A DNA stretch of 64,000 bases from Gemmatimonas sp. (GCA_965279375.1 OZ257156.1:4096001-4160000), one strand, 5' to 3'. Shown: positions 1-64,000, counted from the stretch's first letter. Program-made: numbers and translations. Notes: generated by a model from the sequence alone, not told the origin.

Positions 1-159
1 GACCTGCGTCTCTCATCCAGCTTCCGATCCCGCGCACGCGTGAAGCGATGTGACCGGCGGGTCGGTCTACGAATTCCTGCCCAGCTTCAACCGCCGCATG
101 GTCCGAAAACCGGTGCGGAAGGGAACCCGAAAATGGGCAAGACCTGAATCGTAGACGAC

Positions 160-903
160 TTAGGCCACTTCGGCAAGGGCCGCATGCACGGCCGCCATCG
201 CTTCGGACGGCTCTGCCGCCCCCGTCACCGCTCGGCCAAGGATCAGCCAGCGCGCCCCCGCCGCCGCCGCGGCCTGCGGGGTCATCACCCGCCGCTGGTC
301 GTGCGCGTCTCCGCCGGCCAGCCGAATCCCGGGAATCAGGAGCCCCAGCGAGTCGCCGTAGGCCGCCCGCACCGCTGCCGCCTCGTGCCCCGAACAGACG
401 ATGCCCGCTGCCGCGCCGGAGCGCGCCAGCCCAGCCAGCCGCAGCACCTCTGTCTCCACGGTGACGCTCGACCGCCCCCAGGCTTCCTCCACACCCGCCG
501 CATCCAGGCTGGTCAGGATCGTGACGCCGAGGATTCCGCAGGCACCGGAGCCCCCTGCCCCCTCGTTGGCGCCCTCGACGGCTGCCCGGATCATCTCCGT
601 GCCCCCTGAGGCATGCACGGTCAGCAACGACGCCCCATGGCGCGCCACCGCCCGCGCTGCGCTACGCACGGTATTGGGGATGTCGTGGAGCTTGAGATCG
701 ACAAAGACCTGCTTGCCCTCGTCGCGCAGCCACGCCACGATCGCCGGCCCCTCCGCCGAAAAGAGCTCGAGCCCGACCTTGTAGAATCCGCAGTGCGCGC
801 CGAGCTGCTGTACGATCGCTCGTGCGCTGGCTGCATCGGGGACATCGAGCGCCACGATGGGGGTGGCGGTGCCTATCAGGGCGTGAGCTGGGGATGCGAT
901 CAT
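160..903 (-). CDS. pyrF: orotidine-5'-phosphate decarboxylase
   Basis: IVALD, YKVGLEL, DLKLHDIPNTV (DxKxxDIxxT), TVHA, PGIR, DQRR, GRAV motifs; ATG at 903 overlaps the pyrD stop (ATGA). Confidence 0.96.
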   Translation of the reverse strand: MIASPAHALIGTATPIVALDVPDAASARAIVQQLGAHCGFYKVGLELFSAEGPAIVAWLRDEGKQVFVDLKLHDIPNTVRSAARAVARHGASLLTVHASGGTEMIRAAVEGANEGAGGSGACGILGVTILTSLDAAGVEEAWGRSSVTVETEVLRLAGLARSGAAAGIVCSGHEAAAVRAAYGDSLGLLIPGIRLAGGDAHDQRRVMTPQAAAAAGARWLILGRAVTGAAEPSEAMAAVHAALAEVA

Positions 904-1850
904 GCAGGCCACTCCAATGTGCCGATGAGGGAGGTCAGGTCGCGGACACCATGCGCGCTGGCCCACGCCGCCAGCCCGCGTGCGATACGCTCCGGTGCCC
1001 GCGGGTCGCGCAGCGCAGCCGTCCCGACGCCCACCAACGTGGCGCCGGCCATCAGGTACTGGACTGCATCGTTGGCGGTCGACACGCCGCCCAAGCCAAT
1101 GAGCGGGACACCGGGCAGCGCCTTCCCCACGCGCCATGTCGCCAACAGCCCGAACGGCAGCAGTGCGGGTCCACTGACTCCGCCGGTGCCGAAGCCGATC
1201 TTCGGCCGGCGACGCTCGGTATCCACCACCAACCCGGGCATCGTGTTCACCAGCGTGAGTCCGTCCGCGCCGGCATCCACGGCCACACGCGCCGCGTCCA
1301 CCACGCCGGCGCCGAGCGTCGGCGAGAGCTTGACGAAAATGGGGCGCTTGGTCACCGCGCGCGCCGCCTTCACCAATGCCGCGAGCGCGACGGGATCCGC
1401 ACCGAACTCCATGCCGCCGGCCTTCACGTTTGGGCAGCTCACGTTGAGCTCGAACGCGTCCACGCCGCGCTCGCCATCGAGCCCGCGTACCACGGTCTCG
1501 AACTCTTCCACACTGTAGCCCACCACGTTCACGATCACCCGCGTGCCCGGACATGATTGCGCCAGCCACGGCATCGACTCGGCGCGCACCTCGTCGAGCC
1601 CGGGGTTGGCCAGCCCGATCGCGTTGATCATCCCGCCCGCGAACTCGCTGACGCGGAGCGGCTTGGCGCCCTTCCGCGGCTCGACGCTCACCGCCTTGGT
1701 GGCGATACCGCCCAGCGCCGTCAGATCGAGTACGTCGTCCACTTCGCGTCCGAAGCCGGCGGTGCCGGCGGCCAGCACGATCGGATTGCGAAACGTCAGC
1801 CCGGCGGCCGTTGTGGTCATCGCGGAGACACTCGTCGTGGAACTGCTCAT
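900..1850 (-). CDS. pyrD: dihydroorotate dehydrogenase, family 1 catalytic subunit
   Basis: NPIVLAAGT, MINAIGLAN, ELNVSCPN (catalytic Cys), VKLSP, LVNT, GGVSGP motifs; adjacent to pyrF. Confidence 0.95.
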   Translation of the reverse strand: MSSSTTSVSAMTTTAAGLTFRNPIVLAAGTAGFGREVDDVLDLTALGGIATKAVSVEPRKGAKPLRVSEFAGGMINAIGLANPGLDEVRAESMPWLAQSCPGTRVIVNVVGYSVEEFETVVRGLDGERGVDAFELNVSCPNVKAGGMEFGADPVALAALVKAARAVTKRPIFVKLSPTLGAGVVDAARVAVDAGADGLTLVNTMPGLVVDTERRRPKIGFGTGGVSGPALLPFGLLATWRVGKALPGVPLIGLGGVSTANDAVQYLMAGATLVGVGTAALRDPRAPERIARGLAAWASAHGVRDLTSLIGTLEWPA

Positions 1851-2650
1851 CAGGGCGTGCCTCCGACCTTCCGTTCGTACTGAGCGAGGTACGCTACCAC
1901 CGCGTCGGCCAGCGAGTTCGCGAGTTCACGCTGTTTGTCCGCGTCGGTCATGTACGCAGAATCGGCGCGGTTGGAACCGAAGCCCACTTCCACAAGCACC
2001 GCCGGCATGAATGCGGTCACGAGCACGCGAAATCCCGCCTGCTTCACGCCGCGATTCGTGCCGGGATGCACCTTGGCCACGGCACGCTGCATCAACTGCG
2101 CGAGCTGTGCCGACTCGCGCAAATGCTCGTTCTGCGCCATGTCGCGGATGATGAAGCCGAGCGGATCGTCACGCGACGCGTCGACGCTGGTTTCGAAGCG
2201 AATGGATTCATTTTCCATCGCTTCCACGCGCCGTTCGTCTTCCGTCTTGGCTTCGGCGAGAAAATACGTCTCGAAGCCACGCGCACTGCCCGGATCACGC
2301 CAGCGTGGATTGGCCGCGTTCACATGCACGGATACGAACAGGTCACCCTTCGCCTGATTGGCGATGCGCCCGCGATCGGACAGCGCGATCAGCGTGTCGC
2401 GGCTGCGCGTCATCACCACTTTCACGTCGCGCGCTTCGAGCGCGGTGCGCAACGCCTTGGCCACCGCGAGCGTGACGTCCTTCTCCTTCACCTTCTTCGG
2501 GACGCCGATCGGCCCCTGCATGCCGTTGTCCGGACCACCGTGTCCGGCATCCACCACAACGACACGTTGCCGCTGCATCACACGAACGGGCGATGGCACA
2601 GGCGTCGTCGCAGCGCTGAGCTGCAGCGCGAAAAAGACCGAGGCGAACAT
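1850..2650 (-). CDS. N-acetylmuramoyl-L-alanine amidase (Amidase_3), catalytic domain with signal peptide
   Basis: VVDAGHGG, EKDVTL, MTR, FVSVHVN, AVLVEVGF zinc/catalytic motifs. Confidence 0.92.
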   Translation of the reverse strand: MFASVFFALQLSAATTPVPSPVRVMQRQRVVVVDAGHGGPDNGMQGPIGVPKKVKEKDVTLAVAKALRTALEARDVKVVMTRSRDTLIALSDRGRIANQAKGDLFVSVHVNAANPRWRDPGSARGFETYFLAEAKTEDERRVEAMENESIRFETSVDASRDDPLGFIIRDMAQNEHLRESAQLAQLMQRAVAKVHPGTNRGVKQAGFRVLVTAFMPAVLVEVGFGSNRADSAYMTDADKQRELANSLADAVVAYLAQYERKVGGTP

Positions 2651-2655
2651 CGCGA

Positions 2656-3123
2656 TCAGCGCGACCGGAGCGCGCGCGCGATCTCGCGCTGCGCGTCCTT
2701 CTTTTTCAAATCCTCGCGCTTGTCGTGCTGCTGCTTGCCCTTCACCAGCGCGAGCGTTGCCTTCACTCGGCCGTTCTTGAAGTACAAGTCCAGCGGGACG
2801 AGCGTGAGCCCTTGGCGTTCCACCGCGCCGATCATGCGGCGAATCTCACGCCGATGCATGAGGAGCTTGCGCGTGCGGGTGGGTTCGTGATTGAACGAGT
2901 TTCCCCGTTCGTACGATCCGATGTGCAGGTTGAGCAGATACACTTCGCCCTCCTTCACCACGCCGAACGAGTCGGTGAGGTTGGCCCGACCTTCCCGCAA
3001 CGCCTTCACCTCGGTCCCGGTGAGCACAATGCCCGTCTCCCAGGTATCGAGGATCGCGTAGTCGTGTCGCGCACGCTTGTTCCGCGCGATCACCTCAGTC
3101 GTTTCTTCGTCGTCTTTGGCCAT
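2656..3123 (-). CDS. smpB: SsrA-binding protein
   Basis: NKRARHDY, GIVLTGTEVKALR, NHEPTRTRKLLMH, KGK..HDKRE. Confidence 0.98.
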   Translation of the reverse strand: MAKDDEETTEVIARNKRARHDYAILDTWETGIVLTGTEVKALREGRANLTDSFGVVKEGEVYLLNLHIGSYERGNSFNHEPTRTRKLLMHRREIRRMIGAVERQGLTLVPLDLYFKNGRVKATLALVKGKQQHDKREDLKKKDAQREIARALRSR

Positions 3124-3170
3124 TCCTCGGGGAAGTTAGCGCGAAGTCGTGACTTCGCGCAGTCTGTGCG

Positions 3171-3200
3171 TTGACTTCTTTGTGGCGTATCGCCTATTCT
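3171..3200 (+). promoter_or_regulatory. putative sigma70 promoter of tRNA-Leu
   Basis: TTGACT (3171-3176), 18-bp spacer, TATTCT (3195-3200), 48 nt upstream of the tRNA. Confidence 0.5.
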
Positions 3201-3248
3201 TCCCGACCCTGAGAGTATCTGCTAGACGGCGCTCGCGCCGGATAGTTC

Positions 3249-3332
3249 GCCGGAGTGGTGGAATTGGTAGACGCGCTGCGTTCAGGGCGCAGTGGGCGAT
3301 AGCCCGTGCGAGTTCGAGTCTCGCCTCTGGCA
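3249..3332 (+). tRNA. tRNA-Leu (CAG)
   Basis: Acceptor GCCGGAG/CTCTGGC, D-arm GTGGAATTGGTAGAC, anticodon arm CTGCG-TT-CAG-GG-CGCAG, long variable arm GGGC-GATA-GCCC, GTTCGAGTC T-loop; CCA not encoded. Confidence 0.96.
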
Positions 3333-3485
3333 CTACCTCGTAGCACGACAGCTGTGACGAATTGAACGACCAGGATGCCTCGGCATGCTGGTCGTTCGTC
3401 GTTTGTACCCCATCGTGATCCGGCCAGCTCACCCGCGCCGCGGCCGCCGTGCGGTGCGCCGGCTCAATGGCGAATTCGGTTGCGA

Positions 3486-4019
3486 TCAGCTGCGAATGGC
3501 GGAGGGGCGGACATCGTCGGGGAGCGAGGCGCTGCCGAAGACCGCGCGCAACGCCTCGTTGGCCTTGGCCCGGATGCCCTGGACGCACTGCGTGGCCCGC
3601 GAGATCTGCTCGGCCGTGGGCGTCGCCAGTCCGGCCCCGCCCAACAGCACTTTCGCCAGGCGCATCGCCGGCGCTTCGACGACGCCGCGGACCGCCAGCG
3701 CGTCGGTGTAGCCCCGAAACCGTACGGGCCACAGCGCGGCCGACTCCGCATCTCGGCGAGACTCCTCGTCGGTAACGGCCATGAGCTCATGGGCGACATC
3801 GGACGCGGTTTGATCGTCGAGCGCGTCTCGTTCCGCCGAAATCAACGCCAGCGCCCGACGGGCGAAGGCCAGTTCACGCTCAGCCACGGGGGCACTGCCG
3901 CACAGCGCGCTCAGCCACTGGAGATCGGCGGGGTCGCTCGTGGGCAACAAGGCGTGCAGATAGCTGGCCGCACGCCGCCGCCGTTCCCGAGTCGCACGCC
4001 AATCGCCGAGCATCCCCAT
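3486..4019 (-). CDS. hypothetical protein (helical, Ala/Arg-rich)
   Basis: ATG 7 nt after the Rrf2 stop; protein-like composition; no recognised motif. Confidence 0.75.
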   Translation of the reverse strand: MGMLGDWRATRERRRRAASYLHALLPTSDPADLQWLSALCGSAPVAERELAFARRALALISAERDALDDQTASDVAHELMAVTDEESRRDAESAALWPVRFRGYTDALAVRGVVEAPAMRLAKVLLGGAGLATPTAEQISRATQCVQGIRAKANEALRAVFGSASLPDDVRPSAIRS

Positions 4020-4026
4020 CAGGTCG

Positions 4027-4524
4027 TCAGCTCTGCAAAATGGGAAGCGCGCCCGCGCGCGGCGGCACATCGGCGACGAAGGGCGGCAAACCCACTCGTT
4101 CACGAACCACACTCTCGCCCTCGAGCAGGTCGCTCAAGCGCACGCCATCGAGGACCTCATCGATCTTGCGCTGGAGCATCTGCCAGACCGGACGAATGCT
4201 GCACGTTTCGGCATCGCCGCAGCGTGAGGAATCGACGGGGTGCGTGACGCAGTGCAGGTCGAACGTGGTCAGCTCCGATGCCTGAATGACATCGCGCACC
4301 GTGATCGCGTCGGAGCTTCTCGCCAGCGCGTATCCGCCGCGCGCACCGCGCGTACTGTTGACGATTCCTGCGCGTCGCATGCGAAGCAGGATTTGCTCCA
4401 CGTAGTCGCCAGGCAGCTTCTCACGAGCAGCGATGTCGCGACCCGTGACGGGTCCATCCTCGATCCGGCGCGCGAGATGCAACGCGCAGATCAAACCATA
4501 CTCGGCCCAAGTCGTGATGCGCAT
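4027..4524 (-). CDS. Rrf2-family transcriptional regulator, IscR-like (three Cys)
   Basis: MRITTWAEYG, YVEQILLRMRRAGIVNSTRGARGGY, and HC-x9-C-x5-C cluster-type cysteines. Confidence 0.92.
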   Translation of the reverse strand: MRITTWAEYGLICALHLARRIEDGPVTGRDIAAREKLPGDYVEQILLRMRRAGIVNSTRGARGGYALARSSDAITVRDVIQASELTTFDLHCVTHPVDSSRCGDAETCSIRPVWQMLQRKIDEVLDGVRLSDLLEGESVVRERVGLPPFVADVPPRAGALPILQS

Positions 4525-4701
4525 AGGAGAGAGTCTATGGGAGCGGAAGGGAAGCGACAAGCACCGTCCACAAGATGGCGTACGCGTTCCACGCGGCCAG
4601 AGGCGCGCCCTGACAGGCGACACGGCTTTGGTCATCCGTTCCCTGACGGTGCCCTGCCCTCACCGTCGCTTGCAAGCCGATGGTCGCCGTGCGGTTTCCG
4701 A

Positions 4702-6126
4702 TCAGCCGCCGGCGACGGCCGGGTGCTTCCCCTCGGGCACACCGATCTCCGTCATGCGACGCAGGTCGAGCACGCCGTCGATCTCGTCGGCGGGCAGCAG
4801 CTGCTCGCGCGTAACGAGCTCGCGTATGAGCACCCCTTCCTGCACGGAGCGTTTGGATAGTGCGGCAGCAGCGGCGTAGCCGATCTGCGGCATGAGGGCC
4901 GTGGCCAGCGCCGCGGACCGTTCCACCCAGTACGCGCACACCTCCCGATTGGCGGCGATGCCCGAGACGCAACGGGTGGCGAGCACGGCGATCGCATTGG
5001 TCAGGATCTGCATCGCGAACAGCACGTTGTGCGCGATGACGGGCATCATCACGTTGAGCTCGAGCTGGCCATGCTCCGCCGCCACGCCGACGGTGGCGTC
5101 ACAGCCGATCACCTGAAAGCAGACCTGATTGACCATCTCCGGGATGGACGGATTGATCTTCCCCGGCATGATCGAGGAGCCCGGCTGCACCGCCGGCAGC
5201 GTGATCTCATCGAGGCCGGTACGCGGCCCGGACACCATCAGGCGCAGATCGCTCGCGATCTTGGACAGGTCGATCGCCAATCCGCGGAGCGCGGACGAGA
5301 ACGCGGCCGCGTCGCCCATGCTCTGCATGAGCTGAATGCGGTTCGTACCAACACGCAGCGTCGTGATGCCTGAGATCTCGCGCAGCTGCGCGACCATCAG
5401 CGCCGGGTACGCCGCTTCCACGGTGACGCCGGTGCCCACCGCCGAGCCGCCGATGCCCAAGTCGTTGAGATACTCCGCAGCATCGAGCAGACGGCGCCGA
5501 CATCTCTCGATCGTGCCGGCGTACGCCACGAACTCCTGGCCGAGCCGAATCGGCATCGCGTCCTGCAGATGCGTCCGCCCCGCCTTCACGATGTCATCGA
5601 ACTCCGCGCCCTTCGAAGCGAGCGCATCGCGCAGCTGATCCACCGACGCGAGCAGCGATGGCAACTGCCGCAGCACTGCCAACCGGATGTTGGTGGGGAT
5701 GGTGTCGTTGGTGCTCTGCGCCATGTTCACATGATCGTTCGGATGCACGGGCGCGTAGCTGCCGCGCGGCGCGCCGAGGAGTTCGTTGGCGCGATTGGCC
5801 AGCACCTCGTTGACGTTCATGTTGTGCGACGTGCCCGCCCCGGCCTGATACGGGTCCACGACGAACTGATCGAGATGCTGGCCGTCGAGCACCTCGTCGG
5901 CGGCAGCGACGATGGCGTCGGCGCGTCGCGCGTCGAGGCGGCCGGTCGTCTTGTGCGTGAGCGCTGCGGCCTTCTTGATCCACACCTGCGCGATCACGAA
6001 CGGTTCAAGTGGACGCAATCCGCTGATCGGGAAGTTCTGGACGGCGCGCATGGTCTGCACGCCGTACAACGCGTCGGCGGGGACAGCGAGTTCGCCCAGC
6101 GGATCACGCTCGATGCGTGTCGTCAT
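4702..6126 (-). CDS. aspartate ammonia-lyase / class II fumarate hydratase family
   Basis: YGVQTMRA, QAGAGTSHNMNVNE, HPNDHVNMAQSTND, GRTHLQDA, GSSIMPGKINP; AspA vs FumC not resolved by eye. Confidence 0.9.
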   Translation of the reverse strand: MTTRIERDPLGELAVPADALYGVQTMRAVQNFPISGLRPLEPFVIAQVWIKKAAALTHKTTGRLDARRADAIVAAADEVLDGQHLDQFVVDPYQAGAGTSHNMNVNEVLANRANELLGAPRGSYAPVHPNDHVNMAQSTNDTIPTNIRLAVLRQLPSLLASVDQLRDALASKGAEFDDIVKAGRTHLQDAMPIRLGQEFVAYAGTIERCRRRLLDAAEYLNDLGIGGSAVGTGVTVEAAYPALMVAQLREISGITTLRVGTNRIQLMQSMGDAAAFSSALRGLAIDLSKIASDLRLMVSGPRTGLDEITLPAVQPGSSIMPGKINPSIPEMVNQVCFQVIGCDATVGVAAEHGQLELNVMMPVIAHNVLFAMQILTNAIAVLATRCVSGIAANREVCAYWVERSAALATALMPQIGYAAAAALSKRSVQEGVLIRELVTREQLLPADEIDGVLDLRRMTEIGVPEGKHPAVAGG

Positions 6127-6175
6127 GATGACTGGCCCGGCTGGCGCGCGCGAGCGCGCGTGAACCTGTAGTGCC

Positions 6176-6988
6176 TTACGGGAACTTGACGATCGTATCC
6201 AGCGATGACGCGATGTGGAGCACGGTGCGCGCGTCGATCTGTTGCTCGCGCGTGCGCCAACGTGTGATCTGCAACGAGCGCGACGCCGCCGGAGCAGCAA
6301 GGAACGTCGTCAGTGCGCTGGATGGGATGTCGTAGCTGCCATCATCGCGCACCGTGCAGAAGATCTGCTCGTTGGCGAGCGTGGCCGATGCCGTTGTGGA
6401 ATAGCGCAACGAGAGCAGCACAGCCGTCGTGGTGTCACTCGACGCGTTCCAGCGCACCGCCAGCGGCGTCCCGAACGCCGGAATGGTCACCGCGCTCGGC
6501 AGTACCGGTTCGGCCAGCGGCACGTTGATTGTGGCAGCCGGAAAGACACCCGTGGCCCCGGGAATTTGAATGACCGCGACCTCACCCGCGTTGTACGTAA
6601 TCGGAGTCGTGGTGGCGTTGGCGTAGCGCAGCAGTGCGTCGCTGAACGCCAGCGACGTCGCCGTGATGCCCACGTTCAACGTGAGCTGGTCGCCTGCTTT
6701 GCTGACGCCCTTGGTGACGGTGCTCGTCGTGTCGTACGCGGCAAAGGCGCATGCATCGGTGCGCTGCAGCGCGCTGTTGGGCACCGCGACGGTGAACGCC
6801 TCGAAGAAGATGCCGGTGGCGTTGGCGGACGCGCGCGTCGCCGAGGTGCTGCGAGCCGTGATGTTGACGGCACCGTAGCGATTCGAGGTCTGGTTGGACT
6901 CGGTGATCTTGGTGCACGCCGCGAGCGTGCTCGTCAGGAGCGCCAGCGCGGCTGCCTGCCGACGGACGCGTGAGAGCTGGACCATCAT
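6176..6988 (-). CDS. hypothetical lipoprotein (Thr/Ala-rich, beta-strand-like)
   Basis: Basic N-terminus, hydrophobic stretch, LAAC lipobox; ATGA overlap with upstream gene. Confidence 0.8.
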   Translation of the reverse strand: MMVQLSRVRRQAAALALLTSTLAACTKITESNQTSNRYGAVNITARSTSATRASANATGIFFEAFTVAVPNSALQRTDACAFAAYDTTSTVTKGVSKAGDQLTLNVGITATSLAFSDALLRYANATTTPITYNAGEVAVIQIPGATGVFPAATINVPLAEPVLPSAVTIPAFGTPLAVRWNASSDTTTAVLLSLRYSTTASATLANEQIFCTVRDDGSYDIPSSALTTFLAAPAASRSLQITRWRTREQQIDARTVLHIASSLDTIVKFP

Positions 6989-7623
6989 GACCTGCCGATG
7001 AATGGGGGAGCCAGAAACGGATTCGTGGCGATCTCCTGCCCGATCTCGGTATAACCCCCGTGCCCCGGCAATACCCGAGTCTCCGGTGGCAACGTGGTCA
7101 TGCGAATCAGCGACCGCTTCATCGCCGCAGCATCGCAGAACGGCAAGTCGGTTCGGCCGATCGACCCTTCAAACAGGAGATCGCCCGAAACGCAGAGGCC
7201 CTCGCCAACGAACGCGACGTGTCCCGGCGCGTGCCCCGGAAGGTGCCACACGGTGAACGACATCGCACCGCAGCGCATGACGTCGCCCTCGGCCAGTGCG
7301 TGGTCGTGAGGCGGCGGCGTCTCGACGGAGAGGCCGAACCGCTGCGCCGCCATTGCCGCGTTCTGGTACAACGGCACATCTGCGTCATGCAGATACACCG
7401 GCACATCGTGCAGCCGTTTGATGGCCGCCACGGCACCCACATGATCGAAGTGCGCGTGCGTCAACCAGATCGCGCGTAACGCGCAGCCCGTCTCGGCCAC
7501 GGCGGCGAGCAGTCGCGGCGCCTCGTCCCCCGGATCGACCAGCACGGCCTCGCCGGCCGCTTCATCAGCGAGCAGCCAGCAGTTCTCTCCGAGCGGACCG
7601 ACCGTGAGCTGCTCGACGATCAC
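6985..7623 (-). CDS. MBL-fold metallo-hydrolase (glyoxalase II/YcbL-like)
   Basis: THAHFDH, PGHAPGH, SGDLLF.GSIGRTD, PGHG. Confidence 0.93.
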   Translation of the reverse strand: MIVEQLTVGPLGENCWLLADEAAGEAVLVDPGDEAPRLLAAVAETGCALRAIWLTHAHFDHVGAVAAIKRLHDVPVYLHDADVPLYQNAAMAAQRFGLSVETPPPHDHALAEGDVMRCGAMSFTVWHLPGHAPGHVAFVGEGLCVSGDLLFEGSIGRTDLPFCDAAAMKRSLIRMTTLPPETRVLPGHGGYTEIGQEIATNPFLAPPFIGRS

Positions 7624-8651
7624 CGGTCGATCTCGTCAGGCGTCGTGGGGACCGGCCCTTCAGCCGTTTCGAGCACCGGCGATTCACCGATCCCGTGATG
7701 CGCGAGCCATCGTTCGGCTTCAAGCGCAGCCATGCATCCGGTGCCCGCCGAGGTGATCGCCTGACGGTAGTAGTCATCGATCACGTCGCCAGCGGCATAC
7801 ACGCCCGGCACCGACGTCTGCGTGCGCCACGGCGTGACCTTGATGTAACCGTGGTCGGTGAGGTCGAGCTGCCCCTCGAGGAACGAGGTGTTGGGCTTGT
7901 GCCCGATCGCGACGAACAAGCCGCCCACCTCGATCGTGCTGCGCTTGCCGTTGTGCGTGTCGGCGAGCGTCAGACCGGTGATGAAGTCATCGCCCTGCAC
8001 ATCCACCACCTGCGTGTTCCAGAGCACGCGAATCTTCGGATGCGCGAGCACACGATTGGCCATCACCTTGGACGCGCGAAAGCTGTCGCGCCGGTGAATG
8101 ATCACCACCTCGGAGGCGAACTTGGTGAGGTACGTGGCTTCCTCCATCGCCGTGTCGCCACCGCCGATGACGGCGAGGACTTTGTTGCGATAGAACGGCA
8201 TCGCGCCGTCGCACACGGCGCACGCCGACACACCGCCGCCGCTCTTGGCGAGCCGCAGTTCGTTGTCGAGGCCAAGCCACGTGGCCGCAGCACCCGTCGC
8301 GACGACGACCGTGTGCGCGGTGATCGGCTCGCTGTAGTTGGGCGTGATGATAAACGGCTTGTTGGCGAGGTCCACGCGCTTGACCAGCTCGGAAACGACG
8401 CGCGTGCCATGATGCACCGCCTGCGCCCGCATCCGATCCATCAGATCAGGTCCGCTGATCGCCTCGGGGAAGCCCGGGAAATTCTCGATGTCGGTGGTCA
8501 GCATGAGCTGACCGCCGGGCAACTCGGTTCCGACCGGCTCTCCCTCGAACACGATCGGCTTGAGGTTCGCGCGCGACGCGTAGATGGCCGCCGTCCATGC
8601 TGCGGGACCAGAGCCGATGATGACGATGCTTTCGGTGTGCGAAGCGGACAT
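7620..8651 (-). CDS. trxB: thioredoxin reductase
   Basis: IGSGPA, GGQL, ENFPGF, SACAVCDG, GGGDTAMEEA, HRRD.FRAS, GDV, YRQAITSAGTG. Confidence 0.97.
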   Translation of the reverse strand: MSASHTESIVIIGSGPAAWTAAIYASRANLKPIVFEGEPVGTELPGGQLMLTTDIENFPGFPEAISGPDLMDRMRAQAVHHGTRVVSELVKRVDLANKPFIITPNYSEPITAHTVVVATGAAATWLGLDNELRLAKSGGGVSACAVCDGAMPFYRNKVLAVIGGGDTAMEEATYLTKFASEVVIIHRRDSFRASKVMANRVLAHPKIRVLWNTQVVDVQGDDFITGLTLADTHNGKRSTIEVGGLFVAIGHKPNTSFLEGQLDLTDHGYIKVTPWRTQTSVPGVYAAGDVIDDYYRQAITSAGTGCMAALEAERWLAHHGIGESPVLETAEGPVPTTPDEIDR

Positions 8652-8714
8652 GAGTCGGGAAGCGGTGTGAAGCGAAGACGTAAGTGATGCCGGGACGAAG
8701 TGGCGATGCGACGG

Positions 8715-9455
8715 CTACGATACTGCGAGGACGCCGAGCGCGCCGTGACAGTGGGACACGGTCCCGACGAGCGCACGCACAGGGCCAGCAGCGCCCCAGC
8801 GCGCCACCGAGTCATCGGCGCGCGCAATGGCTGCGGCATCGATCATGCCGACACCGAACGTGCGATGGCTGCAGTGGAAGATAACGGGCCCGTCGAGAGA
8901 CGGTGCGCGCTCGCCCACGTAGCGCGTCAGCGCCACCGGCATGCTCCAGTCGCGTTCGCCGCGGGTCGCCGGACAACGTGCTGGCTCGATGCAGTTCACC
9001 GGACAGGTCCAGGTCGCGAAGCTGACATAGTGTCGCCCGTCCGGCGCGGCGCGCTCCCACGGCATATCCGGCGCAGTGGTCAGCGGTTCCACGCGAACCA
9101 GTCGCTCCGGCCAGCGAGCCTGTGCGCGTTCGATGAGCCAATCGAGACAGAGATGCGGCATGAGCGGCGACGGTACCAGCGCGTCCCGCTCGAGCGCATC
9201 CGCCCCCTCAGCCAGCCAGTCGGCGAGATACGCTTGCCACGTGCTCTGCACCACGCGCAGCGGGAGCCCGTCGTACGCACCCTCCGGTGCACGATGCGCC
9301 ACGAGACACGAGGGGTTCCGGTCCACCACCACCACCTCGTCAGCGCGCAGGGCCCCGCGCGCCATCGCACGCGTGAGCTGCTGCGTGTACCACGACCCGT
9401 AGCAGCCGCCGCCAATCACGACGATTCGCCCAAACTCGAGCGGCGCGGTCAGCAT
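8715..9455 (-). CDS. hypothetical protein, N-terminal Rossmann motif and Cys/His-rich C-terminal half
   Basis: VVIGGGCYG, VVVD; C-x3-C-x5-C, HCSH, SHCHG. Confidence 0.82.
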   Translation of the reverse strand: MLTAPLEFGRIVVIGGGCYGSWYTQQLTRAMARGALRADEVVVVDRNPSCLVAHRAPEGAYDGLPLRVVQSTWQAYLADWLAEGADALERDALVPSPLMPHLCLDWLIERAQARWPERLVRVEPLTTAPDMPWERAAPDGRHYVSFATWTCPVNCIEPARCPATRGERDWSMPVALTRYVGERAPSLDGPVIFHCSHRTFGVGMIDAAAIARADDSVARWGAAGPVRALVGTVSHCHGALGVLAVS

Positions 9456-9467
9456 CGTCCTGACTGG

Positions 9468-10211
9468 CTAACGCCAGAGATGGCGGCCGCCATCGACCTG
9501 CAGCACGATGCCGGTCACGTAGGGCGCGTTGACGAGAAAGTGGATGGCGTGCGTGATGTCATCCGGCGTTCCGCTGCGTCCCATCGGCACATCGCGAAGG
9601 AAGCGCGCCATTGCCTCGTCGCTCAGATCATCGGGCGCGAGCACGAGTCCCGGCGCTACGGCGTTCACGCGCAATCGCGGCGCGACAGCTGCCGCGACGG
9701 TATGCACCAACTGCGTGAGCGCGGACTTGGAGACCTGATGCGGAATGAGCGCGGGCCAGATCGCTTCGAACGCGAGATGATCGGACAGTTGCACGATCAC
9801 GCCGCCATCGCGCATGACCGCGGCTGCGGCCTGCATCAGGAAGAACGGAGCGCGCAGATTCACGTCGATGGCCGCGCTCCACGTTGCATCCGTCACCGAT
9901 CCGAAGGCCTGTGGCGACATGACTGACGCGGAGCTCACGACGACATCCAGCGCGCCAAACACGCGCACCGCCTCATTCACCACGAACGACGCGGCTTCCG
10001 TCTGCGTGAGATCGGCCTGCACGACATGCACTAGCGCCCCCAGCGCACGCAACTCCTCCGCGAGCGACTCGGCATCGCGCGGCGAGTTGCCGTGATGCAC
10101 GACAACAGCATCGTTGGGAGAGGCAAAGCTGCGACTGATCGCCGCGCCCAGCCGACGAGCACCACCTGTGACGAGCGTTACCCGACGCTCCGCTGCTGCC
10201 ACGGCGCTCAC
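9468..10211 (-). CDS. SDR oxidoreductase, pteridine reductase (PTR1/FolM)-like
   Basis: LVTGGARRLG, VVVHH, VNLRAPF, RVNAVAPG, YVTG...VDGG. Confidence 0.88.
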   Translation of the reverse strand: MSAVAAAERRVTLVTGGARRLGAAISRSFASPNDAVVVHHGNSPRDAESLAEELRALGALVHVVQADLTQTEAASFVVNEAVRVFGALDVVVSSASVMSPQAFGSVTDATWSAAIDVNLRAPFFLMQAAAAVMRDGGVIVQLSDHLAFEAIWPALIPHQVSKSALTQLVHTVAAAVAPRLRVNAVAPGLVLAPDDLSDEAMARFLRDVPMGRSGTPDDITHAIHFLVNAPYVTGIVLQVDGGRHLWR

Positions 10212-10229
10212 GCTATGCGCCCGCGACGC

Positions 10230-11111
10230 TCACGACGCCGCAGCGGCGCGCGCGGCCACTTTCGCGTCCTGCCAGTCGAGCCAGGTCTTGGGCACCATCT
10301 GTCCGCCCAAACGACGTGGGCCTTCCTGCGTGCCGTGCCAGTCGGATCCACCGCTCGGCAGCAGGCCCGCCTTTTCGACGGTGTCCACTAAACGCTGCAC
10401 CAGATATGGCGGATGGCTAGGGTGCAGCACTTCGACGCCATCGAGCCCGACCTCCGAGAGGCGCGCGACGCGCGCCGGCGTCGCGAGCTCCCCCGGATGC
10501 GCCCACACAGCCAATCCACCCGCTCGGTGCACCATCGCGATACCATCGGCGACGTCGAACTTGGCCTTCGCCATGTACGCCGGCTTCCCCCACCCTAACC
10601 ATCGGTCGAAGGCGTCGCGAAAATCGCGCACCCAGCCACCGGCCACCATCGCGCGCGCGACATGCGGACGCCCGACGGCGCCATCCGCGGCCTCCGCCAA
10701 CACGGCCTCCATCGTCACCGGCACGCCGTATTTGTTGAGCACGGCCACGATCTTCTCGGCGCGCTCCACGCGGCCGTTCTGCAATGTCGCCAGCGCCTCG
10801 CGCATGGAGGCGTGGCCAGTTATGTGCAGACCCAGCAAATGCAGCTCTTCGTCGTCGAAATGCGTGCTCAGCTCCACGCCCGGCACGATGCGCACGCCGA
10901 GACGCGCGCCTGCGTCGAACGCTTCGTCGAGGCCGTCCACGGTATCGTGATCGGTGAGGGCGATGGCATGCAGCTTGGCGGCGTGTGCCGCTTCCACCAC
11001 GAGCGTCGGACTCAACGCGCCGTCGGATGCGGTGCTGTGCACTTGCAGATCGACAAACAATGGCGCAGGCGCCTCGTCAGCCGCGGCAGCCACCTGCGTC
11101 GGTTCACTCAC
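10230..11111 (-). CDS. PHP-domain phosphoesterase (TrpH/YciV-like)
   Basis: HSTASDG, LTDHD, GVELS, HLLG, GRPH, AHP, GGSDWHG. Confidence 0.92.
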   Translation of the reverse strand: MSEPTQVAAAADEAPAPLFVDLQVHSTASDGALSPTLVVEAAHAAKLHAIALTDHDTVDGLDEAFDAGARLGVRIVPGVELSTHFDDEELHLLGLHITGHASMREALATLQNGRVERAEKIVAVLNKYGVPVTMEAVLAEAADGAVGRPHVARAMVAGGWVRDFRDAFDRWLGWGKPAYMAKAKFDVADGIAMVHRAGGLAVWAHPGELATPARVARLSEVGLDGVEVLHPSHPPYLVQRLVDTVEKAGLLPSGGSDWHGTQEGPRRLGGQMVPKTWLDWQDAKVAARAAAAS

Positions 11112-11374
11112 GCGCGGTATCCCGCCTCGGGAGATCGCGCGCTGGGCTGCGACATGCTGAACAGCTCGCGCAGCTCCGCGTCTTCCAGCTCGGCCAGCGA
11201 TTGCTCACGCGAGCGCACGCCGGACGGCGAGTAGCGCGTGACGCGCACTTCCCGTTCGTCCGCGTGACCCGCCACAAAGATCAATCCGAATTCGTCACCG
11301 ACCGACTGCGTGAGAAATCCGGAGGGATACACCTGCCAGTCACGTCCTTCAATGCTCACCGTGCGTGCGGGCAT
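11108..11374 (-). CDS. small hypothetical protein
   Basis: 88 aa, GGAGG RBS, GTGA overlap with the PHP gene. Confidence 0.75.
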   Translation of the reverse strand: MPARTVSIEGRDWQVYPSGFLTQSVGDEFGLIFVAGHADEREVRVTRYSPSGVRSREQSLAELEDAELRELFSMSQPSARSPEAGYRA

Positions 11375-11620
11375 TCAGCCTCCTTGTACTTCGCGCCAGC
11401 GCTCGGCCGGCACATCGGAACCGTGCGCGGCGGCGATGCTCTCATCGCTCGCCGCTTCGGTGAATTCGACGAAGCGTCCCGCTTCGTTCGCGTGCTCGAA
11501 GACCCAGAAATGCGCGTGCACCGCTGCCGCCGCTTCACGCCGCGCCACGAGCGCCGCGAGGTATGCCTCGCGCTCCGTGGACTCGACGCGCCGCTCGGCC
11601 ATTGCGAGCACGCGCGGCAT
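11375..11620 (-). CDS. small hypothetical protein (possible dimeric alpha+beta barrel)
   Basis: 81 aa, TGATG coupling to E2 stop; beta-alpha-beta-beta-like pattern (inference). Confidence 0.7.
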   Translation of the reverse strand: MPRVLAMAERRVESTEREAYLAALVARREAAAAVHAHFWVFEHANEAGRFVEFTEAASDESIAAAHGSDVPAERWREVQGG

Positions 11621-12936
11621 CAGAATCCGCCGTCGGGAATCGACTCGAGCGTCTTCTTGAGATCGGCCATGAAGCGATCGGCGTCCGCGCCGTCCACGAC
11701 ACGGTGATCGAACGACAGCGAGAAGTAGGCGCAGGTGCGGATCGCGATGGTGTCTTCGCCATCGGGGCCGGTGATCACCTTGGCGCGCTTCTCGATGGCG
11801 CCGAGGCCGAGGATGGCCGTGGTGCCAACGGGGATGATCGGCGTGCCAAACAGCGAGCCGAACACACCGGGATTGGTGATGGTGAACGTTGCATCCTGCA
11901 CGTCCGTCGGGCTCAGCTTCTTGCTGCGTGCACGGGCCGCGAGATCGTTGACCGTCTTGGTGATGCCAGCGAGCGAGAGATCATCTGCACGCTTCACGAC
12001 CGGCACGATCAGTCCCGTGGGCTCGAGGGCGACAGCGATGCCCAAGTTGATCGCCTTGCGGTAGATGATGTCCGTACCCGCCACCGAGGCGTTGAGCACC
12101 GGATGACGCTTGAGCTGCTGCGTCACGCCCTGCAGGATGAACGGCAGGTACGTGAGCTTCTGCCCCGTCTGGGCTTCAAAATCCTTGCGCATCGATGCGC
12201 GAATGCGCGCAATGCGTGTGAGGTCGATCTCGAAGAACGACGTGACGTGCGCGGCCGTCTGCACGGCCAGCGTCATGTGATCCGACGTGAGGCGACGGAT
12301 CTTGGACATCGGTTCGACCGTGTCGCCGGCCCAGGGTGTCGGCATCGGACCATGGGCAGCCACACCAGCCGGTGCATGCATCGACGGTGCGACGCGCGCA
12401 GGCGCGGCCGGCGCACTCGATTGCTTCTCGAGGAACGCTTCCAGATCCTTGCGCGTGACCCGCCCCGCGATCCCCGACCCTTCGAGAGCCGCGATCTCGA
12501 CGCCATGCTCGGCGGCCAGTTTGCGTACCAGCGGCGACGACTTCGTGCGCACGCGCTCTTCAAAGGAACCCGGCGATGCCGCAGGAGCAGCGGGCGCTGC
12601 GGAGGCCGCGATGGGCGCGCTCGCTGCGGGCACCGTGACCGTCGCAGCAGCCGGAGCCGGCGTTGGAGCCACAGGGGCCGCAGCAGCCGCCGCCGCGTCT
12701 GTTTCGAGGCGTGCCACGATGGTCTGCACCGCCACGGTCGCACCTTCACCCACGAGAATCTCGACGAGAATACCCGCCGACGGCGACGGGATTTCTGCGT
12801 CCACCTTGTCGGTCGAGATTTCGAAGATCGGTTCGTCGCGCTTGACCGCGTCGCCGACCTTCTTGAGCCAGCGGGATACCGTTCCTTCCGCGATGGACTC
12901 GCCCATCTGCGGCATGATCACGTCTACACGAGCCAC
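11620..12936 (-). CDS. 2-oxoacid dehydrogenase E2, dihydrolipoamide acyltransferase
   Basis: Lipoyl domain STDKVD, Ala/Pro linker, E3-binding SPLVRKLA..GSG..GRVTRKD, catalytic DHRVVDG. Confidence 0.95.
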   Translation of the reverse strand: MARVDVIMPQMGESIAEGTVSRWLKKVGDAVKRDEPIFEISTDKVDAEIPSPSAGILVEILVGEGATVAVQTIVARLETDAAAAAAAPVAPTPAPAAATVTVPAASAPIAASAAPAAPAASPGSFEERVRTKSSPLVRKLAAEHGVEIAALEGSGIAGRVTRKDLEAFLEKQSSAPAAPARVAPSMHAPAGVAAHGPMPTPWAGDTVEPMSKIRRLTSDHMTLAVQTAAHVTSFFEIDLTRIARIRASMRKDFEAQTGQKLTYLPFILQGVTQQLKRHPVLNASVAGTDIIYRKAINLGIAVALEPTGLIVPVVKRADDLSLAGITKTVNDLAARARSKKLSPTDVQDATFTITNPGVFGSLFGTPIIPVGTTAILGLGAIEKRAKVITGPDGEDTIAIRTCAYFSLSFDHRVVDGADADRFMADLKKTLESIPDGGF

Positions 12937-12940
12937 TCGC

Positions 12941-13246
12941 TCATCCTCGATTCGAAGGGCTGCCGGCGGCGCGATCCGCAGTACGGTCCGCGCGGCGCAG
13001 TCGCCAAAGTGCCAGGGTTGGAAGGGTCAGGGCGCCGATGAGCGCACCCCAGCCGGCGAACACTTGCCAGTCGCACGCCGGCAACCCGGCGAGTGGCTCG
13101 CATCGCGAAAAGAATCCTACTGCCTTGCCGAGAAAGACGCCCGACATGGACCCACTGGCGCCACCGATGAAGAAGGTGAAGCACCCAACGCCGATGTTGC
13201 GCCCCGTCCGATCGTCCGGAAGCGGAGTGTTCTGCGGTTCAGCCAT
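12941..13246 (-). CDS. small hypothetical membrane protein (two TM segments)
   Basis: Two Gly-rich hydrophobic segments around a C-x7-C loop; sits between E1b and E2. Confidence 0.7.
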   Translation of the reverse strand: MAEPQNTPLPDDRTGRNIGVGCFTFFIGGASGSMSGVFLGKAVGFFSRCEPLAGLPACDWQVFAGWGALIGALTLPTLALWRLRRADRTADRAAGSPSNRG

Positions 13247-13260
13247 GGTTCAGAACGCCT

Positions 13261-14253
13261 TCAATACGCCGCGAGACGTCGGACGGCTCGTACCACGTCA
13301 GCCGTTTGCGGCAATACGTAGTCCTCGAGCGCAGGCGCATACGGCAAAGGAATATCAGCAGCCGTCACGCGCAGTACGGGCGCGTCCAGCCATTCAAAGC
13401 AGGTTTCCGACACGCGCGCCGTGATCTCACCGGCGATGCCACCGGTGCGCGTGTCTTCGTGCAGGACCAGCAGGCGATTCGTCTTCCGCACCGTGCGGTA
13501 GATCGCCTCTTCGTCCATTGGTGCGATCGTGCGCAGGTCCAGCACTTCGCACGAAATGCCGTGCTCGCTCGCGAGAATCTCCGCCGCTTCGAGAGCCTTC
13601 CACGTCGCGGCCGCATACGTCACGATCGACACATCGGTGCCCTCACGTGCGATGCGCGCCTGCCCGATGGGCACGACGTGATCGCCCGCCGGCATGACGT
13701 CCTTCACGCGCCGATACAGATACTTGTGCTCGAAGAACAGCACGCAGTCGTCGTCGCGAATAGCGGCCTTCATCAGGCCCTTGGCATCCGCCGCGGTGGA
13801 CGGATACACGATCTTGAGCCCGGGCGTATGCAGGAAGCCCGCTTCCGGATTCTGCGAGTGGAACGGACCGCCGCGCACATAGCCGCCACTCGGCCCGCGC
13901 ACCACCATCGGGCACGGCAAGAATGCGCGATAACGCGCCGTTGCCACGTAGTTGGTGAGCATGTCGTAGGCGTTCGCGATGAAGTCGATGAACTGCATCT
14001 CCACCACGGGACGCATTCCCATATGGGCCGCGCCAGCCGCCGCACCCACAATCGCGATTTCCGAGATGGGCGAATCGATCACGCGCTGCTCGCCGAACTT
14101 GGCCAGCAATCCTTCGGTGACCTTGAACGCACCACCGAACGCGCCGATGTCTTCGCCAAGACAGAACACATTCGGGTCGCGCGCCATCTCTTCGAACAAC
14201 GCTTCGCGGATCGCTTCGAGATACGTGATCTCGGTGCCTGTCGTGGCAGCCAT
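13261..14253 (-). CDS. 2-oxoacid dehydrogenase E1 beta subunit
   Basis: EAIREAL, GEDIG..GG.FKVT.GL, DSPISE, EMQFIDF, HSQ, FFEHK, DLRT. Confidence 0.95.
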   Translation of the reverse strand: MAATTGTEITYLEAIREALFEEMARDPNVFCLGEDIGAFGGAFKVTEGLLAKFGEQRVIDSPISEIAIVGAAAGAAHMGMRPVVEMQFIDFIANAYDMLTNYVATARYRAFLPCPMVVRGPSGGYVRGGPFHSQNPEAGFLHTPGLKIVYPSTAADAKGLMKAAIRDDDCVLFFEHKYLYRRVKDVMPAGDHVVPIGQARIAREGTDVSIVTYAAATWKALEAAEILASEHGISCEVLDLRTIAPMDEEAIYRTVRKTNRLLVLHEDTRTGGIAGEITARVSETCFEWLDAPVLRVTAADIPLPYAPALEDYVLPQTADVVRAVRRLAAY

Positions 14254-15386
14254 CAGCGCGATCCTCCACCAGCGTTCCAGGTGCCCCACCCTTCGGGGCG
14301 TTCGGTTCCGTACGCGTCATCCGTCGCATCGCGGCGGAACCAGAGCGGCTGTTCGGCCGGTGGGTCGGCGTACACACCAATCAGCGCATCGAGCGCCTGC
14401 GGCGTTCCCGACGCGTCGGCGATGTCGGTCGCTTCATCGATCTCGCGCAGCACGCGCGCGTCGATTGCGGCGATCTCGTCGTCCGTGGCGTTGAGCTCCG
14501 TGCGCAGCACCTTGAGATAGCGATCCAGCGGATCGTTCTCCGCCGCCCACTTCTCGATCTCGCCCGCCGGAACGTACGACTGATTGTCGTGCTCGGCGTG
14601 CCCTTTGCGACGATACGTCATCAGCTCGACGAGCGTGACGCCTTCACCGCGACGCGCGCGGTCGACCGCTTCCTTGGTCACGTCGTACACGGCCAGCACG
14701 TCGTTGCCATCGGCCTGCAGTCCGTGCACGCCGTACCCGATCGCCTTGTCGACGAACTGTTTGGCTGCGGTCTGCTTGTGCGTGGGTGTGGAGTAGGCGT
14801 AGCCGTTGTTCTCGACGATCACCACCAACGGGCAGCGTTGCACCGCAGCGAAGTTGATCCCTTCGTGAAAGGCGCCGGTGCTCGTCGCACCATCGCCGAT
14901 GTACACGAGGCCCACGCGATCTTCGCCGCGCATCTTGAACGAGAGCGTGACGCCGGCCATCACCGGCACCATGTCGCCGAGTGGCGAGATCTGCCCGAGG
15001 AATCCACGCGTGGTGCCGGCCGCGCCGATGTCACCGAAGTGGATGTTGAGCTCGCGACCGCGCGTGGGCGAATCGCCCTTGGCCATGTACTGCTTCAGCA
15101 CTTCGACGGGCGTCGCACCCTTCACGAGCATCGCGCCAAGATTGCGAATCAGCGGCGACATGACATCGCGCTGCTCGAGCGCGAAGCAGCTTCCGACCGC
15201 ATCGGCTTCCTGGCCGAGCGAACGAAACAGGCCGCCGACGACCTTGGTCTGTCGATAGAGATTGACGAGCCGTTCTTCGAGCTGACGCGTCAGGCGCATC
15301 CAGTAGTACAGTGCCAACTTCTGCTCGCGCGAAAGCGCGTCACTCGGTCGGCGCGACGCGGTGCGTCCGGCACGCGCCTTGGCCAT
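14253..15386 (-). CDS. 2-oxoacid dehydrogenase E1 alpha subunit (TPP-dependent)
   Basis: GQEA, GDGATSTG.FHEG.NFA...ENN TPP motif, TYRRKGH. Confidence 0.95.
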   Translation of the reverse strand: MAKARAGRTASRRPSDALSREQKLALYYWMRLTRQLEERLVNLYRQTKVVGGLFRSLGQEADAVGSCFALEQRDVMSPLIRNLGAMLVKGATPVEVLKQYMAKGDSPTRGRELNIHFGDIGAAGTTRGFLGQISPLGDMVPVMAGVTLSFKMRGEDRVGLVYIGDGATSTGAFHEGINFAAVQRCPLVVIVENNGYAYSTPTHKQTAAKQFVDKAIGYGVHGLQADGNDVLAVYDVTKEAVDRARRGEGVTLVELMTYRRKGHAEHDNQSYVPAGEIEKWAAENDPLDRYLKVLRTELNATDDEIAAIDARVLREIDEATDIADASGTPQALDALIGVYADPPAEQPLWFRRDATDDAYGTERPEGWGTWNAGGGSR

Positions 15387-15679
15387 CAGTAGCCGGCCTC
15401 GATGCGGTGACGCGGATCGGCGGTGCGATGCAGCGCGTTGAAGAACTTCTTCACGTTCTTGTCGAGACGACTCTCGCCAACCTGGTCGGTGTGCGCTTCG
15501 ACGACGGTGTAGTGACCACCGTCCATCTTCACTGTGAGCTTCATCGCGCCGAGCGGGCCGGTGAAGGCTCGCGCACGCGCGTCGCCGCTCTGCTTGGCGA
15601 GTCCCAGTGGCGTGAAGAACTGATCGGCCGTTGCCAGCACGACGTCAGGGGTGAGCGTGGTGCGGTGAAAGTGTCGCAA
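15386..15679 (-). CDS. small hypothetical protein
   Basis: 97 aa, TTG start, TGATG coupling to E1 alpha. Confidence 0.72.
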   Translation of the reverse strand: MRHFHRTTLTPDVVLATADQFFTPLGLAKQSGDARARAFTGPLGAMKLTVKMDGGHYTVVEAHTDQVGESRLDKNVKKFFNALHRTADPRHRIEAGY

Positions 15680-15681
15680 CC

Positions 15682-16260
15682 TCAGGGCTCCTTCTTGGGG
15701 GCCGGTGCTGGCTTCGCGGCCGGGGGCGCGCCCTTGTCGGGCACGACGGTCTCGCGCTGATCCTGCGGCGCACGCGACGACTGCGGGGTGGTGAAATCAC
15801 CCGGCTCGTCGGCGACCATGATGTCCTGCGTCCAGTCTTCCGTGCGCTGCAACGCTTTGGTCGAATCGCGTCGGAACTGCAGGCCCATCGCCCACATGCC
15901 CGCGGTGACGAACATGAGATTCGTGCGGTAGGTGCCGAGCTCTCCGGTTTCGGAGAGCCCGTTCGCTACGGTCTTGCGATCGCGGTTGGTGGCGAAGATC
16001 CGCCCCTGTCCGCCCTGAATTGGCGCGCCGGTCTTGATGTCGTTCACGACGACGCGCCAGTGCGTCGGTTCCAGCGCGCGCGTGGGTCGCTGTTCGGGGG
16101 CGACCCGAATCACGAACTCGTCCGTCTTGAATCGCAACTCGTTCTTGGGCGGCGTACCGGCATCGCAGCCCGTCAGCGAAACGCCGACGACTGCGACCAT
16201 CATCATCCCACGAAGCGAAGCAACGAAACCGCGAACCCCACGCGCACGCTGTTCGGTCAT
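15682..16260 (-). CDS. hypothetical lipoprotein (Ig-like/YtkA-like by pattern)
   Basis: LTGC lipobox; G.Y...L.F...G.W pattern; Pro-rich tail; ATGA overlap with the inositol synthase stop. Confidence 0.75.
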   Translation of the reverse strand: MTEQRARGVRGFVASLRGMMMVAVVGVSLTGCDAGTPPKNELRFKTDEFVIRVAPEQRPTRALEPTHWRVVVNDIKTGAPIQGGQGRIFATNRDRKTVANGLSETGELGTYRTNLMFVTAGMWAMGLQFRRDSTKALQRTEDWTQDIMVADEPGDFTTPQSSRAPQDQRETVVPDKGAPPAAKPAPAPKKEP

Positions 16261-17585
16261 TGATAGTACTCGAGTCCGAGGTGGGTGATCTGCTCCTCAC
16301 CCATCCGGTGCCGGAGCGTGTTCTTCAGCTTGGTCTGCTGAATGAAAAGATCATGCTCAGGCTGGAGCCCCGCAGCAGTCTGCGGCGACTTGTAATAGAA
16401 GCTTAACCATTCCTGAATCCCCTTCATCCCGGCACGCATCGCGAAGTCGCTGAACAGCGCGAGGTCGAGGACGATCGGTGCAGCAAGAATGGAATCGCGG
16501 CAGAGGAAGTTGACCTTGATCTGCATCGGATAGCCGAGCCATCCCTTGATGTCGATGTTGTCCCAGCCTTCCTTGTTGTCGCCGCGCGGGGGGTAGTAGT
16601 TGATGCGCACGACGTGCGAGAAATCCTTGTACAACTCCGGATAGAGCTCCGGCTGCAGGATCGTGTGCAGCACCGACAGCTTCGACTCTTCCTTCGTCTT
16701 GAACGACGCCGGATCGTCGAGCACTTCGCCGTCGCGATTGCCGAGGATGTTCGTGGAGTACCAGCCTTCGAGGCCGAGCATGCGCGCCTTGAGCCCCGGC
16801 GCGATGATCGTCTTCATCCACGTCTGGCCGGTCTTGAAATCCTTGCCCGAGATGGGCACGCCCTTCCGGTTGGCGAGCTCGATGAGCGCCGGGAAGTCGG
16901 CCGAGAGGTTGGGCGCACCGTTGCAGTACGGGATGCCTTCCATAATCGCGGCATACGCGTACAACATGCTGGGCGCGATCGCCGGATCGTTCGCTTCCAT
17001 CGCCGCTTCAAACGCTTCGATCGTCTGATGCTGCGGGCCGGCGACGATGAAGATTTCCGTCGAGCCGCACCACACCATCGCGCCGCGCGTTGCGCCACTC
17101 GAGGCCATGAAGTTGCGGATGTCGGCGCGCAGCTGCTCGGCGAGATCGCGCTTGTTCTTGCCCGTCTTGACGTTCGTGCCGTTGATGCGCGTGACGTAGT
17201 GGTTCTCGAAGACGGCCGGCATCGGCTTGATCGTCTTGAGGAAATCCGCGATCGGATCGATGTCCGACTTCTCGAGCACGCCGGCCTTGGTGGCCGCAGT
17301 GAACGCGTCGTCATGGAACGGGTCCCACGCCGCGAAGACGATGTCGTCCAGCTTGGCCAGCGGCACGAAGTCCTTGATGAGCGGGCTCCGCGACTCGGTA
17401 CGCTTGCCGAGGCGGATCGTGGCCATCTGCGTCAGCGAGCCGATGGGCGTGGACAGGCCGCGACGGACGCGCTCGACACCGGCGATGAGCGTCGTGGAGA
17501 CCGCGCCCAGTCCGGGGGTGAAGATGGCCAGCTTGCCCGAGGCCGGGGCAATGGACGCGGCGCCGCCGCGAGACGTATCGGTCAC
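16257..17585 (-). CDS. ino1: inositol-3-phosphate (L-myo-inositol-1-phosphate) synthase
   Basis: GLGAVST, WCGSTE, NGAP, GKDFKTGQT, NILGNRDG, GDNK, CRDSILAAP. Confidence 0.94.
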   Translation of the reverse strand: MTDTSRGGAASIAPASGKLAIFTPGLGAVSTTLIAGVERVRRGLSTPIGSLTQMATIRLGKRTESRSPLIKDFVPLAKLDDIVFAAWDPFHDDAFTAATKAGVLEKSDIDPIADFLKTIKPMPAVFENHYVTRINGTNVKTGKNKRDLAEQLRADIRNFMASSGATRGAMVWCGSTEIFIVAGPQHQTIEAFEAAMEANDPAIAPSMLYAYAAIMEGIPYCNGAPNLSADFPALIELANRKGVPISGKDFKTGQTWMKTIIAPGLKARMLGLEGWYSTNILGNRDGEVLDDPASFKTKEESKLSVLHTILQPELYPELYKDFSHVVRINYYPPRGDNKEGWDNIDIKGWLGYPMQIKVNFLCRDSILAAPIVLDLALFSDFAMRAGMKGIQEWLSFYYKSPQTAAGLQPEHDLFIQQTKLKNTLRHRMGEEQITHLGLEYYQ

Positions 17586-18211
17586 TGAGTCGGTTCTCCC
17601 TGAGAGGTCGTACGATAGACGTAAAGCATGCGCTGCACCGCCGTGATCCATGCGGTCACGGAGAGTAGCGTCACGATGAAAGCCAGCACCCAACCATTCA
17701 ACGCCAAGCCGAAGAACGCTTGCGGCGCCGACAGCAGCGTCACACGCTCCGGCCGCTGGAGCAACCCGACTTTGGCGTCCAGCCCAAGGCTTTCGGCGCG
17801 CGCGCGGGTGTACGAGGTAAGAAACGTGCCGATGAGCCCGGCGAGCGTGATCACCAGCAGCACGGGATTGGCGTGCACCGGATTGATCGCGTAGAACACG
17901 ACGAGGCCTCCCAACACACATCCGTCGGCGACGCGATCGAGCGTGGAGTCGTAGAAGGCGCCGAAGACGCTGCTGCGTCCCGTGCGCCGCGCGACAGTCC
18001 CGTCGAGTACATCGAACAGCGCCGTCAGCCCGAAGAACCAGCCAGCCGTACGGATGTGTCCGCTCGCGAAAATCCCCCCCGCGATCACGGTACACAGGGT
18101 GCCGATGGTCGTGATGGTATTGGGATGAACCCGACGGCGCACGAGCCAGTCGGCAATGGGCTCGATGAGCCGCAGATAGCCGCGCTGGATCGCGCTCCAC
18201 AAAGCTTGCAT
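17582..18211 (-). CDS. CDP-alcohol phosphatidyltransferase, phosphatidylinositol-phosphate synthase-like
   Basis: HPNTIT, DVLDGTVAR-x8-G-x3-D-x3-D, SYTRARAESLG, RPER. Confidence 0.9.
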   Translation of the reverse strand: MQALWSAIQRGYLRLIEPIADWLVRRRVHPNTITTIGTLCTVIAGGIFASGHIRTAGWFFGLTALFDVLDGTVARRTGRSSVFGAFYDSTLDRVADGCVLGGLVVFYAINPVHANPVLLVITLAGLIGTFLTSYTRARAESLGLDAKVGLLQRPERVTLLSAPQAFFGLALNGWVLAFIVTLLSVTAWITAVQRMLYVYRTTSQGEPTQ

Positions 18212-18338
18212 CTAGAGACGCTGGAAAGTTGGGACCGGAAGCGCGCCACGGCGCGCATGAGGCCGCCGAGGCGAACGGCCGGACGCACTGTCCAACCGCG
18301 GGAAGGGGTAGCCCTATAAAGCTAGGACCGGCCGCCCC

Positions 18339-19667
18339 TTAACGGTAGAGATAGAATCGCCGCACATCGCGCTCGTACGCGACAATCGCAGGCAGCTGTC
18401 GGTCCATCACGGCGTCCGGATCGGCACCCGCCAGAATCGCCTCTCGCACCTTGGCCGCGCCCATTCGCAGGTCAAAACCACGGTCCGTCACGCGCAGTGA
18501 GTCCTTGTTCAGGCGATTGAGCGCCCACAACAGCGCCGCACCCACCCGCGCCGGCTGCACCAGCGCGCGGTCTGTGACTTCGATGCGAATTCCCGGAATC
18601 GACTTGTCGCCGTACTTGTTGTCGCCCGGCTGCTGCGGCGTGAACCGTTCCGCCTTGAAACGCACGCCGGTCAAGGAGAGGTCCTCCAGCAGGCGAGCCA
18701 ACGTGTCCGCACGCAGCCACGGTGCGCCGATGCGCTGAAAGGGCTCGTTTGTGCCCCGACCCACGGAGACGTTGGATGCTTCGAAGGGCACGAGCGCCGG
18801 ATAGAGCAGCGCGCTCGTCTGGTTGGGCAGATTGGGCGACGGCTTCACCCACGGCAGTCCCGTCTCGTCAAACCACATCGCACGCCGCCAGTACTGCATC
18901 GGCACGACGGTCAGCCGCGTGGTCATCTGCAGCTGCGCCTGAAAGAGGCGCGCCATTTCGCCCATCGTCAGCCCATGACGCAGCGGCATCGGATAGAGCG
19001 CGAAGCCATTGGCCGGCTTGGCGGGCGTGGCATACTCGGGGTTGGCCAGCGCCGAATCGAGCATCGCGCCTTCGATGCGCACACCGGAGAGCGGATTGGG
19101 CCGATCGAGGACCACCACGGGAATCCCCTTCTTGGCACCGGCGCGCATCGTGTAGAGCATCACGCCCACGTACGTCCAGGTGCGGGTACCGATATCCTGC
19201 AAATCGACCACCAGCACGTCGACGTCCGTCAGCAGGCTGTCCGGCGGCGGCACCGTGCCGCGCTGATAGAGCGAGAAAATAGGCAGGCCGGTCTTGGCAT
19301 CCTTGTCGTCGGCCACGTTCTCATGATCGGCAGTGCCCTGCGCGCCATGCTCGGGCGCGAACAGCCGCACCAGCTTCACACCAGCCTTCACCGCGCGCGG
19401 ATCGTTGAACAGCAGGTCGATCGAACGACGCCCCTTTTCATCCACGCCTGTTTGATTCGTCACGAGCGCGACGCGCTTGCCGGCCACGAGCTTGATGCTA
19501 TCGTCCATGAGCACCGAGATGCCGGGGCGCACTCGTCGGTTGATGCGCAACGGCATGCCGTCCGGCCCCTCCTCGGGCTGGGGACGATTGTCGGGCTTAT
19601 TGTTGCCAGAGCAGGCGGCGATCACCGCCGCTGCGCCCACGGCGACAAGCCACAGACCACGCTTCAC
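18339..19667 (-). CDS. namZ: exo-beta-N-acetylmuramidase (DUF1343), lipoprotein
   Basis: TNQTG, LFAPEHG, DLQDIGTR..TY, LDRPNP, RHGLTMGE, PSPN, SVGRGT; IAAC lipobox after GTG 19667. Confidence 0.9.
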   Translation of the reverse strand: MKRGLWLVAVGAAAVIAACSGNNKPDNRPQPEEGPDGMPLRINRRVRPGISVLMDDSIKLVAGKRVALVTNQTGVDEKGRRSIDLLFNDPRAVKAGVKLVRLFAPEHGAQGTADHENVADDKDAKTGLPIFSLYQRGTVPPPDSLLTDVDVLVVDLQDIGTRTWTYVGVMLYTMRAGAKKGIPVVVLDRPNPLSGVRIEGAMLDSALANPEYATPAKPANGFALYPMPLRHGLTMGEMARLFQAQLQMTTRLTVVPMQYWRRAMWFDETGLPWVKPSPNLPNQTSALLYPALVPFEASNVSVGRGTNEPFQRIGAPWLRADTLARLLEDLSLTGVRFKAERFTPQQPGDNKYGDKSIPGIRIEVTDRALVQPARVGAALLWALNRLNKDSLRVTDRGFDLRMGAAKVREAILAGADPDAVMDRQLPAIVAYERDVRRFYLYR

Positions 19668-19847
19668 CGTTCCGCGCCTCGTCTCCGGCACCATTCGCTG
19701 CATCGACCAACGCGCGTGCTGCTGGCACGCCGTCTCTTCCTGCCTCGCTCCGAGATGCTTCACGCACTCCTCCAGGTATGGCCGTCACGCCGACGCGGCG
19801 TATCGGACCTGCTTGTCGGCGAACACATCACACTCCGCCCTCCCTAC

Positions 19848-21716
19848 GTGGCCCCGCTCGCGCGCACCTCGTTTGCCCTGCTGACCGGCCTGTCCCTTAC
19901 CGGCGTGGCACTCGCCGGATGTGCCCGACCCGCCACGACTCCGAATGCCGCGTCCACCGGCATCTCGATGCGCGGTGCACGGCCAGCGGCATTGTCCGTC
20001 GACCCCTCGGTTCCGCTGCCCGCCGAGCATCGCCGATGGATCGACCGCACCGTCGCCACGATGACCCTCCGCGAACGCGTGGGCCAGATGGTGATGGTCT
20101 GGGTCCTCGGTGACTTCACGAACGCACGCGAACCGGGCTTTCTCAAGATCGTTGACCAAGTTCAGCGCGATGGTATCGGTGGGATCGTGATGTCACTGGG
20201 CTCACCCGTCGAAGTGGCAGCCAAGCTCAACTACCTGCAGGCCCGCGCGAAAATCCCGCTGCTCGTTGGCAGCGATGTGGAGCCGGGGCTCGGTCGTCTC
20301 GAAGGTGGATTCTTCTCGCCCACCTACCCGAGCGCCGGCAGTGCGACCGTACTGCCGAGCAACATGGCCATCGGTGCGACCGGTCGCGTGCAGGATGCCG
20401 AAGACGCCGGTCGGATCACGGGCACGGAATCGCTTGCGATCGGCATCCACATGGCGTTCGCGCCTGTCGTGGACGTCAACAACAATCCGTCCAATCCCGT
20501 CATCAACGTTCGGTCGTTCGGCGAGGACCCGCGCGCCGTCTCCACGCTCGCGTCGGCGTTCATCAAGGGCGTGCAGTCCACCGGCGCCGCCGCCACGGCG
20601 AAGCACTTTCCCGGCCACGGCGACACCGACACCGATTCGCATCTGGGGCTGCCCGTGATTCCCGTGCCGCGTAGTCGGCTCGATTCCGTGGAGCTGCTTC
20701 CTTTCGCGGCCGCCGTACGTTCCGGCATCGCCGGCATGATGACGGCGCACATTGCGTTGCCCGGTGCCTATGGCGACAGCGTGCCGGCGACGCTCTCGCC
20801 GCGCATTCTCACAGGACTGTTGCGCGATTCCCTCGCCTTTCGCGGCGCGACGTTCACCGACGCGATGACGATGGACGGACTCGCGCGCGGTTACGGCGTG
20901 GAAGAAAGCTCCGTGCGCGCGATCGAAGCAGGCAACGACATTCTGCTCATGCCCCCCGATGTCACCAAGGCGATCGACGCGGTCGTCAAGGCAGTGGAGA
21001 GCGGACGCATCACACCGGCTCGCATCGAACAGAGCGTGCGCCGCATTCTCGAGCTCAAGCTGCGTACCGGCGCGGTCGCACGACCGATCGTCTCGCTCGA
21101 TGCACTGCGCGACTCCGTGGCCACACCCGCTCACTGGGCCACGGCACAGGGGATCGCACAGCGTGCGATCACGCTGCTGCGCGACAGCGCGTCGCTGGTG
21201 CCGGTCGCACGTACTGCCCGCGTCATGCTTCTCACGTACGCGGCCGATGCCGAAGTCGCCGCTGGTGTTCCCTTCACTGCCGAAGTCCGCCGCCAAGGAG
21301 CGCGGGTGCGTGCCTCACGACTCTCGCCGCACGCGAACGCCGCCGAACTGGATTCACTGGCGCGCGAGGGCGAACAGATGGATCGCGTCATCGTCTACTC
21401 GTATACGCGCACCCTCGAGGGCGAAGGACGCTTGGCCATCCCTGCGCCGATCGCGGCATTCATCGCGCGGTTGGCCAGCAGCGGCAAATTGGTGATGGTC
21501 GCTGGTGGCAACCCCTACCAGTTGCGTCAGGTACCCTCGGTGCCCACCTACATGGTCACCTATGGACGCGGTGACGCGCTCGAGCGCGCGGCCGCGCGTG
21601 CACTGTTCGGCATGGCTCCGATCTCGGGGCACATCCCGGTCACACTTCCCGGATTCTTCACACGAGGCGAGGGACTGATGCGTGAGATCGCGCGCGACAC
21701 GAAGGGAACGCCATGA
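19848..21716 (+). CDS. nagZ: GH3 beta-N-acetylglucosaminidase, lipoprotein
   Basis: KHFPGHGDTDTDSH, FAPVVDVN, NVRSFGEDP, TDAM; LAGC lipobox; start approximate. Confidence 0.9.
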   Translation: MAPLARTSFALLTGLSLTGVALAGCARPATTPNAASTGISMRGARPAALSVDPSVPLPAEHRRWIDRTVATMTLRERVGQMVMVWVLGDFTNAREPGFLKIVDQVQRDGIGGIVMSLGSPVEVAAKLNYLQARAKIPLLVGSDVEPGLGRLEGGFFSPTYPSAGSATVLPSNMAIGATGRVQDAEDAGRITGTESLAIGIHMAFAPVVDVNNNPSNPVINVRSFGEDPRAVSTLASAFIKGVQSTGAAATAKHFPGHGDTDTDSHLGLPVIPVPRSRLDSVELLPFAAAVRSGIAGMMTAHIALPGAYGDSVPATLSPRILTGLLRDSLAFRGATFTDAMTMDGLARGYGVEESSVRAIEAGNDILLMPPDVTKAIDAVVKAVESGRITPARIEQSVRRILELKLRTGAVARPIVSLDALRDSVATPAHWATAQGIAQRAITLLRDSASLVPVARTARVMLLTYAADAEVAAGVPFTAEVRRQGARVRASRLSPHANAAELDSLAREGEQMDRVIVYSYTRTLEGEGRLAIPAPIAAFIARLASSGKLVMVAGGNPYQLRQVPSVPTYMVTYGRGDALERAAARALFGMAPISGHIPVTLPGFFTRGEGLMREIARDTKGTP

Positions 21717-22918
21717 TGACTGCTCACCTGCGCTCACCGCGCGCCGTCGTGGCGGCGGGCACGCTGCTCGTCGCCGCGGCGGCAGGCGCTTGTGCCAGCG
21801 CGACGTCGGCGGCGAGTAGCGCACCTACGGCGGCCGCGGCCGGCATCCCCGCTTCGCGCATCAATGCCCTTCAGGATTCGCTGCGCGTCGTCATCGACCG
21901 CGCGATCGCCGACAGTGCGTTTCCCGGTGCCTACGTCGCAGTTGGCAACGCGAACGGCGTACTGGCCGAATACGGCGCCGGCCGCCTCGACGCGGCCGAC
22001 GCCACGCGACCGAGCGCCAGCACGGTCTGGGACCTCGCCTCTCTCACCAAGGTCGTGGGGACGACCTCGGCGATGCTCCAACTCGTCGGACAGGGGAAGG
22101 TCGTCCTCGACTCGCCGGTGGTGCGCTATCTCCCCGCATGGAAGGCGCCGGGCACGTCGCGCATCACGGTGCGTCAGCTCATGACGCACTCGGCGGGCCT
22201 CCCGGCCTGGCGCCCCTTCTACAAGGAAGCCACGACCGCCGACGAAGCGATCGGTCAGCTGTTCGGCACTGGCCCCGACACCGTGCCCGGCAAGCGATTC
22301 CTGTACAGCGACCTGGGCTTCATGCTACTCGGCAAGCTGGTCGAAAACGTCTCGGGCGAGTCGCTGGCGCAGTACGACGTGGCGCACATCTTCGCGCCGC
22401 TCGGCATGCGCGACACCCGCTACTTGCCGCCGGCCGACTGGCTGCCGCGCATCGCCCCGACTGAGCAGGACCCGTGGCGCCAGCGAAAGGTGCGCGGAGA
22501 GGTGCACGACGAGAACGCGGTCCGAGTGGGCGGCGTCTCCGGGCATGCGGGGCTCTTCTCCAGCGGGCGGGATCTCGCCCGATTCGCTCGCATGTATCTG
22601 AGCGGCGGAACCCTCGACGGAGCGCGCGTGTTCGACGCGGGCACGGTCGCGCAGTTCACTCGCGTCCAGGACACGACGATCTCGCGCCGCGCGTTGGGGT
22701 GGGAGACGCCCACCGGAGGCAACTCTGCGGGTCGGAAGCTGTCACCCGTGGCGTTCGGGCACACCGGATTCACCGGTACCTCGCTCTGGATGGACCCGCA
22801 GCGGGGGATGTTCGTCCTTTTGTTGACCAACCGGGTGAACCCGACCCGGACGAATCTCAAGATTGGTCGGGTGCGCACCTCTGTCGCGGACGCGGCGGTG
22901 GCGGCACTCTTTCCCTGA
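21713..22918 (+). CDS. beta-lactamase-fold serine hydrolase, AmiE (MurNAc-L-Ala amidase)-like, probable lipoprotein
   Basis: DLASLTK (SxxK), LMTHSAG, YSDLGF, GEVHDENA, GHAGLFS, FGHTGFTGT, LLTNR; AGAC lipobox. Confidence 0.85.
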   Translation: MMTAHLRSPRAVVAAGTLLVAAAAGACASATSAASSAPTAAAAGIPASRINALQDSLRVVIDRAIADSAFPGAYVAVGNANGVLAEYGAGRLDAADATRPSASTVWDLASLTKVVGTTSAMLQLVGQGKVVLDSPVVRYLPAWKAPGTSRITVRQLMTHSAGLPAWRPFYKEATTADEAIGQLFGTGPDTVPGKRFLYSDLGFMLLGKLVENVSGESLAQYDVAHIFAPLGMRDTRYLPPADWLPRIAPTEQDPWRQRKVRGEVHDENAVRVGGVSGHAGLFSSGRDLARFARMYLSGGTLDGARVFDAGTVAQFTRVQDTTISRRALGWETPTGGNSAGRKLSPVAFGHTGFTGTSLWMDPQRGMFVLLLTNRVNPTRTNLKIGRVRTSVADAAVAALFP

Positions 22919-23086
22919 GTCGGCGCTCGGGGCGTCCCAGATTTCTTGCAAGGGGAGCGATCCAGTCGCTATTATCTCGGGTAGCATGACACGACGTCGC
23001 AGCGCTGGGTTTCCGCGTGGTGCGGGAACGAGCAACGACGCGTTCCATCAGGCCGACGGTACCGCCGGCCGTTTCGGAGGGCAGCA

Positions 23087-23446
23087 ATGAGCACGATGCA
23101 GCAGCCAGAGGTCATGGTGGTCATTACGCCGGTCGCCGGGACCGAAGTTCTGAAGTTCATGGAAGCCGAAGGCGTGACGGCGGAACAGGGCGGTCTGCGT
23201 GTGTCCGTGATGCCGGGCGGTTGCAGCGGCTTCAAGTACGGCCTAGTGATCGAAGACAAGAGCGCCGAAGACGACATCGTGATCGATCACGAAGGCGGCT
23301 TCAAGGTGTTCGTGGATCCGTTCTCCGCGCAGTATCTCAGTGGTACGGTGATCGATTACGTCTCGTCGATGCAGGGTTCGGGCTTTACATTCAAGAATCC
23401 GAATTCCACGGGCGGATGCGGCTGCGGGAGTTCCTTCTCCGCCTGA
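23087..23446 (+). CDS. A-type Fe-S carrier protein (IscA/ErpA/HesB family)
   Basis: GGCSGFKY, NPN, GGCGCGSSF; GGAGG RBS. Confidence 0.96.
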   Translation: MSTMQQPEVMVVITPVAGTEVLKFMEAEGVTAEQGGLRVSVMPGGCSGFKYGLVIEDKSAEDDIVIDHEGGFKVFVDPFSAQYLSGTVIDYVSSMQGSGFTFKNPNSTGGCGCGSSFSA

Positions 23447-23489
23447 TCACGTCGGCGCCGCGTCAGGCGCCCACCACCACAGCACAACG

Positions 23490-25451
23490 ATGAGTTCTCA
23501 GGCCACCAGCACACCGGAGCCCTCGCTGGCCCGCGTCCTCGATCCGAGTCGCGGGCCTCTGCGTATCGAGGCTTCGCCTGATCTTCCCTCCGATGCTGCG
23601 CTGCGTTCGCGCGAGCGCATTCCAACCATCATCGTCGACGATCACGAAGCGCTTGCCCGCATGGTGGCCGCGCGTATCGCGACACTCATTCGCGATCGCG
23701 CCGCCGCCAATCGCAAGATCGTGCTCGGCCTCGCGACCGGATCCACGCCGATCGGTGTCTATCGCGAGTTGATCCGCCTGCATCGCGAAGAACAGCTGAG
23801 CTTTGCGAACGTCGTGACGTTCAATCTCGACGAGTACTACCCGATGCCGCCCGCGAGCATCCACTCGTATCATCGATTCATGTGGGAGAATCTCTTCTCG
23901 CACGTGGACATCGACGCGGCGAACGTGCATCTGCTGGACGGCACACTCGCGCGCGCCGATGTCGAAGCGGCCTGCCGCGCCTACGAAGACGCGATCGTCG
24001 CGGCGGGTGGCATCGATTTCCAGCTTCTCGGTATCGGCAAGACCGGCCACATCGGCTTCAACGAGCCCGGCTCGGGTGAGTCGAGCCGGACGCGCATCAT
24101 CCATCTCGATCACGTCACCCGCCGCGACGCCTCGGCGGATTTCTTCGGCGAAGAGAACGTGCCGCGCGAAGCGATCACGATGGGTATCGCGACGATCCTC
24201 GCTGCGCGTGAAATCGCCATTCTGGCGACAGGCGAGCACAAATCGGGCGTCGTCAAGCGCGCTGTCGAAGGCGAGATCGATCGCGACGTCGCCGCGACGT
24301 TCCTGCAGCGTCATCCGTCCACCACGTTTTTTGTGGACGAATCGGCTGCGGTCGAACTCACGCGAGTCGCGACTCCATGGCTGCTCGATGAAATCACGTG
24401 GACCGACGCGCTCGAAACGCGCGCGGTGACGTGGCTGGCCGGACGCACGGGCAAGGCGATTCTCAAGCTCACGCACCAGGACTACGCCGATCATCAGCTC
24501 ACGTCGCTGGTCGCGCGCCACGGCTCGCCCGGCGCGGTGAATGGTCTCGTGTTCAACGTCCTCGGCGCCAAGATCAAGGGCAAGAGCAAGCTGCCGCGCG
24601 CGAAGCGCGTGATCTGCTTCTCGCCGCACCCAGACGACGACGTGATCTCGATGGGTGGCATCCTGCGCAAGTTCGTCGAGAACGAGAACGACATGACCGT
24701 CGCGTACATGACGAGCGGCAACATCGCCGTGTTCGATCATGATGTGCGCCGCTACATGGATTTCCTCGAGCGGTTGGACCGCGAGCGCATCAGCGATGGC
24801 ACTGCAGTACGCCAGCTCGCGGAAACCGTGGATGCCTTCCTGACCAACAAGCACGCCGGCCAGGTCGATATTCCGGAAGTGCAGGACATCAAGCGCATCA
24901 TCCGCGAGTCCGAAGCGGTGAGCGGCATCGAAGTGATGGGTCTCAATCGCTCGCATGCGCGCTTCCTCAACCTGCCCTTCTATCAGACAGGCAAGGTGCG
25001 CAAGGATCCGATCGGTCCTGCCGACGTGAGAATCGTGGCCGATCTGCTCCGCGAGCTCAAGCCGGAAATCGTCTTCGTGGCCGGCGACCTTTCCGATCCG
25101 CACGGCACCCATCGCATGTGCAAGGAAGCGATCGATGCTGCGCTCATTGAAGTGTACGGCGACGGTGCGGTGGCGCCGGCGCGTCCGGAAGTGTGGCTCT
25201 ACCGCGGTGCGTGGCAGGAGTGGCCGGTGACTGAAGCCACGACGCTCGTCCCGCTCTCGCAGGAAGAGCTGACGCTCAAGATCCAGGCGATCTTCAAGCA
25301 TCAGTCGCAGAAAGACTCGGCTCCCTTCCCCGGCCAGGACGAACGCGAGTTCTGGCAGCGCGTCGAACAGCGCAACAAGGCCACGTCGGCGCAGCTCGAT
25401 CGATTGGGACTCGCAGAATACTTCGCGATGGAAGCGTATGTCATCGTCTAA
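23490..25451 (+). CDS. nagB: glucosamine-6-phosphate deaminase fused to a PIG-L/LmbE deacetylase-like domain
   Basis: GLATGSTP, FNLDEY, GHIGFNEP, AITMG; C-terminal SPHPDDD, DPHGTH, HQSQ. Confidence 0.92.
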   Translation: MSSQATSTPEPSLARVLDPSRGPLRIEASPDLPSDAALRSRERIPTIIVDDHEALARMVAARIATLIRDRAAANRKIVLGLATGSTPIGVYRELIRLHREEQLSFANVVTFNLDEYYPMPPASIHSYHRFMWENLFSHVDIDAANVHLLDGTLARADVEAACRAYEDAIVAAGGIDFQLLGIGKTGHIGFNEPGSGESSRTRIIHLDHVTRRDASADFFGEENVPREAITMGIATILAAREIAILATGEHKSGVVKRAVEGEIDRDVAATFLQRHPSTTFFVDESAAVELTRVATPWLLDEITWTDALETRAVTWLAGRTGKAILKLTHQDYADHQLTSLVARHGSPGAVNGLVFNVLGAKIKGKSKLPRAKRVICFSPHPDDDVISMGGILRKFVENENDMTVAYMTSGNIAVFDHDVRRYMDFLERLDRERISDGTAVRQLAETVDAFLTNKHAGQVDIPEVQDIKRIIRESEAVSGIEVMGLNRSHARFLNLPFYQTGKVRKDPIGPADVRIVADLLRELKPEIVFVAGDLSDPHGTHRMCKEAIDAALIEVYGDGAVAPARPEVWLYRGAWQEWPVTEATTLVPLSQEELTLKIQAIFKHQSQKDSAPFPGQDEREFWQRVEQRNKATSAQLDRLGLAEYFAMEAYVIV

Positions 25452-25478
25452 CCTGCCATCGTTCAACAAGCGGGTCTC

Positions 25479-27014
25479 GTGACCGGTCGCTTCAATCTTC
25501 TGGATCTGCTGGTGCTGCTGGCCTACCTGACCGGCACAACAGCGCTGGGCATGTGGATCGGCCGAGGACAGCGCACGGCGAACGAGTACTTCGTGGCAGA
25601 GCGCGCGATCCCGTGGTGGGCGGTGCTCTTCTCCATCGTGGCGAGTGAAACGTCTGCGCTGACGTTCATCAGCATTCCCGGGTTGTCGTACGTCGGCAAC
25701 CTCGGGTTTCTCGAGGTCGTCGCAGGCTACATCGTTGGACGAATCGTCGTGGCGTACACGCTGTTGCCGCGGTATTTCGCCGGCAACCTCGTCACGGCGT
25801 ACGCACTCCTCGAAACACGCTTCGGTCTCGGCACACGCCGCTTCACGTCGATCGTGTTCATGATCACGCGTGCGCTGGCAGATGCGGTGCGCGTCTTCGC
25901 AACCGCTATTCCGGTGGCATTGATCATCGGTCCTGTCATGCCGGCCGAGTACACCATGCCCGCGGCCATCATCGTGCTGGGCGTCCTCACGGTCATCTAC
26001 ACGTACCGCGGCGGCATGAAGGCCGTGGTGTGGACGGAGTTGTTGCAGGCAAGCATTTATCTGTTCGGCGGGCTCTCCGCGATCGTGCTGATTGGCGGTG
26101 CGGTGGACGGCGGCTGGAGCACGATCATCGACAAGGCTGGCGCGGCAGGCAAGCTGCAAGCCATCGACTGGTACGCAGGCTTCGATCGACCGCACACGAT
26201 GTTCGCCGGCATCATCGGCGGTGCGTTCCTCGCCATGGCATCGCACGGCGCGGATCAGATCATCGTGCAGCGGTTGCTCTCCAGCCGTTCACTCAAGCAG
26301 GCGCAGGTGGCAATCATCGGCAGCGGCTTCGCCGTATTCGCGCAGATGACGCTCTTCCTGTTCGTCGGCCTCGGTCTGTGGGTGCTGTACGAAGGACGCC
26401 CGTTCTCGGCGGCGGATCAGATCTTCCCGACGTACATCATCGAGCGCATGCCGCATGGCCTCATCGGCCTGATTGTCGCGGCCATCATCGCGGCCACGAT
26501 GAGCACGCACTCCGGCGCGATCAATGCGCTGGCTGCGTCGTCCACGCACGACATCTACTTGCCGTTCACGGGACGCAGCCCGGATGATCCGCGCACGCTC
26601 AAGGTCGGCAAGCTGTTCGCGCTTGGCTGGGGCATCGTGCTTACGCTTGGCGCGCTGATGTTCAAGGAGAACGGGACGCCCGTCGTCGTGATTGCGCTGT
26701 CGATCGCTTCCTTCACACAGGGCGGACTGCTGGGCGGTTTCTTCCTCGGCATGTTCTGGTCGCGCGCCATTCAGCGCGATGCGATACTTGGAATGAGCGT
26801 GGGCATCAGCTGCATGGCGTTCATCGTATTCGCCAAGCAGATCGTGGCCGCCTATCCGTCCACTGCCAGCACGCTTGGTGGCGTGGCGACGATCGCGTGG
26901 CCGTGGTATGTGCTCATCGGTCTCTCGATTACCTTCGTGACGGGGATGTTGTCCTCCTTCACGCACGCGGCGCCGAGTGGCGCGCCGCTTCCTTCCACTC
27001 GGACTCGCGCATGA
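25479..27014 (+). CDS. sodium:solute symporter (SSS family)
   Basis: Multiple TM segments; SETSALTF, YTYRGGMKAVVWT, DQ..VQR.L, AATMST. Confidence 0.93.
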   Translation: MTGRFNLLDLLVLLAYLTGTTALGMWIGRGQRTANEYFVAERAIPWWAVLFSIVASETSALTFISIPGLSYVGNLGFLEVVAGYIVGRIVVAYTLLPRYFAGNLVTAYALLETRFGLGTRRFTSIVFMITRALADAVRVFATAIPVALIIGPVMPAEYTMPAAIIVLGVLTVIYTYRGGMKAVVWTELLQASIYLFGGLSAIVLIGGAVDGGWSTIIDKAGAAGKLQAIDWYAGFDRPHTMFAGIIGGAFLAMASHGADQIIVQRLLSSRSLKQAQVAIIGSGFAVFAQMTLFLFVGLGLWVLYEGRPFSAADQIFPTYIIERMPHGLIGLIVAAIIAATMSTHSGAINALAASSTHDIYLPFTGRSPDDPRTLKVGKLFALGWGIVLTLGALMFKENGTPVVVIALSIASFTQGGLLGGFFLGMFWSRAIQRDAILGMSVGISCMAFIVFAKQIVAAYPSTASTLGGVATIAWPWYVLIGLSITFVTGMLSSFTHAAPSGAPLPSTRTRA

Positions 27015-27961
27015 GCGCCGGCCCACTCGATCCCATGCCGCTCGTCGTCGGAGTTGACGGCGGCGGCACTCGCACACGTGTCGTGCTCGCCGACGCCGCG
27101 GGCAACGTGCTCGCGCGCACCGAGGGCGCGGCCACGTCGCTGCAGCCCGGCCACGAGTCCGTTGCGGCCGACATCATCAAGGTGCTCATCGCCGACGTGC
27201 TGGCGATGGCGGAGCGCACGGAAACTCGTCCGGCGGTCTGCGTCGTTGGCGTGGCGGGAGCGGGCCAGGAGCGTACGGCGCAAGCGCTGTGGTCCGCGCT
27301 GGCGTCGCGTCGCATTGCCGATGACGTGTCGGTGCAGGCCGATGCGACGATCGCGATGGACGACGCGTTTGGCGACTCCGCCGGTGTGCTGCTCATCGCC
27401 GGTACTGGCTCCGTGGCGTTCTCGCGTGCACCGGATGGCCGGTTGGAGCGTTGCGGTGGATGGGGTCCCAACATTGGCGACGAGGGCAGTGCCGCATGGC
27501 TCGGCCGTCGTGCGCTGAGCGTCGTGACGGCGGCAAGCGATGGCCGCGAGCCCGATACCGCGCTCACCGGAGCACTGCTGACCGCGCTCGAGCTCGAGTC
27601 GCTGGATGAGCTGATCCCGTGGGCGGCGGATGCGACGCCCGGAAAGCTCGCGGCGTTGGCGCCCGTAGTGGCCAAGGTTGCGTCCACCGGCGATCTGCGT
27701 GCCAATGCGCTCATCAGTCTGTGCGTGGAAGAGCTCTCGCTGCACGTGCGCACGTTGGCGCGTCGTTGCTTCATGGACGAGCGCGCGGCGATTCCTGTGG
27801 CGTTGGCCGGCGGGCTGATGTCCAAGGGTTCGCTGGTGCGGAAGCGCCTCGAGCAGCGTCTCAAGAGCGCCGTGCCGGGCGCGATGGTGCGTGCCGACGA
27901 TGTCGACGCAGCGCGCGGTGCAATTCGTCGTGCGCGCCGACTGCTGGGTGTCGAGGTGTAA
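27011..27961 (+). CDS. BadF/BadG-type sugar kinase (GlcNAc/MurNAc kinase-like)
   Basis: GVDGGGTRT, GVAG, IAGTGS, GGWG..IGDEGS, LAGG; ATGA overlap with the symporter. Confidence 0.88.
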   Translation: MSAGPLDPMPLVVGVDGGGTRTRVVLADAAGNVLARTEGAATSLQPGHESVAADIIKVLIADVLAMAERTETRPAVCVVGVAGAGQERTAQALWSALASRRIADDVSVQADATIAMDDAFGDSAGVLLIAGTGSVAFSRAPDGRLERCGGWGPNIGDEGSAAWLGRRALSVVTAASDGREPDTALTGALLTALELESLDELIPWAADATPGKLAALAPVVAKVASTGDLRANALISLCVEELSLHVRTLARRCFMDERAAIPVALAGGLMSKGSLVRKRLEQRLKSAVPGAMVRADDVDAARGAIRRARRLLGVEV

Positions 27962-27981
27962 CCGTCGCTTCAGGCGAAGAA

Positions 27982-28016
27982 AAAGAGCCGCACGGCAATT
28001 CTCCGCGCGGCTCTTT
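27982..28016. terminator. bidirectional intrinsic terminator
   Basis: AAAGAGCCGCACGG / CCGCGCGGCTCTTT stem with A and T tracts between convergent genes. Confidence 0.8.
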
Positions 28017-28036
28017 CGTTTGTGCCACCTCGTCGA

Positions 28037-29317
28037 TCAGGCCGCGACCGCGACCTCTGGCTCCGGTTCGCCAAGCACGCCTTCCCAACGCGCCATCACT
28101 GCCGTCGCGAGGCAATTGCCCAACAGATTCACCGACGTGCGCGCCATGTCCATGATCGCGTCGACGCCGAGGATGACAGCGATGCCTTCGAGCGGCAGGC
28201 CGAACTGCGCCAGTGCGCCCGAGAGAATCACCAGCGACGCACGCGGCACCGCGGCAACGCCCTTGGACGTCAGCATGAGCGTAAGCATCATGAGCAGCTG
28301 TTGACTGAGCGGCATGTCGATACCGGCCGCCTGCGCCACGAACACCGATGCGATGGCGAGATAGAGCGTGGAGCCGTCGAGGTTGAACGAGTAGCCCGTG
28401 GGCAACACGAACGACACGATGCGACGCGGCACGCCGAACTTCTCCATCGCCGTCATCGCCTGCGGGAACGCCGCCTCGCTCGACGCCGTGGTGAACGCGA
28501 TCAGCCACGGTTCACGCACCGATTTCCAGAACTTGGCGATCGGGATGCGCATGATCAGCGCGACCGGTACGAGGATGACCAGGACAAACACGATCAGCGA
28601 TACGTAGAGCGTGCCCACCAGCTTGGCGAGATTGAGCATCACGCCCAGCCCGCTCTTTCCGACCGTCACACCGATCGCCGCACCGATGCCGATGGGTGCG
28701 TAGGCCATCACGATACCGACGAACTTGAACATCACGTCGCTGAGCGACTGCAGCCAGTCGAGCATGATCTTCTTGGACGGTCCTTCGACGCGCGCGAGCG
28801 CGACGGCGAAGATGATCGCGAAGAAGACGATCTGCAGCACTTCATTGTTGGCTGCCGCTTCGAAGAAGCTCTGCGGCACCGTGTGCTCGAGCACCGACGC
28901 GAACGTCGGTGTCTTGGCTGCCAGCGCTTTGAACTCGTCGCTTCCGCCCGCAGACGACAGCTGCACGCCCACGCCCGGCTTCACCCAATTCACCGCGATC
29001 AAGCCGATCGCGAGGGCGGCCGTCGTCACGATTTCGAAATAGATGATCGATCGCAGTGCGAGCTTCCCGACTTTCTTCATGTCGTCGCCGTGGCCGGCAA
29101 TGCCGACCACGAGCGTGCTGAAGAGCAGTGGCACGATCAACGACTTGATCATGCGCAGGAAGATGTTCGCGAACGGCTTCAGATTGGCTGCGATGTCAGG
29201 TGCCTGCCATCCGATCAGGATGCCAACCACCATCGAAATCAGAATCCACTGCGAGAAGCCGATGCCGAGGAAGCCACGGCTCTTTGGCGCGGGCGAAGCA
29301 GCTGCAGAGTGTGCCAT
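28037..29317 (-). CDS. gltP: dicarboxylate/amino acid:cation symporter (GltP/DctA family)
   Basis: FLRMIK, AFTTASSE, LPTGYSFNLDG, TSKG.A.VPR, D..MDMARTSVN. Confidence 0.9.
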   Translation of the reverse strand: MAHSAAASPAPKSRGFLGIGFSQWILISMVVGILIGWQAPDIAANLKPFANIFLRMIKSLIVPLLFSTLVVGIAGHGDDMKKVGKLALRSIIYFEIVTTAALAIGLIAVNWVKPGVGVQLSSAGGSDEFKALAAKTPTFASVLEHTVPQSFFEAAANNEVLQIVFFAIIFAVALARVEGPSKKIMLDWLQSLSDVMFKFVGIVMAYAPIGIGAAIGVTVGKSGLGVMLNLAKLVGTLYVSLIVFVLVILVPVALIMRIPIAKFWKSVREPWLIAFTTASSEAAFPQAMTAMEKFGVPRRIVSFVLPTGYSFNLDGSTLYLAIASVFVAQAAGIDMPLSQQLLMMLTLMLTSKGVAAVPRASLVILSGALAQFGLPLEGIAVILGVDAIMDMARTSVNLLGNCLATAVMARWEGVLGEPEPEVAVAA

Positions 29318-29328
29318 TGCGTGGGGTG

Positions 29329-31512
29329 TCAGATGAACAGCGGAGCAAGCACGAGTGTGATCGTCGAGAGCAGCTTGATCAGCACGTGCAACGACGGGCC
29401 TGCGGTGTCCTTGAACGGATCGCCGACAGTATCACCAACAACGGCCGCCTTGTGCGCGTCAGACTTCTTGCCGCCGTAGACACCCGTCTCGATGTACTTC
29501 TTGGCGTTGTCCCACGCGCCGCCACCGTTGTTCAGGAAGCCGGCCATCAGAATGCCGACCACCGTCGCGATCATCAGGAAGCCGGCGACTGCTTCGGCGC
29601 CAAGATGTTCATCCGGCGCGGAGAGCGCCTTGAATACGAGGCCCACGCCAATCGGGAACGCGAGCACGAGGAAGCCAGGGAGCACCATCGCCTTGAGCGC
29701 GCCCACCGTCACGATGTCCACGCACGCCGCGTAGTCCGGCTCTTCGGTGCCCTTCATGATGCCCGGGCGCTCCTCGAACTGACGACGCACTTCGGCGATG
29801 ACGCTCTGCGCGGCCTTGGACACTGCGGTCATCGCGAGCGACGAGAACCAGAACACGAGCATGCCGCCGATCAGCGCGCTGACGAACACCTGCGGCTTGC
29901 TGAGATCGACATGCAGCGCCTGGCCCGTGTAGTTCTTCACTTCGTCGAGATACGCGGAGAACAGCAGGAACGCGGCGAGTGCCGCCGAACCGATCGCGTA
30001 GCCCTTGGTAAGCGCCTTGGTCGTGTTGCCAACCGCGTCGAGCTTGTCGGTCTTGTTGCGGATCTCTTCGGGCTGCTTGGACATTTCGACGATGCCGCCG
30101 GCGTTGTCCGTGATCGGACCAAACACGTCCATCGCCAGGATGTAGCCGGCCGTGCCGAGCATGCCCATGGTGGCCACGGCGGTACCAAACAGACCACCAG
30201 CCGCTTCGCCATCGATCATGATGCCGCTGGACCGGCCGAGCATGAAGCTGCCGACCAAGGCAATCGCGATCGTGAATACCGGCAACACCGTGGACTCCAT
30301 GCCGACCGACAAGCCCATGATGATGTTCGTGGCGGGACCGGTCTGCGACGCTTCCGCGATGCTGAGCACCGGGCGGTAGCGATATTCGGTGTAGTACTGC
30401 GTGATGAAGACGAACGCGATGGACGTCACGACGCCGATCATGGCGCAGCCGAAATAGTGGAGCCACGCGTTCGGAGCATCGGGCGTGACGAGCAGCCACT
30501 TGCAGGCAAAGAAGATCGCGACGCTGACGAGTGCGGCGGTGATGTAGTAGCCGCGGTTGAGCGCCTTCATCGGGTCCGCGTCTTCGGTCGTGCTCACGCT
30601 CATCACACCGACGATGGAGCAGACGAGGCCGAGCGAGCCGATCACGAGCGGGAAGAGAATGCCTGCGACGCCAAACGACTTGAACAGCAGCACGCCGAGG
30701 ATCATCGCGCCGATGTTTTCGGCAGCGGTGGATTCGAACAAGTCGGCACCGCGACCAGCGCAGTCACCCACGTTGTCGCCCACGAGGTCGGCGATCACAG
30801 CCGGGTTGCGCGGATCGTCTTCAGGGATGCCCGCTTCGACCTTACCCACGAGGTCCGCGCCGACGTCAGCCGCCTTGGTGTAGATACCGCCACCCAGCTG
30901 GGCGAAGAGCGCCACAAACGAAGCGCCGAAACCATAGCCGACGATCAGGAACGGAATCTTGGTCGCCCAGACCTGCGAATCCATTCCCGCGGGAATCATC
31001 GCTGAGATCAGCGCGAACAAGCCACCAACGCCGAGCAACGACATCGACACGGTGAAGAGTCCCGATACAGCGCCGCCGCGCAATGCGGTCTGCAGCGCGG
31101 CGTTGAGCGAGGTCATTGCCGCAGCGGCAACCCGGATGTTCGTCCGAATGGAAACCCACATGCCACCGTAGCCCGCGATGCCCGACGACAGCGCACCGAG
31201 CAGGAACGAGAGCACGATGAAGAGCGCGAAGACCTTCGGGTCATCGACCGGATCGGTCGCGTTGTGCGAGCGAATCAATCCGTAACCGACACCGAGCACC
31301 ACCGCGACCAACACGGCGAGCATCGCGATCGTCTTGTTCTGTCGGGCGAGATAGGCCTCGGCGCCGACCTGAATGGCGTTGGAAATCTTTTGCATCGCGG
31401 GGGTGCCTGTACCTCGCGCCAGAACCCAGCGCGCAAGGAACACCGCGAAGATGAGAGCGAACACGCTCCCGCCGAGAATGATCGAGAGGAGCAGCGACTG
31501 AGACGCAATCAT
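29329..31512 (-). CDS. hppA: membrane-bound ion-translocating pyrophosphatase, K+-independent type
   Basis: GGIYTKAADVGADLVGKVE, EDDPRN, GDNVGD, GNTTKA, GDTVGDPFKD. Confidence 0.97.
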   Translation of the reverse strand: MIASQSLLLSIILGGSVFALIFAVFLARWVLARGTGTPAMQKISNAIQVGAEAYLARQNKTIAMLAVLVAVVLGVGYGLIRSHNATDPVDDPKVFALFIVLSFLLGALSSGIAGYGGMWVSIRTNIRVAAAAMTSLNAALQTALRGGAVSGLFTVSMSLLGVGGLFALISAMIPAGMDSQVWATKIPFLIVGYGFGASFVALFAQLGGGIYTKAADVGADLVGKVEAGIPEDDPRNPAVIADLVGDNVGDCAGRGADLFESTAAENIGAMILGVLLFKSFGVAGILFPLVIGSLGLVCSIVGVMSVSTTEDADPMKALNRGYYITAALVSVAIFFACKWLLVTPDAPNAWLHYFGCAMIGVVTSIAFVFITQYYTEYRYRPVLSIAEASQTGPATNIIMGLSVGMESTVLPVFTIAIALVGSFMLGRSSGIMIDGEAAGGLFGTAVATMGMLGTAGYILAMDVFGPITDNAGGIVEMSKQPEEIRNKTDKLDAVGNTTKALTKGYAIGSAALAAFLLFSAYLDEVKNYTGQALHVDLSKPQVFVSALIGGMLVFWFSSLAMTAVSKAAQSVIAEVRRQFEERPGIMKGTEEPDYAACVDIVTVGALKAMVLPGFLVLAFPIGVGLVFKALSAPDEHLGAEAVAGFLMIATVVGILMAGFLNNGGGAWDNAKKYIETGVYGGKKSDAHKAAVVGDTVGDPFKDTAGPSLHVLIKLLSTITLVLAPLFI

Positions 31513-31837
31513 GAGCTGGACACTCGCCAGGTGGAGATGACGAAAGGACCGCTATGGACGTCGGGGAGAACCGCGTGATGGTTCGCGCGGGGCTGAGCGG
31601 CGTCACCGTGGAAGGATGCTCCGGTCGACGCAGCGCAAATGCGAGCGAAACCGGGAGCGCGTTGCCATGCGGAGACGGGCCTCATGAGGCCTTTCCGTCA
31701 CAGAACGTCGGCAAGGTACAGGCGGGGGCACTACTCAGCCAGACCACAAACGACGGAACGTTCACGTCGCGACTCGGCCCGTGGCCTCGGGGATCCAGCA
31801 ATGGAATGCGCGCGAGCGAGCGGCGCGAGCCGACGAC

Positions 31838-32704
31838 CTACAGTGAGTAGGTAATCTCGGCCTTGGCCCGCACCGGGACGCCGGAGGCGTTCACCGCAGG
31901 GCGGAAACGAATGGCGGCAAGCGCGTCACGCAGCTTGCGATTGTAGGAGCCGTCCTTGGTCGGTGTGAACTGCAGGTCCACCACCTTTCCCGTTGAATCG
32001 ACATCGAAGATGACGACGACGGTACCACGCGCCTTGGACGGTACAGGAATGGGCGGAAGGAAGAGCTCCGTGGGCGCGGGCGGATAGACCGTGCCTGGTC
32101 CGCCGCCGGTTCCGGCGCCGACGCTGCTTCCCTTCCCTGTGCCGATCCCTGATCCGACGCCACCGCCGCTTCCAGGGCCAGAGCCAGCGCTGCCATCGGT
32201 GCCGGATCCACCGCCGGTGCCAGTCACCGCCGACTTCACGTCAGCGGCGTCAGCGCTGGTCGGCTTTGCAGGAGTGGGCGCGGGCGGTTGCGGCGTTGGC
32301 GGTGGAACGACCGGCGGCGGCACGATCGGCGGGATCACGGGCGGCTTGACCGGTGGCACCACCGGGGGCGTCACCGGGGTCGGCGTGGGCGCAATCTTCA
32401 CGAACTGCAGCCGTTCGGTCTTGGCGCCGCCAGTGCCCCGATTGCCACCGCCGCCACCGCCCGCCGGTCCAGGTCCACCGGCCCCCAGCACTTCGGACAA
32501 CAGTTCTGGCGACGTGAACGGAACGATCAAAAGAAAGATGACCAACAGGTGCAACAACACGGAGACGATCGCGCCGAGCGTGCGCCGGCTCCGCGAGACC
32601 GGAATGCCGATAGGCGGACGGTAGCGTGGCCGCTCACGACGCGGCGCTGGCGCTGGCGCATCGAGGCCGTCTGGCCCGCTGGAAATCGGTGGAACGTATC
32701 CCAT
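31838..32704 (-). CDS. TonB-like protein (TM anchor, Pro/Gly-rich linker, TonB_C-like end)
   Basis: SVLLH anchor motif, long Pro and Gly/Ser tracts, FDVDSTGKV ... RFRPA...G.PV. Confidence 0.8.
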   Translation of the reverse strand: MGYVPPISSGPDGLDAPAPAPRRERPRYRPPIGIPVSRSRRTLGAIVSVLLHLLVIFLLIVPFTSPELLSEVLGAGGPGPAGGGGGGNRGTGGAKTERLQFVKIAPTPTPVTPPVVPPVKPPVIPPIVPPPVVPPPTPQPPAPTPAKPTSADAADVKSAVTGTGGGSGTDGSAGSGPGSGGGVGSGIGTGKGSSVGAGTGGGPGTVYPPAPTELFLPPIPVPSKARGTVVVIFDVDSTGKVVDLQFTPTKDGSYNRKLRDALAAIRFRPAVNASGVPVRAKAEITYSL

Positions 32705-32785
32705 GCGCTGAATGAGAAGCGTGAGAGAACGTGAAGAGGTCCTGCGAGAATGAACACGCGAAGGGCGCCGCGCCCTAAACGTACT

Positions 32786-32818
32786 ACGGCGGACGATCCC
32801 GATGGGTTCGTCCGCCGT
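32786..32818. terminator. strong hairpin between exbD and the second tonB (terminator, attenuator or stabiliser)
   Basis: ACGGCGGACGA-TCCC-GAT-GGG-T-TCGTCCGCCGT; no clear U-tract on the minus strand. Confidence 0.45.
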
Positions 32819-32878
32819 TCTGCGCAGCGAGCCGGGTGTTGCTACCCGGCCCTATGCGAAAGGGTCACGCAGCAGCGA

Positions 32879-33283
32879 TCACTTGGGCGGAACGCCGATG
32901 ACCTTGACGCCGGCGCCGCGCGCCTGGTCCATGCCCCAGATGACCGCGCTGTACTTCACCGTGGTGTCACCCTTCACGAAGATGACCTTTTCCGGCCGCG
33001 GATCGAAGATCGTCTTGAGGCGCGCGAAGAGCGCATCCTTTTCGACGGGTTCCTTGTTGATCGCGTACTTGTCGTCGGGGAGCACTTCGAGCACGATCTG
33101 GTCGGGCACGACATTGCTCGCCGGCTGCGGCGTCGGATCAGGCAACTGCGTGTCGATCGCCTTGCGGCTCATGGGGATGATCATCATGAAGATGACCAAC
33201 AACACCAGGAGCACGTCGATCATCGGCGTGACGTTCGGTTCGTTGTTGAGGTTGCTGCCTCCACCACCCGCTGACATGCCCAT
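32879..33283 (-). CDS. exbD: ExbD/TolR family protein
   Basis: NVTPMIDVLLVLLVIFM TM with conserved Asp; FVKGD...Y. Confidence 0.93.
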   Translation of the reverse strand: MGMSAGGGGSNLNNEPNVTPMIDVLLVLLVIFMMIIPMSRKAIDTQLPDPTPQPASNVVPDQIVLEVLPDDKYAINKEPVEKDALFARLKTIFDPRPEKVIFVKGDTTVKYSAVIWGMDQARGAGVKVIGVPPK

Positions 33284-33285
33284 GG

Positions 33286-33747
33286 CTAGTTCGTCCCCAC
33301 CTTGATCTTATCGCTCGCCACGAGCGACTCGGTCCCAGGCTTCTGTTCGGTGATGAGTGCTGCCACGCGGACGCCCGACTTCGAGAGGCGATCGAGGGCA
33401 TCGATGACCTTCACGTACTGGAGGTCCTTGTGGGCCTTTACGTACATGATGTAATCGTCGCGCGGCTGGTCGTAGATCTGCTTGACCAGCGTCTCGAGGT
33501 CTTCGTTGCGGACGGGCTTCTTGTTCAGGTAATACCGGCCCTGATCGTCGATGCCGAGCACCTGGTCGCCGTCTTCTTCCGGATGGGTCTTCATGTTCTG
33601 ACCTTCCGGCGGGACCGCCGTGAAGCCCGCGTTGATCTGCGGCACGACGATCATGAAGATGACGAGGAGCACGAGCATCACGTCGATCATGGGGGTGACG
33701 TTCGGATCGGCTTTTACACCGCCTCCACCGCTGACTGCCATACCCAT
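33286..33747 (-). CDS. exbD: ExbD/TolR family protein
   Basis: NVTPMIDVMLVLLVIFM; second paralog in tandem. Confidence 0.93.
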   Translation of the reverse strand: MGMAVSGGGGVKADPNVTPMIDVMLVLLVIFMIVVPQINAGFTAVPPEGQNMKTHPEEDGDQVLGIDDQGRYYLNKKPVRNEDLETLVKQIYDQPRDDYIMYVKAHKDLQYVKVIDALDRLSKSGVRVAALITEQKPGTESLVASDKIKVGTN

Positions 33748-33844
33748 ATCGCGACACTCCTTTCGTTACGTCGTCCGCGCGGCGCCCTTGACGAGCGCGC
33801 GCGTGACGACCGGTTCGTTCTGTCAGCTGCGAACAGCCAGCGAG

Positions 33845-34576
33845 TTACTGCGAGATGGCCTGACCGCCGGCCGTGTTGAACTCACGGGTGAAGCGCGAGC
33901 GACCGAATTCGCCGGAGACGCCCTTGATGAGATAGTCGATCATTTCCTTCGACGTGTACGTCATCTCGGCCGTCAGGTTGTCGATCTTCGTCTGGAAGTA
34001 GTTGAACGCCCACACGGCCGGGATGGCGACGCCGATACCGATGGCCGTCGTGATCAGGGCTTCGGCGACACCGCCGGCGATGGCGGAGATACCACCGGCG
34101 CCCGACGTGGCCATGCCGGTGAAGGAGTTAACGATGCCCATCGTGGTGCCGAGCAGACCGACGAACGGCGCTGTGGCGCCAACCGTCGCGAGCACGCCCG
34201 TGCCGCGCTTCATGTCAACGATCGTCATGAGCATCTCGCGCTCGACCGCACGCTCGGCCGAGTTGATGTCGGCAACCGTCACCGAGCCATCCTGGATGAG
34301 CGGACGAATTTCACCGAGCGCACCACCGAGCACGCGGGCCACATGCGACTTCTTGTAGCCTTCGGCCAGCTTGATGGCTTCGTTGAGGTTGTCCTCTTCG
34401 AGGAACTGCGAGAATTCCGGGGCGAACTTACGCGTCTCGGCCTGCGCCTTGCGCAGGTTCCACCACTTCGAGATGAGCACCGTGAACGAGAAGGCGGACA
34501 TGCCGAGCAGCGTGAAGACGATGCCCTTGGCAAACCAACCCATCGACGAATACAGCTCCATCAGCGACATGTTCAT
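33845..34576 (-). CDS. exbB: ExbB/TolQ/MotA proton channel
   Basis: LATVGATAPFVGLLGT..G, AGGVAEALITTA.G..VAIPA. Confidence 0.94.
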   Translation of the reverse strand: MNMSLMELYSSMGWFAKGIVFTLLGMSAFSFTVLISKWWNLRKAQAETRKFAPEFSQFLEEDNLNEAIKLAEGYKKSHVARVLGGALGEIRPLIQDGSVTVADINSAERAVEREMLMTIVDMKRGTGVLATVGATAPFVGLLGTTMGIVNSFTGMATSGAGGISAIAGGVAEALITTAIGIGVAIPAVWAFNYFQTKIDNLTAEMTYTSKEMIDYLIKGVSGEFGRSRFTREFNTAGGQAISQ

Positions 34577-34612
34577 GGTGCGGGTCTCCGTGCAACGAAA
34601 GGAAGAAGAGAA

Positions 34613-35329
34613 CTAGCGATTGAGCGAGAACTGGAACGGCTGCTGTACGAGCTGCTTCACCTTGCGACCACCCACTTCAGCGGGCAGGAACTTCATACGC
34701 TGCAGCGCATTCTTGACCGAGGTCGAGAAGAGGTCGTTGTCCGACTTGAGCACCTTGAAGGTGGCCATGTCCGCACGACCGGTCGTATCGACGACGAACT
34801 GCGCGAGGACCGTGCCCTCGATACCAGCAGAACGCAGCATGTCCGGGTACGCAGGACCCGTGGCGCCAGGCGCCATCACGACAGGCTTTTCTACTTGGAA
34901 ATCGAAGTACGGCTGGTCGCCCTGCGGTACAGGGCCCTTTCCACCTTCGACACCCTTCGACGTACCACCTGCCACACCCTTACCCGAGAAGTCCGCTTCG
35001 TCGGTGACCTTCTTTGAAAGGTCGATATCAGGGATGATGTTGGGGATTTCGATCGGCGCGGAAAGCACCTGGAACCCCTTCGGCGGTGGCGGTGCAGCCA
35101 CAGCGTCCGGTGGTGGGGGTGGCTTCTCCGGCTCGGGCGGCTTGGGTTCGTCCTTCTTCACCTCGACGAAGTCCACCTTCTCTTCCTTCGTCTTTTCGTT
35201 CTTCAAGCCGGCATTGGCCGTGACAACGACAAGCGCCGCCACGATACCCGCGTGAAAAACGACGGAAAAGAGTGACCCACCCAAGGTTTTCTGCTTCTTC
35301 GCCTTCGATTCAACCAGATTGTTAAACAT
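34613..35329 (-). CDS. tonB: energy transducer TonB
   Basis: SVVFH anchor, Pro-rich linker, YPDMLRSAGIEGTV..QFVVD..G, F.PA..GG..V. Confidence 0.93.
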   Translation of the reverse strand: MFNNLVESKAKKQKTLGGSLFSVVFHAGIVAALVVVTANAGLKNEKTKEEKVDFVEVKKDEPKPPEPEKPPPPPDAVAAPPPPKGFQVLSAPIEIPNIIPDIDLSKKVTDEADFSGKGVAGGTSKGVEGGKGPVPQGDQPYFDFQVEKPVVMAPGATGPAYPDMLRSAGIEGTVLAQFVVDTTGRADMATFKVLKSDNDLFSTSVKNALQRMKFLPAEVGGRKVKQLVQQPFQFSLNR

Positions 35330-35390
35330 CGGGCTCGTCCGGGTACGGGTCGCAGAGCCCGGGGATGCTCCCCGGGGACTGACTGCAGCG

Positions 35391-35418
35391 ATTCTACGCC
35401 CCAGAGATGATCCAGCAA
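35391..35418 (-). promoter_or_regulatory. putative sigma70 promoter of the tonB-exbB-exbD operon
   Basis: Minus strand TTGCTG (35418-35413), 16-bp spacer, TAGAAT (35396-35391). Confidence 0.45.
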
Positions 35419-35619
35419 TGGCGAAAAGATTAGCATTGGATTAATCCGAGGTTAGCATTCCCCTCATTGAGTCGATGGCGTTCGCGACATTCGCGCTCGA
35501 CTCACCCCGGCTTCGTTACACCACGCGAGACTGAGCCCGTCAACCGTACGTCGTACGGCGCGTGTTGCGCGTCACACCCCGCGGCCTCGACACCGACTCA
35601 TCGCGGCTTCAACGCCGCC

Positions 35620-36459
35620 TCACCGCCGCGCGCGCGTCCACAGCGCGATCACGCCGCAACTGCCACCCGCCTGATTGAACTGCGACGGGATCTCGCTGGC
35701 GCCGACATACACCTCTACCGCATCCAGCAGATCGACGCTCACCCCATCGATCACGCTCGGCGGTGCCGTCCGGCCGCCTCGTGCCGGCTGACCGATAGGC
35801 GGCGCTGGCGGTGCCCCGCGCTCGTCATCGAGTTGCACGCCGTCGAGATAGACCGACATGGGGCAGTCGCTCAATCCGCCCGCACGACGCGTGCGCGGCA
35901 CGAATCCGCTCCCCGACGCCACCAGGCGTACCGACGGCACTCGCCGCAACAGATCACTGGTCCGTCGCGGTGCCAGCGAATCGATCGACTGCCGATCGAA
36001 GATGTGCCCACGCGCATTCACTCGACGCCCCTCGAGCCCCGGCACGTCAGAGCGGCGCGCGGTGCGCACCACCTCGGGCAACCTCTGCGCACTCGCCACC
36101 AACTCCACCGGCAGCTCGAAGCGACCGCCCACGGTCAGCTCCACGCGTTCCTCGACCGGTGCGAATCCCAGCACCTCCACGCGGATCACGTACGCGCCCA
36201 ACGGCCTGTCCGCAAAGCGAACCCGCCCCTGCTCGTCGGTGCGCGCAAAACCCGACCGTGCTCCGTCTACCGACACGAGCACCCCCCGCAACGCGCGCGT
36301 GCCACGCGCGTCCACGGCGCGCACCACCACGGTCAAGGCCGCGACGCGCGTCGAATCGACGGCGCGTGCGTCCTGCGCACCAAGAACGGAACGCGCCGCA
36401 CCCGTCCAGAGGCTCATTGCGAGTCCCCGAACGAGTGCGGCCCGAGACCAGCACCACAT
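35620..36459 (-). CDS. carboxypeptidase-regulatory-like domain plus TonB plug-like domain protein, no beta-barrel
   Basis: Signal-like N-terminus, TDEQG.V.F..RP.G.Y.IRV..LGF, LPEV, SDLLRRVPSV, VYLDG, AVEVY.G, CGVIALWT then stop; start uncertain. Confidence 0.75.
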   Translation of the reverse strand: MWCWSRAALVRGLAMSLWTGAARSVLGAQDARAVDSTRVAALTVVVRAVDARGTRALRGVLVSVDGARSGFARTDEQGRVRFADRPLGAYVIRVEVLGFAPVEERVELTVGGRFELPVELVASAQRLPEVVRTARRSDVPGLEGRRVNARGHIFDRQSIDSLAPRRTSDLLRRVPSVRLVASGSGFVPRTRRAGGLSDCPMSVYLDGVQLDDERGAPPAPPIGQPARGGRTAPPSVIDGVSVDLLDAVEVYVGASEIPSQFNQAGGSCGVIALWTRARR

Positions 36460-36489
36460 CGCTGCCGTCCGTCGCGAACGCGTTACCGC

Positions 36490-37896
36490 CTACGGATTGC
36501 GGTCGGTGCACCCCTTGTACGCAGTGTTGTTGAACTCCGCGAACGACGGCGTGAGGTTGACGTCGTTGCCGTAGGTGCCGCCCTTGAAATACGCACCCGT
36601 CGGCCAGACGGCGTTGGCCGCACGGCTGTACTGACGCTGCAGACGACGCAGATCGCCCACGCGCGTGGCGTTGAGGTAGAACCAGAACGCGCGCTCACGG
36701 AACGTGAGATTGATGCGTGCGTCGGCCGAACCGGGATCGGTGAGCGGCGGCAGTACTTCCACCGCCGCGCCAATGCCACGCAGCGAGCGGACGGTCGCAT
36801 CGGCCCGCGGCTCGTTGAGCCGTGCCAGCCACGTCGCCACGTCGCCACGACGCAACGCCGCTTCCGCTTCGATCAGCCGCGCCGTCACGCCGCTCACGAG
36901 CGTGCTCGGCGCCGACCCGTTGGCGTAGCCAAGCACGGTGAACACCTGCGTCGATCCATCCTGCCCCAGCCGCGACGTGGTGGTGGTGTTCACGCGCGGA
37001 TCCCGCGCCGAGCGGAAGTCGAGCCCGTTGCCGCCTTCGCGATCCGACGGACCGAAGTTCGCCGTGTTGACCATCCAGTCGAAGACGGTGTTGACGAGCG
37101 TGGTCTGCGAGAACTCGACCGCGTACTGCCAGCTCGTTGGCACCGCAGCAGAACCCGCACCGTCACCGCCCGCCGCAACAGTCGCCGCGGCCGCATCGAA
37201 CTGGCCGAGGTTGAGCTGCGCTCGCGCCTTGGCGACGCGCGCGAGATAGCGGAAGTTCAGATCGGCCGTTGCTGTACCGAGCACCGTCAGCGCGCTATCC
37301 GCCTGCGCGATGGCCCGCTGATAGAGCTGTTGGTTGCTGACGAGCGTGGCAGCTTCGGGCGCCGCATCGTTGACCGTGGAGAGCGGCACGCCGTTGCAGA
37401 AGAGCTCACCGCCGATGTTCAGCGTGATCCCTTGCAACGCGTACAGCTGACCGATGTCGCGACTGCGCGTGGCGCTGGCCGGTACGTACTGGTTCAATGC
37501 ACGCACCGCGCGCACGGCCTGCGTGTAGCTATCGGAGAACTTGTTCCACGCTGCCGCCGGGAACGTGTTCTCGTTGAAGGCGCGCTGATCAATGTGATCG
37601 GCACCGGGGCGCGCGTTGATCAACTCGTCGCTGATCAAGCCGACGTAGATGTTCACGCCGACGTTGGTGGTGCCGCCGTAAAACGACGCGAAGTCGCGCA
37701 ATGCACCGGCACGAATCGCTGCCGCGCCGTTGGGGCTGGCCGCATCTTCCGGACGAATCTGGTCCGGCGTATCGACGCCCAGCAGCTGCTGCCGCTCGCA
37801 CGCCGTCGTCGTCGCCAGCAGCGTCGCGGCGGCGATCATGGCCACGCGTCGATTCGTTCGGCGGGGCATGCGCTGATCATGAGTCATGGCAGTCAT
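36490..37896 (-). CDS. SusD/RagB-family outer-membrane lipoprotein
   Basis: TTAC lipobox, ARA.LNLG, DPR, LIEAEA, LN..R, RER..W....R.GDLRR; directly after SusC. Confidence 0.88.
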   Translation of the reverse strand: MTAMTHDQRMPRRTNRRVAMIAAATLLATTTACERQQLLGVDTPDQIRPEDAASPNGAAAIRAGALRDFASFYGGTTNVGVNIYVGLISDELINARPGADHIDQRAFNENTFPAAAWNKFSDSYTQAVRAVRALNQYVPASATRSRDIGQLYALQGITLNIGGELFCNGVPLSTVNDAAPEAATLVSNQQLYQRAIAQADSALTVLGTATADLNFRYLARVAKARAQLNLGQFDAAAATVAAGGDGAGSAAVPTSWQYAVEFSQTTLVNTVFDWMVNTANFGPSDREGGNGLDFRSARDPRVNTTTTSRLGQDGSTQVFTVLGYANGSAPSTLVSGVTARLIEAEAALRRGDVATWLARLNEPRADATVRSLRGIGAAVEVLPPLTDPGSADARINLTFRERAFWFYLNATRVGDLRRLQRQYSRAANAVWPTGAYFKGGTYGNDVNLTPSFAEFNNTAYKGCTDRNP

Positions 37897-37897
37897 C

Positions 37898-40800
37898 TCA
37901 GTACCCCAGGTTGACGCGCAACGTCCAGTAACGCAGGAGCGGCGCAGAGAAGAAGTCGTTGTTGCCACCGCCGGTGTTATTGACGCTACCGTTCGATTCC
38001 GGATCGATGCCCGGGAAGCGCGTCCACAGGAGGCCGATGTTGCGACCCACCAGCGAAACGGTTGCACTGCGCGCCTTCATCTTGTTCGCGTACGACGTCG
38101 GCAGCGTGTAGCCGACCGACAGCTCGCGGAAGCGAATGAAATCGTTGGGCGTGAAGTAGCCCCACACGCTGTTGCCCAGACGCGCACTCGTGGTCACCAC
38201 GGCCGCCGCCTGATCGGCCAGTGGCGCCGTCTTGTCGTTCACGCCGCGGCAATTGCCCGAAATGCACCGCTGATTCTCGAAGCCCCACTGGTTGTAGTGG
38301 CCGCCGCGATAGTCGATCAGCGTGCTCACCTGCACCGTGTTCTTGAAGAAGCCGAACGTGTTCGACCATCCTGCCTCGTTGACGGGGAGCGTGGCGCCCT
38401 TGTACTCGGCGGTGTCGCCCACGACGATCTCGCTCTCGGTCAGGATGCCGTCGTTGTTGGCATCGGTGTAGCTCTTGATCGGACGCGCCCACAAGCCGAA
38501 CGCCGGATAGCCGACGACGTTGCGCGAGCCCTGGGTTACCGCGAGCTGTGCCTTGCCCGCGTCGACCAGCTTGTTCTTGATGTGCGAGCCGTTCAAGCGC
38601 GCGCTCCACGTGAGCCACTTGCGATCGAGCAACGTGAGATCGATCGACAACTCGCCGCCGGCGTTCATCACGGCCGCGATATTCTGCCACTGGCTCGCGC
38701 CGGCGCCGAAGCTCGGCGGCAGCGGGTTCTGGAAGAGCGCGTCCTTGGACAGCTTGCGGAAGTACGTGGCTTCCACGTTCACGCGATTGCCGAACAGCGC
38801 CGCATCAAAGCCGGTCTCCGTTTCGGTCGTGACTTCAGGGCGCAGATCGGAGTTGCCGATGGCGCCAAGTCGAAGCGCACCGACTTCCGTTCCACCGAGC
38901 GGCACCGTGTTGGCATTGAGGAACTGCAGCGCGGCGATCGTGCTCGGCTGCACGCCCGCCTGTCCCCAAGCCGAACGGAAGCGCAGGTTGTTCAACTTGC
39001 TCCACTGCGGGAACCATGACTCTTCGGTGAGCACGTACGACAGCGCGAAACGCGGATAGAGCGTGTTCGTCGCATTGCGACCGAAGGCGCTGTTCTGATC
39101 CGTGCGCACGCTGCCCGTCAGGAACAGCCGATCATTCCACGACAGGTCCTGCTGCAGGTAAGCGCCGAACGTGGCGTTCTCCGAGGTGAACTCACTCGCC
39201 GTGCGAATCGACGCCGAGTTGGGCGTCTGCGCGCCCGGCGGCAGCGTGTACCCCTGCACCACCGTTTCGTACTGCGTGTCCTTGAACCACTGCGCACCAA
39301 CGCTCGTCTTGGACGCGATCGTGGGAGAGAGCGCGAAGCTTGCTGTCGAACCGAGATCGACCGAGTAGCGCGAGAACACGTTGCGGTTGGCGTCCTTGCC
39401 GCCCGTCTGCCCCGGCGGCCCCCAGCCGGTGACCGTACCTTCGTTCGCACGTGCGAAGCGATACGAGTAGCCGTTGAGCTGATCGAGTCCGATCACGGCG
39501 CGATTGGCCAGCCACGACACCGGCTTCCAGTTGAACTGCGTCGAGCCGGTGAATCGCTGGTCGCGCTTGGATTGCGTCACGGAGAGAATGTCCCCGGTGA
39601 ACTGCGCCGAATTGCCGTTGAATGCTGTGCGGAATCCCGGCGCGAAGTACGTCTGGAACGAGAGGCCTGCGAAGAAGCCACCATCGAACGGACTGAGCAG
39701 CGACCGATCGATGTAGCCCGTGGAGACGGTCATGTCCGCCGTCTTGCCCAACGGGAACGTGAAGTTGCCGCGCAACGACGTCTGCGTGAGCTGATTGGGG
39801 TTGATCTGATCCGCACGCGGGCGCGAGCCGCGCAGTGTGGTCAGTCGGCTGATTTCAGCGGCGGGCATTTCGTAGGGACCCGTCTCCGCCATGCGCTCCG
39901 CAGAGAAGAAGTACTTGAGATTGTCGTTGCCGCCGGACGCGTTGATGCCGAACGAGTAGCGCGGCTGGTCCTTGAATGGCGACGTCTCCGCGTTCATGAG
40001 CGGATTGAACGTCGTCAACGAATCGCGCACGCAGCGATTGAGCGACTGATCGCCCAAGCGGCAGAGCACCGCCGCGGCCGTCGGCGTACCGTTGACGATG
40101 TTGCGTCCCCACGACCGATAGTTGTCGAAGAACTGCGCCGGTTGACCGACGGTTCCGTATTCCGCCGTGGTGGCCCACCGTGTCGCGCCGGTACGACCGC
40201 GCTTGGTCTTGATGACGAGCACGCCATTGGCGGCGGCGGTCCCGTACAGTGCGGATGCGGACGGCCCCTTGAGAATGTCGACCGACTCGATCTCTTCGGG
40301 GTTGATACCGCTGAAGTTGTTGATGCGCTGCGTCGAGAAGTTGCCGGGCGCGGGCGAGTTGTCGATACGCACACCGTCCACGATGATCAACGGCTCGTTG
40401 GACAGTGAGAGCGAGCTGGTGCCACGAATGCGGATGGACGACGAGGTGCCCGTCTGACCCGAGCCTTGAATGATCTGCACGCCAGCAACGCGCCCCTGCA
40501 ACATCTCGTTCACATTCGTGGCCGCAGCCTTCTCGGCCAGGGAATCGAACTTGACCGTCGCAACGACGTTGCCGTACGACTTGCGCGACTGTTCACCGGT
40601 GGCGGTCGTGACGACGGCATCGAGCGTCTTCACCGCCGTCTCCAGCGTGAAGTCCACCGTGACATCGCCACCTGCGGTGACCTGTACCGTCTTGGAGACC
40701 GGCTGGTAGCCAAGTCGAACGACGCGAATGAGCACCGATCCGGGCGAGACGCCGAGCAACACGTAGCGGCCGTCCGCTCCCGTGAGATTGCCCTGACGGG

Positions 40801-40954
40801 TGCCCGCCACGATGACCTGCGCAGCGGCCAACGGATTGTTCGTTCCCGTTTCGAGCACGCGACCACGAACGGTGCCGCCTCGGTCCTGCGCGCGCAGCAG
40901 CGCCGGTATGCATCCCGCGACCAGTGCTGCCGTTGCCAACCATTTCCTTCGCAT
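37898..40954 (-). CDS. SusC/RagA-family TonB-dependent outer-membrane transporter
   Basis: N-terminal CarboxypepD-like domain, IRIRG, PLIIVDG, IESVDILKGPSASALYG..AANGV, GN.DLRPE, C-terminal aromatic residue. Confidence 0.95.
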   Translation of the reverse strand: MRRKWLATAALVAGCIPALLRAQDRGGTVRGRVLETGTNNPLAAAQVIVAGTRQGNLTGADGRYVLLGVSPGSVLIRVVRLGYQPVSKTVQVTAGGDVTVDFTLETAVKTLDAVVTTATGEQSRKSYGNVVATVKFDSLAEKAAATNVNEMLQGRVAGVQIIQGSGQTGTSSSIRIRGTSSLSLSNEPLIIVDGVRIDNSPAPGNFSTQRINNFSGINPEEIESVDILKGPSASALYGTAAANGVLVIKTKRGRTGATRWATTAEYGTVGQPAQFFDNYRSWGRNIVNGTPTAAAVLCRLGDQSLNRCVRDSLTTFNPLMNAETSPFKDQPRYSFGINASGGNDNLKYFFSAERMAETGPYEMPAAEISRLTTLRGSRPRADQINPNQLTQTSLRGNFTFPLGKTADMTVSTGYIDRSLLSPFDGGFFAGLSFQTYFAPGFRTAFNGNSAQFTGDILSVTQSKRDQRFTGSTQFNWKPVSWLANRAVIGLDQLNGYSYRFARANEGTVTGWGPPGQTGGKDANRNVFSRYSVDLGSTASFALSPTIASKTSVGAQWFKDTQYETVVQGYTLPPGAQTPNSASIRTASEFTSENATFGAYLQQDLSWNDRLFLTGSVRTDQNSAFGRNATNTLYPRFALSYVLTEESWFPQWSKLNNLRFRSAWGQAGVQPSTIAALQFLNANTVPLGGTEVGALRLGAIGNSDLRPEVTTETETGFDAALFGNRVNVEATYFRKLSKDALFQNPLPPSFGAGASQWQNIAAVMNAGGELSIDLTLLDRKWLTWSARLNGSHIKNKLVDAGKAQLAVTQGSRNVVGYPAFGLWARPIKSYTDANNDGILTESEIVVGDTAEYKGATLPVNEAGWSNTFGFFKNTVQVSTLIDYRGGHYNQWGFENQRCISGNCRGVNDKTAPLADQAAAVVTTSARLGNSVWGYFTPNDFIRFRELSVGYTLPTSYANKMKARSATVSLVGRNIGLLWTRFPGIDPESNGSVNNTGGGNNDFFSAPLLRYWTLRVNLGY

Positions 40955-41200
40955 GCGCTGCTCCTGTCCGAAAGAGGGCCACGCCAACGGTCACCTCCCA
41001 TTCGATGACCGCACTCCCACCACTCACAGCTCACACCAACAGGCTCGGACCACCACGTGAATACGCGTCAACTCGATCTCAAGAGAGTGCGCGGCGCGTT
41101 TGCCTGATGCGATTGTCGCGCTCCATCGAGGCGACCCTCCAATCCACCCGAGGCGGCACAGCGCACGCCATCATCACCGGAATGTCACGGTGACAGTGCT

Positions 41201-41229
41201 ACAATCGGAGCCCGATCTTGCGCTGTCAA
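41201..41229 (-). promoter_or_regulatory. putative sigma70 promoter of susC-susD
   Basis: Minus strand perfect TTGACA (41229-41224), 17-bp spacer, weak -10 GATTGT (41206-41201). Confidence 0.4.
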
Positions 41230-41317
41230 GCGAAGAGCGCACAACCGCGGCGACCGTTCGCGCGAAGAATACGGCTCCCGGGGGCGCACCGGCTTCCGCC
41301 CTCACCGTCAGGCGGCG

Positions 41318-42817
41318 CTAATCCTGCGTGAGGATCCCCTGCGGCACTATGAATTCGTCCGTCTCGGTCATGTCGGGCGTGCCCGCCACCGGCAGCGTCA
41401 CGGTGAATGTGCTCCCGCGCCCCAGACGCGACTGCACGCTCAGCGTGCCGCCATGCGCCTGCGCAATCCACTGGCAGATCGCGAGCCCAAGACCAAAGCC
41501 ACCTCGCTCCGATGCGCGCGAGCGCACACGGTCGGCGCGCCAGAAGCGCTCGAAGACGTACGGCAGGTCGGCGGCGGCAATGCCGATCCCTGTGTCCCGC
41601 ACCGACAGCGACACCAGATCGCCACTGCGGGTCAGGGTGATCTCCACGCGACCGCCGCGTGGTGTGTACTTGATTGCGTTGGTCACGAGGTTCAGGAACA
41701 GCTGACGCAGTCGCGTCAGGTCGCCCGACACCTCCACCTCCTCGATCACCGGCGAATCGATCTCGAGCCCCGGTTCCTCGCCGAGCAGTCGCGCCGTCTC
41801 CACGACCTCGCGCGCAAGCGGCCCGAGTTCGACCGGCTCGCGGTAGAGATCGAAGCGCCCTTCGTCGGCCCGAGCCAGTGTCAACAGCGAATCGACCAGA
41901 TCAGCCATGCGGGTCAACTGCTGCAGTGCCTCCTCGAGCGCGACGGCCTGCTCGGTACCCGTCGAAACGGGCGACATGGCGCGCTCCACGTCGGCGCGCA
42001 TTACGGTGAGTGGAGTCTTGAGCTCGTGACTCGCGTCGGCCGTGAATCGCCTGAGCGCGCCGAATGAGGTTTCCAGGCGCTCGATCATCGCATTCAGCGT
42101 GGACGACAGTCGTGACAGCTCATCGCCAGCCGCGCCGATCGCCAGGCGTCGATGCAGCGAGCGCCCGTCGGTAATGGCTTCCACCTGATCGATGATGCGA
42201 TCGATCGGGCGGAACGCGCGCCCCGCGATGACGTACGCGAAGATCACCGAAACGGCGAGCAGGAACGGCGTGATGAGCAGCATCGTTCCGACAAGCTCAC
42301 GCGGCGTGAACTCGATCTCGCTGGTACTCAGCGCCGCGTAGACGCGATAGCGGTCGTTCGTGCTGAGCGGCACCACGCGCGTGGCCATCAGAACTTCGTC
42401 GCTGCTCATCTTGACGCGACGGACCGCATTGCCCGGTCGCGACTCGCGAGCCGCCGTGCTGAACACGTCGCGGTCCGAAGTCGAGAGCGCGGCCACCGGC
42501 TTCGACGCATACAAGTCGTACCCCGTGCTGTCCTGCACGAGCACATAGCCTTCGAGAATGGAGAGGAAGTCGCCCATGCGAATGCTCACCGTTCTCGCCG
42601 CGAGCGGATCCTTCTGCGCCAGAATCGGCTCCCATCCCGTGGTGCGCGCCACCCGGATGGCCTTCTCGACCTGCTCCGCCTCCTGTAGTACCCGAGCTTC
42701 GAGCTCGCGGAAGAGCAACTCGCGCCGCACGGCCAGCAGCGTGACCGAAAAGATCAGCAGCGTCCCGAGGAACGCGGCCGTCCATGCTACGGTCAGACGA
42801 GCGCGGATGGAGCTCAC
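41318..42817 (-). CDS. membrane sensor histidine kinase (HAMP-HisKA-HATPase, CusS-like)
   Basis: Two TMs, DELSRL HAMP, FTADASHELKTPL, NLVTNAIKY, DTGIG, GLGLAI. Confidence 0.95.
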   Translation of the reverse strand: MSSIRARLTVAWTAAFLGTLLIFSVTLLAVRRELLFRELEARVLQEAEQVEKAIRVARTTGWEPILAQKDPLAARTVSIRMGDFLSILEGYVLVQDSTGYDLYASKPVAALSTSDRDVFSTAARESRPGNAVRRVKMSSDEVLMATRVVPLSTNDRYRVYAALSTSEIEFTPRELVGTMLLITPFLLAVSVIFAYVIAGRAFRPIDRIIDQVEAITDGRSLHRRLAIGAAGDELSRLSSTLNAMIERLETSFGALRRFTADASHELKTPLTVMRADVERAMSPVSTGTEQAVALEEALQQLTRMADLVDSLLTLARADEGRFDLYREPVELGPLAREVVETARLLGEEPGLEIDSPVIEEVEVSGDLTRLRQLFLNLVTNAIKYTPRGGRVEITLTRSGDLVSLSVRDTGIGIAAADLPYVFERFWRADRVRSRASERGGFGLGLAICQWIAQAHGGTLSVQSRLGRGSTFTVTLPVAGTPDMTETDEFIVPQGILTQD

Positions 42818-42827
42818 AACGGCGAGG

Positions 42828-43496
42828 CTACGCGCGGATCATGTAGCCGACGCCACGCACCGTGGTGATCAGCTTCTTGTCATGCTTCGCGTCGATCTTC
42901 TTGCGCAGGTGATTGATGACCACGTCGACGATGTTGGTGCCCGGGTCGAAGTGATAACCCCACGCGTACTCGGTAATGAGCGTTCGGCTCATCACACGTC
43001 CGGCATGCCGCATGAGATACTCCAGCACCGCGAACTCTTTCGGCGTCAGTTCGATGTGCTCGCCGGTGCGCCGCACGTCGTGCGTCCCCTGATCGAGCTC
43101 CAGATCGTCCACGCGCAACAGCGGCGATGCAAGCGCGCGCGGCCGACGCGCCAGCGCCTCCACACGGGCCAGCAACTCTTCAAAGGCGAACGGCTTGGTG
43201 ACGTAGTCGTCCGCACCGGCACGCAACGTCTCCACCTTCGCGTCCACGGCGTCCTGCGCGGTCAACACCAGCACCGGTCGCTCGAACCCCTTGGCCCGCA
43301 GCGACCGCAGCACGTCCAGGCCGTTGCGACCCGGCAGACGCATGTCCAACACCAGCAGATCGTAGGGCTGCGACAAGGCCATGCGCTCCCCTTCAGCGCC
43401 GTTGGCGATGAGATCCGCCTGCCAGCGCTGCTCCTCGAATCCGCGGCGCATGAACTCGCCCACGGTCGGATCGTCCTCGATCACCAGAATCTTCAT
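42828..43496 (-). CDS. OmpR-family response regulator (CusR/CopR-like)
   Basis: IEDD, LDMRLP, LTA, GADDYVTKPF, LTPKEF, NIVDVVINHLRKK, TVRGVGY. Confidence 0.96.
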   Translation of the reverse strand: MKILVIEDDPTVGEFMRRGFEEQRWQADLIANGAEGERMALSQPYDLLVLDMRLPGRNGLDVLRSLRAKGFERPVLVLTAQDAVDAKVETLRAGADDYVTKPFAFEELLARVEALARRPRALASPLLRVDDLELDQGTHDVRRTGEHIELTPKEFAVLEYLMRHAGRVMSRTLITEYAWGYHFDPGTNIVDVVINHLRKKIDAKHDKKLITTVRGVGYMIRA

Positions 43497-43573
43497 CCGA
43501 TCACCTGTTGATCACTTTGCGATCAGTAAACCATCGTCGTGCAATCGACCCAGTCCGATGGTCGGCGCGCTGC

Positions 43574-44971
43574 TCACGCGCCACGACCCGGCGGACGCCG
43601 AAAGCCATACTCACGAATCTTCCGATACAGCGTCTTGGGCGAGATCCCCAGCACTTCGGCCGCACGCCCCTGATGCCATCCCGCGCGATCGAGCACGTCT
43701 GCGATATGCCGGCGCTCGAGCTCAGACAGGGTCAGCACTGACGATGGCGTCGCACGCATCGCCGCACCCACGTCGGTGCCAAGCGGCAGATCGCTGGCGC
43801 TGATGGTACCATCGGTGGCGAGCAACACGGCGCGCTCGATCACGTTGCGGAGCTCGCGCACGTTCCCCGGCCAGCGATACCGCTCCAGCACGGCTAACGC
43901 ATCGTTGCTGAGTAGCGGCGCCTGTGCGCCGCCAAACTGCAGCAGAAAATGCTGCGCCAGCGGCGCCACATCCACCAGGCGCTCACGCAACGGCGGCAAC
44001 GCCACGCGAATCGTATTCACGCGATGCAGCAGGTCTTCGCGGAAGAGCCCCGCCGTCACCATGCGCGACAGATCGTGCGTGGTGGACGCGATGACGCGCA
44101 CGTTCACTTCCACCTTCTGCGTGCCACCGACGCGATAGAAGCTCCCCGTATCCAGCGCGCGGAGCAACTTGCCCTGCAGCTTGAGTTCCAGGTCCCCGAT
44201 GTTGTCGAGAAAGAGCGTACCGCCGGCGGCCAGTTCGATCAGCCCCACCTTCCGATGGTCGGCGCCGGGGAACGCCCCCTTCTCCACGCCGAACAACTCG
44301 GTCTCCAACAGCGACTCGGCCAGCGCCGCGCAGTTGAGATCGATGAACGGTCCATCGGGATGTTCGCTGCGCGCGTGCAGCAATCGCGCCACCAGGTCCT
44401 TGCCCGTCCCCGATTCACCGGAGATCAGCACCGGTGACTGACTTGGTGCGACGCGCTCGACCAACGAAAGCACGGCCACGAGCGGCGCGTACTGCGTCAC
44501 GAAGCTCGCCGACTCAGCCTCGCGCTGCAGGCGCTGCTGCAGGAAGACATTGTCGCGCGACAGCATGCGCTTCTCCCAGGCACGACGCACCAACGCATCG
44601 ATCTCCGCCATCCGATACGGCTTGGAAAGAAAATCGTACGCGCCGAGCTTGAGCGCCGCGATCGCCGTTTCCATCGTGCCGTTCCCCGTGATCACGATGA
44701 TCTCGGGCGGCAACGGCTCCTCGCGCACTTGTCGCAGCACTTCCAGTCCGTCGAGTTCCGGCATCACGATGTCGAGCAGCGCGACATCATACGATTCCGC
44801 CTTGAGCTCCTCGAGCGCCGCGCGACCATTGCGCACGATCTTGACGGCGAAACCGCGCGCGAGCATGAACTGCTCGAGGATCGTGCCGAGGTGCGTCTCG
44901 TCTTCGGCGATGAGCACACGAATCGGCGAGCCGAGGTCGGTCCCGCGCACGGGCGTGAGCGTGCTCGTCAT
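43574..44971 (-). CDS. NtrC-family response regulator (REC-AAA+-Fis HTH) with degenerate motifs
   Basis: AEDE, LLD, KP; GESGTGKD, GAFPGA, LFLDN, WPGNVREL, LGISPKTLYRK. Confidence 0.93.
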   Translation of the reverse strand: MTSTLTPVRGTDLGSPIRVLIAEDETHLGTILEQFMLARGFAVKIVRNGRAALEELKAESYDVALLDIVMPELDGLEVLRQVREEPLPPEIIVITGNGTMETAIAALKLGAYDFLSKPYRMAEIDALVRRAWEKRMLSRDNVFLQQRLQREAESASFVTQYAPLVAVLSLVERVAPSQSPVLISGESGTGKDLVARLLHARSEHPDGPFIDLNCAALAESLLETELFGVEKGAFPGADHRKVGLIELAAGGTLFLDNIGDLELKLQGKLLRALDTGSFYRVGGTQKVEVNVRVIASTTHDLSRMVTAGLFREDLLHRVNTIRVALPPLRERLVDVAPLAQHFLLQFGGAQAPLLSNDALAVLERYRWPGNVRELRNVIERAVLLATDGTISASDLPLGTDVGAAMRATPSSVLTLSELERRHIADVLDRAGWHQGRAAEVLGISPKTLYRKIREYGFRRPPGRGA

Positions 44972-46500
44972 GCGCTGAACTCGTGCATGGGCAGCGAGAC
45001 GCGGAACGTCGCGCCCTGCCCTTCCGGACTGATCACTTCCAGCTGCCCCGCGTGGTCGTTGACGATGCCGTAGCACACCGCGAGCCCAAGACCTGTCCCT
45101 TGTCCGGGGGCCTTCGTGGTGAAGAACGGTTCGAAAATCTTGGTCTGCAGCGCTCGCGGAATTCCCGGACCGTCATCGGACACTTCGAGCATGGCCGCGC
45201 GCATCGTCGTCCCCTCCCGCAACTCGCCCTGCGCATCGCGCCGTGTACGCACCACCACGCGCGCGCCGTCCGGGGTGGCATCCATTGCGTTGATGGTGAG
45301 CGCGATGAGCACCTGCACCAACTGGTCTGCGTCGCCGTCCACCAAAAGGGGTTCTGCGCTGTCGAGCTCCGTCACCATGCGCACGCGCTTCACCTTCGGA
45401 TGATGTTGCAGCAGGAACATCCCTTGCTGCACGACGGCGTTGAGATCGAGCGTCTCACGCTGTGCTGGCTTGGGTCTGGAGAAGTCGAGCAGGCTGTTGA
45501 CGATTTTCTTGCAGCGCTGCACTTCGAGGTCGATGATGTGCAGCAACTCGTCGGGCGAGGATCCCGTGGAAATCGGCGTGCCGGCGGCGGCGAGCTCCCG
45601 CTGCATCTGCATCGACTCCGCACAGGCAGCGATGGTCGCGAGCGGATTGTTGATTTCGTGCATGACGCCAGCAGCGAGCTGACCGAGCGCGGCGAGTTTC
45701 TCCGACTGCGCCGTACGATCGATCGCCGCTTTCCAGTCGGTCACGTCTTCGCCGATCGTGATCACATGCGTGACGGTATCGCCGTCCATGCGCATCGGGA
45801 TCTTCGAGATGCGAAAGGTGCGCACGTCGCCGAACGCGGTGCTTTCCATCTGGAACTGCTGCAGACGTCCTGACGCGAACACCTCGTCGAACTCCTGCTT
45901 GAGCAGCGCTGCGGGCTGACGATGCAGCACCTCGAAGATCGTGCGGCCGATCGCATCCGTACGCGAGACGCCCTGCAGCCCGGTCTCGCGCTTGTGGTTC
46001 CATGCATGGATGCGATACTCGCGGTCCACCACATACAATCCAACGGGCAACGAGTCCACCACGCGCTCAATAAAGGCGCGCTGTTCCGCGATCTCTCGCA
46101 CGCGGGCCGTGATCTGTCGCTCGAGGTCGCGCATGCGCGTATCGCGCGCCACGACGGACGCGAAGAGGTCGGCGACCGCACCCAGCACGTCGTGCTCGTC
46201 GCGCGAGAGAACTTCGAGACGGTGCACCCGCAGCACACCGAGCGACTCGCCGGCCGCGGCCAGCGGAAACTCGGCCTGCGCCTCACGAGCCGGCTGCCGC
46301 AGCGGGCCAACGCCTTCATCCGTCCACATCTGGCGAGACCGGGCGTCACCGTCCAGCTCGATCGCCACATGATCCGCGCGCAGAGAGGCGCGCAGCCGAC
46401 GGAGTACCGCGATCGCGCCGCTATCGGTATCGGACGCGCGGGCGAGAAGCGCGACGAGTTCGCCCAGCACCTGCGGCGAAGTCGCTGCGACTAAAGACAC
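44968..46500 (-). CDS. cytoplasmic GAF-like/PAS histidine kinase (NtrB-like)
   Basis: PAS ([10 protein letters not shown]...WN...EDVT), [34 protein letters not shown]; no TM; start uncertain (46500-46608). Confidence 0.92.
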
Positions 46501-46663
46501 AGTCTGCGATGTGTATTCACTCGAGCAAAGTACGACGCGCGCCGCCATCGGACAAGCTGACCGATCCGGATCTCCTAATGATGCGACGCCTGCACTTTCG
46601 GCACGCACGCTGCGGAAATGGCGTGTCGAGTCCCCGGAAGTACGTCGAGCTGACTGAGATCGA

Positions 46664-46680
46664 ACGGCATGCTGGCTGCA
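46664..46680 (+). promoter_or_regulatory. putative sigma54 -24/-12 promoter of hsp20
   Basis: CGGCATGCTGGCTGCA with GG-N10-GC (46666-46679); a second similar site at 46599-46614. Confidence 0.5.
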
Positions 46681-46800
46681 CGATCTGTACGCGAGCCGTG
46701 AGAGCTCGATCCTCGCGATCAGGCGGCTTGGAGAGCCTCCGCCAGTCGCGCTTCACGTCGCACTTCTCGATCCGAAACGATCACTTCAGGAGTCAGAACC

Positions 46801-47232
46801 ATGCCCATGTTCACCGTCCCCGTCACGTCGCTCCCAGTCTCCGGCCTCCGCCGCGAACTCGATCGCCTGTTTGAAGAGGGACTCTCTCACCGCCAACCCG
46901 CGGCATTCGTTCCTGCAGCGGACGTGCGCGAGGATGCGCAGGCGTACGAACTCGCGCTGGACCTTCCCGGCGTCGCCAAGGAGAGCGTCGAGGTGCTGGC
47001 AGAGGAAGGCGTACTGACGATCAAGGGTGAGCGCCGCGCCGCAGCGCTTGGCGAGGGTCAGCGCACTCTCTCCGCCGAACGCGCGCAGGGCGTGTTCAGC
47101 CGCCGCTTCCGCCTGCCGAAGCAGGCCGACAGTACGCAGATCGAGGCACGGTACGTGGATGGCGTGCTCTCGGTCCGCATCGGCAAGATCACCCCGGTGC
47201 AGCCGCGTCGAGTTGAAGTGAAGCTGTCGTAA
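46801..47232 (+). CDS. small heat-shock protein (Hsp20/alpha-crystallin)
   Basis: PAADVRE, DLPGV, LTIKGER, ER..G.F.R.F.LP, A.Y.DGVL, terminal VEV motif; AGGAG RBS. Confidence 0.96.
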   Translation: MPMFTVPVTSLPVSGLRRELDRLFEEGLSHRQPAAFVPAADVREDAQAYELALDLPGVAKESVEVLAEEGVLTIKGERRAAALGEGQRTLSAERAQGVFSRRFRLPKQADSTQIEARYVDGVLSVRIGKITPVQPRRVEVKLS

Positions 47233-47260
47233 GCCCCCGTTAGTCCGGGCGCCAACCAGA

Positions 47261-47304
47261 CGAGGGCGGTTCGACGAAATGTCGAGCCGCCCTCGCTGCT
47301 TTTT
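47261..47304 (+). terminator. intrinsic terminator after hsp20
   Basis: CGAGGGCGGTTCGAC-GAAAT-GTCGAGCCGCCCTCG followed by CTGCTTTTT. Confidence 0.8.
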
Positions 47305-47322
47305 GCGCGTAGTGGATCGAGG

Positions 47323-47799
47323 CTAGCTCTTCATTGCCGCGATGGCCGCCAGGATCTCGGCGTTCTCGCGGCGCTGGCCCGGCGTTTCCTCGACGTGCGA
47401 CCAGCGCACCACGCCCGTGGTGTCGATGAGGAAGTAGGCACGATTCGAGAAGAACGTATCCTCTCGCAGCACGCCGTAGGCCCGCGAGGCCTCACGCTTG
47501 AAATCGGAGAGCAGGTCCACCGTCATGTTGAACTTGCTTTTGAACTCCTTGAGCGACGGAACGGCGTCGACGCTGATCGGCAGCACCTTAACATCGGCGC
47601 TCGCGAAGGCGTCAAAATCATCGGTGAACGCGCACAGCTCGGCCGTGCAGACACCGGTAAAGGCCAACGGGAAGAACGCCAACAGCACATTCGTCTGTCC
47701 GCGCAGCGCGGAGAGGGTCACGTTTTCACCGGACGTCGAAGCAAGGGTGAAATCGGGTGCCGTGGTGCCGGCGGTCGGCGGTAGCGTTGCAGTGGTCAT
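47323..47799 (-). CDS. peroxiredoxin, AhpE-like
   Basis: APDFTL, FFPLAFTGVCTAELC (PxxxTxxC), LLSDF, NRAYFLID. Confidence 0.9.
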   Translation of the reverse strand: MTTATLPPTAGTTAPDFTLASTSGENVTLSALRGQTNVLLAFFPLAFTGVCTAELCAFTDDFDAFASADVKVLPISVDAVPSLKEFKSKFNMTVDLLSDFKREASRAYGVLREDTFFSNRAYFLIDTTGVVRWSHVEETPGQRRENAEILAAIAAMKS

Positions 47800-47958
47800 C
47801 GTCGCGTCGGAAGAGAAGTCGGGGTCAGCGTCATCATGCGGGAGAAGCTCGTCACAAGATAGGCCGCGGGTATGGCGTCCGGGGCTGGTCGCCGTATCGT
47901 TGCACCGTTGGTCCCGCGGGCTGTTCCGCGGCACCGTCCCGAACCAGGCAGGCATCGC

Positions 47959-49824
47959 GTGATCCGTCCGGTCCTCCCGTCGCTCGACACCGACCGCGCG
48001 CTCCGCATCCTGCTCGTAGATAACGACGCAGAGGCTGCAGAGCGTTCCGAGCTGGCGCTGCGCGCCCAACTCGAGGACGGGCTTGCCCTGTTTCGGGTGA
48101 ATTCGCTCGATGCTGCCGTCCGCACGCTGATGGAGGTCCCGTTCGATGTCGTTGTGCTCGAACTGGACTTGCCCGATGCGACCGGAATCGCCACGCTGGC
48201 CGGCGTGCGTGGCGCAGCGGCGGCGGTGCCCATCGTTGTCTACTCGAGCCTGCTGGACGACGCCCTCGTGCTCCGCGCGATCCGCGTCGGCGCCCACGAA
48301 TGCCTCGCCAAGTCCAGCACGCCCCCTGACCAGCTAGCGCGCAGTCTGGCGTTCGCGATGGAACGGCAGCGCCGACTCGCAACCATCGAAGCCGCGCGGA
48401 GCGAAGCTGCGCACCGCGCCACCCACGATCCGCTGACCGGACTGGCCAACCGCAACCTGATTCTCGATCAGCTCGATCGGGCGCTCGCGTTCGGTTCCCG
48501 CTACGGCCGCAAGACCGGCATCATGTTCGTCGATCTCGACGGCTTCAAGGAGATCAACGACACGCTGGGGCACGCACGCGGCGATGCATTGCTGCAAGCC
48601 GTCTCGCGGCGGCTGCTCGAGTCTGTGCGCCGTTCGGATACGGTGGCGCGACTGGGCGGCGACGAGTTCGTTGTGTTGCTCCCGGACGTCACCAGCCGCC
48701 GCGACATCTCGTTCGTCCAGGAGACGATCGTAGACTGCCTTCGCGCGCCAATCGACGTCGGCGCCGGTCAGCTCGTGCGCGTGTCGGCCAGCGTGGGCGG
48801 AGCCATGTCGCCTCTGGACGGCGAGTCGGCATCGGCCCTGATGCACGCGGCGGATGCAGACATGTACCGCGAGAAATCACGCCGTCGGCGGCCGCGCGCT
48901 CTTCCGACAGGACTGGGCGAGGCGCTGACAGATGGAGGTTCGGACGCACTCGGTGTCGGGCCCGGCGACGTGCGATCCGCCGTCAGCATGGCCGCCCGCG
49001 TCGCTGCCGCCGCGTCGCCGCGACATCCCGGGGAAGCTCGGATGCGCGCCGCCTACCTGGCCGGCGAGTTCGAAGTCTACTTCCAGCCCATTCTCGACTC
49101 TGGAAATGGAAAAGTCCTAGCGGCTGAGGCGTTGCTACGCTGGAACGACCCGGTGAAGGGGCTGCTGCTCCCCGAGCTATTCCTGCCGCTCGCCGAAGAC
49201 ACGGGCCTCATTGTGCCGATCGGCGAGATGGTCCTACAGCGCGCGTGCGAGGCGGTTGTGCGTTGGCGGGCGACCGACGCCCTGCGCGACCTGCGCGTCG
49301 CGGTGAACCTGGCGGTGGTACAGCTTCGGGAAAATGGATTCGAGCAGCGTCTCGCCAGCATCCTCTCAGAATCCGGCTGCCCGCCCGAGGCGTTGGTGCT
49401 CGAACTGAGCGAGCGACGTACTCTCGCCGAAGGGGAAGTCGAGTTGGAGACGCTGCGCGCACTCAAAGCGCTCGGCGTGCGGCTGTTCGTGGATGACTTC
49501 GGCGTCGGGAACGCATCGCTCCTGTTTCTGCGCGAGGCTCCGATCGACGGCATCAAGATCGATCGGCAGTTCGTGCTTCGCATGCTGTCGGACCGGCGCG
49601 ACCATGCGATCGTCTCGGCGCTGGTAGGATTGGCGCGCGGGATGTCGCTGGAGTTCGTCGCCGAGGGTGTGGAGAGCGCGGCGCAGTCGAACGCGCTTCG
49701 AGCACTTGGCTGCGACGTGCAGCAGGGGCACCAATTCTGCGAGGCCGTGCCGCTGGCCGACATGGAGCAGTGGATCTGTCATGCGGAGCGCGTGCGGAGT
49801 GAACACGCGGCAGGGCAATCCTGA
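47959..49824 (+). CDS. REC-GGDEF-EAL diguanylate cyclase/phosphodiesterase
   Basis: HDPLTGLANR, DLDGFK.IND..GH..GD, RRSD I-site, GGDEF, EALLRW, DDFG, KID, EGVE, QG; GTG start approximate. Confidence 0.93.
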   Translation: MIRPVLPSLDTDRALRILLVDNDAEAAERSELALRAQLEDGLALFRVNSLDAAVRTLMEVPFDVVVLELDLPDATGIATLAGVRGAAAAVPIVVYSSLLDDALVLRAIRVGAHECLAKSSTPPDQLARSLAFAMERQRRLATIEAARSEAAHRATHDPLTGLANRNLILDQLDRALAFGSRYGRKTGIMFVDLDGFKEINDTLGHARGDALLQAVSRRLLESVRRSDTVARLGGDEFVVLLPDVTSRRDISFVQETIVDCLRAPIDVGAGQLVRVSASVGGAMSPLDGESASALMHAADADMYREKSRRRRPRALPTGLGEALTDGGSDALGVGPGDVRSAVSMAARVAAAASPRHPGEARMRAAYLAGEFEVYFQPILDSGNGKVLAAEALLRWNDPVKGLLLPELFLPLAEDTGLIVPIGEMVLQRACEAVVRWRATDALRDLRVAVNLAVVQLRENGFEQRLASILSESGCPPEALVLELSERRTLAEGEVELETLRALKALGVRLFVDDFGVGNASLLFLREAPIDGIKIDRQFVLRMLSDRRDHAIVSALVGLARGMSLEFVAEGVESAAQSNALRALGCDVQQGHQFCEAVPLADMEQWICHAERVRSEHAAGQS

Positions 49825-49853
49825 AAGCAAGACGGCGCCCAGAGGGCGCCGTC
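49825..49853 (-). terminator. intrinsic terminator downstream of tRNA-Ala (may be bidirectional)
   Basis: Minus strand GACGGCGCCC-TCT-GGGCGCCGTC followed by TTGCTT. Confidence 0.65.
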
Positions 49854-49904
49854 GGTGCGACATGAGCAGGAGCTGTTAGTCCTTCAACCGCGAGTCCTGC
49901 GTAA

Positions 49905-49977
<73 letters not shown>

Positions 49978-50025
49978 GTTGAGCGGCGCCCCGAAGGGCG
50001 CCGTCAGGGTCCTACACGAACAATA

Positions 50026-51357
50026 CTACTCGTGCGCCGGCAGCGGTTCCATGGTGCGGGCGTCTACCGGGACCTGGACTTCGTCCTTGCACGGCGTCGT
50101 CATCATGAAGACGCGCATGACTGGGAACGCGTCCATGAACGACGCGTAGCAGAAGCCCCACAGACCGATGAAGCCAAGCGTGGTGCCGATTTCCCAGATG
50201 CCGAACGGTAGCGACGTCTGCGTCTCGCCGTAGATCGAGGGATAAATCTCGATGTAGCGGTGGAGATAGAGGCCGATGATGCTGCAGAACGCAAAGAGCA
50301 CGAACGTGGGCAGGTACATCTTCGCGGCCTTGGAGATCAGACCGAAGAACGGCAGGACGAAGATGAAGATCGGGATGAGCTGCGTGATCTGCTTCCACAC
50401 ACCCGTCAGGCGCAGACGGTAGAAGTGCGTCTCTTCCGGCATGTTGCCGTACCAGATCACCAGGTACTGGCTGAAGCTGATGTAGCCGAAGAAGGCAGTG
50501 AAGGCAAAGCAGAGCTTACCCAAGTCCCACAACTGATCCATCGTGGCGACGTCCTTCATCTGCAGGTGGTTGCGCCACCACATCGTCAGCAGAGAAAGCG
50601 TCATCACCATGTTGAGCCACGCGCCCATGAACACGATCCAGGCGTACATCGTCTGCTGGAAGTGCAAGCTGATCGACATGGAGTAGTCCCACGCCATGAA
50701 GCACCAGCCGATCACGAAGCTCATGCACACCGCGACCGCGAGCTTGCCCTGCAGCGAGTGCTGCGAGTGCAGTTCACGACGCTCGTCGCCGAATCCGGCG
50801 CGCATCTTGGCACGGAGACCGGCCGCCCACTTGGCGCCGTATTCCGGCAACACGGCCACGTCGAGACGCACCGAGTTGTAGACGAACAGCAGCTGCAGCA
50901 CCATCATCGCGCCGAAGAGCACGATACCGCGGAGCAGGAAGAACCCCGGGGCGAGATACGTGGCCTTCTCCGCCGTGGGGATCGCTTCGCGACCGGCCCA
51001 GGTGAAGATGTGATCGCGGCCAGGGATCAGGATGACGAGCAGAAGAATGAACGCGACCGGCATGAAGGCGACGTAGCCTTCGACGAAGCGCACGACCGGG
51101 CGCGACCAGCGCGCCGTGACGATACGCTGCACCGCCGCGAAGGCCGTACCGGCCGACGAGATGGTCGCGAAGAACAGCCAGTTGTAGTGCAGCGCGTACC
51201 AGGCGCGCTCCTGACCGGTGAACACACCGCCCAGGAAGGTCGCGATACCGACGACGGCGAGCGCGAGGCAGATCGTCTTGATCGAGCCCGGGATGGGCTT
51301 GCCGGCGAGCCGCTGCGCGAATTCCTGTCGCGTCGGATAGGAGTAATGCTGGCTCAC
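50026..51357 (-). CDS. actF: alternative complex III membrane subunit F
   Basis: About 10 TMs, A.WSRPV.R..E, DLGK..FAF..F.GY..FSQY.VIWYGNMPEE. Confidence 0.92.
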   Translation of the reverse strand: MSQHYSYPTRQEFAQRLAGKPIPGSIKTICLALAVVGIATFLGGVFTGQERAWYALHYNWLFFATISSAGTAFAAVQRIVTARWSRPVVRFVEGYVAFMPVAFILLLVILIPGRDHIFTWAGREAIPTAEKATYLAPGFFLLRGIVLFGAMMVLQLLFVYNSVRLDVAVLPEYGAKWAAGLRAKMRAGFGDERRELHSQHSLQGKLAVAVCMSFVIGWCFMAWDYSMSISLHFQQTMYAWIVFMGAWLNMVMTLSLLTMWWRNHLQMKDVATMDQLWDLGKLCFAFTAFFGYISFSQYLVIWYGNMPEETHFYRLRLTGVWKQITQLIPIFIFVLPFFGLISKAAKMYLPTFVLFAFCSIIGLYLHRYIEIYPSIYGETQTSLPFGIWEIGTTLGFIGLWGFCYASFMDAFPVMRVFMMTTPCKDEVQVPVDARTMEPLPAHE

Positions 51358-52190
51358 TAGTGCTTCTCCTTGCTATCGGCAGCGGGCTTGGCTTCGCCGG
51401 CGGCCGCTTCATGTGAAGCCGCCCCACCGTTGTTGCCGCCCTTGTACGTCGCGGAGTTCACGTTCGGCTTGCCACCGGTCGGCATAGGCGTCGGGTGCAA
51501 GTACGGCGCGGGCAGCGTCGGAGCGCTCTGCGACGGCCCCGGCACGCTCGTGCCGTTCTGCCCCGGGTAACCGGCCGGCGAACTATCCGGCTTGAACGAG
51601 GTCTTGCCCTGCAACGTGCGGATGTAGTTGACGACATCCCAACGATCGCGCTCTTCGATGCGGTTGTAGCTCGGCATCAGGCCACGGCCGTTGCGCATCA
51701 TGCCGTAGATGTAGCCGTCGGTCAGCTGGTTCATCACACGGTCCGACATGAGCGGGATACCGATGATACCCGACGCTGCCGCCTTGGGATTGCCGTTACC
51801 GGCGATCCCGTGGCAGACCGCACAGTTGATCTGGTAATTCTTGCGGCCGTTTTCGACCGAGCGCTCATCCACCGGCACCGGGTTGGGCACCGGCGCCAGC
51901 GAATCGATCACGTTGGGGTAGTTGCCGTACGACACCATGTACGCCGCCGCCGACGTTCCCGTGATGGGCACGCTGTACTTGGGCTGGCCGCGCGGGGGCG
52001 TCGTCGTGTCGTTCTCGTTCTGCGACATCGGCTCCCACGGATCGATCTTGGGCTGCTTCTTGAAATCGGTGAACCAGGTGCACGCACCAAACGCGAACGG
52101 CAGCACCAGCACGGCGGCCGGACGCACCGAGCGCTCGAGCGAGTTACGCATGGACGAGAGGGGTTGAGACTTCACGTGTTCACGCTTCAC
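51357..52190 (-). CDS. actE: alternative complex III monoheme cytochrome c lipoprotein E
   Basis: FGAC lipobox, single CAVCH, GRGLMPSY, DRW.VVNYIR.LQ; start GTG 52190 or ATG 52151. Confidence 0.88.
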   Translation of the reverse strand: MKREHVKSQPLSSMRNSLERSVRPAAVLVLPFAFGACTWFTDFKKQPKIDPWEPMSQNENDTTTPPRGQPKYSVPITGTSAAAYMVSYGNYPNVIDSLAPVPNPVPVDERSVENGRKNYQINCAVCHGIAGNGNPKAAASGIIGIPLMSDRVMNQLTDGYIYGMMRNGRGLMPSYNRIEERDRWDVVNYIRTLQGKTSFKPDSSPAGYPGQNGTSVPGPSQSAPTLPAPYLHPTPMPTGGKPNVNSATYKGGNNGGAASHEAAAGEAKPAADSKEKH

Positions 52191-52679
52191 GTCGCACCTC
52201 GACAGCGCCGTGCTGCTTGAGCAGCGCTTCGGCCTGCGTCGCCTTGGCGGAGTCGCAGGCGACGAAGATGCCGTAGTAGCCACCCGAGAAGCGGACGTCA
52301 TACCCAGACGTCGCCGTGAGGCGCGGGATGCGTGAGTTGATGAACATGCCGGCGACCGTGGACAGCGCGCCCACGAGCACCATGACTTCGAAACCGATGA
52401 TCGTGTACGGGATCCACGAGGCGATCGCCTTGCCACCCGTCACGAGCGGCCAGTACTCCGACGACCAGATCGCGATCCAGTAGCCAAAGCTGACACCAAG
52501 CAAACCACCGATGAGCGTGAAGCGACGCACGACGCTGATCGGCGCATCGATCGCGTGCTCGAGCTCATGGCGGATCGTCGGCGAGTACACGGTCACATCG
52601 CCGAGCTTCTTCTTCTTCAAATCTTCGATCGCGGCACAGGTCGTGTCGATCTCATGGAATGCTCCAACGACGCCTTGCA

Positions 52680-52680
<1 letters not shown>
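52180..52680 (-). CDS. actD: alternative complex III subunit D (DUF3341-like)
   Basis: VYSP, two TMs, WPL.TGGK, FE..VL, RFS; position after actC. Confidence 0.9.
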
Positions 52681-54080
<1,400 letters not shown>

Positions 54081-54095
54081 GTACGATGCGCCTCC

Positions 54096-57000
54096 TCAGG
54101 CCTTGGCCGACGCCGCAGGCGCCGGATGGTTGACCTTCTTCAAGTAGACCACGGCCGTGTACGTGTTCAGCTCTTCGAACACGTGGTAGGCGCGGCGATC
54201 GTATGCGAGTTTCGAAACGCTCCAGTTCTCGTCCGCGGCATCACCAAAGGTGATCGCTCGCGACGGGCACGCCTGCGCGCACGCCGTCGTGAACTCGTCC
54301 GCCTTGACCGGGCGTCCTTCTGCCTTTGCGCGATGCTCGGCTTCACGGATACGCTGCACGCAGAACGTGCACTTCTCCATGACGCCCTTGCCACGCACGG
54401 TGACGTCGGGATTGAGGCCCCAGTGCATCGGCTCCGGCCACGCGTACTGCTTGCGCTCCGGCTCGCCGTAGCCGAACCAGTTGAAGTAGCGGACCTTGTA
54501 CGGGCAGTTGTTGCTGCAGTAGCGCGTGCCTACGCAGCGGTTGTACACCTGCACGTTGAGGCCGTCCGGCGAGTGATACGTCGCGTACACCGGGCACACG
54601 GGCTCGCACGGCGCGTTGCCGCAGTGCTGGCACATCATCGGCACGAAGCGCGTATCGAAGTCCGGCGAGAACTCGTTGGCCGTGTTCTCGTTCCCCTCGT
54701 AGTAGCGCTCGAGGCGGATCCAGGCCATTTCGCGGCCCTTGATGATGTTCGCGCCCGGACGCTCATCCCACGTGGACGGGCTGAGCGCGCGACCCTGATA
54801 CGGCGCGCCCACCGTCGGAATGTTGTTCTCGCTGTAGCAGGCCGTGACGCACGCCGAGCAACCAGTGCAACGCGCCAGGTCGATCGTCATGGCCCAACGG
54901 CGGTGCTCCATCCCGGAGGAGTGCTCGGGCGAGTACATGCCCGTCGCCTTGCCATCCTTGTTGGCGAAGTCGCCCTGCGCATCGGCTGCGATCGGGGACT
55001 TAAGACCTGACATGAAGTCCTGCGACGGAAGTCCAGGAATTGCATGCTCATGCTCCTCGTCACCTCCACCGTTCAACAGCTCTTCCAGCGTGATCGCCTG
55101 ACCGATACCGCGGCCATGCTGGCGGGCCGAACCTTCGGTGGTGGCGAGCTGCGAGGCTTCGGCGAGGACTGTGACCTTGCCCTTGGCCGCAGTCAGCGTG
55201 AGGGCGCCAGAGGCATCCCAGCCGTGCGGGAGCAGGTCATACGCGTTCACGCCGATGTTCTGGGCGAAGCGGCCGTACGCGGTGTGACCCAATCCAAGGG
55301 CGACGGCGACCGTGTCCGGACGCACGCCCATGTACTGGTAGGCTGGCGCGGTGATCTTGCCGGACGCCGTTTCGATGGTCAGGTGCTGACCTTCCTTGAG
55401 GCCGAGCTTCTTGTACGTCGATGGGTGCACTTCCACCCACGACTGCCACGCGATCTTGGTGACGGGATCGGGGAGTTCCTGCAGCCACGGCTTGTTGGCG
55501 CCGCGACCGTCGCCCAACGTGGCCGACGGGTAGACATGCACGAAGTACTCACCCGCTCCTGCCGCGACTGTCGGCGAGGCCGGCACGCTGCCACCCTTGG
55601 AAAGCGAGGGCACCAGCGGGCTGCCAGCGACCGAGCCCTTGGTCAGTGCGTCGGTGAACGCCTTGGCGCCCCCCGGGAACTTGCTCAGGTACCAGGTGCG
55701 GTAGTCGGCGACGTTGTACTTGGCGGCCAGCGCCTGATCCTTCTTGGCGAGGTCGATGAGCACATCAGCGGTGGACTTGGTGTCGAACACCGGATCGAGC
55801 GTGGCCTGCTGCAGCGCAAGCTGACCCGGCGTCGTGACCGCATCGCCCCAGCTCTCGAGCCAGTGGTTGTCGGGGAGCACGAGATCGCAGAGCGACGTCG
55901 TCTCGTCCGGCATGGTCGAGAAGGAGACCTTGAACGGCACCTTGGCAAACGCGGCCGCGAAGCCCGCCGACTTGGGCATCGTGTGCGCCGGGTTGGCGCC
56001 GCGCACGAAGACCATCGGCACGCTGCCGGCGCCCATCGCCTGCACCGACGTCGCCAGTTCGGCGTACGACGAGAGGCCGTTGTAGCCGCCGTGTGCATTG
56101 GCCGGCTTGATCGTGACGCCGACCGAGCCCGCCTTCTTGTTGATCTCAGCGACCATGGTGCCGCACTCGACGGCATCGGCGCTGGTGACACCGCAGATCG
56201 CCATCACGCCGTTGCCGGCCTTGGTGATCGCGGCCGCGAGCGCTTCGATCGTGGCGACCGGCACGCCGGAGGCCTCGGACGCGGCGGCCGCGGTGCCCTG
56301 CCCAACCAGCGCAGCGCAGAAGGCCATCTCACTGCCCGGCTTCGTGGCGATCCACTGATCGGCGTTCAGGCCGGTCAGCGAGCGGCGCGCGCCGACGTAG
56401 ACCAGCTGCGGCGCGCCTTCGATCTTGGCGCGGGCATCGGCCCAGTCGAGCTGCTGCGGCACACTGTGCCCCCAGCCATCGAGGAAGTCGGCGCCAAAGC
56501 TGATGATCAGCTTGGCCGCGCTGAAGTCGAGCTGCGGCCACGCGACGCCGTACGCCTTCTGGTTGGCGGCGATCGTCGCGCCAGGCGCGAGCGCATCCAC
56601 GCTCAGATGAGCCGGCATCCCCTGCGCGGCAAGCCACGCATCGAGGAAGCCCGGGAAGGTGCCCGTCTCGTGCTGATTGACGAAGACGACGCTACCAGCC
56701 TTCCCCGTGCTCTTGACCTCGCCGAGCTTCGTCGCCAGCAGCTCGTAGGCCTTGTCCCACGTCGTCGGCTTGAGCGCGTTCCCGTCGCGCACCATCGGCG
56801 AGCGATAGCGGTCCGGGTTGTACACGCCCTGCATCGCCGACAAGCCGGTCGCGCAGATCGCGCCCCGGTTGAGCGGGTTCTCGGGGTTGCCCTCGAGCTT
56901 GATGGGGCGGCCGTCACGCACTTCGGCGTGCACGCCGCAGGCGGCGGCGCACTCGCGGCAGGTGGTCGCGTAGTAGGCGGACACACCGGGGACGGTGTTG

Positions 57001-57137
57001 TCGGGCGACGTCACGTACGGAATGAGCTTCCCCACCTTTTCGGAGGAGCAGCCCACCACGGCCGTGGACGCGCCGGTGGCGCCTAGGATCTTAAGGAAGT
57101 CGCGGCGCTTGACGCCGGTTCCCGCTTCAGTGCTCAT
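54096..57137 (-). CDS. actB: alternative complex III subunit B (molybdopterin-oxidoreductase-like plus Fe-S domain)
   Basis: Tat RRDFLK followed by VVGC; NKPWLQELPDPVTK..W; CTGCSACVTAC, CQHCGNAPCEPVCP, CVGTRYCSNNCP, EKCTFC, ACAQACP. Confidence 0.95.
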   Translation of the reverse strand: MSTEAGTGVKRRDFLKILGATGASTAVVGCSSEKVGKLIPYVTSPDNTVPGVSAYYATTCRECAAACGVHAEVRDGRPIKLEGNPENPLNRGAICATGLSAMQGVYNPDRYRSPMVRDGNALKPTTWDKAYELLATKLGEVKSTGKAGSVVFVNQHETGTFPGFLDAWLAAQGMPAHLSVDALAPGATIAANQKAYGVAWPQLDFSAAKLIISFGADFLDGWGHSVPQQLDWADARAKIEGAPQLVYVGARRSLTGLNADQWIATKPGSEMAFCAALVGQGTAAAASEASGVPVATIEALAAAITKAGNGVMAICGVTSADAVECGTMVAEINKKAGSVGVTIKPANAHGGYNGLSSYAELATSVQAMGAGSVPMVFVRGANPAHTMPKSAGFAAAFAKVPFKVSFSTMPDETTSLCDLVLPDNHWLESWGDAVTTPGQLALQQATLDPVFDTKSTADVLIDLAKKDQALAAKYNVADYRTWYLSKFPGGAKAFTDALTKGSVAGSPLVPSLSKGGSVPASPTVAAGAGEYFVHVYPSATLGDGRGANKPWLQELPDPVTKIAWQSWVEVHPSTYKKLGLKEGQHLTIETASGKITAPAYQYMGVRPDTVAVALGLGHTAYGRFAQNIGVNAYDLLPHGWDASGALTLTAAKGKVTVLAEASQLATTEGSARQHGRGIGQAITLEELLNGGGDEEHEHAIPGLPSQDFMSGLKSPIAADAQGDFANKDGKATGMYSPEHSSGMEHRRWAMTIDLARCTGCSACVTACYSENNIPTVGAPYQGRALSPSTWDERPGANIIKGREMAWIRLERYYEGNENTANEFSPDFDTRFVPMMCQHCGNAPCEPVCPVYATYHSPDGLNVQVYNRCVGTRYCSNNCPYKVRYFNWFGYGEPERKQYAWPEPMHWGLNPDVTVRGKGVMEKCTFCVQRIREAEHRAKAEGRPVKADEFTTACAQACPSRAITFGDAADENWSVSKLAYDRRAYHVFEELNTYTAVVYLKKVNHPAPAASAKA

Positions 57138-57224
57138 GCAGTCACTCCGCTCCGGGCGGCCGCACGAGACCGTCAACGCGCACACTGCGCGCCGACGTCC
57201 CGTGAGTGAGGGTCAGTCGACGAA

Positions 57225-57842
57225 TCAGTAGTGGCAGACGCTGCAATCGTAGCGCGCCTTCTTGGCCGGCATCGCTTCGAGTTCGGGCGTGACCGGCTCA
57301 CCTGCCGCTCGCGCACCGTCGGCGGGCTTGTAGCCCTTCACGTGGCAGTTGACGCACCAACCCATGTTGAGCGAGTTGGCCTGCATCACCGGCACGTAGT
57401 TGGTATCAGGACCTTGCTTGCCCTGATTCTGGATCTGCCCATGGCACGTCTGACAGGTCACGCCCGCGTTGACATGGCGCATGTGCGGGAAGTGGACATA
57501 CTCCGGCACCTTGTGCACGCGATTCCAGGGAATCGGCTTCAGGCTGTCGTAGTACATCTTGACCTTCATGATCTCAGGCGCCGTGCTCTTGACCACCGCA
57601 TGGCAACCCATGCACGTGGACACCGACGCATTGCCCGGATCGGGCGACTTGTTGGCGGCGCTGTGACAGTACAGGCAATTCATGCCGGCTTTCTGAACAT
57701 GCGGCGAATGAACGAATTTGACCGGCTGCTCGACCCGCAGTCCCTGAGAGGACGAGGCGCCACTGTACGCCGACAGCAGTGCGGCCGCTGCGGCGAGTGC
57801 GAGGAAACCGGGAATCACCGTCCACTTCTTCTTGACCGTCAT
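57225..57842 (-). CDS. actA: alternative complex III pentaheme cytochrome c subunit A
   Basis: N-terminal anchor and five CxxCH (CLYCH, CMGCH, CQTCH, CVNCH, CSVCH); MGWC. Confidence 0.94.
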   Translation of the reverse strand: MTVKKKWTVIPGFLALAAAAALLSAYSGASSSQGLRVEQPVKFVHSPHVQKAGMNCLYCHSAANKSPDPGNASVSTCMGCHAVVKSTAPEIMKVKMYYDSLKPIPWNRVHKVPEYVHFPHMRHVNAGVTCQTCHGQIQNQGKQGPDTNYVPVMQANSLNMGWCVNCHVKGYKPADGARAAGEPVTPELEAMPAKKARYDCSVCHY

Positions 57843-57993
57843 TGACGCGACCGGGAAGGCTTGGGTGGCAACACAGGCGAAGTAAATCCATCGGGATTCA
57901 CAACGCGAAAGGGCGGACGGCCCTCGTTGGCCGACCTCGTCGAGACGGGGTCAACCGCGTAAGTCGCTGTCCGCAGAGTTTTTGCAAGCGCGA

Positions 57994-58022
57994 AGTATGA
58001 CCGGCACCGTACTAGTACGCAA
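57994..58022 (-). promoter_or_regulatory. putative sigma70 promoter of the act operon
   Basis: Minus strand TTGCGT (58022-58017), 17-bp spacer, CATACT (57999-57994). Confidence 0.5.
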
Positions 58023-58081
58023 GTGCAAAACGCGACTGTTAACGGGCCTTTCAAAAAGGTTCCGCGCGAGTGATCAACGCC

Positions 58082-58936
58082 TCAACCGACGCCGAGTTCC
58101 CGGCGCGCACGGGCCAAAATCTTGCTTCCATCCGCGAATGCCGCATCAGGCGTGACCGACCGTAACTCTGCGGGGAGCAAGTCCACCAGCGCGCGCGCCT
58201 GCTGGGTCAGCCGCAGTGGCCACCACGACGCCCACGCCAACCGCTCCGCCCCGACCGTGCGCACCAGATGCGCGAAGTGCTCCTCTGGCGGCCCCCAGAT
58301 CCAGCCGAAGTCGTACCACACCCGCGCCTGCTCGTCCGGCGTCAGTCCCCAGTGCGTCTCCTCCAACAGTTCGCGCCCGGCACCGGCAACCACCAGACGA
58401 CCACGCGATCCGGGGATGCGCGCCAACGCTCGGAGCGTCGCCGCTGGCACGTCGCCCACGGTGTCCATGGCGTGGCGCTGACGGAGGTCTTCGAATCGGA
58501 CGGTGAGGTGCATGACGATTCCTGCCTCGCCGCACGCCAGCATCAGCTCACGCATCCCCGGATGCCCCGGCCCCAGCCCCCACTGCGCGGGATAGACGCG
58601 AATCGCTGGCGCGCCTTCGTTCCGAGCCATGGCGAGCGTGGCTTCCCATTTGGGCCAGTCCGGCCGCACGATGGGCGCGGGCTGCAGCACGTCACGATGT
58701 GATGCGACGGCTTTGAGCAGATCCCGATTGGAGGACGACGGATCCCGGTGAAACGCGCCGGGCAGATGCCCCACCCAGGCCCCCGCATATCCCTCGCGCT
58801 CCAACACACGGACGAGAATGTCGGGCTCCGGATGCGGGATCTCGCGAAACGGATAGCCGCCAATCCACGCGTTCACGTCGATCGGGCGGAACGTCGACTC
58901 GGCCACGCCCTTGGTTGTCGAAGTCAGCGGCGTCAT
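58082..58936 (-). CDS. amidohydrolase-fold protein, metal ligands degenerate
   Basis: IDVNAWIG in place of IDxHxH, N..L, AIRVYP, GAERLAWAS..P; ATGA-coupled to the upstream paralog. Confidence 0.8.
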   Translation of the reverse strand: MTPLTSTTKGVAESTFRPIDVNAWIGGYPFREIPHPEPDILVRVLEREGYAGAWVGHLPGAFHRDPSSSNRDLLKAVASHRDVLQPAPIVRPDWPKWEATLAMARNEGAPAIRVYPAQWGLGPGHPGMRELMLACGEAGIVMHLTVRFEDLRQRHAMDTVGDVPAATLRALARIPGSRGRLVVAGAGRELLEETHWGLTPDEQARVWYDFGWIWGPPEEHFAHLVRTVGAERLAWASWWPLRLTQQARALVDLLPAELRSVTPDAAFADGSKILARARRELGVG

Positions 58937-59823
58937 TCCGCGATCGCCTCGGGCAGTACCGGATCAAAGGCGCCCGCCGGAAAAATCCGCACGGCGTTCC
59001 GCCAGCGCATCGCCTCGATGTCAGCGGACGACGCCCCGGTGTGAGCGAGCGCGCGCAGTTTCGTGAGTCCCGTGCACAGCGTGAGGTCGGCCGCCCACAG
59101 CAGACGCGACGCGCCGACCCAGTGCAGCGCCTCGTCGATCATGCCGCGATCGACTCCGCTTCCCGACAGATCCATCACGATATTCGGGCAATCCACGACA
59201 GCAGGAAAAGTGTGCGCCCAGTCGCCGCCGCCACCGATGTGCGCCAGCAGAAACGTGGTGCGCGGATGCCGCGCGGCGAGCCGGGCGAGATCGATGCCGT
59301 CGGATGCATCCTGATTGGGCCAGTCCCGTCGACGATGCTGCCAGACGTGGTGCAGCACGGGCCAATGGTGCTCCGCGGCCACGGCCACCAACTCATCGAG
59401 CAACACGTCATCGGCACGCCGACCTGCGGCGAGTTTGAGCCCGATCGCACCACGCGCTGCGCCCCTCGCCATCTCTGCCATCGCGTGCGCCGTGAAATTC
59501 GGATTCACTGCCACGAACGCACGCACCTTCGCGCCGTGCAATGCAGCGAAATCGAACATCCAGTCGTTGGCTCGCGTCTGATCGTCAGGCGATGCGAAAT
59601 AGGTGGGCGAGGTGTGTCCCCACGACCCCAGCACCGACGCCACGTGTGAGCGCACACCGATGCGGTCGCCGGCCGATAGCCGCGACGCATTGTATTGCGC
59701 CCAGTCGCCGCGATTGGTGAACGGCGTGTGGAAGTGCGCATGTACGTCGATCAGGGGCGCGCTGCCGCCGAGCGGTTCGGGTGTCGCGTGCAGAGGAGCC
59801 TCCGCAGAGATAGTCTCGGACAT
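58933..59823 (-). CDS. amidohydrolase_2-family metal-dependent hydrolase
   Basis: IDVHAH, VNP, IGLKL, PVLHH, LAHIGGG, DLSGS, GASRLLWAAD. Confidence 0.88.
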   Translation of the reverse strand: MSETISAEAPLHATPEPLGGSAPLIDVHAHFHTPFTNRGDWAQYNASRLSAGDRIGVRSHVASVLGSWGHTSPTYFASPDDQTRANDWMFDFAALHGAKVRAFVAVNPNFTAHAMAEMARGAARGAIGLKLAAGRRADDVLLDELVAVAAEHHWPVLHHVWQHRRRDWPNQDASDGIDLARLAARHPRTTFLLAHIGGGGDWAHTFPAVVDCPNIVMDLSGSGVDRGMIDEALHWVGASRLLWAADLTLCTGLTKLRALAHTGASSADIEAMRWRNAVRIFPAGAFDPVLPEAIAE

Positions 59824-59827
59824 ACGG

Positions 59828-61069
59828 TCAATCTTCGATGCGACGTGGCCCCGGCACCAGCGCTTGCGCAATGATTGGCATCGCGCGCGCGATGACGTCC
59901 ATCGCCTGCTCGTCGTGCGCAAGCGCCGCGAACTGGTAGGCACCACGCTTGAGCAGCACGCCCTCGCGCGCAGCGGCAGCGACGAGAGCATCGAGCTGCT
60001 CGGGCACGTCGGCCGTGAGCCGCCACATCACCGGCGGCCCCTCCGCGCGCACGCCGATCCACGGCGATTCCGCGAGCGCGGTGCCGATGATCTCCTGCAA
60101 CATGCCACCGGCCGCAGCGAGACGCTCGGCGATGTCCACACGCTCATGCCACCCCAACACCGCATTAGCTGCCGCCAGCCCCGTGCTCTCGGCGGCAGCA
60201 GTGGACGAAATCCACGTGCGCGTGGCGGCGCCCATGATCTCCGCGTGCCCAACCACGGCGGCCAGGGGATAGCCGTTAGCCATCGCCTTGCCCAGTGTGG
60301 TGAGATCGGGAATGACGCCCAGGAGTTCCTGCACGCCGCCCGTTCGGACGCGGAAAGCCGTCTTGATCTCATCGAAGACGAGTACCGCACCGACGCGATC
60401 GCAGGCACGACGAGCAGCGAGCAGCCATGCGCGATCGGCGATGTCGTGCACCAGCGGCTCGAGGATGACGGCGGCCAGCGTGTCGCCCGCCGCGTCGATC
60501 GCGGCCTCAAGTGCGGCGACATCGTTGAACGGCACCCACGTCACCGCACGACGTTCCGCCTCGAGGACGCCCGCCGCATCGCTGCACCAGTCGAGCCAAC
60601 CGAAGTAGCCGGAGGCGATGATCTGCGTGCGCCCCGTGGCAGTCCGCGCGAGCCGCACCGCCGCGGCGGTCGCCTCCGCGCCAGTTCGTAGAAAGCGCAC
60701 CTGTTCGGCGCACGGAATGACGTCGATGAGCCGTTCGGCCACCTCGACTTCGAGGCGATGCGGCAAGCCGGTAACGTTGCCTGCCGCCGCCGCCTCCTGC
60801 ACCGCGCGAGTGACGGCGGGATCGGCGTATCCGATGGCGACGGCGCCGAGTGCCATGGAGCAGTCGATGAAGCGCCGGCCGTCCGGCGCCCACAGTGTGC
60901 ACCCTTCGGCGCGCTCGTAGTGCGTAGGAACCGCCGCATCGAGCGCGCGTGTGCCGTAGAGCGCGTCAGGACGCTTGCTGCCGGTGGACGATCCGCCCGG
61001 GATGGCGTCGGCTGCGCGTGAGCGCCAGTCGTCGTCCGAATCCTCCGTGAACGGAATCTGCCGGTTCAC
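59828..61069 (-). CDS. class-III PLP aminotransferase (glutamate-1-semialdehyde aminomutase-like)
   Basis: AIPGG, DGRRFID, TGAEAT, FND, ILEP, LVFDEIKTAFR, PDLTTLGKAMANG. Confidence 0.9.
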   Translation of the reverse strand: MNRQIPFTEDSDDDWRSRAADAIPGGSSTGSKRPDALYGTRALDAAVPTHYERAEGCTLWAPDGRRFIDCSMALGAVAIGYADPAVTRAVQEAAAAGNVTGLPHRLEVEVAERLIDVIPCAEQVRFLRTGAEATAAAVRLARTATGRTQIIASGYFGWLDWCSDAAGVLEAERRAVTWVPFNDVAALEAAIDAAGDTLAAVILEPLVHDIADRAWLLAARRACDRVGAVLVFDEIKTAFRVRTGGVQELLGVIPDLTTLGKAMANGYPLAAVVGHAEIMGAATRTWISSTAAAESTGLAAANAVLGWHERVDIAERLAAAGGMLQEIIGTALAESPWIGVRAEGPPVMWRLTADVPEQLDALVAAAAREGVLLKRGAYQFAALAHDEQAMDVIARAMPIIAQALVPGPRRIED

Positions 61070-61851
61070 TCCTCGATTCCTCGCGCGGTCAGCGCCTGCT
61101 TGACGGCCGCGCGCGATTCGCGTTCGATCGTGCGCAACACTTCGATGCTGGCGGTGCGGAGCAGCAGGAGTTCGCGTGCGTCGGGCGCGGCGCGGAAGAT
61201 GAGCGAGCGCATGTTGCGCATGATGTGCTCGGAGTTGCGCGTCTTGAAATACGCCAGTGCGGCCAGCGCAGCCTCGACGTCGGCAAAGGCCAACTCGAGC
61301 TCCTGCATGGTTGGCGGCGCGGTGGCCTTCTTGGGAGCGGCGATGCGCTTGGTGGCATCGCCCGCCTGCGTGTGCAACTCGTACAGGGCCACGAGACAGG
61401 CTTGCGCCACGTTGAGCGAGAAGTGCTCGGTGGTAGGAATCGTCGCCACGGCGTGCGCGCGATCCAGCGCGTCGTTGGGGAGCCCGTGATCCTCGCGCCC
61501 GAACATGATCGCCACCCGACCTTCCGGGATGTAGCTCAACAGATCCGCCGCAGCGGTTCGCGGCGTGTGCCGTGCCCACTTGGCGGCTCGACGACGTCCG
61601 GAGAAGGCGATGACGCGTACGCAATCGGCCAGCGCGTCGTCGATCGTCTCGAAGTGCTGAATGCGCTCGACGATGTCGCGCGTGTCGTGTGCGATCTGCT
61701 CCAGCCGATTCTTGTCGTAACGGCAGGGGCGGATCAGACGAAGGTCCACAGCGCCCATGTTCTTCATCGCGCGCACAACGGCGCCGATGTTGATCGGGTC
61801 CTGCGATTCGTAGAGCACGACCGTCACGGCGGTCAGAACGGAGTCGGTCAT
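61066..61851 (-). CDS. trmJ: SPOUT RNA methyltransferase, TrmJ/LasT family
   Basis: NIGAVVRAMKNMG, FGREDHGL.N, IPT...SLNVAQA. Confidence 0.9.
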   Translation of the reverse strand: MTDSVLTAVTVVLYESQDPINIGAVVRAMKNMGAVDLRLIRPCRYDKNRLEQIAHDTRDIVERIQHFETIDDALADCVRVIAFSGRRRAAKWARHTPRTAAADLLSYIPEGRVAIMFGREDHGLPNDALDRAHAVATIPTTEHFSLNVAQACLVALYELHTQAGDATKRIAAPKKATAPPTMQELELAFADVEAALAALAYFKTRNSEHIMRNMRSLIFRAAPDARELLLLRTASIEVLRTIERESRAAVKQALTARGIEE

Positions 61852-62016
61852 CCAGTGGGGAACGAAGTACGGACGGGCGCAAACGCGGGGCTGTGACGCG
61901 TGTTCGATTCGAGCAGACGCGCGTCGCGCCCACAAGATAGCGGTCCAGCGTCAGCGCAGTGTTGACGGCGCGCCGCGAAAAGGCGCCCGCCGCGCCGATT
62001 TCGCGAATTCCGATGC

Positions 62017-63999
62017 TTACGTGAGTGACAGCCGCAGCGCACGCGCCGGTTCATGGCGATCGCCGCGCAGATACCCGAAGCCCCCGCCTCCGCTGAGTAC
62101 CAGCTGCCCGCGGCGACGCTCTCTCCCAGAGGGGCGTTCATTCACAACGAGGTCAAATCGCACGGTGCCGTCGCGTGCCCGAGGCAGCGTTTCGCGACGC
62201 CAGGCGAGTCGAATCGCCCAACCATCCGCCGTCGGACGCCATCGAACGGTCGGCTCGATCTCTTGCCCGGGGACGAGTGGAGTGACACGAGGCTGATCAG
62301 GGTGCGCCGGCACAATCAACCCAGCGGCCACCCAGTCGGCGTCGGCGTGCGCGCCGAGGTACCACTGCAGGCCGTCGCCGTTGATGTCCGCGTGCTCGTT
62401 GTCCAGCGGGTTCTCCCGCGGCTCCGCGTCGCATACCAGCGGGCCGGTGCGGATGACGACGTCCACGACGAGTTCCGCCGCGGTCGCGGCGATCTGCACG
62501 TCGGCCGTGGGTGCACCCGCGTCCTCCCACGTCTCTTCCGTTCGGACGTAGTGCGCCGCCTCGAGGGAAAAGTGCTGCGCCCCCGGTATCTCTTCACCCG
62601 GATGCGCGCCGATCGCCGAGTCGGGCAGCGTCGGCACAAGCACGGCGGCATCGCCCGAGGCGGCCTTGCCCTCCGTGACGGCGACAGGACGTAGCCGCGG
62701 CACGAGACCTTCGAGGTCGATGCTGCTGCGTGCGTGGGCGGCAGTGAGCGCGACATGCCATCCGTGCGGCGCGCGACTGTGTTCGGCGAGCGTGCCGTCG
62801 CTCGTTGTCACGCTGATGGTGGGCGTGTCGCCCAGCTCGAAGTGGACTGCGCTGACAGTCAGCGCGCCAGCGTGCGAATGCGCATTGGAGACGGGCGCAG
62901 ACGACGGTGCGGGCCAGCACCAGACGCCGGCGATGACGCCGCTCCGCCCATGCACGCGCAACCAATGGCGTTCGTCGCTACTGCGCTCTGGCGCGCCGGG
63001 CACGGCACCTCGCAGCAGCACGCCCGGCGCACTCGACGCGTACCAGACCGACGCCGCTCGTCCGGACGCCGCGCCCGCGCTCTGCTCCGACGGTGCGTCC
63101 TGTGCGGACACGGACTGCGCCTCCAGCATCACGCGCGGCACCAACGGGGCAACTTCGGTGCTGCGGACAAACTCGAAGCCATCTTCCACGCCGCCTGCGC
63201 CGTGCAACTCTGTAGGAAGCCAGTCCGGTGCCGGCACAACCGTCGCGCGCGCCGTAATCGGGAGCATGATCTCCGGGTCGGCGGAGATCGTTGGGTCGAC
63301 GGAGCTCCACTCGAGCAGGTCCACGAGATAGCCATCGGCGACGACGATGGTGCGATCGATGGACACGCCGGGCACGATGTCGCGCGCGCGCTTCCAGATC
63401 CACCCTGCGCCACCGCGATCTTCGAAGGCCAACAACTCGCCGGCCATCGCCTGCTGCGATCGGCCGTTTACGAGTGGTGCCGCATGTGCGAGCGTGCTGC
63501 GATACCAGTGCAACGAGCGGTCGGTGTAGCTGCCCGCGCCGGGATCCTGCAGCCAGCGCGCGTCGTCCGACTGCAGCGTCAGCGCGAGCCGATCGGGATG
63601 CCCGTGACCGCCGCCAGAATGCCCACCCTCCAGTGCAACGTACGTTCGCGCCGAATCGCGTCGAATGACGGCGAGTCCCTGCGCCGGCAGACAACCACTT
63701 CCCTGCACCCACGGCGCGGCGGGCGGCGGAGCTTCGTCTGCCGCGAGCAGCGCGCGCCACGAGAGGTCCGCGCGCGTCAGCCGTGCGGGCGGCGCATTGC
63801 GTTCGGCGTCTGCGGTGGAGCGCCAGCGTTGCGTCTCACGCGAGGGGGCCGTGCCATCGTAGAGGCGTGTGAGAATACCGGCGAGTCGCGGATCGGCCGC
63901 GCCGACACGCTTGCTCTCGGCGTACCCAAGCTCGCACCATTCCGCGATGCGCCACTGTCGCATGGAGACGGCGTATTGCGAATCGCGTCGCGACGGGAA
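62017..63999 (-). CDS. heparinase II/III-like protein, 5' end outside the window, with extra C-terminal beta domains
   Basis: GLAVIR, GGGHGHPDRL, DPGAGSY, WYRSTLAH..PLVNG; frame open to the window edge. Confidence 0.8.
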   Translation of the reverse strand, partial: FPSRRDSQYAVSMRQWRIAEWCELGYAESKRVGAADPRLAGILTRLYDGTAPSRETQRWRSTADAERNAPPARLTRADLSWRALLAADEAPPPAAPWVQGSGCLPAQGLAVIRRDSARTYVALEGGHSGGGHGHPDRLALTLQSDDARWLQDPGAGSYTDRSLHWYRSTLAHAAPLVNGRSQQAMAGELLAFEDRGGAGWIWKRARDIVPGVSIDRTIVVADGYLVDLLEWSSVDPTISADPEIMLPITARATVVPAPDWLPTELHGAGGVEDGFEFVRSTEVAPLVPRVMLEAQSVSAQDAPSEQSAGAASGRAASVWYASSAPGVLLRGAVPGAPERSSDERHWLRVHGRSGVIAGVWCWPAPSSAPVSNAHSHAGALTVSAVHFELGDTPTISVTTSDGTLAEHSRAPHGWHVALTAAHARSSIDLEGLVPRLRPVAVTEGKAASGDAAVLVPTLPDSAIGAHPGEEIPGAQHFSLEAAHYVRTEETWEDAGAPTADVQIAATAAELVVDVVIRTGPLVCDAEPRENPLDNEHADINGDGLQWYLGAHADADWVAAGLIVPAHPDQPRVTPLVPGQEIEPTVRWRPTADGWAIRLAWRRETLPRARDGTVRFDLVVNERPSGRERRRGQLVLSGGGGFGYLRGDRHEPARALRLSLT

Positions 64000-64000
64000 G

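What the first reader, a model, noticed from the sequence alone, without database searches (positions are those of the whole stretch)
18339..27961. Candidate PTS-independent peptidoglycan-sugar salvage pathway with three lipoprotein hydrolases
Seen: namZ (divergent), nagZ and an AmiE-like serine hydrolase all carry lipoboxes (IAAC, LAGC, AGAC) and are followed by a NagB fusion, a Na+/solute symporter and a coupled BadF-type kinase. Known: B. subtilis clusters amiE-nagZ-namZ with the PTS permease MurP and MurQ, and BadF-fold MurK kinases phosphorylate MurNAc/GlcNAc. Inference: this diderm digests own or foreign muropeptides to monosaccharides in the envelope and imports them with an SSS symporter plus kinase, replacing PTS and AmpG routes. 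I know of no characterised MurNAc-specific SSS transporter. murQ and nagA are not in the window.
Basis: partly seen in the sequence, partly recalled or inferred. Interest (0 to 1): 0.72.

Follow-up and report, generated by a model that had tools for sequence, protein, structure and literature searches.

The report
Sodium-symporter cell-wall sugar salvage cluster
A bacterium of a little-studied phylum keeps a conserved gene cluster that most likely chops cell-wall fragments into single sugars outside the cell, imports them through an untested sodium-driven transporter, and may finish them with one fused enzyme that stands in for a missing standard enzyme.

Summary
The genes are real and correctly named, but an erpA gene with its own conserved promoter splits them into probably three units. 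Nearest named relatives are Gemmatimonadaceae. The complete genome lacks a PTS EIIC, AmpG and NagA; murQ-anmK lie elsewhere. The linkage is conserved: 70 of 70 class loci keep a hydrolase beside the symporter and 64 keep the kinase, even where flanking genes are lost. The same symporter clade sits beside anmK (16 of 17 actinomycete loci), murQ or namZ in other phyla and is fused to AmiE-NamZ in two named genomes. Best reading: a Na+-coupled (anhydro)MurNAc/GlcNAc importer plus kinase. This works like Tannerella MurT-MurK, so a PTS-independent route is not new; one paper even calls MurT a sodium symporter (unresolved). The added lead is the PIG-L domain fused to NagB as the missing NagA: fusion in 61 and NagA in 0 of 106 class genomes. 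The two co-occur in 14 of 141 Bacteroidota, which argues against strict replacement. Nothing is tested biochemically. The scan noted both ideas before on other DNA (e1-4093008, e1-800308).

The parts
18339..19667 (-). namZ, GH171 exo-beta-N-acetylmuramidase homologue, predicted lipoprotein (Cys19); the ORF list starts it at 19763, the likely start is GTG 19667
   Evidence: Pfam NamZ_N 231.9 and NamZ_C 129.2 bits; PDB 4k05 E 1.4e-57 with the PEHG glutamate aligned; lipobox
19668..19847 (.). 180-bp divergent intergenic region between the namZ and nagZ starts
   Evidence: sequence; head-to-head namZ/nagZ arrangement kept in most relatives; no consensus promoter found
19848..21716 (+). nagZ, two-domain GH3 beta-N-acetylglucosaminidase, predicted lipoprotein (Cys25)
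   Evidence: Pfam GH3 282 bits; KHFPGHG..DSH and TDAM motifs; PDB 6k5j E 4e-81, B. subtilis YbbD/NagZ 3bmx E 2.5e-63
21713..22918 (+). AmiE/PBP4B-like serine hydrolase, predicted lipoprotein (Cys27); muramoyl-L-Ala amidase activity inferred from context only
   Evidence: Pfam Beta-lactamase 218 bits; best NCBIfam PBP4B 152.9 bits, below the cut-off of 385; SLTK, YSD and HTG motifs; fused to GH3 in relatives and to symporter+NamZ elsewhere
22946..22975 (+). sigma-70-like promoter (TTGCAA-18-TATTAT) heading erpA-nagB-symporter-kinase
   Evidence: similar site upstream of erpA in 45 of 56 loci against 2.5 expected from shuffles
   Evidence: TIGR00049 110 bits over the cut-off; present in 56 of 70 class loci but 0 of 12 loci of families f6/f7
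23490..25451 (+). NagB (GlcN-6-P deaminase) fused to a PIG-L/LmbE de-N-acetylase domain; candidate stand-in for NagA
   Evidence: Glucosamine_iso 51-273 and PIG-L 376-551; PRK02122; HPDDD, DPHGTH and HxSQ near-invariant in 79 sequences; model pLDDT 90.6 with best folds diacetylchitobiose deacetylase, BC1534, BshB, MshB
25479..27014 (+). solute:sodium symporter of a peptidoglycan-linked clade; candidate (anhydro)MurNAc/GlcNAc importer
   Evidence: TIGR00813 over the cut-off; best solved relative is the sialic acid symporter SiaT 5nv9, E 4e-45; Na2 site kept; clade-invariant Glu57, Ser59, Thr62, Arg138; neighbours and fusions
27011..27961 (+). BadF-family sugar kinase, translationally coupled to the symporter; MurNAc/GlcNAc 6-kinase inferred
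   Evidence: PF01869 122.8 bits; best PDB hit 8zo3 'N-acetylmuramic acid/N-acetylglucosamine kinase' E 9e-29, then NagK/NAGK; only 25% over 158 aa to a Tannerella-MurK-type kinase

Best explanation
This is a class-wide peptidoglycan amino-sugar salvage module. Step 1 (families shown, activity inferred from B. subtilis): membrane-anchored NagZ, the AmiE-like amidase and NamZ trim wall fragments in the envelope to GlcNAc, MurNAc and anhydroMurNAc. Step 2 (inferred): the Na+-coupled symporter imports the free sugars, most likely MurNAc and anhydroMurNAc, possibly also GlcNAc. Step 3 (inferred): the coupled BadF kinase makes MurNAc-6-P/GlcNAc-6-P, and AnmK (elsewhere) handles anhydroMurNAc. Step 4 (gene shown): MurQ (elsewhere) gives GlcNAc-6-P. 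Step 5 (least certain, about 0.55): with no NagA, the PIG-L domain of the fusion deacetylates GlcNAc-6-P to GlcN-6-P, which the NagB domain deaminates to fructose-6-P or GlmM/GlmU reuse. The symporter-kinase pair is transcribed from the erpA promoter, probably constitutively, so recycling of the cell's own wall is the main job, with foreign wall as a bonus.
For: Genome gaps: no PTS EIIC, AmpG or NagA in a complete genome; murQ and anmK present. Across 106 class genomes: symporter 99, murQ 104, anmK 97, NagA 0, fusion 61. Over 121 phylum genomes: PTS EIIC over the cut-off 4, AmpG-like 22. Synteny: 70 of 70 class loci have at least one hydrolase within 9 kb, 41 have all three, 64 have the kinase. 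In families f6/f7 the flanks erpA, ino1 and pgsA are gone (0 of 12) while 12 of 12 keep hydrolases. Other phyla: 30 of 62 non-Gemmatimonadota loci have a peptidoglycan or amino-sugar gene within 6 kb, including anmK directly upstream in 16 of 17 actinomycete loci and murQ-anmK-symporter-nagB-amidohydrolase in Arthrobacter L131. Single-chain symporter-AmiE-NamZ fusions occur in L181 and L201 with an internal signal-peptide-like segment; 8 of 19 scanned long or unusual homologues carry AmiE-like or NamZ domains. The six other symporters of G000 are not within 10 kb of the namZ, close nagZ/amiE, kinase or murQ/anmK genes. For step 5: metal-site motifs near-invariant, de-N-acetylase fold. In the class a short NagB never occurs without the fusion (12 of 12). 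Among 50 other genomes the fusion is in 9 with NagA in 0 of them, while 10 of 11 short-NagB genomes have NagA. L289 has MurK-type kinase, murQ, one further gene and the fusion in a row in a genome without NagA.
Against: No transport or enzyme assay exists for any member I could find. The SiaT carboxylate arginine (Arg135) aligns to Ala134 here; the conserved arginines are one turn away, so MurNAc binding is not shown. In Rhodothermota (1 of 10) and Bacteroidota/Ignavibacteria/Chlorobi/Balneola (1 of 19) the symporter has no peptidoglycan neighbour, nor in families f10/f11 apart from a Mur ligase in f10. In 141 Bacteroidota the fusion (47) and NagA (27) overlap in 14, more than the 9 expected, and in G181 nagA lies in the same locus as a fusion. 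45 of 106 class genomes have neither NagA nor a NagB match yet the class keeps murQ almost everywhere, so the fusion is dispensable. Kin are not independent: the exclusion rests on about two lineages.
Confidence: 0.72

Rival explanations
1. The symporter imports the disaccharide GlcNAc-anhydroMurNAc or small anhydromuropeptides and so is a functional AmpG substitute. Cytoplasmic GH3, AnmK and MurQ at the second locus finish the job.
For: A GH3 without a signal peptide sits in the murQ-anmK locus; AmpG-like genes are missing in 99 of 121 genomes while anmK is nearly universal in the class.
Against: The G000 cytoplasmic GH3 has KRFPGTG in place of KHFPGHG. The symporter is linked and fused to exo-enzymes that make monosaccharides. 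Genomes that do have AmpG-like genes mostly keep this symporter too. A different symporter clade follows murQ-anmK-GH3 in L305 and L307.
Confidence: 0.12
2. Archaeal-style order of steps: the PIG-L domain deacetylates free GlcNAc (or chitobiose) to glucosamine, the BadF kinase is a glucosamine kinase, and NagB deaminates GlcN-6-P. MurNAc is not the main substrate.
For: The closest solved relatives of the PIG-L domain by sequence profile and by fold are archaeal diacetylchitobiose deacetylases. BadF-family glucosamine kinases exist (recalled). The fusion coexists with NagA in some Bacteroidota.
Against: The kinase stays with the symporter in 64 of 70 loci while the fusion is there in 10. The best kinase hit is a MurNAc/GlcNAc kinase. 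This route leaves the MurQ product GlcNAc-6-P without a deacetylase.
Confidence: 0.1
3. The genes are neighbours by inherited gene order only; the symporter carries an unrelated solute (sialic acid, vitamin, monocarboxylate).
For: Gene order in this order is strongly conserved for unrelated genes too (ino1 and pgsA in 49 of 70 loci); erpA interrupts the cluster; best solved relatives are SiaT, SMVT and SMCT1.
Against: Linkage survives loss of all flanks in f6/f7; different peptidoglycan partners recur in four other phyla and as gene fusions.
Confidence: 0.06

Closest known systems
Tannerella forsythia murT-murK-murQ with namZ1 and ampG (PMC5790795, PMC7670621, bioRxiv 10.1101/2021.12.02.470905; passages read)
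   Same: Diderm without PTS; periplasmic NamZ; secondary transporter plus BadF-family kinase replaces MurP; MurQ downstream.
   Different: The kinase here is of the NagK/8zo3 type, not Tf MurK type (no hit; 25% over 158 aa). No AmpG in G000; AnmK present. Whether MurT is an SSS protein could not be settled: papers call it sodium symporter superfamily, MFS, or a novel family, and the primary paper is not held.
Bacillus subtilis murQ-murR-murP-amiE-nagZ-namZ (PMC8054146; passages read)
   Same: Same trio of secreted exo-hydrolases that digest peptidoglycan to GlcNAc, MurNAc and peptides.
   Different: No PTS permease or regulator in the cluster; namZ divergent; murQ unlinked; no NagA in the genome.
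Proteus mirabilis SiaT sialic acid symporter (PDB 5NV9; PMC5931594, passages read)
   Same: Best solved relative (E 4e-45); Na2 site Ala339/Ser342/Thr343 and substrate Ser/Thr of TM1 kept.
   Different: Thr58 is Glu, Arg135 aligns to Ala with conserved arginines one turn away, Ser346 is Gly; no nan genes in the cluster.
PRK02122 / NF002557 glucosamine-6-phosphate deaminase-like protein (nagB-PIGL)
   Same: The window protein is a full member (912 bits, cut-off 384). [quoted passage not shown]
   Different: I found no paper testing the PIG-L domain or calling it a NagA substitute.

Membership tests
GH171 NamZ | NamZ_N and NamZ_C domains with the conserved glutamate after strand 2 | tested here: met
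   Glu92 of B. subtilis NamZ described in PMC8054146, equivalence inferred from the alignment to 4k05
GH171 NamZ | exo-release of MurNAc (NamZ2/BsNamZ type) rather than disaccharide (TfNamZ1 type) | not testable with these tools
   needs an assay
GH3 NagZ | KHFPGHG..DxH motif and Asp nucleophile (motif recalled) | tested here: met
   KHFPGHGDTDTDSH and TDAMTM; PDB hits to NagZ enzymes
AmiE exo-muramoyl-L-Ala amidase | SxxK, YxN/D and HTG serine-hydrolase motifs | tested here: met
   shared with many esterases, so not diagnostic
AmiE exo-muramoyl-L-Ala amidase | orthology to B. subtilis AmiE or E. coli PBP4B | tested here: inconclusive
   best NCBIfam is PBP4B but 152.9 bits against a cut-off of 385; no AmiE among the PDB hits; support is from context and fusions only
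Solute:sodium symporter (SSS) | SSF domain and Na2 site | tested here: met
   TIGR00813 191.9 over 184; Ala339/Ser342/Thr343 against SiaT Ala339/Ser342/Ser343
SiaT sialic acid symporters | Thr58/Ser60/Thr63/Gln82/Arg135 binding set and nan gene context | tested here: not met
   Thr58 is Glu, Arg135 aligns to Ala; context is peptidoglycan genes
Tannerella MurT | sequence homology to Tanf_08375 | tested here: inconclusive
   no MurT sequence reachable; primary paper not held; no murT-murK-murQ locus recognised among the 20 Bacteroidota murQ regions fetched at 10-12 kb
Tannerella-type MurK | homology to Tf MurK/K1058 structures | tested here: not met
   no hit at E 0.001; 25% over 158 aa to a protein scoring 235 bits on 8oqw
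MurK/NagK BadF kinases (8zo3, NAGK) | DGGGT, IAGTGS and GGWG..GDEGS motifs; best hit among solved kinases | tested here: met
   MurNAc versus GlcNAc preference not testable
PIG-L/LmbE de-N-acetylases | fold and HPDD..H metal site (ligand roles recalled) | tested here: met
   the second motif is DPHGTH rather than HxDH
NagA-equivalent GlcNAc-6-P deacetylase (by function) | mutual exclusion with NagA | tested here: inconclusive
   met in Gemmatimonadota (61 fusion, 0 NagA of 106; f10 the reverse) and in 50 other genomes (0 of 9 overlap); not met in Bacteroidota (14 overlap of 141)
NagA-equivalent GlcNAc-6-P deacetylase (by function) | activity on GlcNAc-6-P | not testable with these tools
   needs an assay

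The most novel reading that the evidence does not exclude
The symporter defines an unrecognised, cross-phylum family of Na+-coupled (anhydro)MurNAc importers, in some lineages made as one chain with its periplasmic hydrolases. The PRK02122 NagB-PIG-L protein is a bifunctional GlcNAc-6-P deacetylase/GlcN-6-P deaminase, a non-homologous replacement of NagA. Together they give a complete recycling route without PTS, AmpG or NagA. The 45 of 106 class genomes with neither enzyme would then have to return GlcNAc-6-P straight to UDP-GlcNAc (about 0.3 on its own).
Probability: 0.42. Interest if true: 0.7.

Novelty: new variant of a known kind. Interest (0 to 1): 0.52.

Why it matters
It names testable candidates for two gaps in cell-wall recycling. 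One is how bacteria without MurP or AmpG import muramic acid: a 2021 review of prokaryotic SSS proteins has no mention of muramic acid, GlcNAc or peptidoglycan (PMC7918813), and a 2026 paper calls the mycobacterial MurNAc transporter unknown (PMC13691567; I did not test mycobacteria). The other is how NagA-less bacteria use GlcNAc-6-P. It would give functions to a widespread anonymous transporter clade and to PRK02122, and it bears on how Gemmatimonadota turn over bacterial wall material (G000 has four namZ genes).

Tried and rejected
Settling MurT's family: Ruscitto 2016 and a 2021 review are not held. A murQ search over 141 Bacteroidota and 20 fetched regions showed no murT-murK-murQ locus, so this is unresolved. 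Expression: no RNA holder listed; not used either way. Pseudomonas-type route: PF01636 and PF00483 searches showed no AmgK-MurU pair, and none of the five nucleotidyltransferases I scanned reached the MurU cut-off. Other deacetylases in G000: the stand-alone PIG-L is BshB1 (over the cut-off); two long PIG-L proteins are unassigned. NagB-II in fusion-less genomes: only GlmS-length matches in 4 of 4 tested. One-operon model: rejected because of erpA and its promoter; read-through is not excluded, since no terminator was found. First ORF picker missed many GC-rich genes; counts rest on tblastn instead. Literature searches with no relevant hit: 38 (0 papers), 39, 82 (0 papers), 83, 101, 117, 123. 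Own-scan look-ups by place gave nothing, and by sequence only an unrelated note. Supplements were not read for any paper and could hold family assignments for MurT or nagB-PIGL.
Full report
1. Observation. The six named genes are at the stated places and belong to the stated families. Likely starts are GTG 19667 for namZ on the minus strand, GTG 19848 for nagZ, ATG 21713 for the serine hydrolase and ATG 27011 for the kinase. All three hydrolases match a lipobox pattern that 136 of 4124 predicted genes match. A looser pattern is found near the N-terminus in 40 of 62 namZ, 41 of 53 nagZ and 27 of 53 amiE relatives (many amiE are fused behind nagZ, and the loose pattern has false hits). A sigma-70-like site precedes it and recurs in 45 of 56 relatives against 2.5 expected. 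The region is best read as namZ, nagZ-amiE, and erpA-nagB-symporter-kinase.

2. Genome context. G000 is one contig, 99.95% complete; its nearest named relatives are Gemmatimonadaceae (L199, 83% symporter identity). It has murQ over the cut-off and anmK next to it, 1.2 Mb away, followed by a GH3 without a leader and an amidase. It has no PTS EIIC, no AmpG match and no NagA (best E 4e-7). It has GlmS, an archaeal-type GlmM and the alternative GlmU TIGR03991. It has four namZ genes, two close nagZ and two close amiE homologues, but one kinase and one fusion.

3. Conservation in the phylum. In 121 genomes at least 90% complete, 106 of them in the window's class, the symporter is single-copy in 110 (99 of the class). 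Class counts are murQ 104, anmK 97, full-length NagB-PIG-L 61, NagA 0. Over all 121, PTS EIIC passes the cut-off in 4 and AmpG-like genes occur in 22, 6 over the cut-off, most within about 6 kb of murQ. These tallies include the unpublished genomes G053 and G093; dropping them moves counts by at most two. I fetched 80 of the 109 other symporter loci, leaving out G053 and mostly those near contig ends. Of 70 class loci, 70 have at least one hydrolase, 41 all three, 64 the kinase, 56 erpA, 10 the fusion. In the window's own family nagZ is in the locus in only 4 of 20. In families f6/f7, erpA, ino1 and pgsA are gone from 12 of 12 loci while hydrolases remain in 12, often as a GH3-beta-lactamase fusion touching the symporter. 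Background gene order therefore does not explain the linkage. The ten loci of families f10/f11 have none of these genes; in f10 a Mur ligase follows the symporter.

4. The symporter clade elsewhere. Within 6 kb, a peptidoglycan or amino-sugar gene was found in 16 of 17 actinomycete loci (anmK directly upstream), 5 of 5 labelled Proteobacteria, 5 of 8 Acidobacteriota-type, 2 of 3 others, but only 1 of 10 Rhodothermota and 1 of 19 Bacteroidota/Ignavibacteria/Chlorobi/Balneola. Arthrobacter L131 reads murQ-anmK-symporter-nagB-amidohydrolase, and L181 and L201 encode symporter, beta-lactamase-family and NamZ domains in one 1300-residue chain, with a signal-peptide-like segment at the joint. Of 19 long or unusual representatives scanned, 8 carry AmiE-like or NamZ domains; six of those eight are single-member clusters, so some could be read-through artefacts. 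The 98 clade sequences group apart from the six other G000 symporters (FastTree support 0.88) and keep Glu57, Thr58, Ser59 (97 of 98), Thr62 and Arg138 (98 of 98). Against SiaT (residue roles from PMC5931594), the Na2 site is kept, while the carboxylate arginine aligns to alanine with conserved arginines one turn either side. That is compatible with an acidic amino sugar but does not show it.

5. The kinase. Its best solved relative is 8zo3, named MurNAc/GlcNAc kinase (E 9e-29), then NagK-type and human NAGK; Tannerella MurK is not hit. A MurK-type protein from L289 shares only 25% over 158 residues with it. That 8zo3 is the Clostridium acetobutylicum enzyme is my recall.

6. The fusion and the missing NagA. 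The C-terminal domain keeps HPDDD, DPHGTH and HxSQ almost unchanged in 79 sequences. Its model (pLDDT 90.6) matches diacetylchitobiose deacetylases, BC1534, BshB and MshB. In the class, fusion 61 and NagA 0; family f10 shows the reverse, with short NagB and NagA-like matches below the cut-off in 9 of 9. Twelve class genomes have an extra short NagB and all keep the fusion. In 50 other genomes (50 of 62 non-Gemmatimonadota loci, completeness not given), 9 have the fusion and none of them NagA; 25 have NagA and none the fusion; 10 of 11 with only short NagB have NagA. Against this, 141 Bacteroidota give fusion 47, NagA 27, overlap 14 where 9 are expected, and G181 has both in one locus; only the ten best-scoring copies lack NagA throughout. 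Of 20 relocated fusion loci, 4 keep a close amiE neighbour and the rest show no related context. I put GlcNAc-6-P deacetylase activity at about 0.55. Unexplained: 45 of 106 class genomes have neither NagA nor a NagB match, and four tested lack NagB-II as well, so their GlcNAc-6-P needs another fate.

7. Mechanism. Shown: gene families, motifs, linkage, fusions, presence and absence. Inferred from B. subtilis (PMC8054146, passages): sequential exo-digestion to monosaccharides. Inferred from context: import by the symporter, phosphorylation by the kinase or AnmK, etherase step by MurQ. Least certain: deacetylation by the PIG-L domain. Confidence in the overall salvage reading is about 0.72.

8. 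Comparison with what is known. It works like Tannerella MurT-MurK-MurQ, where transporter plus kinase rescued an E. coli murP mutant (PMC5790795, passages; the primary 2016 paper was not seen). It is not shown to be the same family: the kinase is of another type and MurT is described as sodium symporter, MFS or a novel family. Other papers seen as passages: bioRxiv 10.1101/2021.12.02.470905, PMC10465942, PMC7918813 (no mention of muramic acid), PMC13198582, PMC5583593, PMC4814513; PMC13691567 abstract and discussion. Searches found no paper on this cluster, on an SSS tested with MurNAc, or on the PIG-L domain as NagA; most subscription papers and all supplements were out of reach. Earlier AI notes of this scan proposed an SSS salvage route in another phylum (e1-4093008) and NagA-free processing by such a fusion (e1-800308, e1-897528); my notebook holds the NagA idea, before these were seen, and they are not independent support.

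9. Verdict. Real and conserved, a new variant of a known kind. The pathway logic is known; the transporter clade, its fusions and the possible NagA substitute are untested and directly assayable. Interest 0.52.

Noticed in passing
L006:11398-12894 (G000:C1:2929397-2930893): GH3 without a signal peptide right after murQ-anmK has KRFPGTG in place of KHFPGHG and lacks the DSH motif; the motif is intact in L304 and L307 and was not recognised in L301 and L305. Possibly a degenerate NagZ.
   Followed up: partly
L016:8192-10030; L305; L307; L155, L171, L200: A second, distant symporter clade (about 600 aa) sits inside the cluster in 22 of 70 class loci, follows murQ-anmK-GH3 in two loci, and lies just downstream of the first symporter in three Ignavibacteria/Chlorobi-type loci; the G000 relative (L097:6091-8007, 40%) lies elsewhere. 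Candidate disaccharide or peptide importer.
   Followed up: partly
G010, G027, G035, G065 and 41 other class genomes: murQ is kept while neither NagA nor NagB is found; no NagB-II in the four tested. The fate of GlcNAc-6-P is unexplained.
   Followed up: partly
L045-L051: In family f10 the symporter is followed directly by a MurC-like ligase (TIGR01082 289 bits, below the cut-off) and preceded by a conserved 110-aa protein with no Pfam match; these genomes lack murQ and anmK.
   Followed up: partly
L181:5989-9912; L201:2472-6365: Symporter-AmiE-NamZ single-chain fusions with an internal signal-peptide-like segment, perhaps cleaved after export.
   Followed up: partly
L089:4561-6874 (G000:C1:4735560-4737873): Adjacent galactokinase-like (GHMP) kinase and unassigned nucleotidyltransferase, both below all NCBIfam cut-offs; could be a sugar-1-phosphate salvage pair.
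   Followed up: no
L102:4901-6055 and L092:8130-9503: G000 uses the alternative bacterial GlmU (TIGR03991) and an archaeal-type GlmM (TIGR03990); no canonical GlmU.
   Followed up: no
window 15386-18211 (minus strand): Conserved upstream block: CDP-alcohol phosphatidyltransferase, myo-inositol-1-phosphate synthase and two small proteins without a Pfam match (192 and 97 aa), before the pyruvate-dehydrogenase-like genes; suggests inositol lipid synthesis.
   Followed up: no
L111:8170-9315, L112:8316-9578, L226:4340-5542: Membrane proteins next to relocated fusions look NagX-like (label recalled); only the L226 one hits Pfam HGSNAT_cat.
   Followed up: no
L016:12499-13398: A 299-aa protein with no Pfam match is inserted between symporter and kinase in one relative.
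   Followed up: no
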